Source: a virus
Lineage: Duplodnaviria > Caudoviricetes
Strand: one strand, 5' to 3'
DNA length: 39,532 bases
IMG/VR virus record: IMGVR_UViG_3300037046_000003
Coordinates: 1-39,532 of that record
The notes under the pieces are model-generated. The model had not been told where the DNA came from, searched no databases, and saw only the letters and a list, made by a program, of their open reading frames with translations. The translations under genes were made by a program, and so were the position numbers. This document shows, one piece after another, positions 1-39,532 of this stretch. How positions within the stretch are numbered: the stretch's first letter is position 1; every line of letters starts with the position of its first letter.

Positions 1-131
1 GGCACCCTTGCGCTCCATGGAGCCCATGACGACAGTCAAGAAGGGGAGCTGGAACTCCTGAGCCAGGGTCGAGTAGATGCCTCCAAGGGAGGACTCCAGC
101 TCGTTGGCCACGTACCGGATTTCCTCGGCTG
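1..131. repeat. Terminal overlap with 39402-39532 (circular assembly, unit length ~39,401 bp)
   Basis: 1-131 is identical to 39402-39532 except G127/A39528. It falls inside the portal gene, so it is not the biological terminal repeat. Confidence 0.95.
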
Positions 132-1218
132 TGACGCGATCCCCGTTCCGCTGGATGGCGGAGTTCAGGAGGAAGGCGAAGCTCAGGGCGTCTTTGATTT
201 CCTTGATGGTGTCGTAGGCCACTCGGAAGTCGGCGAACTTGTTCATCTGGAGAACCGTGACATCCTCGGCATTCCCTTCCTTCACATCACCTGAAGAGGA
301 CTCTGCGAGGGTCCGCATCTTGGTGGTGGAGTTAGGCTTGACCAGGAAGAGAACCTTGGCGGCGGCGGCGGATGCCTGCACGATTGCCTTGGTTAGACCT
401 TCGAGGGTCTTCAGGTCCCCCAGGTACTCCTCAACGTAGCCACGGCCATAGTCTTCACCATCAATCTGGATGAAGCGCAGGGCCAGCCACGGGGACTTGT
501 CTTCGGGGTAGGTGCCATCGGTGCCGGGGATCATCATCCCTTCACACTCTTGATAGACCTCCCACCCCTTCGCTGTCCGGCGGATATGGGTATAGAGTTC
601 CTGGATGTCCTCGGCGCTCGGGTCATCACCATCGGAGTCCTTGGAGAGAGCCCGGCGGACTTCTTCCGGCAGCTCCATCGCGGAGATGTTCTCCTTGGTG
701 ATGATTTCCAGGCAGTGGCCCATCGGGTCACGCTTGGTCACATAGCGATCCAGGCGGAACACCTTCATGCCACCTTCTGGGGGCACGAACAGGAGGACGT
801 TGCCGGCAACCAGTAGGTGCTTCATGGCCTCGAACGTAGAGGACCGGGTATTTCCGGTTTCCACGCTGGTCATGACAGCACGCTCCATCTTGGAGAGAGC
901 CTCCTCGATGTCTGCACGGGCACCTTCACGGCCTGCCAGCTTCTCCAGCATGAAGTCATCGACCATCAGGCGGAAGAACGGGGAGTTCGGAGGAAGGAGA
1001 GCCAGGAGGAACTTGGCAGCCAGGTTATTGACACCACGGGCTCCCATAGACTGGAAGGGGGTCGGCAACTTGGTTGATCCCGTGATGCCTTCAGGAGGCA
1101 CCAGGGAGGGAATCGTTAGCGTTGAACATTCCCTGGCCCGACCGAGGTACGGGTTGCGGAGTGTCTCCAGCTTCGAGTAACGCGCTTTGGCGCTCTCGCT
1201 TGCCTTCCGGTCATCCAC
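1..1218 (-). CDS. Portal (head-tail connector, T7 gp8-like), N-terminal part; continues across the window edge into 39063-39401
   Basis: Manual translation from GTG at 1218 gives VDDRKASESAKARYSKLETLRNPYLGRARECSTLTIPSLVPPEG, typical of gp8. The joined ORF is 1557 nt (518 aa) and in frame. Confidence 0.93.
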   Translation of the reverse strand, partial: MDDRKASESAKARYSKLETLRNPYLGRARECSTLTIPSLVPPEGITGSTKLPTPFQSMGARGVNNLAAKFLLALLPPNSPFFRLMVDDFMLEKLAGREGARADIEEALSKMERAVMTSVETGNTRSSTFEAMKHLLVAGNVLLFVPPEGGMKVFRLDRYVTKRDPMGHCLEIITKENISAMELPEEVRRALSKDSDGDDPSAEDIQELYTHIRRTAKGWEVYQECEGMMIPGTDGTYPEDKSPWLALRFIQIDGEDYGRGYVEEYLGDLKTLEGLTKAIVQASAAAAKVLFLVKPNSTTKMRTLAESSSGDVKEGNAEDVTVLQMNKFADFRVAYDTIKEIKDALSFAFLLNSAIQRNGDRVTAEEIRYVANELESSLGGIYSTLAQEFQLPFLTVVMGSMERKGA

Positions 1219-1222
1219 CTAG

Positions 1223-1438
1223 TTAGCTGGTCGGTATTCCAAGACCAGATGAACCGGCAGGACCGGAGGTGGCCATGGGGCCGAGGTCGATACGGAGCTT
1301 GCTACGTGCCGTCTTGGAAGCCTTCGTGGTGGATACGTTAGAGCCAGTATCTTCCTCGGGGGACTCCATCTTGGGCGGCGGAGGCGGGGGTGGGGGCGGA
1401 GGCGGGGCAGCCTTCGGGGATTTGCTACTTCCACACAT
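1223..1438 (-). CDS. Small virion/tail-assembly protein (T7 gp6.7/7.3-like) with an 11-proline run
   Basis: MC- start, C-terminal RSKLRIDL...GLGIP motif, immediately upstream of portal. Confidence 0.7.
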   Translation of the reverse strand: MCGSSKSPKAAPPPPPPPPPPPKMESPEEDTGSNVSTTKASKTARSKLRIDLGPMATSGPAGSSGLGIPTS

Positions 1439-1626
1439 CAGAGTATTCCTTCTTGGGTGGCTTGTTGGAACTTAGCCTGAAGGACCTCAACAAGGCGCCT
1501 CTCTCCAGCTTTCATCCAAATTTCCCTGTCAGTGTCGGCAGGGTTGGGCGGTCTGCATGGGCAGAACTGGTCGAGGGCCTTGAGGAAGTCCTCAGACATC
1601 AGAAGGCCAATCCTTAGAGAATCCAT
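1438..1626 (-). CDS. Hypothetical protein, first gene of the late operon (gp6.5 position)
   Basis: 62-aa ORF with an AAGGA SD, downstream of the promoter motif at 1671-1691. Confidence 0.7.
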   Translation of the reverse strand: MDSLRIGLLMSEDFLKALDQFCPCRPPNPADTDREIWMKAGERRLVEVLQAKFQQATQEGIL

Positions 1627-1670
1627 AGGGGAATCCTTAGGGGCTTATCTATAGACACAGGAGGGGTCCT

Positions 1671-1691
1671 ATGCTACAGGTGGGTTTTACT
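1671..1691 (-). promoter_or_regulatory. Putative phage RNAP promoter (late)
   Basis: Minus strand AGTAAAACCCACCTGTAGCAT(AGG), a variant of a motif found in six co-oriented gene-boundary copies. Confidence 0.75.
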
Positions 1692-1714
1692 TCTAACCTG
1701 TTGATGCGGAAGGG

Positions 1715-2176
1715 TTATTTAGTGCCCAGCTTTTCGAGGCGTTTCAGTTCCTCGTTGGCGTAGAAGATGATCTTCTTGATGTCCCGCAGCTTGGGGCTGT
1801 GGGCTACCTCGCCGAAGCGATAGACGGCACGGAAGATTTCCCCCATCTGGGCGTTCATGTCCTTGGCGGAGATGAGGTCCTGGAGTTCGGTGGCACCGGC
1901 CGGCAACTGGTAGTAACTGGCGGTGGCGCCGTTGGAGGTGACCTTAGCGGCTGCTGTATTTACCATCGCCGTGGAGGCAATGGCGTTTAGGCTAGGCGGA
2001 AGGTAGCGGGGTCGCATCTCGACACGGAAGGCTTCGTCGTAGGGGTGGTTCAGGGTGATTCCTTTCCAGTTGGGTAGGGTAAGGGGAAGGTCGATGCAGC
2101 GGGAGCAGGGGGAGATGCTGAAGGGATTGACACCACGAATGCGGCTATCACAGGTCATGCAGCTTTTCTCAGTCAC
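1715..2176 (-). CDS. Hypothetical protein with N-terminal CxxC pairs and a C-terminal DUF3310/gp1.7-like domain
   Basis: SYY...QDLI...MNAQMGEIFRAVYRFG...RDIKKIIFYANEEL resembles the DUF3310 pattern. Confidence 0.55.
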   Translation of the reverse strand: MTEKSCMTCDSRIRGVNPFSISPCSRCIDLPLTLPNWKGITLNHPYDEAFRVEMRPRYLPPSLNAIASTAMVNTAAAKVTSNGATASYYQLPAGATELQDLISAKDMNAQMGEIFRAVYRFGEVAHSPKLRDIKKIIFYANEELKRLEKLGTK

Positions 2177-2316
2177 TTGGCTTTCCTCACGATTTCATCA
2201 ACACGCTCCATGGCGGATTGATGGGTTACCTTGCCGGATGCCCAGAGGACAACCAGCTCGGTGATTTCACGGAGAGCCTTGATGGCCCTCTCCTGGATGG
2301 AAATGTCTGTTGCCAC
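2173..2316 (-). CDS. Small hypothetical protein (47 aa)
   Basis: GTG start overlaps the upstream stop, and its stop overlaps the next start (coupled operon packing). Confidence 0.55.
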   Translation of the reverse strand: MATDISIQERAIKALREITELVVLWASGKVTHQSAMERVDEIVRKAK

Positions 2317-2594
2317 TACTTCTTGACCACGTAGCGAGTGACGGTCACCTCTTGAGGGACCACTTCGTAGCACTCCGGGTCGTCATAGTAGTAGTCGCTG
2401 TAGTAGTTACCGGAGCGACGTTGGGCCACCATGAAGAACTGCTCACCCATCTTGTAGGTGGTGTCCTTCGAGGCGTAGTCCTTGTAGTCAATTTCCCAAT
2501 CGCCATCCTGGACGATGGTTGCCTCTTCAGGCGGTTCGCCGTCCTCGTCCATTAGGGCAAGGAACTCGGCAGCGGTCATCATTGTGGTGTCCAT
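2316..2594 (-). CDS. Acidic hypothetical phage protein
   Basis: 92-aa ORF overlapping its neighbours on the coding strand. Confidence 0.7.
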   Translation of the reverse strand: MDTTMMTAAEFLALMDEDGEPPEEATIVQDGDWEIDYKDYASKDTTYKMGEQFFMVAQRRSGNYYSDYYYDDPECYEVVPQEVTVTRYVVKK

Positions 2595-3403
2595 AGCTTC
2601 ACTTTCTTTTCTTTGAAGTCGTAATCAGAGGCACGGCAGATGCGGGCCACTCGGGCTTGCACCAATGCGTCCTCTTCGGTTAATCCGGCCTTCTCGAAGA
2701 TGGCCACTACAGATTCCCAGCGGGATGCACTTGGGACTTTCTCCCAGCGAATCTCCGTGGTCTTCTTGCGGGGGTAGATGTACTCGTAGGCCTGGTACTT
2801 CAGCCCGGCATCCACCGTTTCCTTGTAGGCCTTCAGACCGTAGCCCGGAGCGCCCTTGTAGTGGTCCGTGTCGTCACCTGTCACAGCCTGCAACAGGTGC
2901 CACCAATCGGCTTCCTCTTCGGAGACCTTCCAGGGCTTGGGGTCCTTTGCGGGGTTCCACAGCCAGCCGGGGATGGTCTTCATGTCCTTGTCTTCGGACA
3001 CGATGACCTTGCGACCAGGGACCAGGGTGGGGTGTGTGGAGAGAATCCCCATCACATCGTCCGCCTCCAGCGTGGGCCTTGCGTAGGTCCGGTAGGCACT
3101 TGCCAGGTACTCCTTGATGGGAGTCAGCAGGAGCGGCCTGTTGTCATAGTCACGGTTGCCCTTGTAGGAGGGCAGGACTCCGAGGCGGAAGTTCTCTTCG
3201 TGAGGGCAGGAGAGGCACACGATGATTTCGTCTGCCTTCCAGCGGGCCTTCCACTCAGCCAGTTGGGCATCTACCTGGAGGGCTACAGTGCCCATGCTAG
3301 ATACCGTCTTGGTGATGACCCCGTTGCCCCAGTCGTGCTTCTCCTCATTGGTGGATGCGTGCTTGAAGGCTACGATGTCCGCATCAATCAGGAGGGTAAT
3401 CAC
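2579..3403 (-). CDS. 5'-3' exonuclease (T7 gp6-like)
   Basis: LLIDADI, YKGNR, LEADDVMGI, SEDKDM and GDDTDHYKGAPG motifs. Start moved to GTG 3403, which overlaps the holin stop. Confidence 0.93.
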   Translation of the reverse strand: MITLLIDADIVAFKHASTNEEKHDWGNGVITKTVSSMGTVALQVDAQLAEWKARWKADEIIVCLSCPHEENFRLGVLPSYKGNRDYDNRPLLLTPIKEYLASAYRTYARPTLEADDVMGILSTHPTLVPGRKVIVSEDKDMKTIPGWLWNPAKDPKPWKVSEEEADWWHLLQAVTGDDTDHYKGAPGYGLKAYKETVDAGLKYQAYEYIYPRKKTTEIRWEKVPSASRWESVVAIFEKAGLTEEDALVQARVARICRASDYDFKEKKVKLWTPQ

Positions 3404-3768
3404 TTCTTCAGGATGCCTGCCACGGTCCCGGCAACCTTCTCCACACTGCGGCCAACGACATAGCCGCCCAGGCCCAACTGAACGATGTCCCACAGCTTCA
3501 GGTACTCTTCAGGGCTCAGGTCTGGGGCGGACATGCCGAACCAGCGGGCCACAATCAGGGTAGTGAAGGTGAGCATGGTGATGGGGCGCCAGGAGGCGGT
3601 GAGCCAGTTGGTGCTCTGTGCTTCGGCCTTCACGATGTCAGCTTGTGCGGCGAACACTGTGAGGATGGTTGTTACGCGGGCCTTCTCGGCTTCGCCTGCA
3701 TCCGGCCAGATTTTGTCCAGGATGGTCTTGCCAGCTTCGAGGGCTGCTGTGAGGGGATCAAGCGCCAT
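3400..3768 (-). CDS. Holin-like protein, GTA 3TM holin family
   Basis: LDKIWPD...KAEAQSTNWLTASWRP...LGLGGYVVGRSVEK signature with hydrophobic segments. Confidence 0.8.
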   Translation of the reverse strand: MALDPLTAALEAGKTILDKIWPDAGEAEKARVTTILTVFAAQADIVKAEAQSTNWLTASWRPITMLTFTTLIVARWFGMSAPDLSPEEYLKLWDIVQLGLGGYVVGRSVEKVAGTVAGILKK

Positions 3769-3773
3769 AGTGC

Positions 3774-4064
3774 TTATTCTTTCGAGAGAAACGTGAGGCC
3801 AGATGCCGTGGTCCTCCAGAGGTGTCCGTAGTGGAGACTCCTGGGGGCGGTCCTGGTGGTGATGTAGCCGAGGCTTGAGGCAGCGGCCACAAAGAAGGCG
3901 TTGCTTCGTGCGAAGTCGGACTGAAGGGAGAAGGGGCAGGTGTATGCCTGCTGGACAACCTCCAGGAGCCTCTTATCGAGCCCTTCGGAGTATTCCTTCG
4001 CGCCGGCCGTCTTGAACATAACGGCGGGGCGCACCTTGCAGCGGGTGGGAGTGGTCAGTGACAT
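3774..4064 (-). CDS. T7 gp5.7-like protein (host RNAP inhibitor family); start uncertain
   Basis: CPFSLQSDFARSNAFFVAAASSLGYIT...WRTTASGLTFL parallels T7 gp5.7, and the position after the polymerase is syntenic. Confidence 0.75.
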   Translation of the reverse strand: MSLTTPTRCKVRPAVMFKTAGAKEYSEGLDKRLLEVVQQAYTCPFSLQSDFARSNAFFVAAASSLGYITTRTAPRSLHYGHLWRTTASGLTFLSKE

Positions 4065-6094
4065 TCGGCCCAGTTCTTTCCTATCTTGTATTCCCCTGTG
4101 ATGGGTACGCGGAAGTTGAAGAAGGTGCCGGTATCGGCGATGGCTTGAACCGCCATAGCGCCTACCTGCTCGGCCACTGAGGGATCACACGACAATTGGA
4201 TTTCGTCATGGACCCAAAGCATCTGATCCACAAGATGGTCTATCCCAGCAGCCACAAGGGCTTCATGGAACAGGACCTGCCACTGCTTGGAGAGGATGGC
4301 GCCACAGGATTGCAGGAGGGAGTTCAGGGCGGCGTGACGATGGCGGACCTTGATGAGTCGCCCATCGAGCCCCTTGAGATACCCCTGTTTGGCCTTCAGC
4401 GAGACGGCATCAATGAGTTCCTTCAGGGCTGGTAGGCCGGCAAGGAAGCGGCGCTTCAGAGCCTCCCCAGCTTCACGGCCTTGGCCAATGATCTTGCCGA
4501 GGCGTTCTCCGCCAGCCCCATAGAGGAAGGCGTAGATGAAGGTCTTGGCGTTGTCCCGTGTGGGCAGCTTGACAGCCTTCTGATTGACCGTATGGACATC
4601 ACCCTTGGTGACCACAAGGCCGTAGGCCCCATCGTCGTAGCGGGCCATGTAGTGGGCCAGGCAGCGCAGCTCAATGCCGGACATATCTATGCCGACCTGG
4701 ACGCGCCCTGGAGGTGGTCCGAAGAGGGACCTACACTCGAATCCCCAGCCACCCGGCAGGCCCATGAGGATGGACCCGTCATCAGCCTTCACTACCTTAG
4801 GCACTTGGCCCATGTTGGGGTTGCTGTGAGTGGCACGGCCTGTGACAGCCCCATTGGTAACCATGGAGCCGAATATCCAGCCGTCCCTTTCGTGGCGTAG
4901 CCAGGACTCCTTACCCTCGGACAGTTGCCCAAGGCGCTTCCCGATGGTGAGGTAGGTGGAGAACACCTGGGCCTCTGGGTAGGGGAGTTCCTTCAGGATG
5001 GTCTCGTCAATCTTCGCAGCCCCTTCCGGGGTAAGCTCAGTGGGCTCCCAGCCGTACAGCTCTTTGAGCCAGATGGCGATATGCACACGGGAGCCAGGAT
5101 TGAACTCAACCAGCTTGACCTTCGTGTAGGCAGCCCCTTCGGTGAAGTCGTAGGAGTTGTAGCAATAGCCAGTGATGACCTTTGCCTTGCCCCTGCCCGT
5201 ACTGATGGGGCGGTTTAGGTTAAGCCCAAGGGCCTCTTCCTGGTCCCGCCTGGACATCGGGGGGACTGTCTCCATGCACTCACCGAACCAGCGAGGTTTG
5301 AAGATGAGCTTCAGCTTCTCCTCAATCTTCAGCTTCTCTTTGACCATCTCTGCATAGAGCTGGCCTGCGGCTGTGCGATTGAAGCAGACGCCATAGCGTT
5401 CCTGCTGGGCGATGATTGAAGCCACCGCATGTTCCAGGATTACGGACTTGACGGAGAAGGGATCAGGGGCCTTCTTCAGGGCCTTGAACTGGGAGCCTTC
5501 CATCTTGGAGAGGCACTTGTCCCAGAGGGCCGAGGTGGCAACAATGTCCTGAACGCAGTAGTCATCCATGGACTGATTCCACTTGGCCCATTTGGTGGCC
5601 TTGCGGAGTGCCTCATCGGCAATGGCAGGGTCCCCTGCGTACTCATCCTTGAAGACCCCGAGGCGGTAACCCCAGGCTTCCAGCGAGTGACGCTTGAAGA
5701 GGTTCTTCGGCAGCGTCCCCTTCTTCATCAGCCCGATGTCTAGGTCGATGATGTCAGCGTAGAGCAAGCGAACCAGAACCAGCGTATCCCACACCATGGC
5801 CATGTTTGGCTTGAAGGCGGGGATTAGCTTCTTGAGGGCAGGGATGTCGAACTTGATTACGTTGTGGCCGGCGATGAATGTGCCGTTGTGCGTTGCTGCA
5901 TGCAGCCGCTCGACTCCCTGAAGGATTGAACCTGTCCGGAAGACTGGGTGCGGCTGGTCGTTGTAGCGGGAGATTTCCCCAGTGGCTGTATCCTTGATGA
6001 CCAGGCAGTGATGCAAGGTCAGCTCAGGGATCAGCCCGTTCGTCTCGATGTCGAATAGGAGCACCGGGACCTCGGAAGGCCCCGGATAGATCAC
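4055..6094 (-). CDS. DNA polymerase family A (T7 gp5-like)
   Basis: ExoI FDIETNG, GHNVIKFD, motif A DMSGIELR, motif B RDNAKTFIYAFLYG and motif C VHDE. Confidence 0.97.
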   Translation of the reverse strand: MIYPGPSEVPVLLFDIETNGLIPELTLHHCLVIKDTATGEISRYNDQPHPVFRTGSILQGVERLHAATHNGTFIAGHNVIKFDIPALKKLIPAFKPNMAMVWDTLVLVRLLYADIIDLDIGLMKKGTLPKNLFKRHSLEAWGYRLGVFKDEYAGDPAIADEALRKATKWAKWNQSMDDYCVQDIVATSALWDKCLSKMEGSQFKALKKAPDPFSVKSVILEHAVASIIAQQERYGVCFNRTAAGQLYAEMVKEKLKIEEKLKLIFKPRWFGECMETVPPMSRRDQEEALGLNLNRPISTGRGKAKVITGYCYNSYDFTEGAAYTKVKLVEFNPGSRVHIAIWLKELYGWEPTELTPEGAAKIDETILKELPYPEAQVFSTYLTIGKRLGQLSEGKESWLRHERDGWIFGSMVTNGAVTGRATHSNPNMGQVPKVVKADDGSILMGLPGGWGFECRSLFGPPPGRVQVGIDMSGIELRCLAHYMARYDDGAYGLVVTKGDVHTVNQKAVKLPTRDNAKTFIYAFLYGAGGERLGKIIGQGREAGEALKRRFLAGLPALKELIDAVSLKAKQGYLKGLDGRLIKVRHRHAALNSLLQSCGAILSKQWQVLFHEALVAAGIDHLVDQMLWVHDEIQLSCDPSVAEQVGAMAVQAIADTGTFFNFRVPITGEYKIGKNWAECH

Positions 6095-6339
6095 AGCCGG
6101 GGAGCCGTGCCGGCGAACAATGCTTCGATGCGGTCGGCTGCATTGAGGGCTTCTTCAGCTTCGCTCATGGCGGCGTTGGCGGACGAGAGCAAGGCGGCGG
6201 CTTCTTCTTCCTTGCGGGTGGCTTCCTGGGCCTTCTCGGCAGCCAGGTCGCGGAGGTTCTCGGCCAGCTTGATGAACGTAGCCATCAGGCCAAGGAGGGT
6301 CTTCTTGAACGGGTTCAGATTCTTGAGGGCGGTGAGCAT
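6091..6339 (-). CDS. Ala-rich helical protein, T7 gp4.3-like
   Basis: ATG 6339 with an AGGA SD. Composition and position between helicase and polymerase fit gp4.3. Confidence 0.6.
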   Translation of the reverse strand: MLTALKNLNPFKKTLLGLMATFIKLAENLRDLAAEKAQEATRKEEEAAALLSSANAAMSEAEEALNAADRIEALFAGTAPRL

Positions 6340-6346
6340 GGGATTC

Positions 6347-6526
6347 CTAGATGTGTTTGATGGAGTTATTGAGAGTGGCCAGGACTTCAGACCGGATGTG
6401 CTTCCTGAAGCGGTCGGATACTTCATCAGCGAGGGCAACATAGAAGCCCTCATGGTGGCCCCTGCGGAGGGCCTCATTGATAATCATTGAGTAGCCCATG
6501 CTGGGGATGCGGACATCCAGGCGCAC
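6347..6526 (-). CDS. Small ORF (59 aa), absent from the ORF track; possibly a frameshifted continuation of 6528-6875
   Basis: Manual translation VRLDVRIPSMGYSMIINEALRRG...LNNSIKHI* fills the gap exactly. Confidence 0.5.
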   Translation of the reverse strand: MRLDVRIPSMGYSMIINEALRRGHHEGFYVALADEVSDRFRKHIRSEVLATLNNSIKHI

Positions 6527-6527
6527 T

Positions 6528-6875
6528 TCACCAACGTATTTTTTCGGAGACCACGCGGGGGTCCATCTTCATTGGCCAGTTGGTGATCTGCGGGCGCAGG
6601 TCTTCGTACAGCCTATTGAGAACCTCCTTGGTGAAGCGGTAGGCTTCCTTGGAGGATGACAAGTCAGCGCGGAGCTGGGCGTTGTCCTTGCGGTACTCGT
6701 TGTTGGCAGCGATAGCTACTGCGGTGCTTTCCCGGTATGAGTCCAGGAGCATCTGGAGGGACTCATTAACCCATTTCTCTAGTTGGACTGACTCCTCCAG
6801 GGCCTTGACTGTCTTGTTCAGGCGGAGCGGAAAGGTGGCGGCGAAGAACGCCTGAATGGTCTGGCGGAGTTTCAC
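6528..6875 (-). CDS. Hypothetical coiled-coil protein
   Basis: 115-aa ORF with a GAGGAG SD. Confidence 0.7.
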   Translation of the reverse strand: MKLRQTIQAFFAATFPLRLNKTVKALEESVQLEKWVNESLQMLLDSYRESTAVAIAANNEYRKDNAQLRADLSSSKEAYRFTKEVLNRLYEDLRPQITNWPMKMDPRVVSEKIRW

Positions 6876-6879
6876 TGGG

Positions 6880-7068
6880 TTACTCCTCGGAGGCGTTCAG
6901 GTGCAGCTTGCGTTCCATCCGGACGTTGGCGGCGGTGACTTGGCGCAACTGAGACAGCAGCCAGGCGTTATCCATCTCGGACTGGTGATGGCTCTTGGCC
7001 AGGGCTGCCTGGTGGGCCTTGCGGGAAACCGGGAGGTGCTTTGCGAGGAAGGACGGGATGAGTTTCAT
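6880..7068 (-). CDS. Hypothetical protein
   Basis: 62-aa ORF with an AAGGAG SD. Confidence 0.7.
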   Translation of the reverse strand: MKLIPSFLAKHLPVSRKAHQAALAKSHHQSEMDNAWLLSQLRQVTAANVRMERKLHLNASEE

Positions 7069-7086
7069 GAGGTGCTCCTTGAGCGT

Positions 7087-8727
7087 TTAAAAGTCGGGGT
7101 TGTCTGCGCCGGTCTTTGGGAATGGGCAGTCGGTGTAAGGATTCGGGATGACGGTTAGCCGGCCCGTGTCGGAGATGTAGCGTGAGTAGAACGTCTGCCC
7201 TGTGGCCTTGCCCGTGTAGCGGTCCTTCAGGCATCGGAAGGTGGTCACTTGGCGCAGCTCTTCGTTGTCGTCCTGCTGATTTCTTTCCAGGCCGAACAGG
7301 AAGTGCGCCCAGAAGCCGATGGCGCGGGCACCTTTGAAGTGGCGGACCATGACTCGGCCACCTTCTTCGTGAGGCTTCCCTTCAGGGGTGGCTAGGTGAG
7401 ATACGAAGTGAATGATGACCATCAGCTCTTTAGCCAGGCCAGCCATCTCCTTCATGATTTGCTCGATGGAGCCGCGCTCGTTGTCGGTGTCGGCCATCGC
7501 AGTCAAGTGGTCCAGGTAGAAGAGCTTGATGCCCTGGGCTGCCATGTAGCGGATATGCCCCCTCACTACGTCCCAGTCGGTTTGTCCGAAGTTGTCGTAG
7601 AGGGTGACCTTGCCGCGCAGTGCTTCCACGCCTTGGTCCAGCTCGTCATCAGTCCAGCCTGAGTCAGGGATATGGAACTGCCTATCCTTGATCTTGCCGG
7701 CGATGCGCTTGCCGAGTTCTGCTATAGGCGTCTCAAGGAAGATGAGGCCCACAGGCATGTCGAGCTGGGTGATGTCGAAGGCTATCTGCTCGGTGAGCCA
7801 GTCAGTCTTGCCCACACCAGTGCCAGCGCCGAAGCCATAGAGTTCCCCCAGACGGCGCCCGTAGGTGACCTTCGTGAGTTCGTCCATCCACCATGGGAAG
7901 CCAAGCAGCACAGGCTTCTTGATTTCATCCATGATTTCATCGACTGACACCAGCCCATCAGGCCGGTACTCCTTGGCACCCCAGATGGCATCAATGACTT
8001 CTGAGCCACGGCCTGCCATGAGCATCTCATTGGCGTCCTTCAGGGGCAGCGATGCAACCTTGCACTTGCCTGGGGAGAACAGCGGGGCGCACTCAGCGAT
8101 AGCCAAGGCGCCGGGTTCATCCATGTCGAACATCAGGATGACCGTCTCGAACTTCTCCAGCCATGCCAGGTTACGGGAGATTGCCTTCTTGCCGGCGGCG
8201 GAGCCATTGGTGAGGGACACCACGGGCCACTTGTTGCTCTGGAGCTGGCTAACCGTCATGGCGTCAATCTCGCCCTCGGTTACGACAACCATCTTGCCGC
8301 CATCGCGCCACAGGTTTTGACCGAACAGCTCGACAGACTTGAAGTCCCCAACTGTGGAGAACTCCTTGTCGGGGGTCCGCACCTTCTGGGCAACCATCTG
8401 GCCTTCCTTGAAGTACGGAGCTAGCTGAACCGGGCTGCCGTCGAGGGTGGTCCCGCATGAGTATTTGAACTTGGCGCAGGTTTCCTCTGTTATGCCCCTC
8501 TTCGGAAGGGCCTTTACTGTGCCCTTGATGAGAACGGCTGACATCTGTGGTTTCCTTGTGGAGGTAGGGATGGAGTAGTCACCATCACCGGGTTGCCAGT
8601 CGCGGCAGACATGGCAAAACGTATGGCCATCGGTGTAGAGGGCAGCCCCATCGCTGGAGCCGCACTTCGGACACGCTTGATGACAGACGAACTCGGAGTC
8701 GTCCCCCTCGTTACTGGAGCGGGACAC
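7087..8727 (-). CDS. Primase/helicase (T7 gp4-like); probable internal 4B-type start at 8544
   Basis: Zn finger CPKCGSSD...CHVC, TOPRIM VTEGEID/FDMD, Walker A GAGTGVGKT and LDHL. In-frame ATG (Met62) is preceded by AAGGA. Confidence 0.97.
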   Translation of the reverse strand: MSRSSNEGDDSEFVCHQACPKCGSSDGAALYTDGHTFCHVCRDWQPGDGDYSIPTSTRKPQMSAVLIKGTVKALPKRGITEETCAKFKYSCGTTLDGSPVQLAPYFKEGQMVAQKVRTPDKEFSTVGDFKSVELFGQNLWRDGGKMVVVTEGEIDAMTVSQLQSNKWPVVSLTNGSAAGKKAISRNLAWLEKFETVILMFDMDEPGALAIAECAPLFSPGKCKVASLPLKDANEMLMAGRGSEVIDAIWGAKEYRPDGLVSVDEIMDEIKKPVLLGFPWWMDELTKVTYGRRLGELYGFGAGTGVGKTDWLTEQIAFDITQLDMPVGLIFLETPIAELGKRIAGKIKDRQFHIPDSGWTDDELDQGVEALRGKVTLYDNFGQTDWDVVRGHIRYMAAQGIKLFYLDHLTAMADTDNERGSIEQIMKEMAGLAKELMVIIHFVSHLATPEGKPHEEGGRVMVRHFKGARAIGFWAHFLFGLERNQQDDNEELRQVTTFRCLKDRYTGKATGQTFYSRYISDTGRLTVIPNPYTDCPFPKTGADNPDF

Positions 8728-8920
8728 CCTTAGAGCCCAGGTAGCGCGCCGTCTTGTAGGAGAGCTTGGCTGTCCAGTCCTTGGCCGGCTTGGTCGGCTT
8801 GTTGGCGTAGCGAACCAGCGAGTTCAGCGCCTGATCCAGCAGCGGGCTGGCATCATTCACCTTCGCGTTGGCAAAGGCGGTGGCCATACTGGAGAAGTGC
8901 ATGGGCTTCGGCTGGGTCAT
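8711..8920 (-). CDS. Hypothetical protein (69 aa)
   Basis: ATGA overlap with the upstream stop at 8917-8920. Confidence 0.6.
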   Translation of the reverse strand: MTQPKPMHFSSMATAFANAKVNDASPLLDQALNSLVRYANKPTKPAKDWTAKLSYKTARYLGSKGVPLQ

Positions 8921-9321
8921 TGGATGATTTCCAGCTCGTTGTAGTCGAAGCACACAGCATCCTCGTCGTCGGCGAACGTAACGTGCATCGGCATCTCAAC
9001 ATCCCCGTCATCAGCGACCGTGACGATGCCGACGGAGCCTGCGCAATCAACATCAGGAAGCACGCGGACCTTGGTGCCCACCGGGGTGTCCTTCGAGGGC
9101 ATCCGTGGCAGCCGATAGATGGCGAACTGGACATCACTGGACTCGCTCTGGACCACTTCGGTCTGGATCGGGTAGCCCTTGGCGCGGAGGCGGAACACGG
9201 TATCGGACAGGCGCATGTGGCCCCACAGGGCGGTCGCCTTGGAGATGTCCAGGGAGTGCCCTGTCTGGAGGTAGGCCAGGACCTTGGCGGTCTTGGAGCT
9301 GGGTGTCGGAACGTGCTTCAT
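8917..9321 (-). CDS. Winged-helix HTH protein with an acidic beta-rich C-terminal domain
   Basis: KVLAYLQTGHSLD...MRLSDTVFRLRAKGYPIQTE fits a phage HTH_39-like pattern. Confidence 0.7.
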   Translation of the reverse strand: MKHVPTPSSKTAKVLAYLQTGHSLDISKATALWGHMRLSDTVFRLRAKGYPIQTEVVQSESSDVQFAIYRLPRMPSKDTPVGTKVRVLPDVDCAGSVGIVTVADDGDVEMPMHVTFADDEDAVCFDYNELEIIQ

Positions 9322-9345
9322 TTTTGGGAATCCTTGGGTGAATGC

Positions 9346-9377
9346 AAAAAGGCCCCGATGGAAAATCCAAGGGGGCC
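9346..9377 (-). terminator. Intrinsic-terminator-like hairpin
   Basis: GGCCCC-CT-TGGA-TTT-TCCA-TC-GGGGCC followed by TTTTT. Confidence 0.7.
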
Positions 9378-9397
9378 TAGTGCGGGTCGAGCTGAAT

Positions 9398-9418
9398 ATG
9401 CGATAGCTGGGTTTTACT
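9398..9418 (-). promoter_or_regulatory. Putative phage RNAP promoter
   Basis: AGTAAAACCCAGCTATCGCAT, identical to 11974-11994. Confidence 0.8.
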
Positions 9419-9509
9419 TGATGCCCCAGCGGAGCCCTGTGAAATACAGGATGTTGTCCAGGTACTCTTCGAGGCGCAGGCGGATGAACTTACAGGCCGA
9501 ACGGATCAT
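9414..9509 (-). CDS. Small basic peptide (31 aa) overlapping the endolysin 3' end
   Basis: AAGGAG SD then ATG, reading MIRSACKFIRLRLEEYLDNILYFTGLRWGIK*. Confidence 0.55.
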   Translation of the reverse strand: MIRSACKFIRLRLEEYLDNILYFTGLRWGIK

Positions 9510-9945
9510 CAATCGTCTCCTTGACCCATGCGGTTACATCGAAGCACGGGCAATCTTTGCGGACGTTGGGGAAGTCACGATGGCCACGCGGGGTCGCCTT
9601 CGGGAACTTCTTGCGGAGGTTAATCAGGAGCTGCGCCAGGGCGGCGTACTGCTCAAGCGTGAAGTTGTCTTCGGCCTTGCCGTCCTTGGTGATCCCGCCA
9701 ACCAGGCAGATACCAAGCGACTTGTCGTTCCAGCCTTGGACATGGGCACCGATAGCGGTATCGGGTCGGCCCTTCTCCACCTTGCCGTTGCGTCGGATGA
9801 CGTAGTGGTAGCCAACGGTCAGGAAGCCACGCTCTCGGTGCATCCGGGTGATTTCCGTTACGCCGATGTCGGCCTTGGCCTGGGTAGCGGAACAGTGGAT
9901 GGCGAAGTGAATGACTGCCTGTGGGTCCAGCGTAGTGAAGGCCAT
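9490..9945 (-). CDS. N-acetylmuramoyl-L-alanine amidase endolysin (T7 gp3.5-like)
   Basis: IHCSAT, GYHYVIRRNG, GAHVQGWN, GICLVGG and GHRD...KDCPCF motifs. Confidence 0.96.
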   Translation of the reverse strand: MAFTTLDPQAVIHFAIHCSATQAKADIGVTEITRMHRERGFLTVGYHYVIRRNGKVEKGRPDTAIGAHVQGWNDKSLGICLVGGITKDGKAEDNFTLEQYAALAQLLINLRKKFPKATPRGHRDFPNVRKDCPCFDVTAWVKETIDDPFGL

Positions 9946-10163
9946 CAGAACCAGAGGTAGATGCCATGGAGAGCACCAATCAGGAAGAAGACGGCGCCGA
10001 AGACACCCATGAAGAAGTCCAGGAGGGTGTCTGCTTGGAACGTCCAGACGACATTGGTGATCCAGCCGGCGACCAGGAGGATGAAGGCGAAGAGGGCTGC
10101 CACGATGGCCACGCCAGATGCTGGGATGAGTGAGAGGTAGGTGCGGAAGGAGCGGAGGTTCAT
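9945..10163 (-). CDS. Small two-TM membrane protein
   Basis: 72 aa with two hydrophobic stretches, coupled to both endonuclease and endolysin. Confidence 0.7.
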   Translation of the reverse strand: MNLRSFRTYLSLIPASGVAIVAALFAFILLVAGWITNVVWTFQADTLLDFFMGVFGAVFFLIGALHGIYLWF

Positions 10164-10546
10164 TGTTTTGTTTCCGTAAGCCACGCGGGTGGAATCAGCT
10201 TGTCTGCGAACAGGAAGCCATTCTTGTTGCACCAGGCGGCGTAGGTTGTGGGGGAGCCCTTATAGAGCTTGGACTTGGAGTAGGAGAAGATGAAGCGGAT
10301 GTCCAGCTCGGGATGCTGCTGGCGTATCAGCATGTGCTTGGCCCGGTCGGTGGCGTCAAAGATGCCTTTGGACTCGATGATGATTCCGTTAGGCAGCTTG
10401 AAGTCCCAGGTGTATTTATGGGCCTTGGCGGGGGTCATGTAGGAGACCTTGCCGCCTTCGTACTCAGCGGTGATGCCGGCCTCTTGGAGCTGCGTACCAA
10501 TGCGCTCTTCGAGACCGGACCTGTACGAGACAGTGTGCTTAATCAC
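10160..10546 (-). CDS. Endonuclease I / Holliday junction resolvase (T7 gp3-like)
   Basis: YRSGLEE, KYTWDF, IIESKG and HPELDIRFIF motifs. Confidence 0.95.
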   Translation of the reverse strand: MIKHTVSYRSGLEERIGTQLQEAGITAEYEGGKVSYMTPAKAHKYTWDFKLPNGIIIESKGIFDATDRAKHMLIRQQHPELDIRFIFSYSKSKLYKGSPTTYAAWCNKNGFLFADKLIPPAWLTETKQ

Positions 10547-10552
10547 AGACCA

Positions 10553-11260
10553 TTAGAAGTCGGTGTCGTCGTCAGCCGAGGAATCACCATCTTCCTTGTC
10601 GAAGCCAGCTTCTTCAGCGGCGGACTTATCCACCGTGTAGCCATCCTCCTTGCCGAAGCCGAAGGATGAAGCGTTGCCGCCACCGCCAGCCGTGCAGAGT
10701 TGGATGACCTGGACAGCCGACAGGCGCAGGCCGACACCGGCAGTGTTCGTGCCTGGCATGTAGAACGAATTGATGGAACCAGCAACCTTGACCTTGGAGC
10801 CACCCCAGATAGCGGTGGAACTCGGGAAGACATCGCCAGCGGCATCGAACAGGGAAGGCTTGCGGCTCTTGGTAGCGCCGGACTTGTCCTTGTAGGTGGC
10901 CTTCATCTTGAAGTTGAACGCCAAGTCACCAGTCTCGTTGCCATCCTCGTCATAGACGGGCTTGGCCGGCAGGTCGCCCAGCTTGAGTTCTTCCAGGGCC
11001 TTCTTTGCCTTGGCCTTCTTCTCGCCCTTCTCGGTGGCAACCTTCTCAGTCAGCTCGGCGAACGTGGCATCGAACATCTTCTGGGCGGCTGCCTGGAGGC
11101 GGCGGTACAGTGGGGCACCTTCAGCGGCGGACAGGATGATGCCGCACTTGAAGTCACCTTCAGGGTTGAACTTGGTGTCCGGGACGTTCAGGACGGGGAA
11201 CTTGGCGATGCCTTCAGGGGTCATCACTTTGTCGAGCGGGGTACGTTTGGCTTCTGCCAT
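10553..11260 (-). CDS. Single-stranded DNA-binding protein (T7 gp2.5-like)
   Basis: PDTKFN, IWGGS, GVGLRLSAVQVI and an acidic tail ending DF. Confidence 0.93.
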   Translation of the reverse strand: MAEAKRTPLDKVMTPEGIAKFPVLNVPDTKFNPEGDFKCGIILSAAEGAPLYRRLQAAAQKMFDATFAELTEKVATEKGEKKAKAKKALEELKLGDLPAKPVYDEDGNETGDLAFNFKMKATYKDKSGATKSRKPSLFDAAGDVFPSSTAIWGGSKVKVAGSINSFYMPGTNTAGVGLRLSAVQVIQLCTAGGGGNASSFGFGKEDGYTVDKSAAEEAGFDKEDGDSSADDDTDF

Positions 11261-11287
11261 GGGGAATCCTTAAAGTAGAAATGAAGA

Positions 11288-11324
11288 AGCCCCGCCGGCA
11301 TCCTCAAGGGACACTGGCGGGGCT
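11288..11324 (-). terminator. Long hairpin (terminator or RNase III site) upstream of SSB
   Basis: AGCCCCGCCAG...CCGGCGGGGCT followed by TCTTCATTT. Confidence 0.6.
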
Positions 11325-11337
11325 GCGGGGGTGCTGC

Positions 11338-11484
11338 TTAGTTTTGAATGAAGCGGGCCTCCAGGGCGGGAACGTCCATGCCTTCAGCAGCCATGGCGGA
11401 GAACAGGTCGAGGGGAACGTACTCGCCGATGTCCCAGTATTCGTGGGCCTGGCGGATGAGGGAGGCTTCGACTAGGGTGGTCAC
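11338..11484 (-). CDS. Small hypothetical protein (48 aa), absent from the ORF track
   Basis: GTGA overlap, reading VTTLVEASLIRQAHEYWDIGEYVPLDLFSAMAAEGMDVPALEARFIQN*. Confidence 0.65.
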   Translation of the reverse strand: MTTLVEASLIRQAHEYWDIGEYVPLDLFSAMAAEGMDVPALEARFIQN

Positions 11485-11684
11485 TCAATGACCTCCACGC
11501 CGGATGCGTAGAGAGCTACGCACAGTTCATGGCTGGTATCCTCACAGGCAGCTATGGCGAGGCCCTTGTAGTGGTCCTCGTAGGGGATGAAGTGGGATAC
11601 ATCAAGGATGGCCATGAGGTGTTCGGCCTCGTCAGCGTTGAGGGTGATCTTCGTGTTGCCCCTGAGGGTCGTCTTGACTTTCAT
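11481..11684 (-). CDS. Hypothetical protein
   Basis: 67 aa with an AAGGAG SD and ATGA coupling. Confidence 0.7.
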   Translation of the reverse strand: MKVKTTLRGNTKITLNADEAEHLMAILDVSHFIPYEDHYKGLAIAACEDTSHELCVALYASGVEVIE

Positions 11685-11944
11685 TTCAGTTCTCCTTGGA
11701 CGTAAGCACGGAGGGCCTTCACTTCGCGGCGAAAGTACGTGTCGTCATCGGTGGTAATGCGGGATGCCTGGGAGATGAGCTGGGAGATGTCCAGCTTGAG
11801 TTCGTCGGCGAGGACAAAGAAGAGGATCGCGGAGGCCATCACTTGGACACCGGGGCGCTCATGCTGGATGGCAGAGAGGGCACCGTAGGCGGCTTGGACA
11901 GTCATGCGGGGCTCCACGAAGGGGATGTGGGCGGATACGTTCAT
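11681..11944 (-). CDS. Hypothetical protein
   Basis: 87 aa with an AGGA SD, directly downstream of a promoter motif. Confidence 0.75.
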   Translation of the reverse strand: MNVSAHIPFVEPRMTVQAAYGALSAIQHERPGVQVMASAILFFVLADELKLDISQLISQASRITTDDDTYFRREVKALRAYVQGELK

Positions 11945-11973
11945 TTGGTTCCTGGTGAGTGGGCGGTTTGTCT

Positions 11974-11994
11974 ATGCGATAGCTGGGTTTTACT
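11974..11994 (-). promoter_or_regulatory. Putative phage RNAP promoter
   Basis: AGTAAAACCCAGCTATCGCAT(AGA) immediately after the ligase stop. Confidence 0.8.
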
Positions 11995-12893
11995 CAGCAG
12001 CCCATGTCGAACTCATCCCGGAGCCCCAGATAGACCGGGTGGCGGGGCAAGTCCTTGACGCCTACGGGGAAGAACTTGTACTTGATGCGGAGGTCGAGCC
12101 GGTCATCCGGGTGGCGGTGCGCCCACCACCAGGCCCGCTGCTCTGCTGTGAAGCCCGTGCCGATGTGGAAGCGTTGCCCCGTGTGGATGTCCTCCACGTA
12201 GAGCCTCCCCATGGTCCCCGCAGGCACCAGCCCGGCCTTGTGGGAACTCCTCTCGGTCCTCCCCAGCTCGTTCGTCTTGGCCTCATTGGCGTTGTGCATC
12301 AGCTCTTCAACAGCCAAGATGCGGGCCTCGCTGTCCTCGAACCGCTTGACCTTCAGCAGGTAGCCCTCCTTGGCAGTCGAGCGGCCGAACTTGTAGGGGC
12401 TCTTGGGGGCTCTGAGGATGACCCCTTCGTAGCCCTCTTCCAGGAGGTGGTCCTCATACACCGAGAGGTCAGCTAGGCTGAGAATGAGGACTTGGCGGAG
12501 CGGGACCACAAAGGCTGCGGGACCTATGCCTACAACCTTCTCCACGGCCACCTTCCGCCAGTTGAATGGGGTTGTCTCGTCGTGCTTGTCGAACACGAAG
12601 AAGCGGACAGAGGGCTCCCCACTCTTGCGGCGGACAGCTCCCGAGGTGTTCTGGAAGCAGTCCTTGTCAGTCGGGGAACCAACGATCAGCTCACCGTCCA
12701 GGCCCTCCAGCTCGGGGCGCCCGAAGAGCTTCTGAACGTGGTCATTCGGGATCGGCTTGAGGCTCCGTGCGAGAACCACGCCATCCTTCACCAGGGCGCG
12801 GACGCCATCCAGCTTGGGGCTGCCGTAGCAGGGGAACTTCAGGGTGTCAAAGTCGGCATCTGTGGCCAGCATGGGGCGGAAGGGCTTATCCAC
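11994..12893 (-). CDS. ATP-dependent DNA ligase
   Basis: KLDGVRA, LDGEL, FFVFD, GYEGVILR and LLKVK motifs. Confidence 0.95.
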   Translation of the reverse strand: MDKPFRPMLATDADFDTLKFPCYGSPKLDGVRALVKDGVVLARSLKPIPNDHVQKLFGRPELEGLDGELIVGSPTDKDCFQNTSGAVRRKSGEPSVRFFVFDKHDETTPFNWRKVAVEKVVGIGPAAFVVPLRQVLILSLADLSVYEDHLLEEGYEGVILRAPKSPYKFGRSTAKEGYLLKVKRFEDSEARILAVEELMHNANEAKTNELGRTERSSHKAGLVPAGTMGRLYVEDIHTGQRFHIGTGFTAEQRAWWWAHRHPDDRLDLRIKYKFFPVGVKDLPRHPVYLGLRDEFDMGC

Positions 12894-13101
12894 GGCAGGC
12901 TCCCATGAAGCGGGTCCAGGCAGCCAGCTCTTCCAGGAACTTCTGGAGGGCAGTGGTCACGGCCTTGCCCATCGGGACATCCGGGTGGAACTGGGTGGTG
13001 TGGCTGAATCCGCCGGCCTTGCCCTGAACTGTGATGTGCAGCCAGGGTGAGCCTTCCGGGGAACTGAAGGTGATATTGAGGTGGTCCATGAGATGCTCCA
13101 T
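12886..13101 (-). CDS. Hypothetical protein
   Basis: 71-aa ORF filling the RNAP-ligase gap. Confidence 0.6.
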   Translation of the reverse strand: MEHLMDHLNITFSSPEGSPWLHITVQGKAGGFSHTTQFHPDVPMGKAVTTALQKFLEELAAWTRFMGACRG

Positions 13102-13122
13102 ACAATGCAGAAGTAGATAGGA

Positions 13123-15567
13123 TCAGGCGAAGAAGTAGTCTGATTCCATGACGGCTTCGAGGTCCAGGGTGCCCATCGGTGGGAGGGGCGGGAGGGTGGC
13201 AGCAAGTTCGTCTGGCAGTTGCTCGGCCAGTTGATCCCGGAAGTCTTTCAGGATGTCTCCCCGGTATTGATCCATGAAGGCCCGGCGGAGGTGGTAGGAC
13301 AGCTCTTCGGCTTCCGCTGCATGAGCCCCATAGGAGTCATGAATCATGCAGAAGTCTTTGAGCCCAGCGTCCAGACAGTAATTAACGGTACGCATCATGT
13401 GAGCCGCATCCAGGGAGTGGATGAAGTTCGGAGAGATGCCATTCTTCTGGGCAACCTTGTTGATCTTGTGCCCTGTGATGTTGAGGACCATACGGTATCT
13501 GCGGCCCGCTACATTGAAGTCGAGGTCCTTACCCTCGGCCACCCTATAGGCTTGCTGCACCAAGAGCCCTGAAGGGGTCACCCAGCGCACCGGAAGGCCA
13601 TCAGACGCGGCCACCTTGGCAGCATCCATGAGCCATTGCATGGCGACACGGGCAGCAACCACGACTTGACCAATGGCGGTGTGGTTCTTCTCGGCGATGT
13701 ACGCTGCGTCTTCCATCTCGGTTTCCCGTGTAGGGCCACTGAGGTCGCCATCAAGGCGCATGGAGGAGAACTCCTCGCGGAGCTGGTTGCGCATCCCGTA
13801 CTTGGACACGCCGTAGGGGACCGTCATGGTGTTGCGCTTGGTCCATTTACGGGTCAGCTTGCCTACCCAGCGTTCAGCTACCGGGCAATCGCCTGCTGCT
13901 GCGTCCAGGTCGATGGACTTCTGGGCAACCTCAGCCACAGCCCGATAGACATCCGAGGGGGTGTCCGAGGGAACCAGATTGACAGCCTTGCCGCCCACTT
14001 CATCGCGGAGCATTGCGGAGAAGTTCTGGAGGCCATTACAGGTGCCATCCCAGGAGACCGGGAGGTGGGAGAGGAATGAGCTGCCCTGCATGGTGTAGCC
14101 GGCCCACTCAAAGCAGAAGGCCAGGAACATATAGGGGCTGTCAGCCTCGGCCCAGAAGAGGCTTCCGTCCGTTGGGTTGAAGGCACACTCCAGAATCTGG
14201 TCACGATGATCCAGCACCCATTGGACACGATCACCGAAGGGGACCTTATCGACACCGAAGCAGTTGGCGCCATGGACAGCTAGCCAGGTTGCCCCGTGTT
14301 CGCCCAGCGGTTTGCCGGCAGCGAAGGTGAGGAGGGCCTTGGCAAGGTCATCGCCCTGGGGGTTCAGCATGGAGGACACCGGGTAGGCCCGGCCACGCCA
14401 GTCGAGGGCATGGGGGAAGTGGAACTGCTCGTATTCGCCCATGACTTCAGCGATGTGCAGCTTGGTTTCCACCCCGAGGCGCTTGCTAACGAGGCGGATG
14501 TTCTCCTCGTAGGTCTGGGCAGCAGCCTTCTTCCATGCCTTGTGCTTCTCGGGCTCCGTCTCTGGGTCATGGAACTTCGGCGGCAGGGGCAGGGGCTCAC
14601 GGGTAGGCAGGCCACCAACACGGCCACCGCCATCCCATATCTCACGGGCAACTCGCAGGACGCCTGTATTGACAGACCATGCGGTGTCCTGGAGGGCATT
14701 GATGGAGCGATAGACATCCGGCATGTCCCAGTGGCGCAGCTCTTCAAGGTAGTTCTTGTTGGCTGTCTTGATGAGTGGGAAGCGCAGCTCCTTGGTGAGG
14801 TAGCCGCCACCATAGGGGCCTGTCCAGGGGATCGGAGGGGACACCATGGGCATGAAGGTGGGCTGCATCAGGGAGCAGCGGGCGTGTGCCAGCTCCAGCC
14901 ATTCCATGGTCTTGGCGGATGCGGTGATGTAGTTGGGGGTGTCGTTGTGCCCACGGGTCATCTTCAAAACCTCGATAAGCCCCGTGGATTCGACCATCAG
15001 GTGGATTAAGGTTGTGCCCATACGGGCCTTTTCGGTGACTCCCCACTTGATGGTAGCGACGCCTGCATATTCCTGCTGGCGCTTCATGACGATATGGCGG
15101 TAGCCCTCGTCGTTGCTGTGCTGAATCTTCCGGCAGAGCTGCTTATAGAGCAGTGGGGCTTCTGCCTCCAAGGCGTCATGGTTCAGGCAGTCTTCAAGGG
15201 CATTGGCCACCTGAATGGCAGCCGTGGATAGGAGAATCTTGTCGGTGATGGAGTGGATGACACGGCGGGCCACGATGAAGGCGGCACGCTCGGGGGAGAA
15301 CTGGGCCAGGAACTTGGCGATGGAGGTGGAGCGGCCAGCCTTGCCGTCTAGGGCCTCTTCGATCATGGTACGGATGCACTCAGCGAGGGGCAGGACGGCA
15401 GCCTTGATGAGGCGCTGGCCGGGTTGCAGGGTGTCTTCCCCGGCACTCAGGGAGGCCAGATACTTCTCAACACCGAGGGCCAGGCATTCACCCTCAAGGG
15501 CAACCTGCTGGAGCTTCAGGAATTCTTGCTTAGTAGGGACGGGTTGATAGTTGTCCATTTGATGCAC
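13123..15567 (-). CDS. Single-subunit DNA-directed RNA polymerase (T7 gp1-like)
   Basis: LDWRGRAYP, DGTCNGLQ, RKWTKRNTMTVPYG, PNFIHSLDA, IHDSY and C-terminal YFFA. Confidence 0.98.
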   Translation of the reverse strand: MHQMDNYQPVPTKQEFLKLQQVALEGECLALGVEKYLASLSAGEDTLQPGQRLIKAAVLPLAECIRTMIEEALDGKAGRSTSIAKFLAQFSPERAAFIVARRVIHSITDKILLSTAAIQVANALEDCLNHDALEAEAPLLYKQLCRKIQHSNDEGYRHIVMKRQQEYAGVATIKWGVTEKARMGTTLIHLMVESTGLIEVLKMTRGHNDTPNYITASAKTMEWLELAHARCSLMQPTFMPMVSPPIPWTGPYGGGYLTKELRFPLIKTANKNYLEELRHWDMPDVYRSINALQDTAWSVNTGVLRVAREIWDGGGRVGGLPTREPLPLPPKFHDPETEPEKHKAWKKAAAQTYEENIRLVSKRLGVETKLHIAEVMGEYEQFHFPHALDWRGRAYPVSSMLNPQGDDLAKALLTFAAGKPLGEHGATWLAVHGANCFGVDKVPFGDRVQWVLDHRDQILECAFNPTDGSLFWAEADSPYMFLAFCFEWAGYTMQGSSFLSHLPVSWDGTCNGLQNFSAMLRDEVGGKAVNLVPSDTPSDVYRAVAEVAQKSIDLDAAAGDCPVAERWVGKLTRKWTKRNTMTVPYGVSKYGMRNQLREEFSSMRLDGDLSGPTRETEMEDAAYIAEKNHTAIGQVVVAARVAMQWLMDAAKVAASDGLPVRWVTPSGLLVQQAYRVAEGKDLDFNVAGRRYRMVLNITGHKINKVAQKNGISPNFIHSLDAAHMMRTVNYCLDAGLKDFCMIHDSYGAHAAEAEELSYHLRRAFMDQYRGDILKDFRDQLAEQLPDELAATLPPLPPMGTLDLEAVMESDYFFA

Positions 15568-15585
15568 CTCTGGATAGATACGGGC

Positions 15586-15628
15586 AAAAGAGACCCCTCG
15601 GGAGCCCCGTTAGGAGCCCTCGAAGGGT
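15586..15628 (-). terminator. Terminator-like hairpin between the promoter motif and the RNAP start
   Basis: ACCCTTCG-AG-GGCTCC-TAAC-GGGGCT-CC-CGAGGGGT then CTCTTTT. Confidence 0.6.
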
Positions 15629-15632
15629 GGGA

Positions 15633-15654
15633 ATGCGATAGCTGGGTTTTTACT
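15633..15654 (-). promoter_or_regulatory. Putative phage RNAP promoter upstream of the RNAP gene
   Basis: AGTAAAAACCCAGCTATCGCAT (one extra A), overlapping the bro stop. Confidence 0.75.
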
Positions 15655-16357
15655 TGATGAGCTTCATTTTCTTAGCTGCGGCAGTCAGGAGAGAGACTGG
15701 GTACATGGCCTGCCCATCGAACTCCTTGGTACGGGTGATGCGGCCAGCGGCATCGTTCATGCCACGTACAGTCTTCCCGAGGGTGGTCTTCTGGCCGTGG
15801 GTGAGTACCAAGCGGAGGGACTTATTGAAGTCGAAGACACTGGCGTACTCCAAGGCATCGGCCACCTGTGCCTTCACCTCCTTCAGCTCCACTGCCTGCT
15901 GGGCCTGCACCTTGGCTTGCTCCTGCATGGCTGTGTAGATGGCCTGCATGGCTCCCATCTGGGCACCAATCAGGTCCATGTTAGACATCGTAGGGTTCTC
16001 CACAAGGGACGGCTGTCCGGTCACGAAGGAGCCAGTCTTGCGGATGGAGGGGAGGACTTCCTTGGTTACCCAGTCTTGGAAGGGGCGGGCCTGCGGTGTC
16101 TGGGAGCGCATCGCCAACTTGTAAAGCCCGGACTCGGACACCAGCATCACCTCGCGGCCTGCACCAAGCCCCAACTCCACGGGGTGGCCCTTGAGTGACT
16201 CAGAGTCATCCAAGCAGTTGTATCGGCGGGAGTGGCCCTCAGCAGTACCGAAGAGCACGCGAAAGATGTCCGCGCCGACGAACCACGGGTTGCCCTCAAT
16301 GGTGACTACGCGGATGGTGGAGGTATTGAAATTGAAGGACGTAACTTGGGTGTTCAT
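15650..16357 (-). CDS. BRO-N domain protein (prophage antirepressor-like)
   Basis: IRVVTIEGNPWFVGADI, VSESGLYKLAMRS and FQDWVTKEVLPSIRKTG motifs. Confidence 0.9.
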   Translation of the reverse strand: MNTQVTSFNFNTSTIRVVTIEGNPWFVGADIFRVLFGTAEGHSRRYNCLDDSESLKGHPVELGLGAGREVMLVSESGLYKLAMRSQTPQARPFQDWVTKEVLPSIRKTGSFVTGQPSLVENPTMSNMDLIGAQMGAMQAIYTAMQEQAKVQAQQAVELKEVKAQVADALEYASVFDFNKSLRLVLTHGQKTTLGKTVRGMNDAAGRITRTKEFDGQAMYPVSLLTAAAKKMKLIK

Positions 16358-16406
16358 GGTCTATCTCCGATTCGTGGAAGCAATGCAGAAGTGTATGATA
16401 CAGGGG

Positions 16407-16442
16407 AAATGAAAGACACCCACAGATTATCTATGGGTGTCT
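16407..16442 (-). terminator. Terminator-like hairpin downstream of attP and upstream of bro
   Basis: AGACACCCATAGA-TAA-TCTGTGGGTGTCT followed by TTCATTT. Confidence 0.7.
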
Positions 16443-16444
16443 GA

Positions 16445-16522
16445 AGGAGTCTCTTTAGGAGTCTCTTATTACTACTCTTTACTAAGTAATCCTTAGAGTG
16501 TCTTTACTAAGGAATCTTTAGG
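16445..16522. repeat. AT-rich short-repeat tract (candidate replication origin)
   Basis: AGGAGTCTCTT x2 and TCTTTACTAAG x2, directly downstream of a promoter motif. Confidence 0.55.
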
Positions 16523-16527
16523 GGCCT

Positions 16528-16548
16528 ATGGGATAGCTGGGTTTTACT
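16528..16548 (-). promoter_or_regulatory. Putative phage RNAP promoter
   Basis: AGTAAAACCCAGCTATCCCAT(AGG), abutting the integrase stop. Confidence 0.78.
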
Positions 16549-17904
16549 CTATTTTTGGGCACATCCTTGGGCACACGGTACTTCTAGGTTAGTATCCACT
16601 TCGTCTGTGGTCTTTGTGTGCTCTGGCTCCCCGACCTGGGCTCGAACCAGGGACCTACGGATTAACAGTCCCATATCTACAGGGTTGTCTATAGGGGACA
16701 CACGCCGGGGACCCAGTATTGACGGCCTTCTCGACTTCCCTGCAAGGTCTGTGCCATGGGTGCTGTCAGAGGCCACTTTGGGCACAAGTTTGGGCACACC
16801 GAAGACACGCTGCGGATGACCTTCTGCCTGCCTGCTGGTTGCCTCTGAGTGGCGAGTGTCAAGGGTCCGTGCGAGGCCCTTCAGGTCGCTGCCAAACAGG
16901 GTGACGTACTTCATGGTTGTCGTGATGTTCGCGTGACCCATCCACTTCTGGATTCGGAAAGCATCCTCCCCGGCTGCCGCTAGGCGTGAAGCACAGGTGT
17001 GGCGGAGGGCGTGAAGGACGAACTCTGGGTCCTTCTTTGTGTCGATGCCGAGGGACACCCTCATAGCGGCCCAGCGATCCTCTGCATAGTCCTTGGAGAG
17101 CATCCCGAAGGGGGTAGGCAGGGCGCTGCGCTTGCGGAGCAGGGCGGCCACTCTACGTGTCATTGGCACTTGTCGCGGGAGGTCGGCCTTCGTCTCCCAT
17201 GCGGCGACCATCTCATTTTCCCAGTCGATGTCTCTGGGCTCCATGCGGATGGCCTCCGAGAGACGGAACCCGGTATCCACAAGGAACACCGACAGGGCTG
17301 CCATATCGGCATCGCGGGGAACCGTCCTGTCAGTGTGGGCGAACCACTCGATGGCAGCCTTCTCCTCGGCGTAGGACAGGATGCGGATGCGGCCATTGCG
17401 AATCTTCTGGCGGGGCATCTTGAAGGGCTTCACTGCACCGCTGGTCCATGCCTCCGCAAGGGTAAGCAGGACGCTGACAAGGGACAGGCGCTGGTTGATC
17501 GTGCTGGCACTCAGCTCCTCGTTGTCCCTCAGCTTCTCCACGTAGGAGAGCATCACACCCCGGTCGAGACTGGACAGGTCCGTATGGTCCTCGAAGTGGC
17601 GGACCACATGGGCGTAGTTGTCGGTGATGGTCTTCTGGGCAGTGCTGGCACGCCAAGGCTCATACTCGCGCATGGCCCTCTTGAAGGCGTCCTTGAAGGC
17701 CATCCCACGGGCAGCCCCTAGACGCACGCTGGAGGCCGTTACAGGGCCTCTGCTGGGCATGCGGAGGGCTTCCTCCATGGCTACCTGCTTGGCCATCTCA
17801 AGGCGCCCAGCTTCGGCCCTGTCAGTAGTGCCGAGGGAGACGCGGACACGCTCCCCGTTGGACAGCCTGAAGTCGGACTGCCAAACACCCTTACGTTGCT
17901 TCAT
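16549..17904 (-). CDS. int: Tyrosine integrase
   Basis: N-terminal arm-binding-like segment, DTGFRLSE (R), ETK (K), HALRHT (HxxR), MGH and TTMKY (Y). The tail of about 90 aa reads through attP. Confidence 0.95.
   Translation of the reverse strand: MKQRKGVWQSDFRLSNGERVRVSLGTTDRAEAGRLEMAKQVAMEEALRMPSRGPVTASSVRLGAARGMAFKDAFKRAMREYEPWRASTAQKTITDNYAHVVRHFEDHTDLSSLDRGVMLSYVEKLRDNEELSASTINQRLSLVSVLLTLAEAWTSGAVKPFKMPRQKIRNGRIRILSYAEEKAAIEWFAHTDRTVPRDADMAALSVFLVDTGFRLSEAIRMEPRDIDWENEMVAAWETKADLPRQVPMTRRVAALLRKRSALPTPFGMLSKDYAEDRWAAMRVSLGIDTKKDPEFVLHALRHTCASRLAAAGEDAFRIQKWMGHANITTTMKYVTLFGSDLKGLARTLDTRHSEATSRQAEGHPQRVFGVPKLVPKVASDSTHGTDLAGKSRRPSILGPRRVSPIDNPVDMGLLIRRSLVRAQVGEPEHTKTTDEVDTNLEVPCAQGCAQK
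16555..16575. repeat. Integrase arm-type site pair
   Basis: TTGGGCACA at 16555 and 16567 (12-bp period). Confidence 0.75.
16624..16671 (-). mobile_element. attP core = 3' half of tRNA-Asn(GTT) including CCA
   Basis: Minus strand GGACTGTTAATCCGTAGGTCCCTGGTTCGAGCCCAGGTCGGGGAGCCA has the anticodon loop CTGTTAA, T-arm GGTTCGAGCCC and CCA. The 5' half is absent. Confidence 0.92.
16778..16798. repeat. Integrase arm-type site pair
   Basis: TTGGGCACA at 16778 and 16790 (12-bp period). Confidence 0.75.
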
Positions 17905-17905
17905 G

Positions 17906-18241
17906 TCATCCTCCTTGGATGGCCTCGATTTCAGCCTTAAGGGCCTGTCCTCGGGGTGTCAGTTTGACCAGCTTGCGGCGGCGATAGAACGGGTCTTCAA
18001 AGGCATCAAGCAGCCCGTACCCCGGTTCCTTCGGGTTCAGTCCGGGACCGAGGATGACCACGTTGCGGGAGACAGATGACTGCTCCACCCCGGCCAGCTT
18101 CGGCAGGTCGGCCATCGGTATTTCTCCGCGCTCTAGGATGGTGAGGAGAATGGATACCTGCTGAAGCGGTATCTTAGGGTTGTCGGTGTAGCGGAGGATG
18201 GTTGTCAATACCTTCCCCGTGACTGTGAGAGCTTTCATCAT
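17906..18241 (-). CDS. MarR-like winged-helix regulator (candidate repressor)
   Basis: LAGVEQSSVSRNVVIL...EDPFYRRRKLVKLTPRG, directly upstream of int. Confidence 0.85.
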   Translation of the reverse strand: MMKALTVTGKVLTTILRYTDNPKIPLQQVSILLTILERGEIPMADLPKLAGVEQSSVSRNVVILGPGLNPKEPGYGLLDAFEDPFYRRRKLVKLTPRGQALKAEIEAIQGG

Positions 18242-18395
18242 TTACCCCTATCTTCGTTATGAGGATGAGCGTGCGTCCTATCAGGACTTCCCACTCATTA
18301 GCGTGTTCCTGCTTCTCTATGCGGAACCGTGGTCGCGGTCCTTCGCGGGTATAGAAGTCAGTCCCTGCCGTTACATTGAATCCAAAAATTAACAC
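18174..18395 (-). CDS. Hypothetical protein overlapping the MarR-like gene start
   Basis: 73-aa ORF, relatively low GC, weak SD. Confidence 0.4.
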   Translation of the reverse strand: MLIFGFNVTAGTDFYTREGPRPRFRIEKQEHANEWEVLIGRTLILITKIGVNDESSHSHGEGIDNHPPLHRQP

Positions 18396-18420
18396 GTTAT
18401 CTATGACCTTTGTGATACCG

Positions 18421-18457
18421 CACCCCGCGTGCTGCTATCAAGTCACGATGCGGGGTG
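18421..18457. other. Hairpin in the AT-rich intergenic region upstream of the marR-int unit
   Basis: CACCCCGC...GCGGGGTG inverted repeat. Confidence 0.55.
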
Positions 18458-18586
18458 GATATGATACATGAGTGGAACTGATACACAACCAGTACAGAGG
18501 GCATTCTACCTATTAGGTAATATGATGCTTGCTTATAGTTTCATCAGTCCGTGAGGTGCTAACTAGCCTCTTAGAGCGAATCCGTG

Positions 18587-18751
18587 CTAGTAGGAGGCGT
18601 CCAGAAGAGGCCCTACAAGAATCAGGAGGATCGGGACGAGGACCACAGAGAGGGCGGCTAGGACCTCCTCGGGCTTCCTTGCTAGGGGCGTTAGGGCGGA
18701 CCCTCTGTAGAGCCTTGGAGGGGCCTTCCTGTGCGTCTGGGGGCGGTTCAT
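18587..18751 (-). CDS. Small early protein with a C-terminal TM segment (54 aa)
   Basis: GAGGAG SD then ATG 18751, containing VLAALSVVLVPILLILVGPLL. Confidence 0.6.
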   Translation of the reverse strand: MNRPQTHRKAPPRLYRGSALTPLARKPEEVLAALSVVLVPILLILVGPLLDASY

Positions 18752-18761
18752 TATCGGCTCC

Positions 18762-18941
18762 TCAGTAGATGTATTCAAGGGAACCGTTGGGCATCTCCAG
18801 AGCGGCATCAGCGGACTCGCCTGCCCTGTACCGGTCCTTCAGGTACTTCATGGCAGCGTCGAAGGACAGGCCGGTTTCCACGATGTCCTCAGATTCAAGG
18901 CCGGGGTTCTCAACGATTGAGTAGGTGCGCGGGAGGTTCAT
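18762..18941 (-). CDS. Small early protein (59 aa), absent from the ORF track
   Basis: AAGGA SD, reading MNLPRTYSIVENPG...GSLEYIY*. Confidence 0.7.
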   Translation of the reverse strand: MNLPRTYSIVENPGLESEDIVETGLSFDAAMKYLKDRYRAGESADAALEMPNGSLEYIY

Positions 18942-18944
18942 GAT

Positions 18945-19103
18945 TCAGTTCCTTACGAGGGAGCAGGCGTTTCCGCTAGCTGCTGCATGCTTGAGCCACT
19001 GGAGGGCCATCTTGTGGGGAAACGAGGAGCGGCCCAGCCTGTCAGCGAAGTAGCTGAATGAGCCGTCTCCTGCATCAATGCGGATGCTGTATTGGTTGCT
19101 CAT
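18945..19103 (-). CDS. Small early protein (52 aa), absent from the ORF track
   Basis: AAGGAG SD, reading MSNQYSIRIDAGDGSFSYF...LVRN*. Confidence 0.65.
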   Translation of the reverse strand: MSNQYSIRIDAGDGSFSYFADRLGRSSFPHKMALQWLKHAAASGNACSLVRN

Positions 19104-19183
19104 GGGGTGATGCGCTCCTTGATGATGCGGACACCCTCACGGGCTGCGCTCTCGACTGCATCAGCGATGAGGAGAAACTTCAT
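19100..19183 (-). CDS. Micro-ORF (27 aa)
   Basis: GGAGG SD and ATGA coupling at both ends, reading MKFLLIADAVESAAREGVRIIKERITP*. Confidence 0.6.
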   Translation of the reverse strand: MKFLLIADAVESAAREGVRIIKERITP

Positions 19184-19386
19184 AGCTTGCAAGCCTCCCG
19201 CACCAAGGCATCAACGGCGGTGTAGAAGTCCTTCATCTCCTCCGCAGTCCTTTGGGGCATCTGGCAGACCTTGGTCAGGTCGTGTAGCAGGGTAGATGCC
19301 TGCTTCAGTGCAACCTCCTCGGGCAGCCCGAGGATGCCGCTATTGGCTACCCTTTCGAGGTGCCATAGGGTGTCGTTCAGGTTCAT
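19180..19386 (-). CDS. Small early protein
   Basis: GGAGG SD then ATG 19386, coupled to its neighbours. Confidence 0.65.
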   Translation of the reverse strand: MNLNDTLWHLERVANSGILGLPEEVALKQASTLLHDLTKVCQMPQRTAEEMKDFYTAVDALVREACKL

Positions 19387-19526
19387 TGGCACACCTCCCT
19401 GACGAACCAGGGTTGAAACTCATGGGCGGGATAATCGCCCCAGGTCAGGAAGCCCATTCGATGTCCTCCTCGGGGATGTAAAGGGGGGGTCAGGCGACCA
19501 CCCACGATGATAAAATCAGTAGCCAT
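19383..19526 (-). CDS. Small early ORF (47 aa)
   Basis: AAGGAG SD, reading MATDFIIVGGRLTPP...GEVCQ*. Confidence 0.5.
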   Translation of the reverse strand: MATDFIIVGGRLTPPLHPRGGHRMGFLTWGDYPAHEFQPWFVREVCQ

Positions 19527-19797
19527 GGCTGGCTCCTTTCCTAGGGCTGTATTTGGAGAGCTTGAGGATTCCCTTACGGGTGCGGCGGAGGATCATCATT
19601 TGGGGCTCCTTTCGAGGTGACTTGACGTATCCAGAAGAGGCCCTGTGACATCCAGGAGGGCCACCCTCCTTGAGCTGGACATACTCGCCAGCCTTCAGGG
19701 CCTTGATAGGGCTCTGCTGGGCAGACTGAGCGGGCCAGCAGATAGGGCAGTTGAAGCCCTTACCGTGTGGGCATTTCGGGCACTGTTCGCGGGCCAT
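19516..19797 (-). CDS. Basic early protein with an N-terminal Cys4 zinc-ribbon-like motif
   Basis: AAGGAGG SD, CPKC...CPIC. Confidence 0.6.
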   Translation of the reverse strand: MAREQCPKCPHGKGFNCPICWPAQSAQQSPIKALKAGEYVQLKEGGPPGCHRASSGYVKSPRKEPQMMILRRTRKGILKLSKYSPRKGASHGY

Positions 19798-19833
19798 GTC
19801 GGGCCTCCTTTAGGTGTGACTGTGGATTAACTG

Positions 19834-19903
19834 AAGGGCTCCGTTAGAGCGAAACCCTTGGATTAATGCAGCAGTGGATAGGGTGGGCCGAGTCAAAGCC
19901 CTT
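19834..19903 (-). other. Extended stem-loop after ardA (RNase III-site-like)
   Basis: AAGGGCT/AGCCCTT outer stem and ACCCT/AGGGT inner stem. Confidence 0.45.
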
Positions 19904-20393
19904 AGTTGCTGAAGTAGTAGCCGTTTTCCTCTGAGAAGTCATAGGCCAAGTCCCTGCCGAATGCCTCAAAATCGAAGTACCGCCGAAGGTTCTCGGGGAC
20001 ATCCGAAAGCATCCCGCAGGATTCCGCGTAGTCCTCTGCCAGTTCAGTATCAGAGCTGTATTTGCCGTAATACTTGTTGTCACAGTCCTCAGCATCCCAC
20101 TCCCCAAAAAGGGAGATGTAAGCAATGGCCTTCTCCATGTCGTCACAGTCCATCAGGGACCAGACAGCCTCCTCAATGGAGCATTCCGACATCATGGAAG
20201 AGGGCACACCCTCGTAGTCCTGGAACATCAATTCCGGGTCTTCCTCATCCTTGTGCAGCTCCCGACATGCAGTAATGAAATCAGCCTTGCCTGCGTAGTC
20301 CGCCAGATCAAGCCACGCACCTTCGATGCTGCCCTCGGTGTACTTCGCATAGGTGCCGACATAGACACGGAATTCGGTTGTGTTGGTGGTCAT
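19902..20393 (-). CDS. ardA: ArdA antirestriction protein (DNA mimic)
   Basis: VYVGTYAKY...GAWLDL, DPELMFQDYE and LRRYFDFEAFGRDL motifs; very acidic. Confidence 0.92.
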   Translation of the reverse strand: MTTNTTEFRVYVGTYAKYTEGSIEGAWLDLADYAGKADFITACRELHKDEEDPELMFQDYEGVPSSMMSECSIEEAVWSLMDCDDMEKAIAYISLFGEWDAEDCDNKYYGKYSSDTELAEDYAESCGMLSDVPENLRRYFDFEAFGRDLAYDFSEENGYYFSN

Positions 20394-20405
20394 TTGGAGG
20401 CCTCT

Positions 20406-20531
20406 TCAGAAAACGTTACGGATAACTGCACGGGTTGCCTCAAGGCTGAGGCCCTGACGACGTGCCCAACGATTGAAAGCGTAGAAGCCGACTTGATGCG
20501 CAAAGCGTTCGAGCTGCTGTGACTTGGCCAT
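20406..20531 (-). CDS. First early ORF (41 aa, basic), absent from the ORF track
   Basis: GAAGGAG SD, reading MAKSQQLERFAHQVGFYAFNRWARRQGLSLEATRAVIRNVF*. Confidence 0.7.
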   Translation of the reverse strand: MAKSQQLERFAHQVGFYAFNRWARRQGLSLEATRAVIRNVF

Positions 20532-20771
20532 GATGTAGCTCCTTCAGTTGAATTCAGGTAGGGGCTTTCGGTGCCCTACTGGACCGCTGAAGAGGCCTCG
20601 TTAGAAGCCCCTTTAGTGCTGCGTCATCTCGCCTAGATCAGCCATTCCGGCCCGGACCTTTAGAGCTAGTCCGGTATCCTCAACAGAGCATTTGTGTTGC
20701 CAGCCCCCTGTCAGGGCTCTTGAGTCACCATCTCGGCGAGTCGTTGTTGTGTTTCGTGTTACTGAGACTGC

Positions 20772-20800
20772 ATTATGCGCTTCTGTATTGAATCTGTCAA
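20772..20800 (-). promoter_or_regulatory. Host sigma70 early promoter
   Basis: TTGACA-17 nt-CATAAT. Confidence 0.88.
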
Positions 20801-20898
20801 GTGGAATCTATGCAGTGATGGATATGGGCTCAGGTCGGGGTACGTAATAGACGCACGCGCGTGATCTATAGTGCAACCAAGGGTGCTCTGAGGGTGAC

Positions 20899-20918
20899 TA
20901 CTGGATGCCCATACAGTG
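20899..20918. promoter_or_regulatory. LexA/SOS-type box 1
   Basis: TACTG-GATGCCCATA-CAGTG (CTG-N10-CAG). Confidence 0.72.
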
Positions 20919-20951
20919 GAAAGCGCAAAAATAGGGGAGAGAGGAAGGACG

Positions 20952-20971
20952 TACTGGATAAGCGTACAGTA
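20952..20971. promoter_or_regulatory. LexA/SOS-type box 2
   Basis: TACTG-GATAAGCGTA-CAGTA (CTG-N10-CAG with consensus flanks). Confidence 0.78.
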
Positions 20972-21001
20972 GTTCATATCGACTTTGATCGACACGTTGC
21001 G

Positions 21002-21040
21002 AAAAAAAGGGGAGCTTCTCGGTGTTCTGAGGGCTCCCCT
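21002..21040 (-). terminator. Intrinsic terminator in the genome-end region
   Basis: AGGGGAGC-CCTCAGAACACCGAGAA-GCTCCCCT followed by a T tract. Confidence 0.8.
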
Positions 21041-21259
21041 ATGGGCAATACGGTACAGCTACGGATATACAATCCGGCGAGACACCAATGGAATCAATGA
21101 CTTAGCCAAGCGTGTGCCCGGCCGCGTGCCTATATGAGGCTCGACTCGGCTCCTATGGGCTACACGCTGGCGCCCACGAAAGGAGACCCCGGAGGGGGGA
21201 GATTCTCTACCCAGGTAGTGATATAGGGCCTTACCATTTTCTCTTCAAATATTTCCAGG

Positions 21260-21560
21260 CAGTCCCCACAGAGGACACCTTCAGAGAACCAACAGGAGGA
21301 CACCACAGAGGACCCGCCAGGGACACTTTGAGGGTGGGCCTAAGGGTGATGTCCTGGTGGTAGTAGCAACTGCCACAGGCCCCAGCACACACCCATGGAG
21401 CCCTATAGGTAATCCACAGAGAACCTACAGAGTCCAGGAGGGTACTGCTACCCATGGACACCCTCAGTCAAGGCTCTCTACTACGGAACCAGGAGGGGCA
21501 TCTATAGAGACTCTATAGGGACCAGGAGAGGGCTCTAACTGAGGGTCCCTCTATAGGTGT
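21260..21560. repeat. Degenerate short-repeat array in the non-coding genome-end/packaging region
   Basis: Recurring (C)AGAGGAC(A)CC, AGAGAACC and CCAGGAG units, plus a perfect palindrome CTATAGAG-A-CTCTATAG at 21502-21518. Confidence 0.55.
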
Positions 21561-21575
21561 GCAAAGGGGTATCCT

Positions 21576-21596
21576 ATGGGATAGGTGGGTTTTACC
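21576..21596 (-). promoter_or_regulatory. Putative phage RNAP promoter at the right end (phiOR-like)
   Basis: GGTAAAACCCACCTATCCCAT(AGG) just after terL. Confidence 0.72.
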
Positions 21597-21659
21597 TCTG
21601 GGTTATGGCTGGAGCCCTTGCAGCACAAGGGTTTCCGGCTGATCTGCAAAGTTGTAAAT

Positions 21660-23390
21660 CTATGACATCCAGTTGGGCACAGAAGCACTACTTCCACCGA
21701 GGGCATGCTCCATGAACTTGGCTAATTCCATGTCCAGGAGGGCTGCCCTATGGTCATCCAGAGACTTCTGAACGTCTGCATCCATCTGCTCTGCCCAATA
21801 GGCTACGGCTATCGCCAGTGCATCTAGGCGGTCATCGTGGGCCAGGGCTTGTCTCTCTCGGGTGATCCGGGTGAGCTGGTAGAAGAGCTGATACTTGTGT
21901 GCATGGTCTGAGGGGTGGTCGTTGTAGTTCTCGAAGTCCTTCTTCACCAGGGCCTCATCAATGACCAGGCGGTGCTGGTTCATCACGGGCTCCAGCGTGT
22001 CAATGATGCGGGCCTCCTTCTGGGTGCTGTGGCGGACCTCCTCGGTGGTCACGGGGTAGATGCGGACCAGGAACGGAGTCAGCAGTTTGAGGAACATGCC
22101 GTCACCGAAGTTGGACTCCACCAGGACACACTTGGCCTTGTAGCGTTTAGCTAACTTGGCCAGGGCCTCCAGGTTGTCATCAGCGTAGCCGCCCTTCATG
22201 CCCCCTGCGTCGAGACAGTAGAGGACACCATTGAGCATCGCCACGATGGCGTAGGAGAGTTCATCGGTGCCACGGCCTGCCGGGTCAATGGCCATGACGC
22301 AGCCTTGATACTCGGCGAACTCCTTGGCGATGAACATGGGCCTGTGCAGACGGTCCCCGGACATGCCCACGTTGGGGAGGTCGGAGATAATCTGGTCTGG
22401 GCCTGATCCCCAGGCGACTCCCACGGGGGCCAGCTCGGTGCTCAATGACATCACCACAAGGTCAGACATCTTCAGCGGATAGCGGTCGGTGTCGGAGCCT
22501 GCGGTATCAAGCATGAACTGCATGGCGAAGCCTGAGCGACCGTAGGAGAGTTCCCGCTTGAGGAGTTCCCTATCGGTGAATCGCTTGGGGTCCGTGGGGA
22601 GTCCCCGGCCGTCAGCTCGGGTGGCCAGTGAGGGGTCATCGGCCAGGGCCTTCAGGATCGAAGGGGCCAGGCGGGAGCCATAGCGGGTGATCTGCTCGGC
22701 CGTGGGGTAGCGGGCAGGCCACACACGAATCTCATACCCTCGGGAGGGCAGGATGTTGTAGAGGCTCATCTCGGTCTGGGGCGTGCCCAGGTAGATGACC
22801 TCGCCGCCTGGCACAAGAACGGCATCGAACTCCTTGACCTGCTCGGCCAGCTTGTCCCGCATGCCCTGTGTCAGGGAGTTCTTCGGCACCTCGATGTCAT
22901 CCGCAACAATGATGGTGGCCCGGCTGCCGGCAAGCTGCCCAGAGATGCCCACAGATTTCACTGAGGGTGCCTGGTGGGCGCTGCTGGGGCCTACGTCAAA
23001 GGCGATGTTGGAGTCTCGCTGCCCAGGGCGTGCCTTGAGGTGCTGAAGTAGCGGCATCTCATCAATGAGCCTCTTCAGGAACACGGAGAAGGCATCAGCC
23101 CGCTCCTTCGAGGCGGACACAACCATGACGCGCTCTTCAGGGTTCAGGAGGAGTCGCCAGAGAACGTAGGCGGCTGTCTCCCAGGACTTACCAACACCCC
23201 GGAAGGCTTCAATGATGCGCCGTTCAGGGCCATGCTGGAGGTACAGCGCGATGTCGTACTGGACTACAGTGGGGTCGGGAAGGTTCAGGTGCTTCCATAC
23301 GAGGAACAGGAAGTTTCTGAAGTCAGCCCGTACCGGGTCATAGGCGTTAGCAACAGCCCGTGCGCCCGGCGTGGGTGCGTTAGGTGGCAG
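21660..23390 (-). CDS. terL: Terminase large subunit (T7 gp19-like), probable CUG start
   Basis: The frame is open upstream of ATG 23126 through DFRNFL and AFRGVGKS (Walker A). Also IVADDIE, LGTPQ, DPAGRG and HDDRLDALA. Confidence 0.93.
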   Translation of the reverse strand: MPPNAPTPGARAVANAYDPVRADFRNFLFLVWKHLNLPDPTVVQYDIALYLQHGPERRIIEAFRGVGKSWETAAYVLWRLLLNPEERVMVVSASKERADAFSVFLKRLIDEMPLLQHLKARPGQRDSNIAFDVGPSSAHQAPSVKSVGISGQLAGSRATIIVADDIEVPKNSLTQGMRDKLAEQVKEFDAVLVPGGEVIYLGTPQTEMSLYNILPSRGYEIRVWPARYPTAEQITRYGSRLAPSILKALADDPSLATRADGRGLPTDPKRFTDRELLKRELSYGRSGFAMQFMLDTAGSDTDRYPLKMSDLVVMSLSTELAPVGVAWGSGPDQIISDLPNVGMSGDRLHRPMFIAKEFAEYQGCVMAIDPAGRGTDELSYAIVAMLNGVLYCLDAGGMKGGYADDNLEALAKLAKRYKAKCVLVESNFGDGMFLKLLTPFLVRIYPVTTEEVRHSTQKEARIIDTLEPVMNQHRLVIDEALVKKDFENYNDHPSDHAHKYQLFYQLTRITRERQALAHDDRLDALAIAVAYWAEQMDADVQKSLDDHRAALLDMELAKFMEHALGGSSASVPNWMS

Positions 23391-23457
23391 GTTGGACCTT
23401 CACAATGGGCCTACAGTGGCCTCTAAGGGCTCAGGGTAGGCGCTGGTATAGGGAACG

Positions 23458-23511
23458 AAAAAAAACCCCACAGCGGGCCTTGTAGGGCCTTCTGTGAGGT
23501 TGAGGGTAAAA
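23458..23511 (-). terminator. Intrinsic terminator between terS and terL
   Basis: AACCTCACAG..GGCC-CTACAA-GGCC..CTGTGGGG followed by T8. Confidence 0.75.
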
Positions 23512-23529
23512 CGAGGGTTTTGAGGAGGT

Positions 23530-23802
23530 CTAACCTACCTTGAATCCCTCATCGTCCCCTTGCTCGGGGAACGGCAGGACAGCGGCCAGGGTCTGGATGC
23601 CTTTGTGGGCTTCCGGCAGGGCCTCCACACCGTTGTCCTTGAGGAACTCGCGGGCTTCCTTGAAGAAGGACGCGGGGGCGGTGAGCTGGAGTTCTTCACC
23701 GTCCTTGCCCATGACCTTCACACCGTCTTTGATGATGGTAGCGAGGGCGTTGGCCAGGAGGGAGAGAAGCTGATCCAGCGCAGCTTGGGATGCTTTGCTC
23801 AT
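23530..23802 (-). CDS. terS: Terminase small subunit (T7 gp18-like)
   Basis: MSKAS...L..LLA...AREFLKDNG motif, upstream of terL, ATGA-coupled to the holin. Confidence 0.8.
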   Translation of the reverse strand: MSKASQAALDQLLSLLANALATIIKDGVKVMGKDGEELQLTAPASFFKEAREFLKDNGVEALPEAHKGIQTLAAVLPFPEQGDDEGFKVG

Positions 23803-24086
23803 AGCTTCTTGTCCATGTACTTTTGGGCGAACAGGGTAATCGTGGAGGCACCGAGGGACGCCAGGAGGCATCCGAAGGCGACCACGACAGGGAACGGAGC
23901 ATTCGGTAGGGGAATCTGGATCAAGGCAGCAGCCCCGCCCAGCCCACCGGACACAATCGCATGACCGATGGCCTTACGCGCCGTCAGAGGCTCACTGGAT
24001 ACCAGCAGCTTGCCGAGGCCGATGAGGGCGCCAGCAGCGGCTAGGTAGTACAGCAGGCCCTCTTCATTGGTGCCTGGGGTGGCCAT
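23799..24086 (-). CDS. Holin, P2 gpY-like (3 TM)
   Basis: GALIGLGKLLVSSEPLTARKAIG pattern with a basic C-terminus, at the T7 17.5 position. Confidence 0.8.
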   Translation of the reverse strand: MATPGTNEEGLLYYLAAAGALIGLGKLLVSSEPLTARKAIGHAIVSGGLGGAAALIQIPLPNAPFPVVVAFGCLLASLGASTITLFAQKYMDKKL

Positions 24087-24442
24087 CAGGATGCCTCCTG
24101 GAGATGGGCTGACTTGTTCTCGATCAACCAGAGGGCAAACTCAGGGTTGTCCTGGAGGACACCATTGAGCCCCGATGCAAGGGCAGAGACGACAGCCTCC
24201 TCCTCGATAGGGAATACCAGCTTCATTGTGTAGCAGATGGCGTGCAGGGCTTCATGGAGAACCGTGTCGGCTTCTTCCACAAGGCTCTGGTTGCCGTCAA
24301 TGGTAATGATCTGGTGCATGTTGTCGCAGGACCCTACTCGATCCTGGCCAAGGACCCCTGCTTGCTCGTAGTTGAAACTGTAGGTCCTGCCGAAGACACG
24401 GAGGGTGTCCGGGCAGATCAAGACGGGCTTCTTACGGGCCAC
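24086..24442 (-). CDS. Small HExxH zinc-metallopeptidase-like protein
   Basis: DTVLHEALHAI...EEEAV motif. Confidence 0.65.
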   Translation of the reverse strand: MARKKPVLICPDTLRVFGRTYSFNYEQAGVLGQDRVGSCDNMHQIITIDGNQSLVEEADTVLHEALHAICYTMKLVFPIEEEAVVSALASGLNGVLQDNPEFALWLIENKSAHLQEAS

Positions 24443-24659
24443 TTACAGGGTCCCCTTCGTCGTACTCGATGGACTTTGCACAGTGGCCCTTGTCAAAGAT
24501 GTCCAGGAAGCGACAGAGCACACAGCCCCATCGCTTGCCTTTTAGTTGAGCCTTGCCGGCCCTGCTGGATACAGTCTCATCGGGGTCCCCACCAGTGACG
24601 GTAGAGAGCCCCTGGTCGAGCCATATGAGAATGTTCCAGAGGTAGGTGGGCATGGTCAT
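24432..24659 (-). CDS. Small phage hypothetical protein
   Basis: LDQ...GGDPDETVSSRAG...LCRFLD...HC motif, which I recall from ORFs near phage tail and lysis genes. Confidence 0.75.
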   Translation of the reverse strand: MTMPTYLWNILIWLDQGLSTVTGGDPDETVSSRAGKAQLKGKRWGCVLCRFLDIFDKGHCAKSIEYDEGDPVSGP

Positions 24660-25084
24660 GCTTCGATGGTGTTAGCGAACCGGAACATATCGTCCAGTTG
24701 CCCCTCAGAGAGTCCGAGGGTGCCGGCCATCGCGGTGACCAGCGGGCTATTACGGCGGAAGATTGAGGCATCCGCCCATGCCAGCCTGGCGAAGGCATCC
24801 GTTTCAGGAGCTGCCATCATGGCTTCGACACCGGCCAGGAGGTTAGTCTGAAGGAGCATCGCACGGGCCTGGAAGCGGCTAATGGAGGCCGGAACTGGGA
24901 TTGGCGGGGTCACGTAGGGTGCGATAGGGCCGAGTTTGCCGAGGGTGGCATCCTGGAAGATTTCAGTTCCAAGGGGCTCACTCGGGTGGGGGGTCGCCGT
25001 GAAGGGAATCCACCCGAATACTGGGTGGTTGATTTCGCAGTCGATGGAACCAGCCGCGTTGTATTGAGGGTTTCTGATGTCCAT
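24656..25084 (-). CDS. Tail fibre assembly/chaperone-like protein
   Basis: IDCEINHPVFGWIPFTA...GPIAPY N-terminus, directly after the fibre gene. Confidence 0.7.
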   Translation of the reverse strand: MDIRNPQYNAAGSIDCEINHPVFGWIPFTATPHPSEPLGTEIFQDATLGKLGPIAPYVTPPIPVPASISRFQARAMLLQTNLLAGVEAMMAAPETDAFARLAWADASIFRRNSPLVTAMAGTLGLSEGQLDDMFRFANTIEA

Positions 25085-25876
25085 TTAGCTGATCCTTTGG
25101 AAAAGCGTGACGTTGCCGGTGCCTGAGTAGTTCATGCCTGAGTAGTTCATGCCTGTCCCTAAGGCTCTCCACGTTCCAGTTAATACAGCACCTGTAACAA
25201 GCACACCGCCGTCCGCAATTGCCGAGGCGTTAAGCGCAGACCCAGCGTAGGTAGTGCCAGCCACTGGGCCCACGGAAGTGCTGCCATGCCGGGCGAAGCA
25301 GAAGCTCCCAACTGCGTTGTGCCCGTGGTCCTTCTTCACGTACTTGCCAGCGCCACCGGTGACGGTCTCGAAGGTGCTGGCGTGAAAGCCATCCAACAGG
25401 TCCGCATCGAGGCCACTGCCGGCGCCATCAGCAGCGAGAACGTCTGTCATGCTGAAGCCACCGACGGAGACATTCCCGGCCTGCCCATTCACTGTAAGGA
25501 CACCAGTATTGGCCACGGTAGGAGCCCCTGATTGGCCGTCGCCGTTGGTCACAGAGATGCCTGTGCCAGCGGTGAGGGTGCGGGACACAGCGCCAGAGGC
25601 GGTCTTCACAACCAGGCCCTGTCCAGTAGGGGCAGTCATCGCCCCGATAGCGCCCATTACGTTGGCCTTCTCGCCTACGGTAAGGGACTGCGCCTGGTCA
25701 AACCGAACCACACCAGTCAAGGATGATTCCTTGGCCAGTGCTTGGCCCCCAGCGGTGGCCCCGTCATGGACCACTACGGTCTTCTTCGTGGTATCCACGG
25801 TAATTTCACCCTGGGCACCCGTGAAGGTTCCGTGCTGGGCGGTAGTTCCCCGGCGCAAGCGGAGGGAAGTTGTCAT
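25085..25876 (-). CDS. Tail fibre/receptor-binding protein with an Mtd-N-like N-terminus
   Basis: LRRGTTAQHGTFTGAQGEITVDTTKKTVVVHDG (Mtd_N-like), GSGLDADLLDG motif and GTWRALG...LFQRIS C-terminus. Confidence 0.8.
   Translation of the reverse strand: MTTSLRLRRGTTAQHGTFTGAQGEITVDTTKKTVVVHDGATAGGQALAKESSLTGVVRFDQAQSLTVGEKANVMGAIGAMTAPTGQGLVVKTASGAVSRTLTAGTGISVTNGDGQSGAPTVANTGVLTVNGQAGNVSVGGFSMTDVLAADGAGSGLDADLLDGFHASTFETVTGGAGKYVKKDHGHNAVGSFCFARHGSTSVGPVAGTTYAGSALNASAIADGGVLVTGAVLTGTWRALGTGMNYSGMNYSGTGNVTLFQRIS
25120..25155. repeat. 15-bp tandem duplication in the fibre tip
   Basis: TGCCTGAGTAGTTCA x2 plus TGCCTG, encoding GMNYS-GMNYS. Confidence 0.9.
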
Positions 25877-26706
25877 TAGGTCAATACTCCTAGATCAATT
25901 GATGCTGCAAGGGAGGCGCCTGTTACAGAGCCAGCAGTGGGAGCCCCCACGTAGGAGGCTGCGAGGGCTGCGGAGGCGGCTGCTTCGGCTGCTTTGGTGG
26001 TGGCTACCGCTTCGGCCGTGGTAGCGGCTAGCTGCACTGCCTCCATATCGGCTACTGCTTCTTGGATGGCTGGGAGCACGGCGGCGGCATCCTGGATGGC
26101 CTCCATGTTCTCGGCACAGGACCGAATGGCAGAGATGGCACCTACAGGGCTTGGGTTAGGGGCCTCCAGGACGCTCCCGAAGTCGAACTCAAGGAGCCCT
26201 GCGGAGGTCAAGTCGGTTGCAATCGCCCGGATGTCGGGAAGATGCTCCCCAACGAGGACTACATCCGGGTATTGATACTGTAGCGTCCGCACATTGACGG
26301 CATCGCCGGGGTTGAGGGCATCGCCGAGGCCACTGATGCGCTTGTCCAGGGCATGGTAGGTCCCGTCAGGGCCTTCCTGGATGGATTCAGCGCCCGCATC
26401 GAACGACTCCTGGGCCATGAAGAACATCTGGAGGTTGGCCGTGTCGAGGTCGCGCTCGGTGAGTACGGAACCATCCGCAAAATCCACCATACGTTCGTCA
26501 CGGGTAGTGCTGCGGAGGATGGTCACCACTACGTTGGCCGGCGGCACGCTATCCAGTTGGACGGCGAAGGCGTTGAGCCATGTAAATGCTGGGGTTGGGA
26601 CACCATCCAGGAGGACCTCCACATGGCTCTTATCCATGTAGGGGAAGGGGACCGTGAATACCGAGGTCCCGCCTGTTGAGATGTACTTGATTCTTGAGTA
26701 AGCCAT
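25876..26706 (-). CDS. Tail fibre adaptor (T7 gp17 N-terminal domain)
   Basis: FTVPFPYMDKSHVEV, RSTT...VDFADGSVLTERDLD and DAVN motifs. Confidence 0.88.
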   Translation of the reverse strand: MAYSRIKYISTGGTSVFTVPFPYMDKSHVEVLLDGVPTPAFTWLNAFAVQLDSVPPANVVVTILRSTTRDERMVDFADGSVLTERDLDTANLQMFFMAQESFDAGAESIQEGPDGTYHALDKRISGLGDALNPGDAVNVRTLQYQYPDVVLVGEHLPDIRAIATDLTSAGLLEFDFGSVLEAPNPSPVGAISAIRSCAENMEAIQDAAAVLPAIQEAVADMEAVQLAATTAEAVATTKAAEAAASAALAASYVGAPTAGSVTGASLAASIDLGVLT

Positions 26707-26719
26707 AGTCCTCTAAAGG

Positions 26720-26749
26720 GAACCCCTCCAGGTTGTCCTGAAGGGGCTC
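26720..26749 (-). other. Hairpin between the gp16-like and gp17-like genes
   Basis: GAGCCCCTTCAGG-ACAA-CCTGGAGGGGTTC. Confidence 0.55.
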
Positions 26750-26760
26750 GAAAGGTGCTA

Positions 26761-29700
26761 CTAGAAGGGGAGGATTGGGTTCCCGGAGAGGGCGGCAGAG
26801 GCGTTCTTCTTCTCCGCCTGCCAGCGTTCGCGTAGCTCGGCGTCCTCGGCGAGGAGCATCCGGGTGGCCACGAACTTGGCGCGGGCATGGAGGTTCTGGA
26901 TGACCTTCTCCTTGCCATCCTGGTAGTCCGGGTTGCCCTCGGTCAGGGTGGTGTAGGCGGGGTCGTCCAGGCGGGAAGCCAAGGACTCCTTGAAGAGGGT
27001 CCCTGCCGTGGTCACCAGTTTGTCGTACTGCTCGGGGCTCAGGTCGATGCCCTTGGCGCCTGATGCGGTAGCCAGGGTCTTCGGCGGCTGGCGGAGGTCG
27101 ATGTTCAGACGGGCCAGCTCCTGGGCCAGCGGATCGGTGCTTTCTACCGTGGTCCGGAAGGGGCTCACGATGTCCGGGCCGAGGCCTCCAATGACCGAGG
27201 TGGGCTCACCGAACACGTTGCGCTTCGGCGGGAGGTCCTTGGAGAGGCCCGGAATGCGATTCCGTAGGGCATCCGTGAAGGACCACACCTCGCGAACCAA
27301 TGGGTCATCCTCACGGCGTACCGCATTGACGACAGCCGGGACGGTGGAACCCAAGAGACCCTGGAGGTACTTCTCCATCCGGGCCTCCGGCTGGCTCATC
27401 GCTTCGATGAACTGAACGACACCGCTGGCGTAGGACTTCGAGACCAAGTTCCGGGACACAGCCAGGACGGCCATGGCGGAAAGTTCATCGACCTCGGAGG
27501 AATCCAGGTTGCCCGACAGATCAACCACATCGGCTGCCATCCCCAGGAACATCCCGAAGGGGTCCATACGGTTGTAGGCAATGTACTTGGCACCAACCTT
27601 GACCGAGTAGGGCTGCCAGCCGGAGAGGCGCTCGGCGGTGTTGATCTTCTCGCCACCACCTGTGATGAGGCCCTGAGCTGCCATGTAGCCGGCAGCGGCG
27701 TACATCGCCCCACCCATCGTGGTCCGGGCCAGCATCATGTCTCGGCGGGCTCCACCAGCGGCGAAGTCCTCACGGACGCTCTTGGCCAGCAGGTTCAGAC
27801 CGGGAGTGCGGACACCCACGAACTTCATGATGTTGGTTGGGGTGCGGACGAACGGGACCAGCCAGCGGCCTCCAGGGGTCTTCCGGATCAGCTCGGAGGC
27901 GGTCTGCCCGATGTCCCCCAGCGGTGCCGTGAAGGTTCCCTTGCGGGCAGCATCCAGGGCCAGGCCGGCGACTTCCGGAGTCGGGTCTTCCACCAGCTCC
28001 GCCACACGCTTGAACAAGGCGTCCCCGTGGAGACCCTCAGCGGTGGCCTGTCGGTACGCCTGTGCCTTCAGCTCACCACGGTAGTGGATCGTCTTGAAGA
28101 TTTCGTCAGAGGTCGTCAGGAGTCTGCCGGGGGTCCGGATGAGGGCACCCAGGCCATCGGCCGTCATACCCAAGGCAGTCTTCGGGTCGATGCTCATGGC
28201 GGAGGCCGAGATGGCGCCCCCTTGGAGGTCGTACTCACGGGTGCCGTAGGCTGCGTTATCCAGCACCGGCATATCCGTAGCGGCAGCCTTCCAGGCGTTA
28301 CCGAACTCCCCAGAGGCATCCTCGATGGTCTCGCGGGCTCCTTGGAAGTTGCCCTGGAGGACATCCCCGCCGGCCCTCTTCAGGGCTCCCATACCGTGGG
28401 CAGTGATGCGGATGGCGTCAGTGAAGCCCTCAGCCATGCCGAACAGTTGGGCCTTGGCTTCACCCAGTTGGATGCCCTCATCACCGGAGCGGAGGACCTT
28501 CCCCCACATACCGGCCACCAGGCGCTCCGCTGGGGAGGCAATGGCTACGATGCCGTTGGACACCATATTGACAGCGTGGGTGACAGGACCGGACAGCAGC
28601 CCATTGACCCAGGCTTCGTAAAGGGCATCCTTGGTCCGGGCCTGCCAGCTCTTACGGATGACCGCATTGAGCTTCTTCGGGTCCGTGATTTCGGACAACT
28701 GCCGGGCGAACAGGATATTAGCGTCGTGCCCACCCATCGCCTGGATGAGTTGGTGGCGCTCATTCACCGCCAGATCAACGGAGGTTGCTGTGATGCGGAA
28801 CTGGCCCAGGGCGCGGGCAATTTCCGTCTGGACGCCCTTCATTTGCGCCTGGATGGCAGCGTGCAGGGCCACATGCTTGCGGAGCGCCAGGATGCCGTCA
28901 GCGTCCCCCGTCTGAGCCAGCTTGGCCAGCCCGGTTACCTTCTCTGCGGAAGCAGCCAGGAGGGCGCGGTGGGCAAGGACTCGACCGGCCAGGTTATTGG
29001 TGCCCTTGTAGAGGTCCTTGAGGGACTCCGTACCGGCGCCCAGCTCCTCAGCCAGCTCCTTCATGTCAGCGAAGGATTGCGTCCCGTGCTTGGCCAGGGA
29101 GGTCTCCTTCTCAAACACGGCGGAGAAGGCATCGATGGTCTCCTTCACATCATCGGCCGTGTCGATATGGGAGAAGTTGAAGTCGGACTCCTTCACGGCT
29201 TTCACCAGGGACTCCATACCTCCTTCTTGCGCGGCCTTCACCAGGGTGGAGACATTGGCGCCTGTAATCACTGGGGCCTTCTTCACGGTCACCAGCGGGG
29301 CCACGTTAGCGACCTCCGGCCGGGACATCCGAACAACTTCCGGATGCGGCGCATCAATGACAGCCCGTTCGTGGCCCTTGAGGACCTTCGAGGCGCCCAC
29401 CTTGATACCGAAGCCTGCCAGCATCCCGATACCTGCCAGGGACATCCGTTCAGCGAACGTGGCGTCATCTTCGGCGGACAGGAAACCAACTACGCCACCG
29501 GCCTGGGTGGAGACCAGATTGGCCAGAAGGGAGGGCGACACGAAGCCGCCTTGTTGCTTACCGACAGCCCGAAGGAGCTTCTCATTGTTGGCGGCAATGG
29601 CATCCACCAGGGGGTCCCCGGCGGTGTCCAGCTTGTCCGCCTGCCGGCCGGTCAGCTTGGTGGCGTGATCGAACAGGCCTCCATCCTTCTTCTTGAGGAG

Positions 29701-31197
29701 GTTGTCCAGCACCTTCTGGGCAGAGGCGGTGTCCCGGCCTTGGTCCGTCAGGGCATCGACACGGGCCTGAGCCTTGGCAATGCGCTCGTCCAGGTCAGCA
29801 CCTTCAGCAGCACCTTTCGATGCACTGGCGGGCTCGGTAGGGGCCTCCTTGAGGGCCTTCTCCTGGAGTTCCTTGTAGCTCTCCAGCATGGCCCGCTCGT
29901 CAGGCGTGTGGTCGGTCTTCTTCAGGACCTCCGGCAGGGCCAGGTCGAGGTCCAATTGCTGCGGTGTGGCTGCTTCCTTGGCGAGGACAACAGAGCCGTC
30001 TTCGGGGTCCAGGAACAGCTTGCGCGGCGCCGGGTCCTCTTCGACCAGCTTCCAGGCGTCCGGGAAGGAAGGGGTGTCCGTAGTAGATACACCCTTCTCG
30101 AATGGGATGGCATCCGGGTCCTCCAGCTTGACCTCCTTGCCGCCCTTCAGGAACTGGTCAGGGTTCCCTTCGGCGCGGCTGGTGGGCAGCGGACCATCGG
30201 CCAGCTCCAGGCCCTTCGGTTGGGCAGCGACATCGGCGTCCTTGAGGGCAGCCTTCATGTCCAGCGCCTTCTGGAACTTGCTCGGGCCGTTGCGCTTGGC
30301 CCCGGTGACCAGCTCAATCTGCTCGGCCAGGCTCAGGTCGGGTGCCTTGGAGGTATCCACAGCCATCGCCGTCAGGTCCTCTTCAGGGGCCTTCGGCTGG
30401 GCCAGCACCTCCACCGGGTCCTTGCCAGCGCCACGGGCCTTACCTACGCCCCAGCGGACAGCCTTAACGAGGCCCTCTGCCGCAGCACCCAGGCCCGCCC
30501 CTTCCAGGGTGTTCTTGGAACGGTTCCAGGCGGCGTTGTCGTTCGGGTCCGTGGAGAGCATCTTGAAGACCTCCTGGCCCATGAACGGGTCATCCTTCGT
30601 CACCTCCATGATGAGGTTCGATAGGTTCCCTTCGGAGGGGTCATTAACGGCGAAGTCAGTGACAGCACCACGGCCCATATTGGCCATGACACCACCGCCC
30701 ACACCACCTGTCAGGGCTGCCGTAGCGGCAAAGCCTGTACCGAACGACACCAGGCCTCGGGCCACCTTACCGGCAGTTGTCTCCGGCTGGGTCACCTTGG
30801 TGGCATCCCATCGCTTGCCCGAAACGATCCCGGCAAGGGAGGTCTGCTCGGCAACACGCTTGGCCTCCTTGGTGCCTGCCTGGACGAACCGGGTAGGGGT
30901 CTGGGCGCGGAGGTTCAGGAAGTTCTCATTGAGCCAGCCGGAGAACTCATCGGCCATGTGGGTGACGTTATAGACGGCATCCTGGACACCACCCACCACG
31001 GCCCGCTTGGCTTCCTGCATGACACCCGGCGAGGTGTCCTTCTTGGGGGCCTGGCTGGGCGCGGCGGGGGCACCTTGCGGGGCCTTCGGCTGCTGCGCCT
31101 GGAGGTACTTCTCATCCGCAGCTAGGAGGGCATCCAGCTCGGTCTTGTGGCGGTCCTTGCGGGTCGCCAGGTAGGCGGAGTTGAAACTATCGGACAT
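26761..31197 (-). CDS. Large internal virion/ejection protein (gp16 position)
   Basis: 1478 aa, syntenic, with C-terminal PFVRTP.N, GWQPYS and RMDPFG motifs seen in podophage ejection proteins. Confidence 0.82.
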   Translation of the reverse strand: MSDSFNSAYLATRKDRHKTELDALLAADEKYLQAQQPKAPQGAPAAPSQAPKKDTSPGVMQEAKRAVVGGVQDAVYNVTHMADEFSGWLNENFLNLRAQTPTRFVQAGTKEAKRVAEQTSLAGIVSGKRWDATKVTQPETTAGKVARGLVSFGTGFAATAALTGGVGGGVMANMGRGAVTDFAVNDPSEGNLSNLIMEVTKDDPFMGQEVFKMLSTDPNDNAAWNRSKNTLEGAGLGAAAEGLVKAVRWGVGKARGAGKDPVEVLAQPKAPEEDLTAMAVDTSKAPDLSLAEQIELVTGAKRNGPSKFQKALDMKAALKDADVAAQPKGLELADGPLPTSRAEGNPDQFLKGGKEVKLEDPDAIPFEKGVSTTDTPSFPDAWKLVEEDPAPRKLFLDPEDGSVVLAKEAATPQQLDLDLALPEVLKKTDHTPDERAMLESYKELQEKALKEAPTEPASASKGAAEGADLDERIAKAQARVDALTDQGRDTASAQKVLDNLLKKKDGGLFDHATKLTGRQADKLDTAGDPLVDAIAANNEKLLRAVGKQQGGFVSPSLLANLVSTQAGGVVGFLSAEDDATFAERMSLAGIGMLAGFGIKVGASKVLKGHERAVIDAPHPEVVRMSRPEVANVAPLVTVKKAPVITGANVSTLVKAAQEGGMESLVKAVKESDFNFSHIDTADDVKETIDAFSAVFEKETSLAKHGTQSFADMKELAEELGAGTESLKDLYKGTNNLAGRVLAHRALLAASAEKVTGLAKLAQTGDADGILALRKHVALHAAIQAQMKGVQTEIARALGQFRITATSVDLAVNERHQLIQAMGGHDANILFARQLSEITDPKKLNAVIRKSWQARTKDALYEAWVNGLLSGPVTHAVNMVSNGIVAIASPAERLVAGMWGKVLRSGDEGIQLGEAKAQLFGMAEGFTDAIRITAHGMGALKRAGGDVLQGNFQGARETIEDASGEFGNAWKAAATDMPVLDNAAYGTREYDLQGGAISASAMSIDPKTALGMTADGLGALIRTPGRLLTTSDEIFKTIHYRGELKAQAYRQATAEGLHGDALFKRVAELVEDPTPEVAGLALDAARKGTFTAPLGDIGQTASELIRKTPGGRWLVPFVRTPTNIMKFVGVRTPGLNLLAKSVREDFAAGGARRDMMLARTTMGGAMYAAAGYMAAQGLITGGGEKINTAERLSGWQPYSVKVGAKYIAYNRMDPFGMFLGMAADVVDLSGNLDSSEVDELSAMAVLAVSRNLVSKSYASGVVQFIEAMSQPEARMEKYLQGLLGSTVPAVVNAVRREDDPLVREVWSFTDALRNRIPGLSKDLPPKRNVFGEPTSVIGGLGPDIVSPFRTTVESTDPLAQELARLNIDLRQPPKTLATASGAKGIDLSPEQYDKLVTTAGTLFKESLASRLDDPAYTTLTEGNPDYQDGKEKVIQNLHARAKFVATRMLLAEDAELRERWQAEKKNASAALSGNPILPF

Positions 31198-32791
31198 TGG
31201 TTTCCTTCTTGAAGTATTCGGAGTAGCGGTGGTACTCGTCGGGGGATAGGACCCCCTTCCGCGCTGCTTCCATTGCTTCCGGAAGACTCTCGAAGGGGAC
31301 CTGATGGAGGGTCACTCGTTCCTGCTGGTCGGCTGTGTAGGCCAGGCGGCGCTTGGCGTAGCGGGTGACAATCTCTTCGGCCACTTGCTGCACCTCGGCT
31401 GGGCTCTTGCCTTGGGCACTCTTGACCAGCTCCAGGCGGGCCTGGGCCAGTTGTGCCCGGTCGAACTCATTGCCGGTGCCACTGAAGTCTATGTCGTTCT
31501 TCGGGCGCGGCTTCAGCATCCCCTGGAGGAAGTCTTCCGCTGCCCTGAAGTCCTGAGTCTTGTAGATGGCATCAGCAGCCTTCCCTTCCTGGGCAGCGGC
31601 TGTGCGGTTCTCATGGGTGACCCGCCGGGACTCACTGAGGAGGAACTTGCGCTGGCTGGAGGTGATCTGCCCCTGGGCCTGTGCGTTCAGGAGGTCTCGG
31701 TTGGAGACACCGCCTTGATACACGCGGGCCAGGAGGTCAGTCTCCTTCTCCAGTTGGTTGGCATCAGGCTTGCCATCGACCTTCTCCAGGATGAGCTTCT
31801 CCCACTTGATGAGGTCGTCAGCACGGGTGAAGAGGCCACTCTTCTTGAGGTCCTGGAACATCGCCTGGGCCTTCTTCGGGTCCTCCTCAGCAAAGACACT
31901 GTAGAGGGTCTCGTTCTGGCGCTGGTCGCGGTCCTTCTGGGCACGGGCCTGGGCTGCGCTGTGCGAATGCACCTCGGCAGCATCAATCTGGGCCTTCCAT
32001 GCGGGGTCGAAGTAGAGCCCTGGAGAGCCATCCGGCCGGTCCTGCTTGAGGACATCGAAGGCATCGAAGTGGCCCTCTTCACCGACCTTACGGACGGTCT
32101 CGAAGAGAAGCTCGTTGAACCGCTGGGAGGAGACTCCGAGGTTGCCCCCTACGTGTTCCTGGATGGCCTCGATGTAGCCCTGTGGGATCGGCTGGCCCTG
32201 GCTCACGTAGGAGCGGACGCCGTTATCGATGAGCTGCATGGCGTTGGACTCCACACGGGTCTCTACAGCCTTCCGCTGGTGGTCCAGGTGGGCCTTGCGG
32301 ATGGTCTGAAGGGCCGGGACGATGCCCTTGTTGTAGCCCGAGATGTAGTTCTCATCCGTGATGTTCTTAAGGCGCGTCCCGTGGTTCTCCGCCAGCCACC
32401 CTTCAAGGTCTCCCTTGTCCTTGTCGAACTCGGTCTCGTACTGGGCGAGGAGGGCGGAGCCATCGGCCTGGGCCTTGACCACCCCATCCGTGGCGAAGTA
32501 GGCGCGGAGGTAGGCACCGTTGGACTGCGCCTGCTCTTTACCTGCCAGGGCATCTACAGCGCCTTGCTCACCGGACTTCTCCTCTTCCTTCTTGGCCCAT
32601 TCCGCCAGCTTCGGTTGGAACTGTGCGAGGCCATTGAGGAGGGCTTCGGCATCGTTATCCTGCATCTTCGGGATGTAGGACGGAAGGTTATCGGCAGGGC
32701 CTTGGAAGACCTGTGCCTTGATCTGCCGACCACCCCGCTGGGCATTCTCAACGGGTCGGGCGGTGATCTGTGTTTGTGTCTGACGGGGCAT
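31187..32791 (-). CDS. Internal virion protein (gp15 position)
   Basis: 534 aa, helical composition, syntenic. Confidence 0.72.
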   Translation of the reverse strand: MPRQTQTQITARPVENAQRGGRQIKAQVFQGPADNLPSYIPKMQDNDAEALLNGLAQFQPKLAEWAKKEEEKSGEQGAVDALAGKEQAQSNGAYLRAYFATDGVVKAQADGSALLAQYETEFDKDKGDLEGWLAENHGTRLKNITDENYISGYNKGIVPALQTIRKAHLDHQRKAVETRVESNAMQLIDNGVRSYVSQGQPIPQGYIEAIQEHVGGNLGVSSQRFNELLFETVRKVGEEGHFDAFDVLKQDRPDGSPGLYFDPAWKAQIDAAEVHSHSAAQARAQKDRDQRQNETLYSVFAEEDPKKAQAMFQDLKKSGLFTRADDLIKWEKLILEKVDGKPDANQLEKETDLLARVYQGGVSNRDLLNAQAQGQITSSQRKFLLSESRRVTHENRTAAAQEGKAADAIYKTQDFRAAEDFLQGMLKPRPKNDIDFSGTGNEFDRAQLAQARLELVKSAQGKSPAEVQQVAEEIVTRYAKRRLAYTADQQERVTLHQVPFESLPEAMEAARKGVLSPDEYHRYSEYFKKETNVR

Positions 32792-33315
32792 TAGGTGGCC
32801 TTCTTAGGTGCGGCAGCCTTCGGGGTGGAGAGGGAGCCGTACGCACTGGCAGCAGCCCCCGCAATCTGAAGGCCGGTCCCGAGTTGTGACGGACGCTGGA
32901 TGCCAGCCAATTGGATGTTCCCCTTGGTGGCACTAGCGAGGCCGCTGGTGTGGGCCTGCCCGTTCTGGTTCCTGCGGTTGCGCTCCAAGGTGGCCATGTC
33001 AAACTGGGAGTTGTTCTCGGCTTCCTGGGAGATGCGCTCCTGGGAGAGACCACCCAGCCCGGATTCCCCAGCCACCGCTCGGATGCGTGCCGAGTCGATG
33101 AGGTAGCCCGTGTGGAGTTGCGCCTGTTCATCCATGGCTGACTCCTGAATTTGCTGATACTGGCGGGCCGTGGCTGCCCGGTCCTTGGCCAGGCCGTCTT
33201 GAACCGCCTGTTCCTGCTTGTTCGCGGCATCTTCCTGGGTCTGCTGGGAGACCACGGCAGAGGCTGCCGAGATAGCCAGCATGGCCACAGCGGCGATGGT
33301 TGTAGGCTCACACAT
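32791..33315 (-). CDS. Internal virion protein (gp14-like)
   Basis: MCEPTT start with a hydrophobic N-terminus, Ala/Gln-rich, AGESGLGG motif. Confidence 0.8.
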   Translation of the reverse strand: MCEPTTIAAVAMLAISAASAVVSQQTQEDAANKQEQAVQDGLAKDRAATARQYQQIQESAMDEQAQLHTGYLIDSARIRAVAGESGLGGLSQERISQEAENNSQFDMATLERNRRNQNGQAHTSGLASATKGNIQLAGIQRPSQLGTGLQIAGAAASAYGSLSTPKAAAPKKAT

Positions 33316-33781
33316 TGCTGTACCTATAGAATTGTCTGAAGGGAGCCTGGTGAGTCCCTACAGGGGTTGTGCCAGGCGTGAAGGTGAAGCCGATCCGGTC
33401 CAGCCATCGGTGATGGACGGTGTTCTCGGCATGGGTGAGGTTGGTCATGTAGTCGCACTGATGCTCCCACCGGGCCACCATCTCCTTGCCTATCCCGACC
33501 AGCTTCATAGGGAACTTGAGAGCCTCGGGGGAGGCCACCAGCCAAGGGACACCTACCTGCTTCCCGTCTAGCGGCAGTAGGGAGATACCCCATAGGGCAA
33601 TGACGCGGCCCTCCAGGACCCCAGCGAAGCATTCATCGGAGTGCAGGACGGAATCGAGGAGGGTTGTCTCAAGGTCGGGACCAGCGGAGAGCATCAGCTC
33701 GGTGGCATCAGCAGGGCGCAGGCGGGGAGCCAGTGATAGGGCATCCGCCACACACCCCTTGCGTACCGTTGGGTGACTCAT
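33308..33781 (-). CDS. gp13-like protein (GNAT-like fold)
   Basis: LAPRLRPADATEL, GVPWLV and NTVHHRWLDRIGF motifs, directly after the gp12-like gene. Confidence 0.78.
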   Translation of the reverse strand: MSHPTVRKGCVADALSLAPRLRPADATELMLSAGPDLETTLLDSVLHSDECFAGVLEGRVIALWGISLLPLDGKQVGVPWLVASPEALKFPMKLVGIGKEMVARWEHQCDYMTNLTHAENTVHHRWLDRIGFTFTPGTTPVGTHQAPFRQFYRYSNV

Positions 33782-36108
33782 CAGCGTTTGGCCTGAAGAA
33801 CCATCTCGCCTTCCCATTCGGCACTTTGGAAGTTGCTCGGGAGGGGAGAATCATTCACCAGTTCGATGATGACGCCACGGGCGGAGGACATGATGGGGAC
33901 GCGGAAGGAGCCATCCGATAGCGCAGGTTCCCCGAGGGTCAAACCAGAGACACCCAGGACGCGCCCAGCGAAGGGGTACGTGAAGGTGTCCCGGCCAGGG
34001 GGGGTTACCTCGACACGGAAGTATCCCGAGGTGGCGTAGGAGATGAGCATCCGGCGAATCTTGATGATGGCGCTGGCAATCACCCCATTGTTGGCGTCCT
34101 TGATGTACTGCTCAGAGAACCGGAAGCGGGCCGTGTAGCGCACCCCGATGAACGCGGGAGCTGCGGACCAGTCACCTGGGACACTCACCGTGCTGCCCTC
34201 ATTGTGGGAGAGCTGCAAGGCTGCCCCTCGCTGAGTCCCGAAGCCTTCACCCAGGACGGCCCAGACACTGCCTGAAGCATTCCACGGGAGCGTCCAGGAG
34301 GTCCGGACAGTTGCCGGGTCGTAGGTGCCTGAGAGATACACCTTGCGATCCAGGAGGACCTCGAAGGGGAGTCCAGTGTCCTTATCGTTGGACTGGAAGT
34401 TCATGGACTCCAGGTAGATGCCATCAGCTCGGCGAATGACCACGTAGGCCACCGAACCAACGAACTCCATACCGAGGAGGCTCTCGTTCTCCTGGAAGGT
34501 GAATTTGAACCATGCCGACTGGACCTTCTCCTGGGCGCCCCAGTAATACTTATAGACGTACATGGTGTTGCGCTCGGCCTCGGACAGCAGGCAGAGGACA
34601 TCTTCAGAGGTACTCACGGACAACTTGTAGGCGTCTTTGGGGATGTAGCGGGGGACATGCGCGGTGATGTCGGCAGCATCGTTCGTCATCGTGTCTTCGG
34701 CTACGAAATACTCCCGGACCCCTGAAGAGGTGGGCTTCTCAGACACGAAGAAGAGCTGATTGCCGGCACCGACAGGGCGACAGCGGGAGGAACTGACGAA
34801 CTCCGTTACGGCATCCGCCTTGACCGTCTTGGGGGAGAGGATGTCCCCGGCAGAGAGCTGGAACTGGGTCTGGTCGGAGAACAACAGGAGGACCTTGTTG
34901 AAGGGGATGGCCCACCGGAGGAGGGATACCTTGGTGTTCGCCACCGCCTCATCAATAGGGTCCGCGTCCGTCACAGCCGTAGCCGTCTTGGCGAAGAAGT
35001 TGTAGTAGTCCCCAGCAGTCGACAGGATGACGCTCTCATCAGCCAGGAAGCCCAGACGGTTCCGGTAGAAGAACGTGTAGGTGATCGTCCGTCCCACGAA
35101 GGAGGGCCACGGGTTGGAGGCGTAGTCGCCCACCTTCCGGGGTGCCCACTCGCATTCCATCAGGGTGAAGCTGCCATCAGGGTTGCGGACCAACTTATGG
35201 GGCATCGTGCTGGGGTCCAGGGAGGTGACCGTTCCAGGGGCCGGGCACTCGATGTAAGAGTTCGTCTTCGCCGAGTAGCGGACGTAGTAACCCTTGCCCT
35301 GCTCATAGGGCCGGGTCGTCACATACACCACGTAGCCGTCATCGATGGCCACCGGGAGGTCCGCAAAGGTCTGGACGCTGCCCTGGATGACCTTCGTCAG
35401 GGAGCTTCCATAGGTGTCGGCAGCAACCACTTCCCAGTCCGTACTGGCATCCAGCTTGGTTATCTTGATGATGTTGGCGAAGGGGTTGGTGACTGAGAAC
35501 GAGGACCCCAGCGATGCGGACAGGCCGCTCTGAATGGCACTGATGGAGGGGCCTGTGTCATTGGAGCCCCCGGACCAGGAAGCGGTCCCCAGTTGGGTGG
35601 TCGTGCTATTGACCGTGACCGTCAGGCTCCGGCCCACCCCGGCCCCGTTGTAGGTGAAGACCACATAGGCCACGTTGGGGGCAGCGTCAGTGGCATCTGG
35701 GAGGTACTCCACCTTCTTGGTGCGGTTGATGATGAAGGTGTGATCCGCCACGGTCACCGCTGAGAAGTCCTTATTTGGGTTCTCGCAGTCCAGGTAGCCG
35801 AGGCCGTCCGGGTAGGTCACCGCCTTGGCCTCGCCAGTGAGGGCATCAAAGACCGAGATGGAGCCATCACGGAGGAACAGGACATAACGCTCAGAGGTGT
35901 CCCGGCTGATGACAGTCACGTAGGCGTTTGTATCGGTGTCCGTGGTGAGCTTCGCTAGGTGCTTCGTCGGCGGGCGCTTGTTGAGCCCTGTGGCGATGGT
36001 CGGGTAGAAGTTGTCGGACGCCTCACACTGGGAGGACAGGCGGAGGGGTGCTGGCTGCTGCGAGACCCCATTGAACAAGCTGGCAATGAGGGTGTTGATA
36101 AGTGCCAT
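33781..36108 (-). CDS. Tail tubular protein B / nozzle (gp12-like)
   Basis: GVSQQP...GLNKRPPT, PSFVGR, RNRLGFL and EWEG motifs. Confidence 0.93.
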   Translation of the reverse strand: MALINTLIASLFNGVSQQPAPLRLSSQCEASDNFYPTIATGLNKRPPTKHLAKLTTDTDTNAYVTVISRDTSERYVLFLRDGSISVFDALTGEAKAVTYPDGLGYLDCENPNKDFSAVTVADHTFIINRTKKVEYLPDATDAAPNVAYVVFTYNGAGVGRSLTVTVNSTTTQLGTASWSGGSNDTGPSISAIQSGLSASLGSSFSVTNPFANIIKITKLDASTDWEVVAADTYGSSLTKVIQGSVQTFADLPVAIDDGYVVYVTTRPYEQGKGYYVRYSAKTNSYIECPAPGTVTSLDPSTMPHKLVRNPDGSFTLMECEWAPRKVGDYASNPWPSFVGRTITYTFFYRNRLGFLADESVILSTAGDYYNFFAKTATAVTDADPIDEAVANTKVSLLRWAIPFNKVLLLFSDQTQFQLSAGDILSPKTVKADAVTEFVSSSRCRPVGAGNQLFFVSEKPTSSGVREYFVAEDTMTNDAADITAHVPRYIPKDAYKLSVSTSEDVLCLLSEAERNTMYVYKYYWGAQEKVQSAWFKFTFQENESLLGMEFVGSVAYVVIRRADGIYLESMNFQSNDKDTGLPFEVLLDRKVYLSGTYDPATVRTSWTLPWNASGSVWAVLGEGFGTQRGAALQLSHNEGSTVSVPGDWSAAPAFIGVRYTARFRFSEQYIKDANNGVIASAIIKIRRMLISYATSGYFRVEVTPPGRDTFTYPFAGRVLGVSGLTLGEPALSDGSFRVPIMSSARGVIIELVNDSPLPSNFQSAEWEGEMVLQAKR

Positions 36109-36110
36109 GC

Positions 36111-36689
36111 TTACCGCTCCATGATGGAGGTCACGGAGTTGCTGCCCGTGAAGATGTTGTAGTTGCCGGTCTCGCCCTCTGACTCGTTGAGGACCTTCTC
36201 AGCGTCCATCTCCTCCTCAGCGGAGAAGCGGAACTGGGTGTCAGAGCCCAAGGTGCGGGCCTGGAAGACGCGGGCTCCGCGAACCATGATGTAGGTCCGT
36301 GCGCTCTGCGGGAGGTCATCCCACGGCAGCATCAGAACCACAGCACCTGTCTGGTCACCCTCAAAGGTGTCCCGATGGTTGGTCTTGTCGTAGAGCCGGC
36401 TTCCGCGCTGGGTGATGTCGATCCCGGAGGAGCCCTGCACGGTCACCTTGAGGACATTCGTGGGGAGGGGGATGCGGTTCGCGTTATCGCGGGGAAGCGG
36501 GTATTCGGATTCGGTGTTGAAGTGGTAGCCAACGGTCTGCACTGCACGGCTAATTTCCGTGAGGGTGGCGATGGCGGAGGCGACATCAGCAAAGCCAGTC
36601 GCGTCCAGGCTATTCACTCGGGTCTCCCCGATGGACTCCAACAGGGTATTAACTGCCTCCAGTTGGGAGGTCATGGAAGTGGCGGTCAT
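36111..36689 (-). CDS. Tail tubular protein A / adaptor (gp11-like)
   Basis: LEAVNTLLESIGE, GYHFNTE and RGSRLYD motifs. Confidence 0.93.
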   Translation of the reverse strand: MTATSMTSQLEAVNTLLESIGETRVNSLDATGFADVASAIATLTEISRAVQTVGYHFNTESEYPLPRDNANRIPLPTNVLKVTVQGSSGIDITQRGSRLYDKTNHRDTFEGDQTGAVVLMLPWDDLPQSARTYIMVRGARVFQARTLGSDTQFRFSAEEEMDAEKVLNESEGETGNYNIFTGSNSVTSIMER

Positions 36690-36707
36690 AGGGGTTTCCA
36701 GAAAATG

Positions 36708-36751
36708 AAAAAAAAAGGAGCCCCTATCCGGGTGTGGATAGAGACTCCTTT
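36708..36751 (-). terminator. T-phi-like terminator after the major capsid gene
   Basis: GGAGTCTCTATCC-ACACCC-GGATAGGGGCTCC followed by T9. Confidence 0.9.
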
Positions 36752-36761
36752 AGGGTGCCGA

Positions 36762-37703
36762 TTAGGCCGTGGTCTTCAGTTCAACAGAACACTCGGGGCG
36801 CAAAATGCCATGACCCACCGCGTACTTCGCCACGATCAGGGTGCCCTGGCGGCGGATGTCGTAGGCCATTTCCTGGGCCAGGTCCATCAACTTGACCGTA
36901 CCAACAGCTTGCTTCGTCATCAGCAGGCAGGCATTCTTGGTGAAGTCGCCTTGGTAGGCAGCCGGACCAGCGGTAATGTTCGTGGTCGGCAGGTGGTTGG
37001 TCTTCACCAACTGGGCGCCACCGATACGGAGAATCTTGCCTTCCGAGTAGTCACCGTTGCCCGAGGTCCAGTCACGGTTCAGGAGGGCCGTCGATTGGGC
37101 CAGCAGGTAATACTGAGCCGGCTTCACGAAGGCGTACTTCTCTTCCTCTTCCGGGATGTCCTTCTCGTCCATCGCCTGAACGCCAGCGTAGATACCGGCG
37201 GCCAGGTCCGTGGCGGAGGTCTTGTAGAGGGTCGTAAGCGAGGTCAGAGCCGTACCACCGTAAGCACCCGTGACCGTCGCCGAGGCGCGGGCAGCCAGGA
37301 TGCCCACTTGCAGCACGTTCTTGTCCCACTGGTTGGACAGGGCGCGGCCCACTTCCTTCGAGTAGATGGAGCGAACGTCGTAGTGGTTCTTTGCTTCATC
37401 AATGTTCGAGATGAAGACCGAAGACAGCAGCAGATCATCAATGGTGATGACTCGCTCGGCGACGTTGGAAGTTTGACCAACGATTTCCGCACCCGGAGTG
37501 TGGTAACCAGCAGCTACCTTCCAGGTGGCCGGGAACTGAGCCGACTTGCCGGCGGAGATGGTGCGAACGGTATGCTTGTCCATGACCTTGGTGGCTTCTT
37601 CAAAAGCGGACAGAACTTCGCCGCCGAAGACCTTCAGGAACAGAGCGTCAGACGCACCAGCGCCATTGACTTGACCAAGGGCCGTGATAGTTGCATTTGC
37701 CAT
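36762..37703 (-). CDS. Major capsid protein (gp10-like)
   Basis: ALFLKVFGGEVLSAF, RTISAGKSAQFP and GHGILRPE motifs. ATG 37703 has an AAGGA SD. Confidence 0.96.
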   Translation of the reverse strand: MANATITALGQVNGAGASDALFLKVFGGEVLSAFEEATKVMDKHTVRTISAGKSAQFPATWKVAAGYHTPGAEIVGQTSNVAERVITIDDLLLSSVFISNIDEAKNHYDVRSIYSKEVGRALSNQWDKNVLQVGILAARASATVTGAYGGTALTSLTTLYKTSATDLAAGIYAGVQAMDEKDIPEEEEKYAFVKPAQYYLLAQSTALLNRDWTSGNGDYSEGKILRIGGAQLVKTNHLPTTNITAGPAAYQGDFTKNACLLMTKQAVGTVKLMDLAQEMAYDIRRQGTLIVAKYAVGHGILRPECSVELKTTA

Positions 37704-37820
37704 GTAGGACTTTCCTTCTTGTGGGGTTTCCGCCTTGCACAAAGGGGCAGGCGGGTACTACGAGGGGATGCCCCGAAGAGGCCCTTGCGGTGCGTTCTTC
37801 AGGGACTTGCGAGGGCTGCT

Positions 37821-38063
37821 TTAGCCGACTCGGGTATGGGCTGCCGGGGGATTCAATTCCACCAGGACGCCTGATGCGTTGCGGTCCAGGATGCCCATGT
37901 TGATTGCCGACTTGACATCGACCCGCATGGAACCGTGAGGGACCGTAGCGCCTGCTTCGTTGCTTGCGGTGGTGGCAGCGGTAGCCGTACCAATGGCGCG
38001 GATGGCTGCAATGCGCGTACCGGAACCATTGACGATGGCACCTTTGAAGTTGCGGGAGGCCAC
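37821..38063 (-). CDS. Small Ala/Thr/Gly-rich protein between scaffold and capsid
   Basis: 80 aa from GTG just after the scaffold stop. Confidence 0.6.
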   Translation of the reverse strand: MASRNFKGAIVNGSGTRIAAIRAIGTATAATTASNEAGATVPHGSMRVDVKSAINMGILDRNASGVLVELNPPAAHTRVG

Positions 38064-38064
38064 C

Positions 38065-38799
38065 TTAGAACACCGTGGTAGCGGCAACCTTGGCCATGAC
38101 CTTGGCGCGGAACGCAGGGTCTTTGGCGTAGGACGGGTTGCGCATGTCGGTGGTCATCTCGGCACGGGAGGCGTAGCCCATAGAGCCAGCGGAGCCAGCC
38201 GGGGAGCCGCCCAGAAGGCCTGGTTGTCGGCCGTAGTTAGCCTCGAAGCGGGACTTCAGACCTTCGATGGCCTGAAGCATCTCAGCCTTGGAGCCCATCG
38301 TTGCCGTGTTATAGGCTTCGATGTCAGCAGGGGAGAGGGCCTTGGCTGCCCAGGATTGCATCTGGGATAGCTGCTCCTTGCCGCCAACGACTTCGGCAGC
38401 CTGGAGGATGCGCAGCTCGGCAAGTGCTTCCTGGCCGGCGACGTAGTTATCAACAACGTCCTTCGGGAAGCCAACAGCCTCAAGGGCCTTGTAGCTTTCC
38501 TCGGACAGTGCGCCACCCTCGTCGTATTCAGCCTGGAGCTTGGTGTAGTCAATACCAGCCTTCTCCAGGGTCTCCTTGGCCTCCTCGGTGTCTTCCTTGG
38601 TTTCTTCCTTCAGGGGCTCTTTTGGGGCCTCCTTGGATGCTTCCTGGGCCTCAACAGGCGGGGTCACCTGGAGGTCATTACCGGAAGCAGCTTCAGCGGC
38701 CTTGGAGGCGCTGGCATCCACCTTCGCGGACATGGCGGCATCGTATTCCGGGGAGCCCGGTTGCGGTGCCTGGACTTCTTCCTTGACGGCTTCGGACAT
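38065..38799 (-). CDS. Capsid scaffolding protein (gp9-like)
   Basis: Acidic, with LSEESYKALEAVGF, VGG...W and EM..DMRNPSYAKDPAFRAKV motifs. Confidence 0.9.
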   Translation of the reverse strand: MSEAVKEEVQAPQPGSPEYDAAMSAKVDASASKAAEAASGNDLQVTPPVEAQEASKEAPKEPLKEETKEDTEEAKETLEKAGIDYTKLQAEYDEGGALSEESYKALEAVGFPKDVVDNYVAGQEALAELRILQAAEVVGGKEQLSQMQSWAAKALSPADIEAYNTATMGSKAEMLQAIEGLKSRFEANYGRQPGLLGGSPAGSAGSMGYASRAEMTTDMRNPSYAKDPAFRAKVMAKVAATTVF

Positions 38800-39041
38800 T
38801 AGAAGTCCTCGCGGGTGGCTTTGTGGCTGTCCAGCCCAACACCGCCCTTGACCTTGAATGAGGCATCGGCGAGTTCAACCAGCATGGCCTTCGGCTTCAT
38901 CTCGGACAGGACATCTTCCTTGACCTGTGCGCGGAGTTCGGCCAGGACATCAGGGGAGATGGCTGCGGATGCGCCCTTGGACTTCTTCGGTGCGACTACT
39001 TCTTCTTCTTCGGTCGGAGTGACCGGGATGGCATCTGCCAT
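38799..39041 (-). CDS. Hypothetical protein between portal and scaffold
   Basis: 80 aa with an AGAGG SD and TAATG coupling. Confidence 0.7.
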   Translation of the reverse strand: MADAIPVTPTEEEEVVAPKKSKGASAAISPDVLAELRAQVKEDVLSEMKPKAMLVELADASFKVKGGVGLDSHKATREDF

Positions 39042-39062
39042 GCGTACCTCTAAGGGTTGTGG

Positions 39063-39532
39063 TTAAGCGGTCTGCCCGTCCATGGCTGCCTTCGCCATGC
39101 CACCCATCTGGGTGACTGCGTTGGGGCCAAGCTGGGCAATCATTTGCTGCTGCTGCGCCTGCTCTGCTCGTTCGGCCTTCTCTTCAGGGGTCGGAATGAG
39201 CCCCTTCATGTCGATGCCTCGGGCTGCGCCACATCGCTTGATGTAGTCGCCGATGTTCATCTCGTTGGCGATCACTTCAGGGCCAAGCGGCTGGAGGTCC
39301 TGGAGAAGCCCGGAGAGCTTGCTCAGGTCGTTACCTCGGCCAATGGCTTCGATACCCGTGGTGATGGACGGACGAATTGAGCCCTTGGGTAGCACCGGGA
39401 GGGCACCCTTGCGCTCCATGGAGCCCATGACGACAGTCAAGAAGGGGAGCTGGAACTCCTGAGCCAGGGTCGAGTAGATGCCTCCAAGGGAGGACTCCAG
39501 CTCGTTGGCCACGTACCGGATTTCCTCAGCTG
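39063..39532 (-). CDS. Portal protein, C-terminal part
   Basis: AEEIRYVANELESSLGGIYS...ITTGIEAIGRGNDL. Confidence 0.93.
   Translation of the reverse strand, partial: AEEIRYVANELESSLGGIYSTLAQEFQLPFLTVVMGSMERKGALPVLPKGSIRPSITTGIEAIGRGNDLSKLSGLLQDLQPLGPEVIANEMNIGDYIKRCGAARGIDMKGLIPTPEEKAERAEQAQQQQMIAQLGPNAVTQMGGMAKAAMDGQTA

What the first reader, a model, noticed from the sequence alone, without database searches (positions are those of the whole stretch)
13123..20800. Integration as a genetic switch: attP separates the host early promoter from bro-RNAP
Seen: on the minus strand the order is sigma70 promoter, early genes, marR, int[attP], promoter motif, terminator, bro, promoter motif, terminator, RNAP. 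Recombination at attP would leave the promoter-marR-int block at one prophage end and bro-RNAP at the other, behind the restored host tRNA. Known: T7 RNAP is first made from host promoters in the early operon, and integrase plus MarR-like genes next to RNAP are reported in some T7-like phages (cyanophage P-SSP7, Pseudomonas LUZ100). Inference: lysogeny may be maintained partly by physically disconnecting the RNAP gene, and excision would reconnect the lytic circuit.
Basis: partly seen in the sequence, partly recalled or inferred. Interest (0 to 1): 0.85.

Follow-up and report, generated by a model that had tools for sequence, protein, structure and literature searches.

The report
Repressor-guarded polymerase in temperate T7-like phage
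This T7-like bacterial virus carries its integration site between its early genes and its RNA polymerase gene, a layout already described for such viruses; integration would put the polymerase gene behind a host tRNA promoter rather than leave it promoter-less, so dormancy likely rests on the virus's own repressor and terminators.

Summary
The layout is real: sigma70 promoter, early genes, marR-like gene, int with a 48-nt tRNA-Asn att core inside its 3' end, phage promoter, hairpin, bro, phage promoter, hairpin, RNAP. Relatives show the split prophage form (one close viral record; 26 chromosomal prophages with int 35-43 kb from RNAP). attP between int and RNAP is already in print (pelagiphages, P-SSP7). 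The switch reading is only partly supported. In 17 of 19 prophages with a rebuilt tRNA attB, the host tRNA gene points into RNAP, and 10 of 12 candidate host tRNA-Asn loci carry near-consensus promoters. Integration therefore swaps promoters; it does not remove one. A 16-bp palindrome lies on the early promoter, upstream of marR, after both hairpins and 3 nt after the RNAP stop. It recurs family-wide, sits inside LUZ100's mapped promoters P1 and P2, and co-varies with the MarR recognition helix. Best reading (0.7): MarR represses both prophage ends in trans, terminators insulate attL, and the split is largely a by-product. Binding is inferred; no RNA data exist. The scan noted the same layout and operators before, on other DNA. 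New member of a known kind.

The parts
20772..20800 (-). Early sigma70-type promoter (TTGACA-17-CATAAT)
   Evidence: 11/12; matching sites in L002 and L171
20809..20824 (-). Putative MarR operator just upstream of the -35
   Evidence: rank 22 of 39,517
20774..20789 (-). Putative operator over the spacer and -10 of the early promoter
   Evidence: rank 139; LUZ100 P1/P2 carry a copy at the same place
19902..20393 (-). ArdA antirestriction gene (early)
   Evidence: PF07275 E 1e-27
19865..19880 (-). Putative operator in the early region, at the base of a long RNase III-like hairpin (19880-19815)
   Evidence: z -5.6; rank 37; RNase III reading is inference
18463..18478 (-). Putative operator upstream of marR, over a weak promoter candidate (TTGTGT-16-TATCAT, 18488-18461, 8/12)
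   Evidence: rank 1 of 39,517; not pre-chosen
17906..18241 (-). MarR-family winged-helix regulator, likely repressor
   Evidence: model pLDDT 96.5; top Foldseek hits are MarR-family proteins
16549..17904 (-). Tyrosine integrase, 451 aa; last 40 codons run through and beyond the att core
   Evidence: PF00589 E 2.5e-20
16778..16797 (-). Arm-type repeat pair, int side (inferred)
   Evidence: similar repeats in L002 and L171
16624..16671 (-). att core: 3' 48 nt of tRNA-Asn, anticodon stem to CCA
   Evidence: at both ends of the relative L004/L002
16555..16574 (-). Arm-type repeat pair, RNAP side (inferred)
   Evidence: similar repeats in L004 and L005
16527..16547 (-). Phage RNAP promoter motif A
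   Evidence: same position in L004 and L005
16404..16442 (-). Terminator-like hairpin T1; first hairpin after the restored tRNA at attL
   Evidence: z -4.3; hairpins at the same place in L004 (z -5.6) and L005 (z -4.6)
16382..16397 (-). Putative operator just after T1, 25 nt before the bro start
   Evidence: rank 160; L004 pos. 287, L005 pos. 365; LUZ100 copy after T4
15650..16357 (-). Bro-N antirepressor-like gene
   Evidence: PF02498 E 1.6e-17, phrog_130; slot held by KilA-N in L004 and Bro-N in L005
15630..15651 (-). Phage RNAP promoter motif B (would allow RNAP auto-amplification)
15584..15628 (-). Hairpin T2 with short U-tract
   Evidence: z -3.5; not called by the scan
15561..15576 (-). 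Putative operator over the RNAP ribosome-binding site
   Evidence: rank 8
13123..15567 (-). T7-type RNA polymerase (GTG 15567 or ATG 15558)
   Evidence: phrog_414 E 1e-246, PF00940
13104..13119 (-). Putative operator 3 nt after the RNAP stop
   Evidence: family-wide signal at this offset; weak in the window itself, rank 1220

Best explanation
This is a T7-like phage with a marR-int-attP-bro-RNAP module that is predicted to integrate into a host tRNA-Asn gene and is likely kept silent by its own MarR-family repressor plus two terminator-like hairpins, with the separation of early promoter and RNAP gene likely a by-product. Shown: gene order, att core, the split prophage form in relatives, tRNA orientation at attL, hairpins and palindromes. 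Inferred steps: (1) on infection, with no repressor yet, host RNA polymerase from the early promoter leaks through T1 and T2, and the first phage RNAP amplifies itself from promoters A and B. (2) In the lysogen, MarR made at the attR end binds 16-bp palindromes at both ends: early promoter and marR promoter at attR; after T1, at the RNAP start and after the RNAP stop at attL. (3) At attL the host tRNA promoter replaces the early promoter, so T1, T2 and the operators must do the insulating. (4) Loss of MarR frees int at attR and bro-RNAP at attL; excision restores the contiguous early unit.
For: Split form: record L004/L002 starts with the host 5' part of tRNA-Asn plus core and ends with int plus core; 26 of 54 chromosomal loci tested have a same-strand T7-type int 34.6-43.5 kb downstream of RNAP (paired by hand from coordinates). 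Promoter swap: tRNA co-directional with RNAP in 17 of 19 rebuilt attB; 10 of 12 host tRNA-Asn loci score 8.5/12 or more. Operators: at +3 after the RNAP stop, 16 of 124 loci pair at 5-6 of 6 positions (null 0.7%) and 41 of 124 at 4 or more (null 4.5%). A copy of the phage's own element (10/12 or better) lies within 500 nt upstream of RNAP in 27 of 53 phages against 13 of 212 control windows; at 11/12, 12 of 53 against 0 of 212. A matrix trained without the window ranks window sites 1, 8, 22 and 37 of 39,517. LUZ100's element recurs at 11/12 in its mapped host promoters P1 and P2 and at 9/12 just after the T4 hairpin. Ten integrase-less-type phages all score below zero. Gln at position 4 of the MarR recognition-helix stretch goes with TATCC-type half-sites in 18 of 19, against 3 of 35 without it; partial Mantel r 0.27, p 0.0006 with RNAP similarity held. 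The read-through, auto-amplification and MarR model is that of PMC10134795.
Against: No binding or RNA data; no RNA run is listed. The motif and its register were first chosen from the window, and overall match counts are not enriched (11 against 7.3 +/- 2.5). Most of the matrix's top 40 window hits lie away from control points; three proposed sites rank only 139, 160 and 1220. The co-variation trait was defined after seeing the data and gives only 5 independent pairs (mean 4.2 same way, 0 opposite; sign test median p 0.125). Three of six integrase-bearing isolates lack the post-stop element, among them Pasto, which has a marR-like gene; BB8 has the element but no hit to my MarR profile. L005 has no operator at the RNAP start. 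Seven of 26 attB could not be rebuilt and six of the 19 rest on cores of 8-11 nt. Integration of this exact phage was not seen.
Confidence: 0.7

Rival explanations
1. Integration is itself a working part of the switch. Only transcripts from the early or marR promoter get through T1/T2, for example through an antitermination signal in the early RNA, so RNAP can be made only from the unintegrated or excised genome.
For: The split is general in the prophages examined: 0 of 49 loci on contigs over 50 kb have a T7-type int within 3.5 kb upstream of RNAP (hand count). No host promoter of 9/12 or better between att and RNAP in the window. Bro-N or KilA-N sits on the RNAP side in all three close phages. 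In 2 of 19 prophages the tRNA is antisense to RNAP, as the P-SSP7 core is described, so there the break from host promoters would be real. LUZ100 reads show some read-through past T4.
Against: A host tRNA gene points into RNAP in 17 of 19. In L005/G005 a sigma70 promoter and the tRNA 5' half lie inside the att region of the circular record, upstream of bro-RNAP in both states. The early promoter carries likely operators. No Rfam family beyond the tRNA fragment and a sub-threshold chance hit was found in 13-22 kb.
Confidence: 0.15
2. bro-RNAP has its own weak host promoter just after T1, repressed by MarR at the overlapping operator, so RNAP expression does not depend on upstream transcription in either state.
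For: The operator lies 25 nt before the bro start, a usual place for a repressed promoter. L004 has TG-n-CATAAT abutting it, L005 TTGCCT-17-GATTAT across it. PMC10134795 cites Boeckman 2022 for MarR sites flanking a promoter upstream of RNAP.
Against: The candidates are not in one register across the three phages; the window's best is 8/12 and lies in T1's loop. LUZ100 5'-end mapping lists no host promoter between T4 and RNAP.
Confidence: 0.1
3. The palindromes are not MarR operators but RNA stems, processing signals or sites for another protein, and the module is a decaying or rarely used lysogeny cassette.
For: One perfect match (36740) is part of the capsid-gene terminator stem. No stable LUZ100 lysogens were obtained. 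L002 and L171 encode a small antisense protein before marR, ribbon-helix-helix-like in L171.
Against: Several sites have non-pairing inner positions yet keep the consensus; they overlap mapped -35/-10 elements in LUZ100; they follow the MarR helix. Int keeps the invariant columns of the family alignment, and 24 of 28 int-end loci examined keep a marR-like gene.
Confidence: 0.05

Closest known systems
Pseudomonas phage LUZ100 (PMC10134795; parts 2-4 of 8 read, plus passages; GenBank features)
   Same: marR-int, terminator, phage promoter, RNAP; RNAP 39.8% identical; proposed read-through, auto-amplification and MarR repression; the same palindrome family at P1, P2, after T4 and after RNAP (my analysis).
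   Different: The window has a Bro-N gene and two promoter-hairpin units between att and RNAP, and att inside int. The main text names no attachment site or operator sequence, and lysogens were not obtained.
HTVC019P-type pelagiphages (bioRxiv 10.1101/410191; passages) and cyanophage P-SSP7 (PMC1079782; passages)
   Same: attP between integrase and RNAP, attB in tRNA genes; integration shown by PCR for the pelagiphages.
   Different: Their attP sites are in non-coding DNA; here the core is within int. The passages seen do not discuss promoters.
Temperate T7-like phages Pasto and ProddE (Boeckman et al. 2022; paper not held; known from citations and GenBank records)
   Same: int upstream of RNAP; a MarR-like repressor with binding sites near the RNAP promoter is proposed for some members.
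   Different: ProddE has a CI-type repressor between int and RNAP; neither has the post-stop palindrome. The paper may already state the permutation and the operator sequences.
Integration-dependent immunity of mycobacteriophages BPs, Brujita, Charlie (PMC3694055; part 1 of 3 read)
   Same: att inside a coding sequence, so integration changes a C-terminus.
   Different: There attP is in the repressor gene and removes a degradation tag. Here marR is untouched and only the int tail changes; no evidence of a tag.

Membership tests
T7-like phages (Autographiviridae as used in the records) | Single-subunit phage RNA polymerase | tested here: met
   phrog_414 E 1e-246; PF00940
T7-like phages (Autographiviridae as used in the records) | One-strand T7 gene order and repeated phage promoters | tested here: met
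   RNAP, ligase, SSB, endonuclease, amidase, primase/helicase, DNA polymerase, exonuclease, terminase on the minus strand; six promoter copies. Structural genes were not scanned.
T7-like phages (Autographiviridae as used in the records) | Linear virion DNA with direct terminal repeats | not testable with these tools
   The 131-nt end repeat marks a circular assembly; real ends are inferred between terminase and the early promoter.
Temperate T7-like phages with marR-int-attP-RNAP module | Tyrosine integrase upstream of RNAP with marR-like gene before it | tested here: met
Temperate T7-like phages with marR-int-attP-RNAP module | att core matching a host tRNA, between int and RNAP | tested here: met
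Temperate T7-like phages with marR-int-attP-RNAP module | Integration of this phage into its host | tested here: inconclusive
   No attL/attR junction shown in four contig sets; seen for a relative with the identical core
MarR-family repressor | Winged helix with flanking N- and C-terminal helices and DxRxxxxxLT wing motif | tested here: met
   Pfam MarR hits are below the curated cut-off
MarR-family repressor | Dimer binding a palindromic operator and repressing | not testable with these tools
   Indirect only
Integration-dependent immunity switch (BPs type) | attP inside the repressor gene | tested here: not met
   Core is in int codons 412-427; marR ends 1.2 kb upstream
Integration-dependent immunity switch (BPs type) | C-terminal proteolysis tag removed by integration | not testable with these tools
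   A 24-aa tail ending CAQK is shared with one relative but overlaps the arm repeats; int stops before att in L005

The most novel reading that the evidence does not exclude
Promoter swap with repressor-gated terminators. Integration trades the early promoter for the host's tRNA promoter, and MarR bound a few bases past the weak U-tracts of T1 and T2 acts as a roadblock that makes them tight. Basal RNAP leak, and so spontaneous induction, would then follow tRNA-promoter activity (growth rate, stringent response), and induction would begin at attL before excision.
Probability: 0.15. Interest if true: 0.65.

Novelty: new member of a known kind. Interest (0 to 1): 0.3.

Why it matters
How temperate T7-like phages keep a self-amplifying polymerase gene off is still unproven: the MarR model is a hypothesis in the papers seen. 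This locus does not show a new switch, but it gives a site-by-site operator map, a candidate helix-residue to half-site rule, and two cultured, named hosts with close prophages (Paraburkholderia susongensis LMG 29540, Methylovorus sp. MM2) in which the model can be tested. It also corrects the tempting idea that integration leaves RNAP without a promoter.

Tried and rejected
ARAGORN found no whole tRNA in the window; the att core is a fragment. The Rfam RsaA hit at 16508-16413 is below the gathering score and taken as chance. The idea that the TTTGCC terminator tail doubles as a conserved -35 was dropped: the matching -10 is poor and out of register. A within-locus against cross-locus word comparison showed an excess, but many top hits were phage-promoter copies, so I replaced it. 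Sequencing runs: no RNA holder listed; contigs break at the tRNA core, so host and phage junctions cannot be told apart, and two joints in X1 have sides of only 30-31 nt. The int tail as a degradation tag: not supported beyond one relative. 28 of 54 chromosomal loci tested gave no pairable integrase and were left out of the att counts; 26 of the 80 loci were not submitted (mostly short contigs). PMC13026187 (abstract) concerns a P2-like phage and PMC10142737 (passages) gave no regulatory detail. The look-up of earlier findings by relatives was blank. No complex prediction was sent.
Full report
What the window is. The 39,532-nt record is a circular assembly (131-nt end repeat) of a T7-like phage with the genes examined on the minus strand. 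It is held by groundwater metagenome runs (three with a share of 0.3 or more, one possibly the source). The 48-nt att core matches exactly in 31 of 401 genomes of the order holding G003, the Methylovorus genome, so the host is likely a betaproteobacterium; that this order is Burkholderiales in GTDB is recalled.

Observation. The core lies inside int codons 412-427, beyond the catalytic domain, between paired GTGCCCAA repeats. T2 folds well (z -3.5) but has a short U-tract and was not called by the scan.

Is the split real? Yes, in relatives. One viral record (RNAP 82%, Int 58% identical) begins with the 5' part of tRNA-Asn and the identical core, continues promoter-hairpin-two ORFs-promoter-hairpin-RNAP, and ends with early promoter, marR, int and the core again. 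Of 80 RNAP loci from bacterial genomes I submitted 54 to an integrase search; 26 had a same-strand T7-type int 34.6-43.5 kb downstream, paired by hand from coordinates. By hand count, 0 of 49 loci on contigs over 50 kb have such an int within 3.5 kb upstream of RNAP, while the marR-int-RNAP order is seen in 19 viral loci including the window. For this exact phage no junction was seen.

Does the split remove host transcription? Mostly not. A tRNA attB could be rebuilt for 19 of the 26 prophages; in 17 the tRNA points into RNAP and in 2 away. Of the 17, three restore the tRNA on the RNAP side as the window would, seven on the int side, and seven on neither; six of the 19 cores are only 8-11 nt. 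Ten of 12 host tRNA-Asn loci with the window's core have a promoter match of 8.5/12 or more, and many show a hairpin with a U-run after the tRNA (read by eye). Integration would move that host terminator to attR and leave T1 as the first stop. In the close relative L005/G005 the att region itself holds a sigma70 promoter and the tRNA 5' half, upstream of bro-RNAP in both states; this circular record could also be a collapsed prophage.

What keeps RNAP off? A 16-bp imperfect palindrome, first noticed in the window, sits on both sides of the early -35, in the early region, after T1, over the RNAP ribosome-binding site and 3 nt after the RNAP stop. Its overall count is not enriched (11 against 7.3 +/- 2.5), so I tested it on other DNA. 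At +3 after the RNAP stop, 16 of 124 loci pair at 5-6 of 6 positions (single-position null 0.7%) and 41 at 4 or more (4.5%). Each phage's own element recurs within 500 nt upstream of RNAP at 10/12 or better in 27 of 53 against 13 of 212 coding windows, and at 11/12 in 12 of 53 against 0 of 212 (the window is one of the 53). A matrix from 55 relatives' sites, window excluded but its close kin included, ranks window positions 18478 (upstream of marR, not pre-chosen) 1st, 15576 8th, 20824 22nd and 19880 37th of 39,517; 20789, 16397 and 13119 rank 139, 160 and 1220, and most other top-40 hits are away from control points. In LUZ100, whose promoters were mapped by experiment, the post-stop element recurs at 11/12 inside P1 and P2 and at 9/12 just after the T4 hairpin. 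Ten phages taken as lytic (T7, SP6, phiNFS and others; lifestyle recalled from their taxonomy, only 400-nt flanks fetched) all score below zero; of six integrase-bearing isolates, LUZ100, BB8 and RHEph01 score 7-8 and ProddE, Pasto and DU_RP_I do not.

Which protein? The 111-aa protein folds as a MarR-type winged helix (pLDDT 96.5; best Foldseek hit BpsR, E 7e-6). Across 54 phages with one marR-like gene, operator similarity follows recognition-helix similarity with RNAP similarity held (partial Mantel r 0.27, p 0.0006). Gln at the fourth place of the helix stretch goes with TATCC-type half-sites in 18 of 19 against 3 of 35; on the RNAP tree this is only 5 independent pairs, none in the opposite direction, sign test not significant, and the trait was defined after seeing the table. 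Binding is therefore inferred.

Mechanism. On infection the unrepressed early promoter likely reads through T1 and T2, and RNAP then amplifies itself from promoters A and B, as proposed for LUZ100; that T7-type polymerases pass terminators that stop the host enzyme is recalled from T7. In the lysogen, MarR from the attR end likely binds both ends, and T1/T2 with their adjacent operators insulate RNAP from the tRNA promoter. The split follows from int being an early gene with att at its 3' end (inference). It may add safety, and it is a true break where the tRNA is antisense, but it is unlikely to be the main lock.

What is known. attP between int and RNAP is reported for 12 pelagiphages (bioRxiv 10.1101/410191, passages) and downstream of int in P-SSP7 (PMC1079782, passages). 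MarR repression of RNAP through sites near its promoter is attributed to Boeckman et al. 2022 by PMC10134795 and PMC11321410; that paper is not held and may already contain both the permutation and the operators. In the searches run I saw no paper stating the disconnection idea or listing these operators; (Autographiviridae, MarR, operator, lysogen) returned none. Supplements were not read. It is not a BPs-type integration-dependent switch, since att is not in the repressor gene. Earlier notes of this scan, seen only after my tests, report the same layout and operator reading on other genomes; they are not independent support.

Verdict. Observation confirmed; interpretation partly supported; a new member of the known temperate T7-like kind. 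Interest 0.3. The boldest reading left open is a promoter swap with repressor-gated terminators (probability 0.15).

Noticed in passing
window 16623-16549; L004 59-136: The attP-form integrase has a 24-codon tail after the core in both the window and the relative, ending CAQK with different stop codons at the same place. Host-dependent attR tails in 14 in-silico junctions ran from 4 to 184 aa. The tail overlaps the arm repeats, so DNA constraint may explain it.
   Followed up: partly
L005 1-125 and L149 2680-2809 (G005): The att region of this relative holds what reads as the 3' end of a host gene (PNPase-like by recalled sequence), a sigma70 promoter and the 5' half of tRNA-Asn, unlike the window, which carries the 3' half of the same tRNA.
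   Followed up: partly
L014, L021, L060, L072, L076, L078, L079, L081, L087-L089, L098, L141: A group (Melainabacteria/Vampirovibrionales, Oligoflexales and viral contigs) has one to three marR-like genes directly upstream of RNAP and no T7-type integrase at E 1e-40 in the genomes searched: a different layout in which marR stays with RNAP.
   Followed up: no
window 16357-15650; L004 769-1467; L005 669-1481: The slot between att and RNAP holds Bro-N in the window and L005 but KilA-N in L004; X1 also shows variant contigs within bro.
   Followed up: partly
window 16525-16445: AT-rich stretch with short direct repeats right after phage promoter A, also present in L004 and L005; possibly a replication origin primed by phage RNAP (inference from T7, recalled).
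   Followed up: no
window 19880-19815 and 20625-20580: Long hairpins between early genes without U-tracts (z -5.6 and -2.1), the first conserved in L002 7830-7870; RNase III sites are a likely reading.
   Followed up: partly
L171 8480-8689 (-); L002 about 9120-9278 (-): A small antisense gene upstream of marR in both close relatives, ribbon-helix-helix-like in L171; no counterpart seen in the window.
   Followed up: no
L103 10001-19799: marR-int-tRNA-Leu lies only about 8 kb downstream of the RNAP start, suggesting a much shortened element.
   Followed up: no
L002 7980-8240: Pentapeptide-type repeat array in an early gene of the closest relative.
   Followed up: no

Follow-up and report, generated by a model that had tools for sequence, protein, structure and literature searches.

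Read-through of a tRNA-Asn attachment core by the integrase gene of a temperate T7-like phage, and a possible loss of the stop codon on integration

The integrase gene (int) of this phage was found to run in a single open frame through its own attachment core, a copy of a tRNA-Asn 3' end, and to stop 24 codons beyond it. That the frame runs through the core is confirmed. Integration into tRNA-Asn would remove the 24-codon tail of int together with its stop codon. The reading that we rank first, to which we give a probability of roughly 40%, is that integration in this way lowers the amount of Int in the lysogen, where the message would often be non-stop and its product tagged by tmRNA. The features needed below lie in the window, by which we mean the whole stretch of 39,532 nt that was analysed, and are listed in the order of transcription.

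17906 to 18241, minus strand: MarR-like regulator gene, with its stop codon 1 nt ahead of the start of int (Pfam MarR E 7e-4, under the cut-off)
16549 to 17904, minus strand: tyrosine integrase gene int, 451 aa
16906 to 16908, minus strand: codon of Tyr333, with 118 codons after it
16778 to 16798, minus strand: Int-proximal arm-type pair, two copies of TGTGCCCAA with a 12-nt period, translated VPKLVPK
16624 to 16671, minus strand: att core, the 3' 48 nt of tRNA-Asn(GTT), coding Int residues 412-427 (GLLIRRSLVRAQVGEP)
16662 to 16668, minus strand: anticodon loop CTGTTAA, the putative crossover region
16552 to 16623, minus strand: phage-only tail of 24 codons beyond the core, Int residues 428-451
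16588 to 16602, minus strand: conserved DNA motif GAAGTGGATACTAAC, a candidate accessory-protein site
16555 to 16575, minus strand: distal arm-type repeat pair, translated CAQGCAQ
16549 to 16551, minus strand: int stop codon, here TAG, directly after the last arm repeat
16533 to 16545, minus strand: repeated motif AAAACCCAGCTAT, beginning 3 nt past the int stop
16414 to 16442, minus strand: intrinsic-terminator-like hairpin past the int stop, 13 bp with a U-rich tail
15650 to 16357, minus strand: antirepressor-like gene (Bro-N / Ant; Pfam/PHROG), lying between attP and the polymerase gene
13123 to 15567, minus strand: T7-like RNA polymerase gene (Pfam)

The ends of the 39,532-nt record overlap by 131 nt, of which 130 are identical; the window is therefore a T7-like phage in its circular, free-phage (attP) form. 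All its large genes are on the minus strand, and they include a T7-type set of RNA polymerase, ligase, SSB, endonuclease I, amidase, primase-helicase, DNA polymerase A, capsid, nozzle, tail fibre and terminase. The order of transcription is ArdA with small early genes, the MarR-like gene, int, the Bro-N/Ant gene and the polymerase. With the T7 gene set and a MarR-int module upstream of the polymerase, the phage is a temperate T7-like member of the Autographiviridae. Proviral relatives have polymerases that are 57-82% identical to that of the window, and in a prophage the polymerase comes to lie at the attL end, separated from the early genes. The motif AAAACCCAGCTAT has six matches at up to two mismatches in the window, where 0.43 are expected, with 5-6 copies in the genome; a similar motif stands at the equivalent place in relatives, and it is likely a promoter for the phage RNA polymerase. 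The terminator-like hairpin is also present in the relative L037 (z -5.7 in the window and -6.1 in L037), and in both the int stop comes before it.

The MarR-like gene matches phrog_9665 (E 4e-18) and is likely a repressor co-transcribed with int, by analogy with the operon shown for LUZ100. In that phage the MarR-like gene and int are described as one transcript with a terminator behind int, and MarR-like genes are the proposed repressors of temperate T7-like phages (PMC10134795). From this single transcript it follows that a lysogen making the repressor would therefore also make Int. No excisionase match (Pfam/PHROG) was found among the neighbouring ORFs scanned, which agrees with an earlier, sequence-only reading of this DNA; the role could fall to the MarR-like protein, whose gene adjoins int, or to a small unannotated ORF.

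The Pfam Phage_integrase domain (PF00589) spans Int residues 188-335 (E 2.5e-20). Our alignments show that the columns of the catalytic set R214, K239, H298, R301, H324 and Y333 are invariant or nearly so, with Tyr333 invariant across 31 aligned sequences. The AlphaFold model (31 sequences) predicts a confident three-domain integrase up to about residue 360. Residues 2-48 are predicted to form three strands and a helix (pLDDT 85-96) like those of an arm-binding N-terminal domain, core-binding and catalytic domains follow, and the roughly 90 residues after residue 360 are predicted as coil (pLDDT 39-58). The Foldseek matches are tyrosine recombinases, among them Tn1549 Int (E 5e-12) and lambda Int (E 7e-9). 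Int is assigned by its catalytic set to the lambda-type (heterobivalent) tyrosine integrases, which the modelled N-terminal domain and the flanking arms also fit.

The sequence-only reading had placed attP inside int, as a tRNA-Asn 3' half, and both parts of that claim hold: the core codes residues 412-427, and the relative locus L091 contains an intact tRNA-Asn(GTT) whose last 48 nt match 16624-16671 letter for letter. The extension past the tyrosine, which it had put at about 110 codons, is long as stated, but its exact length is 118. A match of the Rfam tRNA model to 16627-16698 takes in the anticodon arm (GUU) and the T arm at E 0.002, under the gathering score, and ARAGORN found no complete tRNA gene in the window. 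The window also gave Rfam matches to RsaA and mir-1910, which fall short of their gathering scores and were dismissed as chance. This variant of the core is open in the int frame alone, the other frames holding a TAA in the anticodon loop and a TAG four codons on. Identity between phage and host starts 1-3 nt before the anticodon loop in L083 and L091 and ends with the loop in the relative G003; crossover likely takes place within the loop, about 80 codons past Tyr333.

On the minus strand TGTGCCCAA was observed at 16790, 16778, 16567 and 16555, with a 12-nt period, and once more at 21673. These five copies compare with 0.44 expected per window, and none of 100 shuffles reaches five. The repeat pairs flanking the core presumably bind the arm-binding domain of Int. 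In most close relatives the proximal pair sits 38-39 codons before the core, a constancy of spacing that DNA geometry demands. DNA patterns for either arm retrieved no new clade member from viral contigs. IHF was considered as the binder of GAAGTGGATACTAAC and set aside, as its consensus fits the conserved tail motif poorly by eye.

A private mutation, frameshift or assembly error behind the read-through is ruled out by the sequences of relatives. Contigs of run X1, a groundwater metagenome that may be the source of the record, match 16288-16653 and 16642-20000 without a mismatch or gap, and contigs of two further groundwater metagenome runs match parts of the window with no differing letter. 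The contigs of these public runs break inside the core and show no attL or attR junction of this phage; their loose ends at 16624 and 16671 adjoin tRNA-like sequence and are not evidence of integration.

The open frame was found to be kept beyond chance. Our clade test set consisted of the window, six of eight viral matches and two of 72 metagenome matches (L091 and L093). L084, with a 5' tRNA fragment in its att and an int that stops before the arms, and L090 (26% identity) were left out; L092 repeats L084, and the other metagenome matches went to the control. Among the nine clade loci with a same-strand tRNA 3' half, eight have no stop from Tyr+27 to the anticodon region where dinucleotide shuffles expect 1.77 (P 6e-6), and counted by lineage the frame is open in six of seven (P 3e-4). 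The window is the ascertained case; without it seven of eight are open, and counting L084 as a miss gives eight of ten. The other two frames of the nine loci hold 0-5 stops. The targets in the clade are Asn in two frames, Lys, Leu and two CAT tRNAs, that is, six tRNA/frame combinations. As control we used 62 distant integrases (17 beside T7-like polymerases and 45 other matches), in ten of which a T-loop motif lies on the same strand no more than 400 nt from the tyrosine; none of the ten reads into the motif (Fisher P 1e-4 against the clade). Most distant homologues stop 16-37 codons after the tyrosine.

These counts bear on the simplest alternative, in which the extension is tolerated: folded Int would end near residue 360, the disordered tail would be harmless, the stop would have drifted downstream and the swap would have no function. 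A drifting stop sits poorly with eight of nine loci open against 1.8 expected and 0-5 stops in the other frames, with the ten distant integrases that do not read in, with the early stops of most distant homologues, and with a stop whose position survives a change from TAG in the window to TGA in two relatives. On the other hand, the tail is disordered and unconserved, host-side tails range from 3 to 257 residues, and 29 of the 54 rows of the wider clade lack read-through of a recognised core, beside rows that read. A within-clade neutral simulation speaks no more than moderately against drift, the probability of no stop in 33 codons being 0.52-0.63 per lineage. We regard a tolerated extension as doubtful.

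The 54 rows come from a quick tree of 77 rows, in which the motif filter passed over L089, L170 and P0123. A recognised core is read through by 25 of the 54 rows of the supported clade (SH-aLRT 99) versus two of the 23 outside it. Ten of the 12 rows closest to the window read through, as would be expected if relatives conserve it, and an early stop after the tyrosine is absent from most close relatives. P0007 and P0008 (56-60% identical) stop before the core, P0030 and P0147 stop inside it, and non-reading sister rows stand beside reading ones in the wider clade. Judged from the tree, read-through is a trait of the clade that is near-fixed close to the window and gained or lost often further out. 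For the rows that are protein-only and lack DNA context, an absence of read-through may reflect another att type. In-frame indels were dropped as proof of selection: most length differences equal the 12-nt period of the arms, and frame-keeping indels are for this reason not independent evidence. A count of 13 of 15 open (P 0.006-0.045) is not used, being biased by three of the 13 that were picked by motif from outside the close clade.

The swap itself can be followed in relatives. Our homologue search returned 160 matches, of which 120 were listed and 30 aligned with the query. Among these listed and aligned matches, P0001-P0006, P0009, P0010 and P0031 read the core in the frame of the window. 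Phage-type tails of 24, 24 and 22 aa past the core are found in P0002, P0003 and P0005, and the remaining core-reading homologues have unrelated tails of 3 to 257 aa. P0009 and P0258 share the same 405 residues and diverge exactly after the CCA codon, and P0006 and P0259 diverge one residue later than that pair.

The sequence-only reading had suggested a search for prophage copies; integrated relatives were found in G006, L091 and G002, while the record of a further one, G001, does not include its attL. G006 (L037 and L083) has the core at both ends; at one end int enters the core, and the other end shows a tRNA junction and, past it, 24 codons that lead to a stop in the frame of int. L091 contains a whole tRNA-Asn, the 24-codon arm, a regulator-sized ORF, int and a second core with bacterial genes on both sides, an arrangement that identifies it as a 2.4-kb integrated remnant. 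Its flanking aminotransferase has best matches in Ralstonia and Caballeronia (73-75%, plasmid collection only), a weak hint of a betaproteobacterial host; a scan of a genome collection gave two matches, both distant, and no host name. The tail of L091 also holds a sigma-70-like promoter that has no counterpart in the window. The provirus G002 (L172 and L085), at a CAT-anticodon tRNA, has 14 residues past the core at attR and 32 at attL. In these relatives (G006, L091 and G002), comparison of the two ends demonstrates that the prophage encodes Int with a new C-terminus and an intact catalytic domain, so the proposal that free phage and prophage encode different Int C-termini is borne out. Integration takes the tail off int and puts it at attL: the 24-codon tail is found at attL of two integrated relatives, with the same length and stop position as in P0002 and P0003, and tails at attR are arbitrary. 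The predicted exchange of about 24 codons is therefore correct for the stretch beyond the core.

What is conserved seems to be the DNA sites and the position of the stop, and not the peptide. Among 13 sequences, identity over the 33 residues that precede the core is 3-48%. Among tail residues common to three sequences, 9 of 11 have identical codons versus 50 of 156 in the folded part. The phage tails extend past CCA by 1 (L088), about 19 (L089), 22, 24, about 25 (L087) and 32 (G002) residues, and that of L089 ends short of the arms. Wherever a phage-side sequence was read as DNA, its stop lies past the core. The predicted disorder of the tail and its conservation as DNA suggest that the peptide is not the selected thing; what integration reliably removes looks to be the stop codon, and the phage tail itself looks unimportant.

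This pattern can be set against a tail swap of the Mx8 kind, in which the phage tail or the whole extension would tune the activity or directionality of Int and the prophage form would recombine differently. For Mx8, int is described as gaining a new 3' end and altered site specificity (PMC6070905). Such tuning would also cover prophages with early stops, and it could account for the 24-residue length and CxQxCxQ pattern that recur in five phage-side sequences and for L087 and G002, which read the distal arms in the Cys frame though they read the core in another. However, conservation at the codon level points to DNA sites, the tail has no predicted structure, the one-residue tail of L088 and the early stop of L089 dispense with the arm-coded peptide, and in P0017 and P0027 the frame through the arms appears to be a different one. 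We consider this reading unlikely here.

The phage tails end in CAQK, CDQN, DCD, KDG, RL, GTK and DNH, with polar C-termini in five close phage-side tails. The consensus of ssrA-type tags is a small hydrophobic end, and no such coded tag was recognised on the phage form. The sequence-only reading had pointed to some mycobacteriophages in which integration removes a C-terminal degradation tag; carried over to this phage, the tail would be a protease tag and integration would stabilise Int. Tags linked to attP have a precedent (PMC3694055) and a disordered C-terminus would be accessible, but the tails end polar, are predicted disordered and are conserved as DNA, and a stable prophage Int would destabilise the lysogen. 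We consider this version highly improbable. If the stability of Int is controlled, the reverse direction is more likely, with the prophage form the unstable one; the earlier interpretation as a whole is partly supported.

Whether the prophage form could be unstable depends on whether the frame at attR meets a stop before a terminator. In L091 a 12-bp hairpin and U tract (5224-5257) precede the stop at 5264-5266. In L086, whose attR end was assigned by the position of the polymerase, a strong hairpin (z -5.3) with a weak U tract lies at least about 75 codons before the stop, and the terminator scan makes no terminator call there. In L085/P0021 the stop falls inside a likely hairpin stem, and L083 ends too early for the order to be read. 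The frame thus enters a terminator-like hairpin before any stop in two of three readable attR loci. Furthermore, the peptide signature of a hairpin and U tract codable before the stop was observed in nine of 23 read-through tails; for five of the nine, at most 6 of 200 shuffles are as good, and the other four are not individually significant. Six of the 23 tails have under 10 residues and eight lack the signature. None of the phage-type tails of P0002, P0003 and P0005 can code a hairpin and U tract. Among the seven closest prophage-type tails, four look non-stop (P0001, P0004, P0010 and L091) and three stop within 3-8 codons (P0006, P0009 and P0259).

As a baseline, a terminator-like hairpin was observed in 41 of 67 distinct trailers behind the core, which stem from other phages and hosts and many of which are arms of other elements. 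Of these 41 hairpin-bearing tRNA-Asn trailers, 25 (61%) are free of int-frame stops up to the U tract. The non-stop outcome is common but not shown as selected, because its rate equals this 61% baseline.

Messages that lack a stop codon at their end are rescued by tmRNA, and the proteins made from them are degraded. The non-stop reading that we rank first uses this as a brake on prophage Int. The MarR-like repressor and int would be co-transcribed, so that int is transcribed in the lysogen; after loss of the tail and stop, the attR message would end at the hairpin of the tRNA trailer; trans-translation would tag Int and proteolysis would follow, while the co-transcribed repressor would persist. 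The free phage would then have stable Int for integration and the prophage unstable Int from the repressor operon, and excision would need strong induction or read-through of the terminator. Where the host trailer holds an early stop, prophage Int would be tail-less and untagged and the brake absent. We rank this brake first because of the non-stop tails, tmRNA rescue, the LUZ100 operon and the mycobacteriophage precedent, in which prophage stability is kept by a low level of Int through degradation (PMC3694055). In favour of the brake, the frame stays open at several tRNA targets more often than chance predicts; early stops in three of the seven closest prophage-type tails and the lability of read-through in the wider clade speak against it.

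A stronger form would be a switch of trans-translation operated by recombination. The stop would be kept beyond attP so that integration makes int non-stop, tmRNA would destroy lysogen Int, the repressor would accumulate, and the arrangement, re-made on at least five tRNA targets in different frames, would replace control of the excisionase type. We hold this form to be possible, if on the doubtful side.

Selection for an open frame that leaves the peptide unconserved could also come from the ribosomes themselves. Translation over att would shield the int transcript of the free phage from Rho and from tRNA-processing nucleases at the T arm and CCA, and would set the level of int mRNA or the read-through into Ant and RNA polymerase; integration would alter the fate of the mRNA and not that of the protein. 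Retroregulation by lambda sib offers a parallel. Stops at or just past the core (P0030, P0147 and L088) are explained by such cover, and read-through of the LUZ100 terminator behind int has been proposed to supply polymerase (PMC10134795). Nevertheless, distant temperate T7-like phages with the same gene order leave the att region untranslated, and a strong hairpin and a likely phage promoter follow the int stop of the window anyway. Protection by ribosomes is quite unlikely in our judgement.

For temperate T7-like phages, a group recognised lately, the maintenance of lysogeny and the exit from it still call for an explanation. Where int is transcribed with the repressor, the lysogen therefore has the problem of keeping Int low, and the layout described here offers a concrete answer to it. 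If the brake is true, it would be a new use of tmRNA, in which a DNA rearrangement sets the presence or absence of the stop codon in a message; with a tail that is simply tolerated, the case is one more Mx8-like layout. The test of whether a terminator comes before the first stop at attR is applicable to every family with attP inside int. For annotators, prophage Int tails of 3-257 residues in this clade are integration products and not domains. In the open-access literature we found neither the attP-inside-int layout in any described T7-like phage nor a report of a non-stop int mRNA made by integration.

The order of MarR-like gene, int, att and polymerase is shared with LUZ100, HTVC019P-type pelagiphages, Pasto, ProddE, S2B, CRP-804, S-SRP02 and YIMV22061. 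Among the 40 phage records listed of 247, which do not include Mx8, the integrases of temperate T7-like phages are 28-31% identical to that of the window, and they too use tRNA targets. In the cultured ones Int has 333-371 aa and none of six has a long tail; four of the six end 15-35 residues after the tyrosine, and the other two have 333 and 371 aa. The pelagiphage attP sites are all stated as non-coding in their description (10.1101/410191). The core of the window is coding, unlike the attP described there between int and polymerase, a position that is usual and not defining.

In mycobacteriophages (BPs and relatives) integration likewise rewrites a C-terminus and prophage stability depends on low Int through proteolysis, but attP lies in the repressor and a coded tag is removed (PMC3694055). 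In the window the core is inside int, the MarR-like gene is 1.2 kb away and no tag is visible; tmRNA would instead add a tag after integration. The archaeal suicidal integrases (SSV1, pTN3 and pT26-2) also have att within the integrase gene (PMC8371274), and they are described as losing the catalytic part on integration (PMC8371274, PMC5861418), whereas here all catalytic residues stay on one side of the crossover. E. coli arfA is similar in that a stop-less message is repressed by trans-translation (PMC10107115). The non-stop state in our phage would differ from arfA in being made by DNA recombination and reversed by excision.

In Mx8, about 112 residues are reportedly replaced by about 13. 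Mx8, which is the nearest precedent, and Mx9 share with the window a tyrosine integrase, an attP in int behind the catalytic domain and a tRNA target, and in Mx8 integration gives int a new 3' end and does not kill the enzyme (PMC6070905, PMC4383910). An attP inside int with a rewritten C-terminus is also allowed for in island-finding software (PMC6070905, PMC4383910). The window differs from Mx8 in being a T7-like phage in which 24 disordered, DNA-constrained residues are exchanged, and its clade differs in that the frame at attR frequently reaches a terminator ahead of any stop and in using several tRNA targets and frames. Compared by description, int of the window looks like Mx8 int in its anatomy, and what is exchanged seems to be a stop codon carried by a disordered tail, and neither a domain nor a coded degron.

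A motif of the form AAAACCCA(G/C)CTAT was found to recur at gene boundaries in the window, with all copies on the minus strand, where 0.43 copies would be expected in the motif scan. A motif resembling it was also observed at the equivalent position in relatives, and it is likely to be a promoter for the phage RNA polymerase.

Copies of AAAACCCA(G/C)CTAT from the motif scan, and AT-rich repeats
21581-21593, minus strand, motif copy
16533-16545, minus strand, motif copy
15638-15650, minus strand, motif copy
11979-11991, minus strand, motif copy
9403-9415, minus strand, motif copy
1676-1688, minus strand, sixth motif copy, weak
16476-16521, two 21-nt AT-rich repeats (TCTTTACTAAG...), flanked by the likely promoter on one side and the terminator on the other

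The two repeats are candidate operators for the MarR-like protein.

A 2.4-kb integrated remnant was observed in the relative locus L091 (2783-5266), where it consists of a tRNA-Asn attL, a small ORF, int and attR and carries neither replication nor virion genes. A strong sigma-70-like promoter (11/12) is located inside the int tail of this remnant at 5067-5095 and is directed toward the core, the tRNA-derived att sequence. A second record, G003 (L084 5130-5309 and L175 1-200), belongs to a close relative with a polymerase identity of 73%. Between its arms lie a 5' tRNA-Asn fragment, DNA resembling a promoter, and a stretch of about 170 nt that appears to be coding sequence of the host and, judged by eye, is putatively pnp-like. 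The junction ends at the anticodon loop, and the int stop codon precedes the arms.

Among integrase homologues from the protein collection, the Int frame of P0010 continues for 257 residues beyond the core into an apparent host ORF, and the resulting 675-aa entry is a spurious fusion. The tails of three distant integrases (P0166, P0169 and P0230) were seen, in translations read by eye, to translate the tRNA 5' half or the antisense strand. Therefore, overlap between int and att occasionally arises outside the clade of the window as well.

In the groundwater metagenome run X1, one contig (depth 8.6, shorter side 31 letters) joins both sides of the attP-int-MarR module, from 16523 to 18289 of the window, with no direct repeat evident at these ends. 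This contig is possibly a co-occurring variant in which the lysogeny module is absent or replaced. Alternative contigs, differing letters and joints were also observed in X1 at 15986-16305, within the Bro-N/Ant gene, and point to another allele or strain being present in this run.

The early genes of the window include an ArdA antirestriction gene (19902-20393). An ArdA gene is likewise found in the temperate T7-like phage ProddE.
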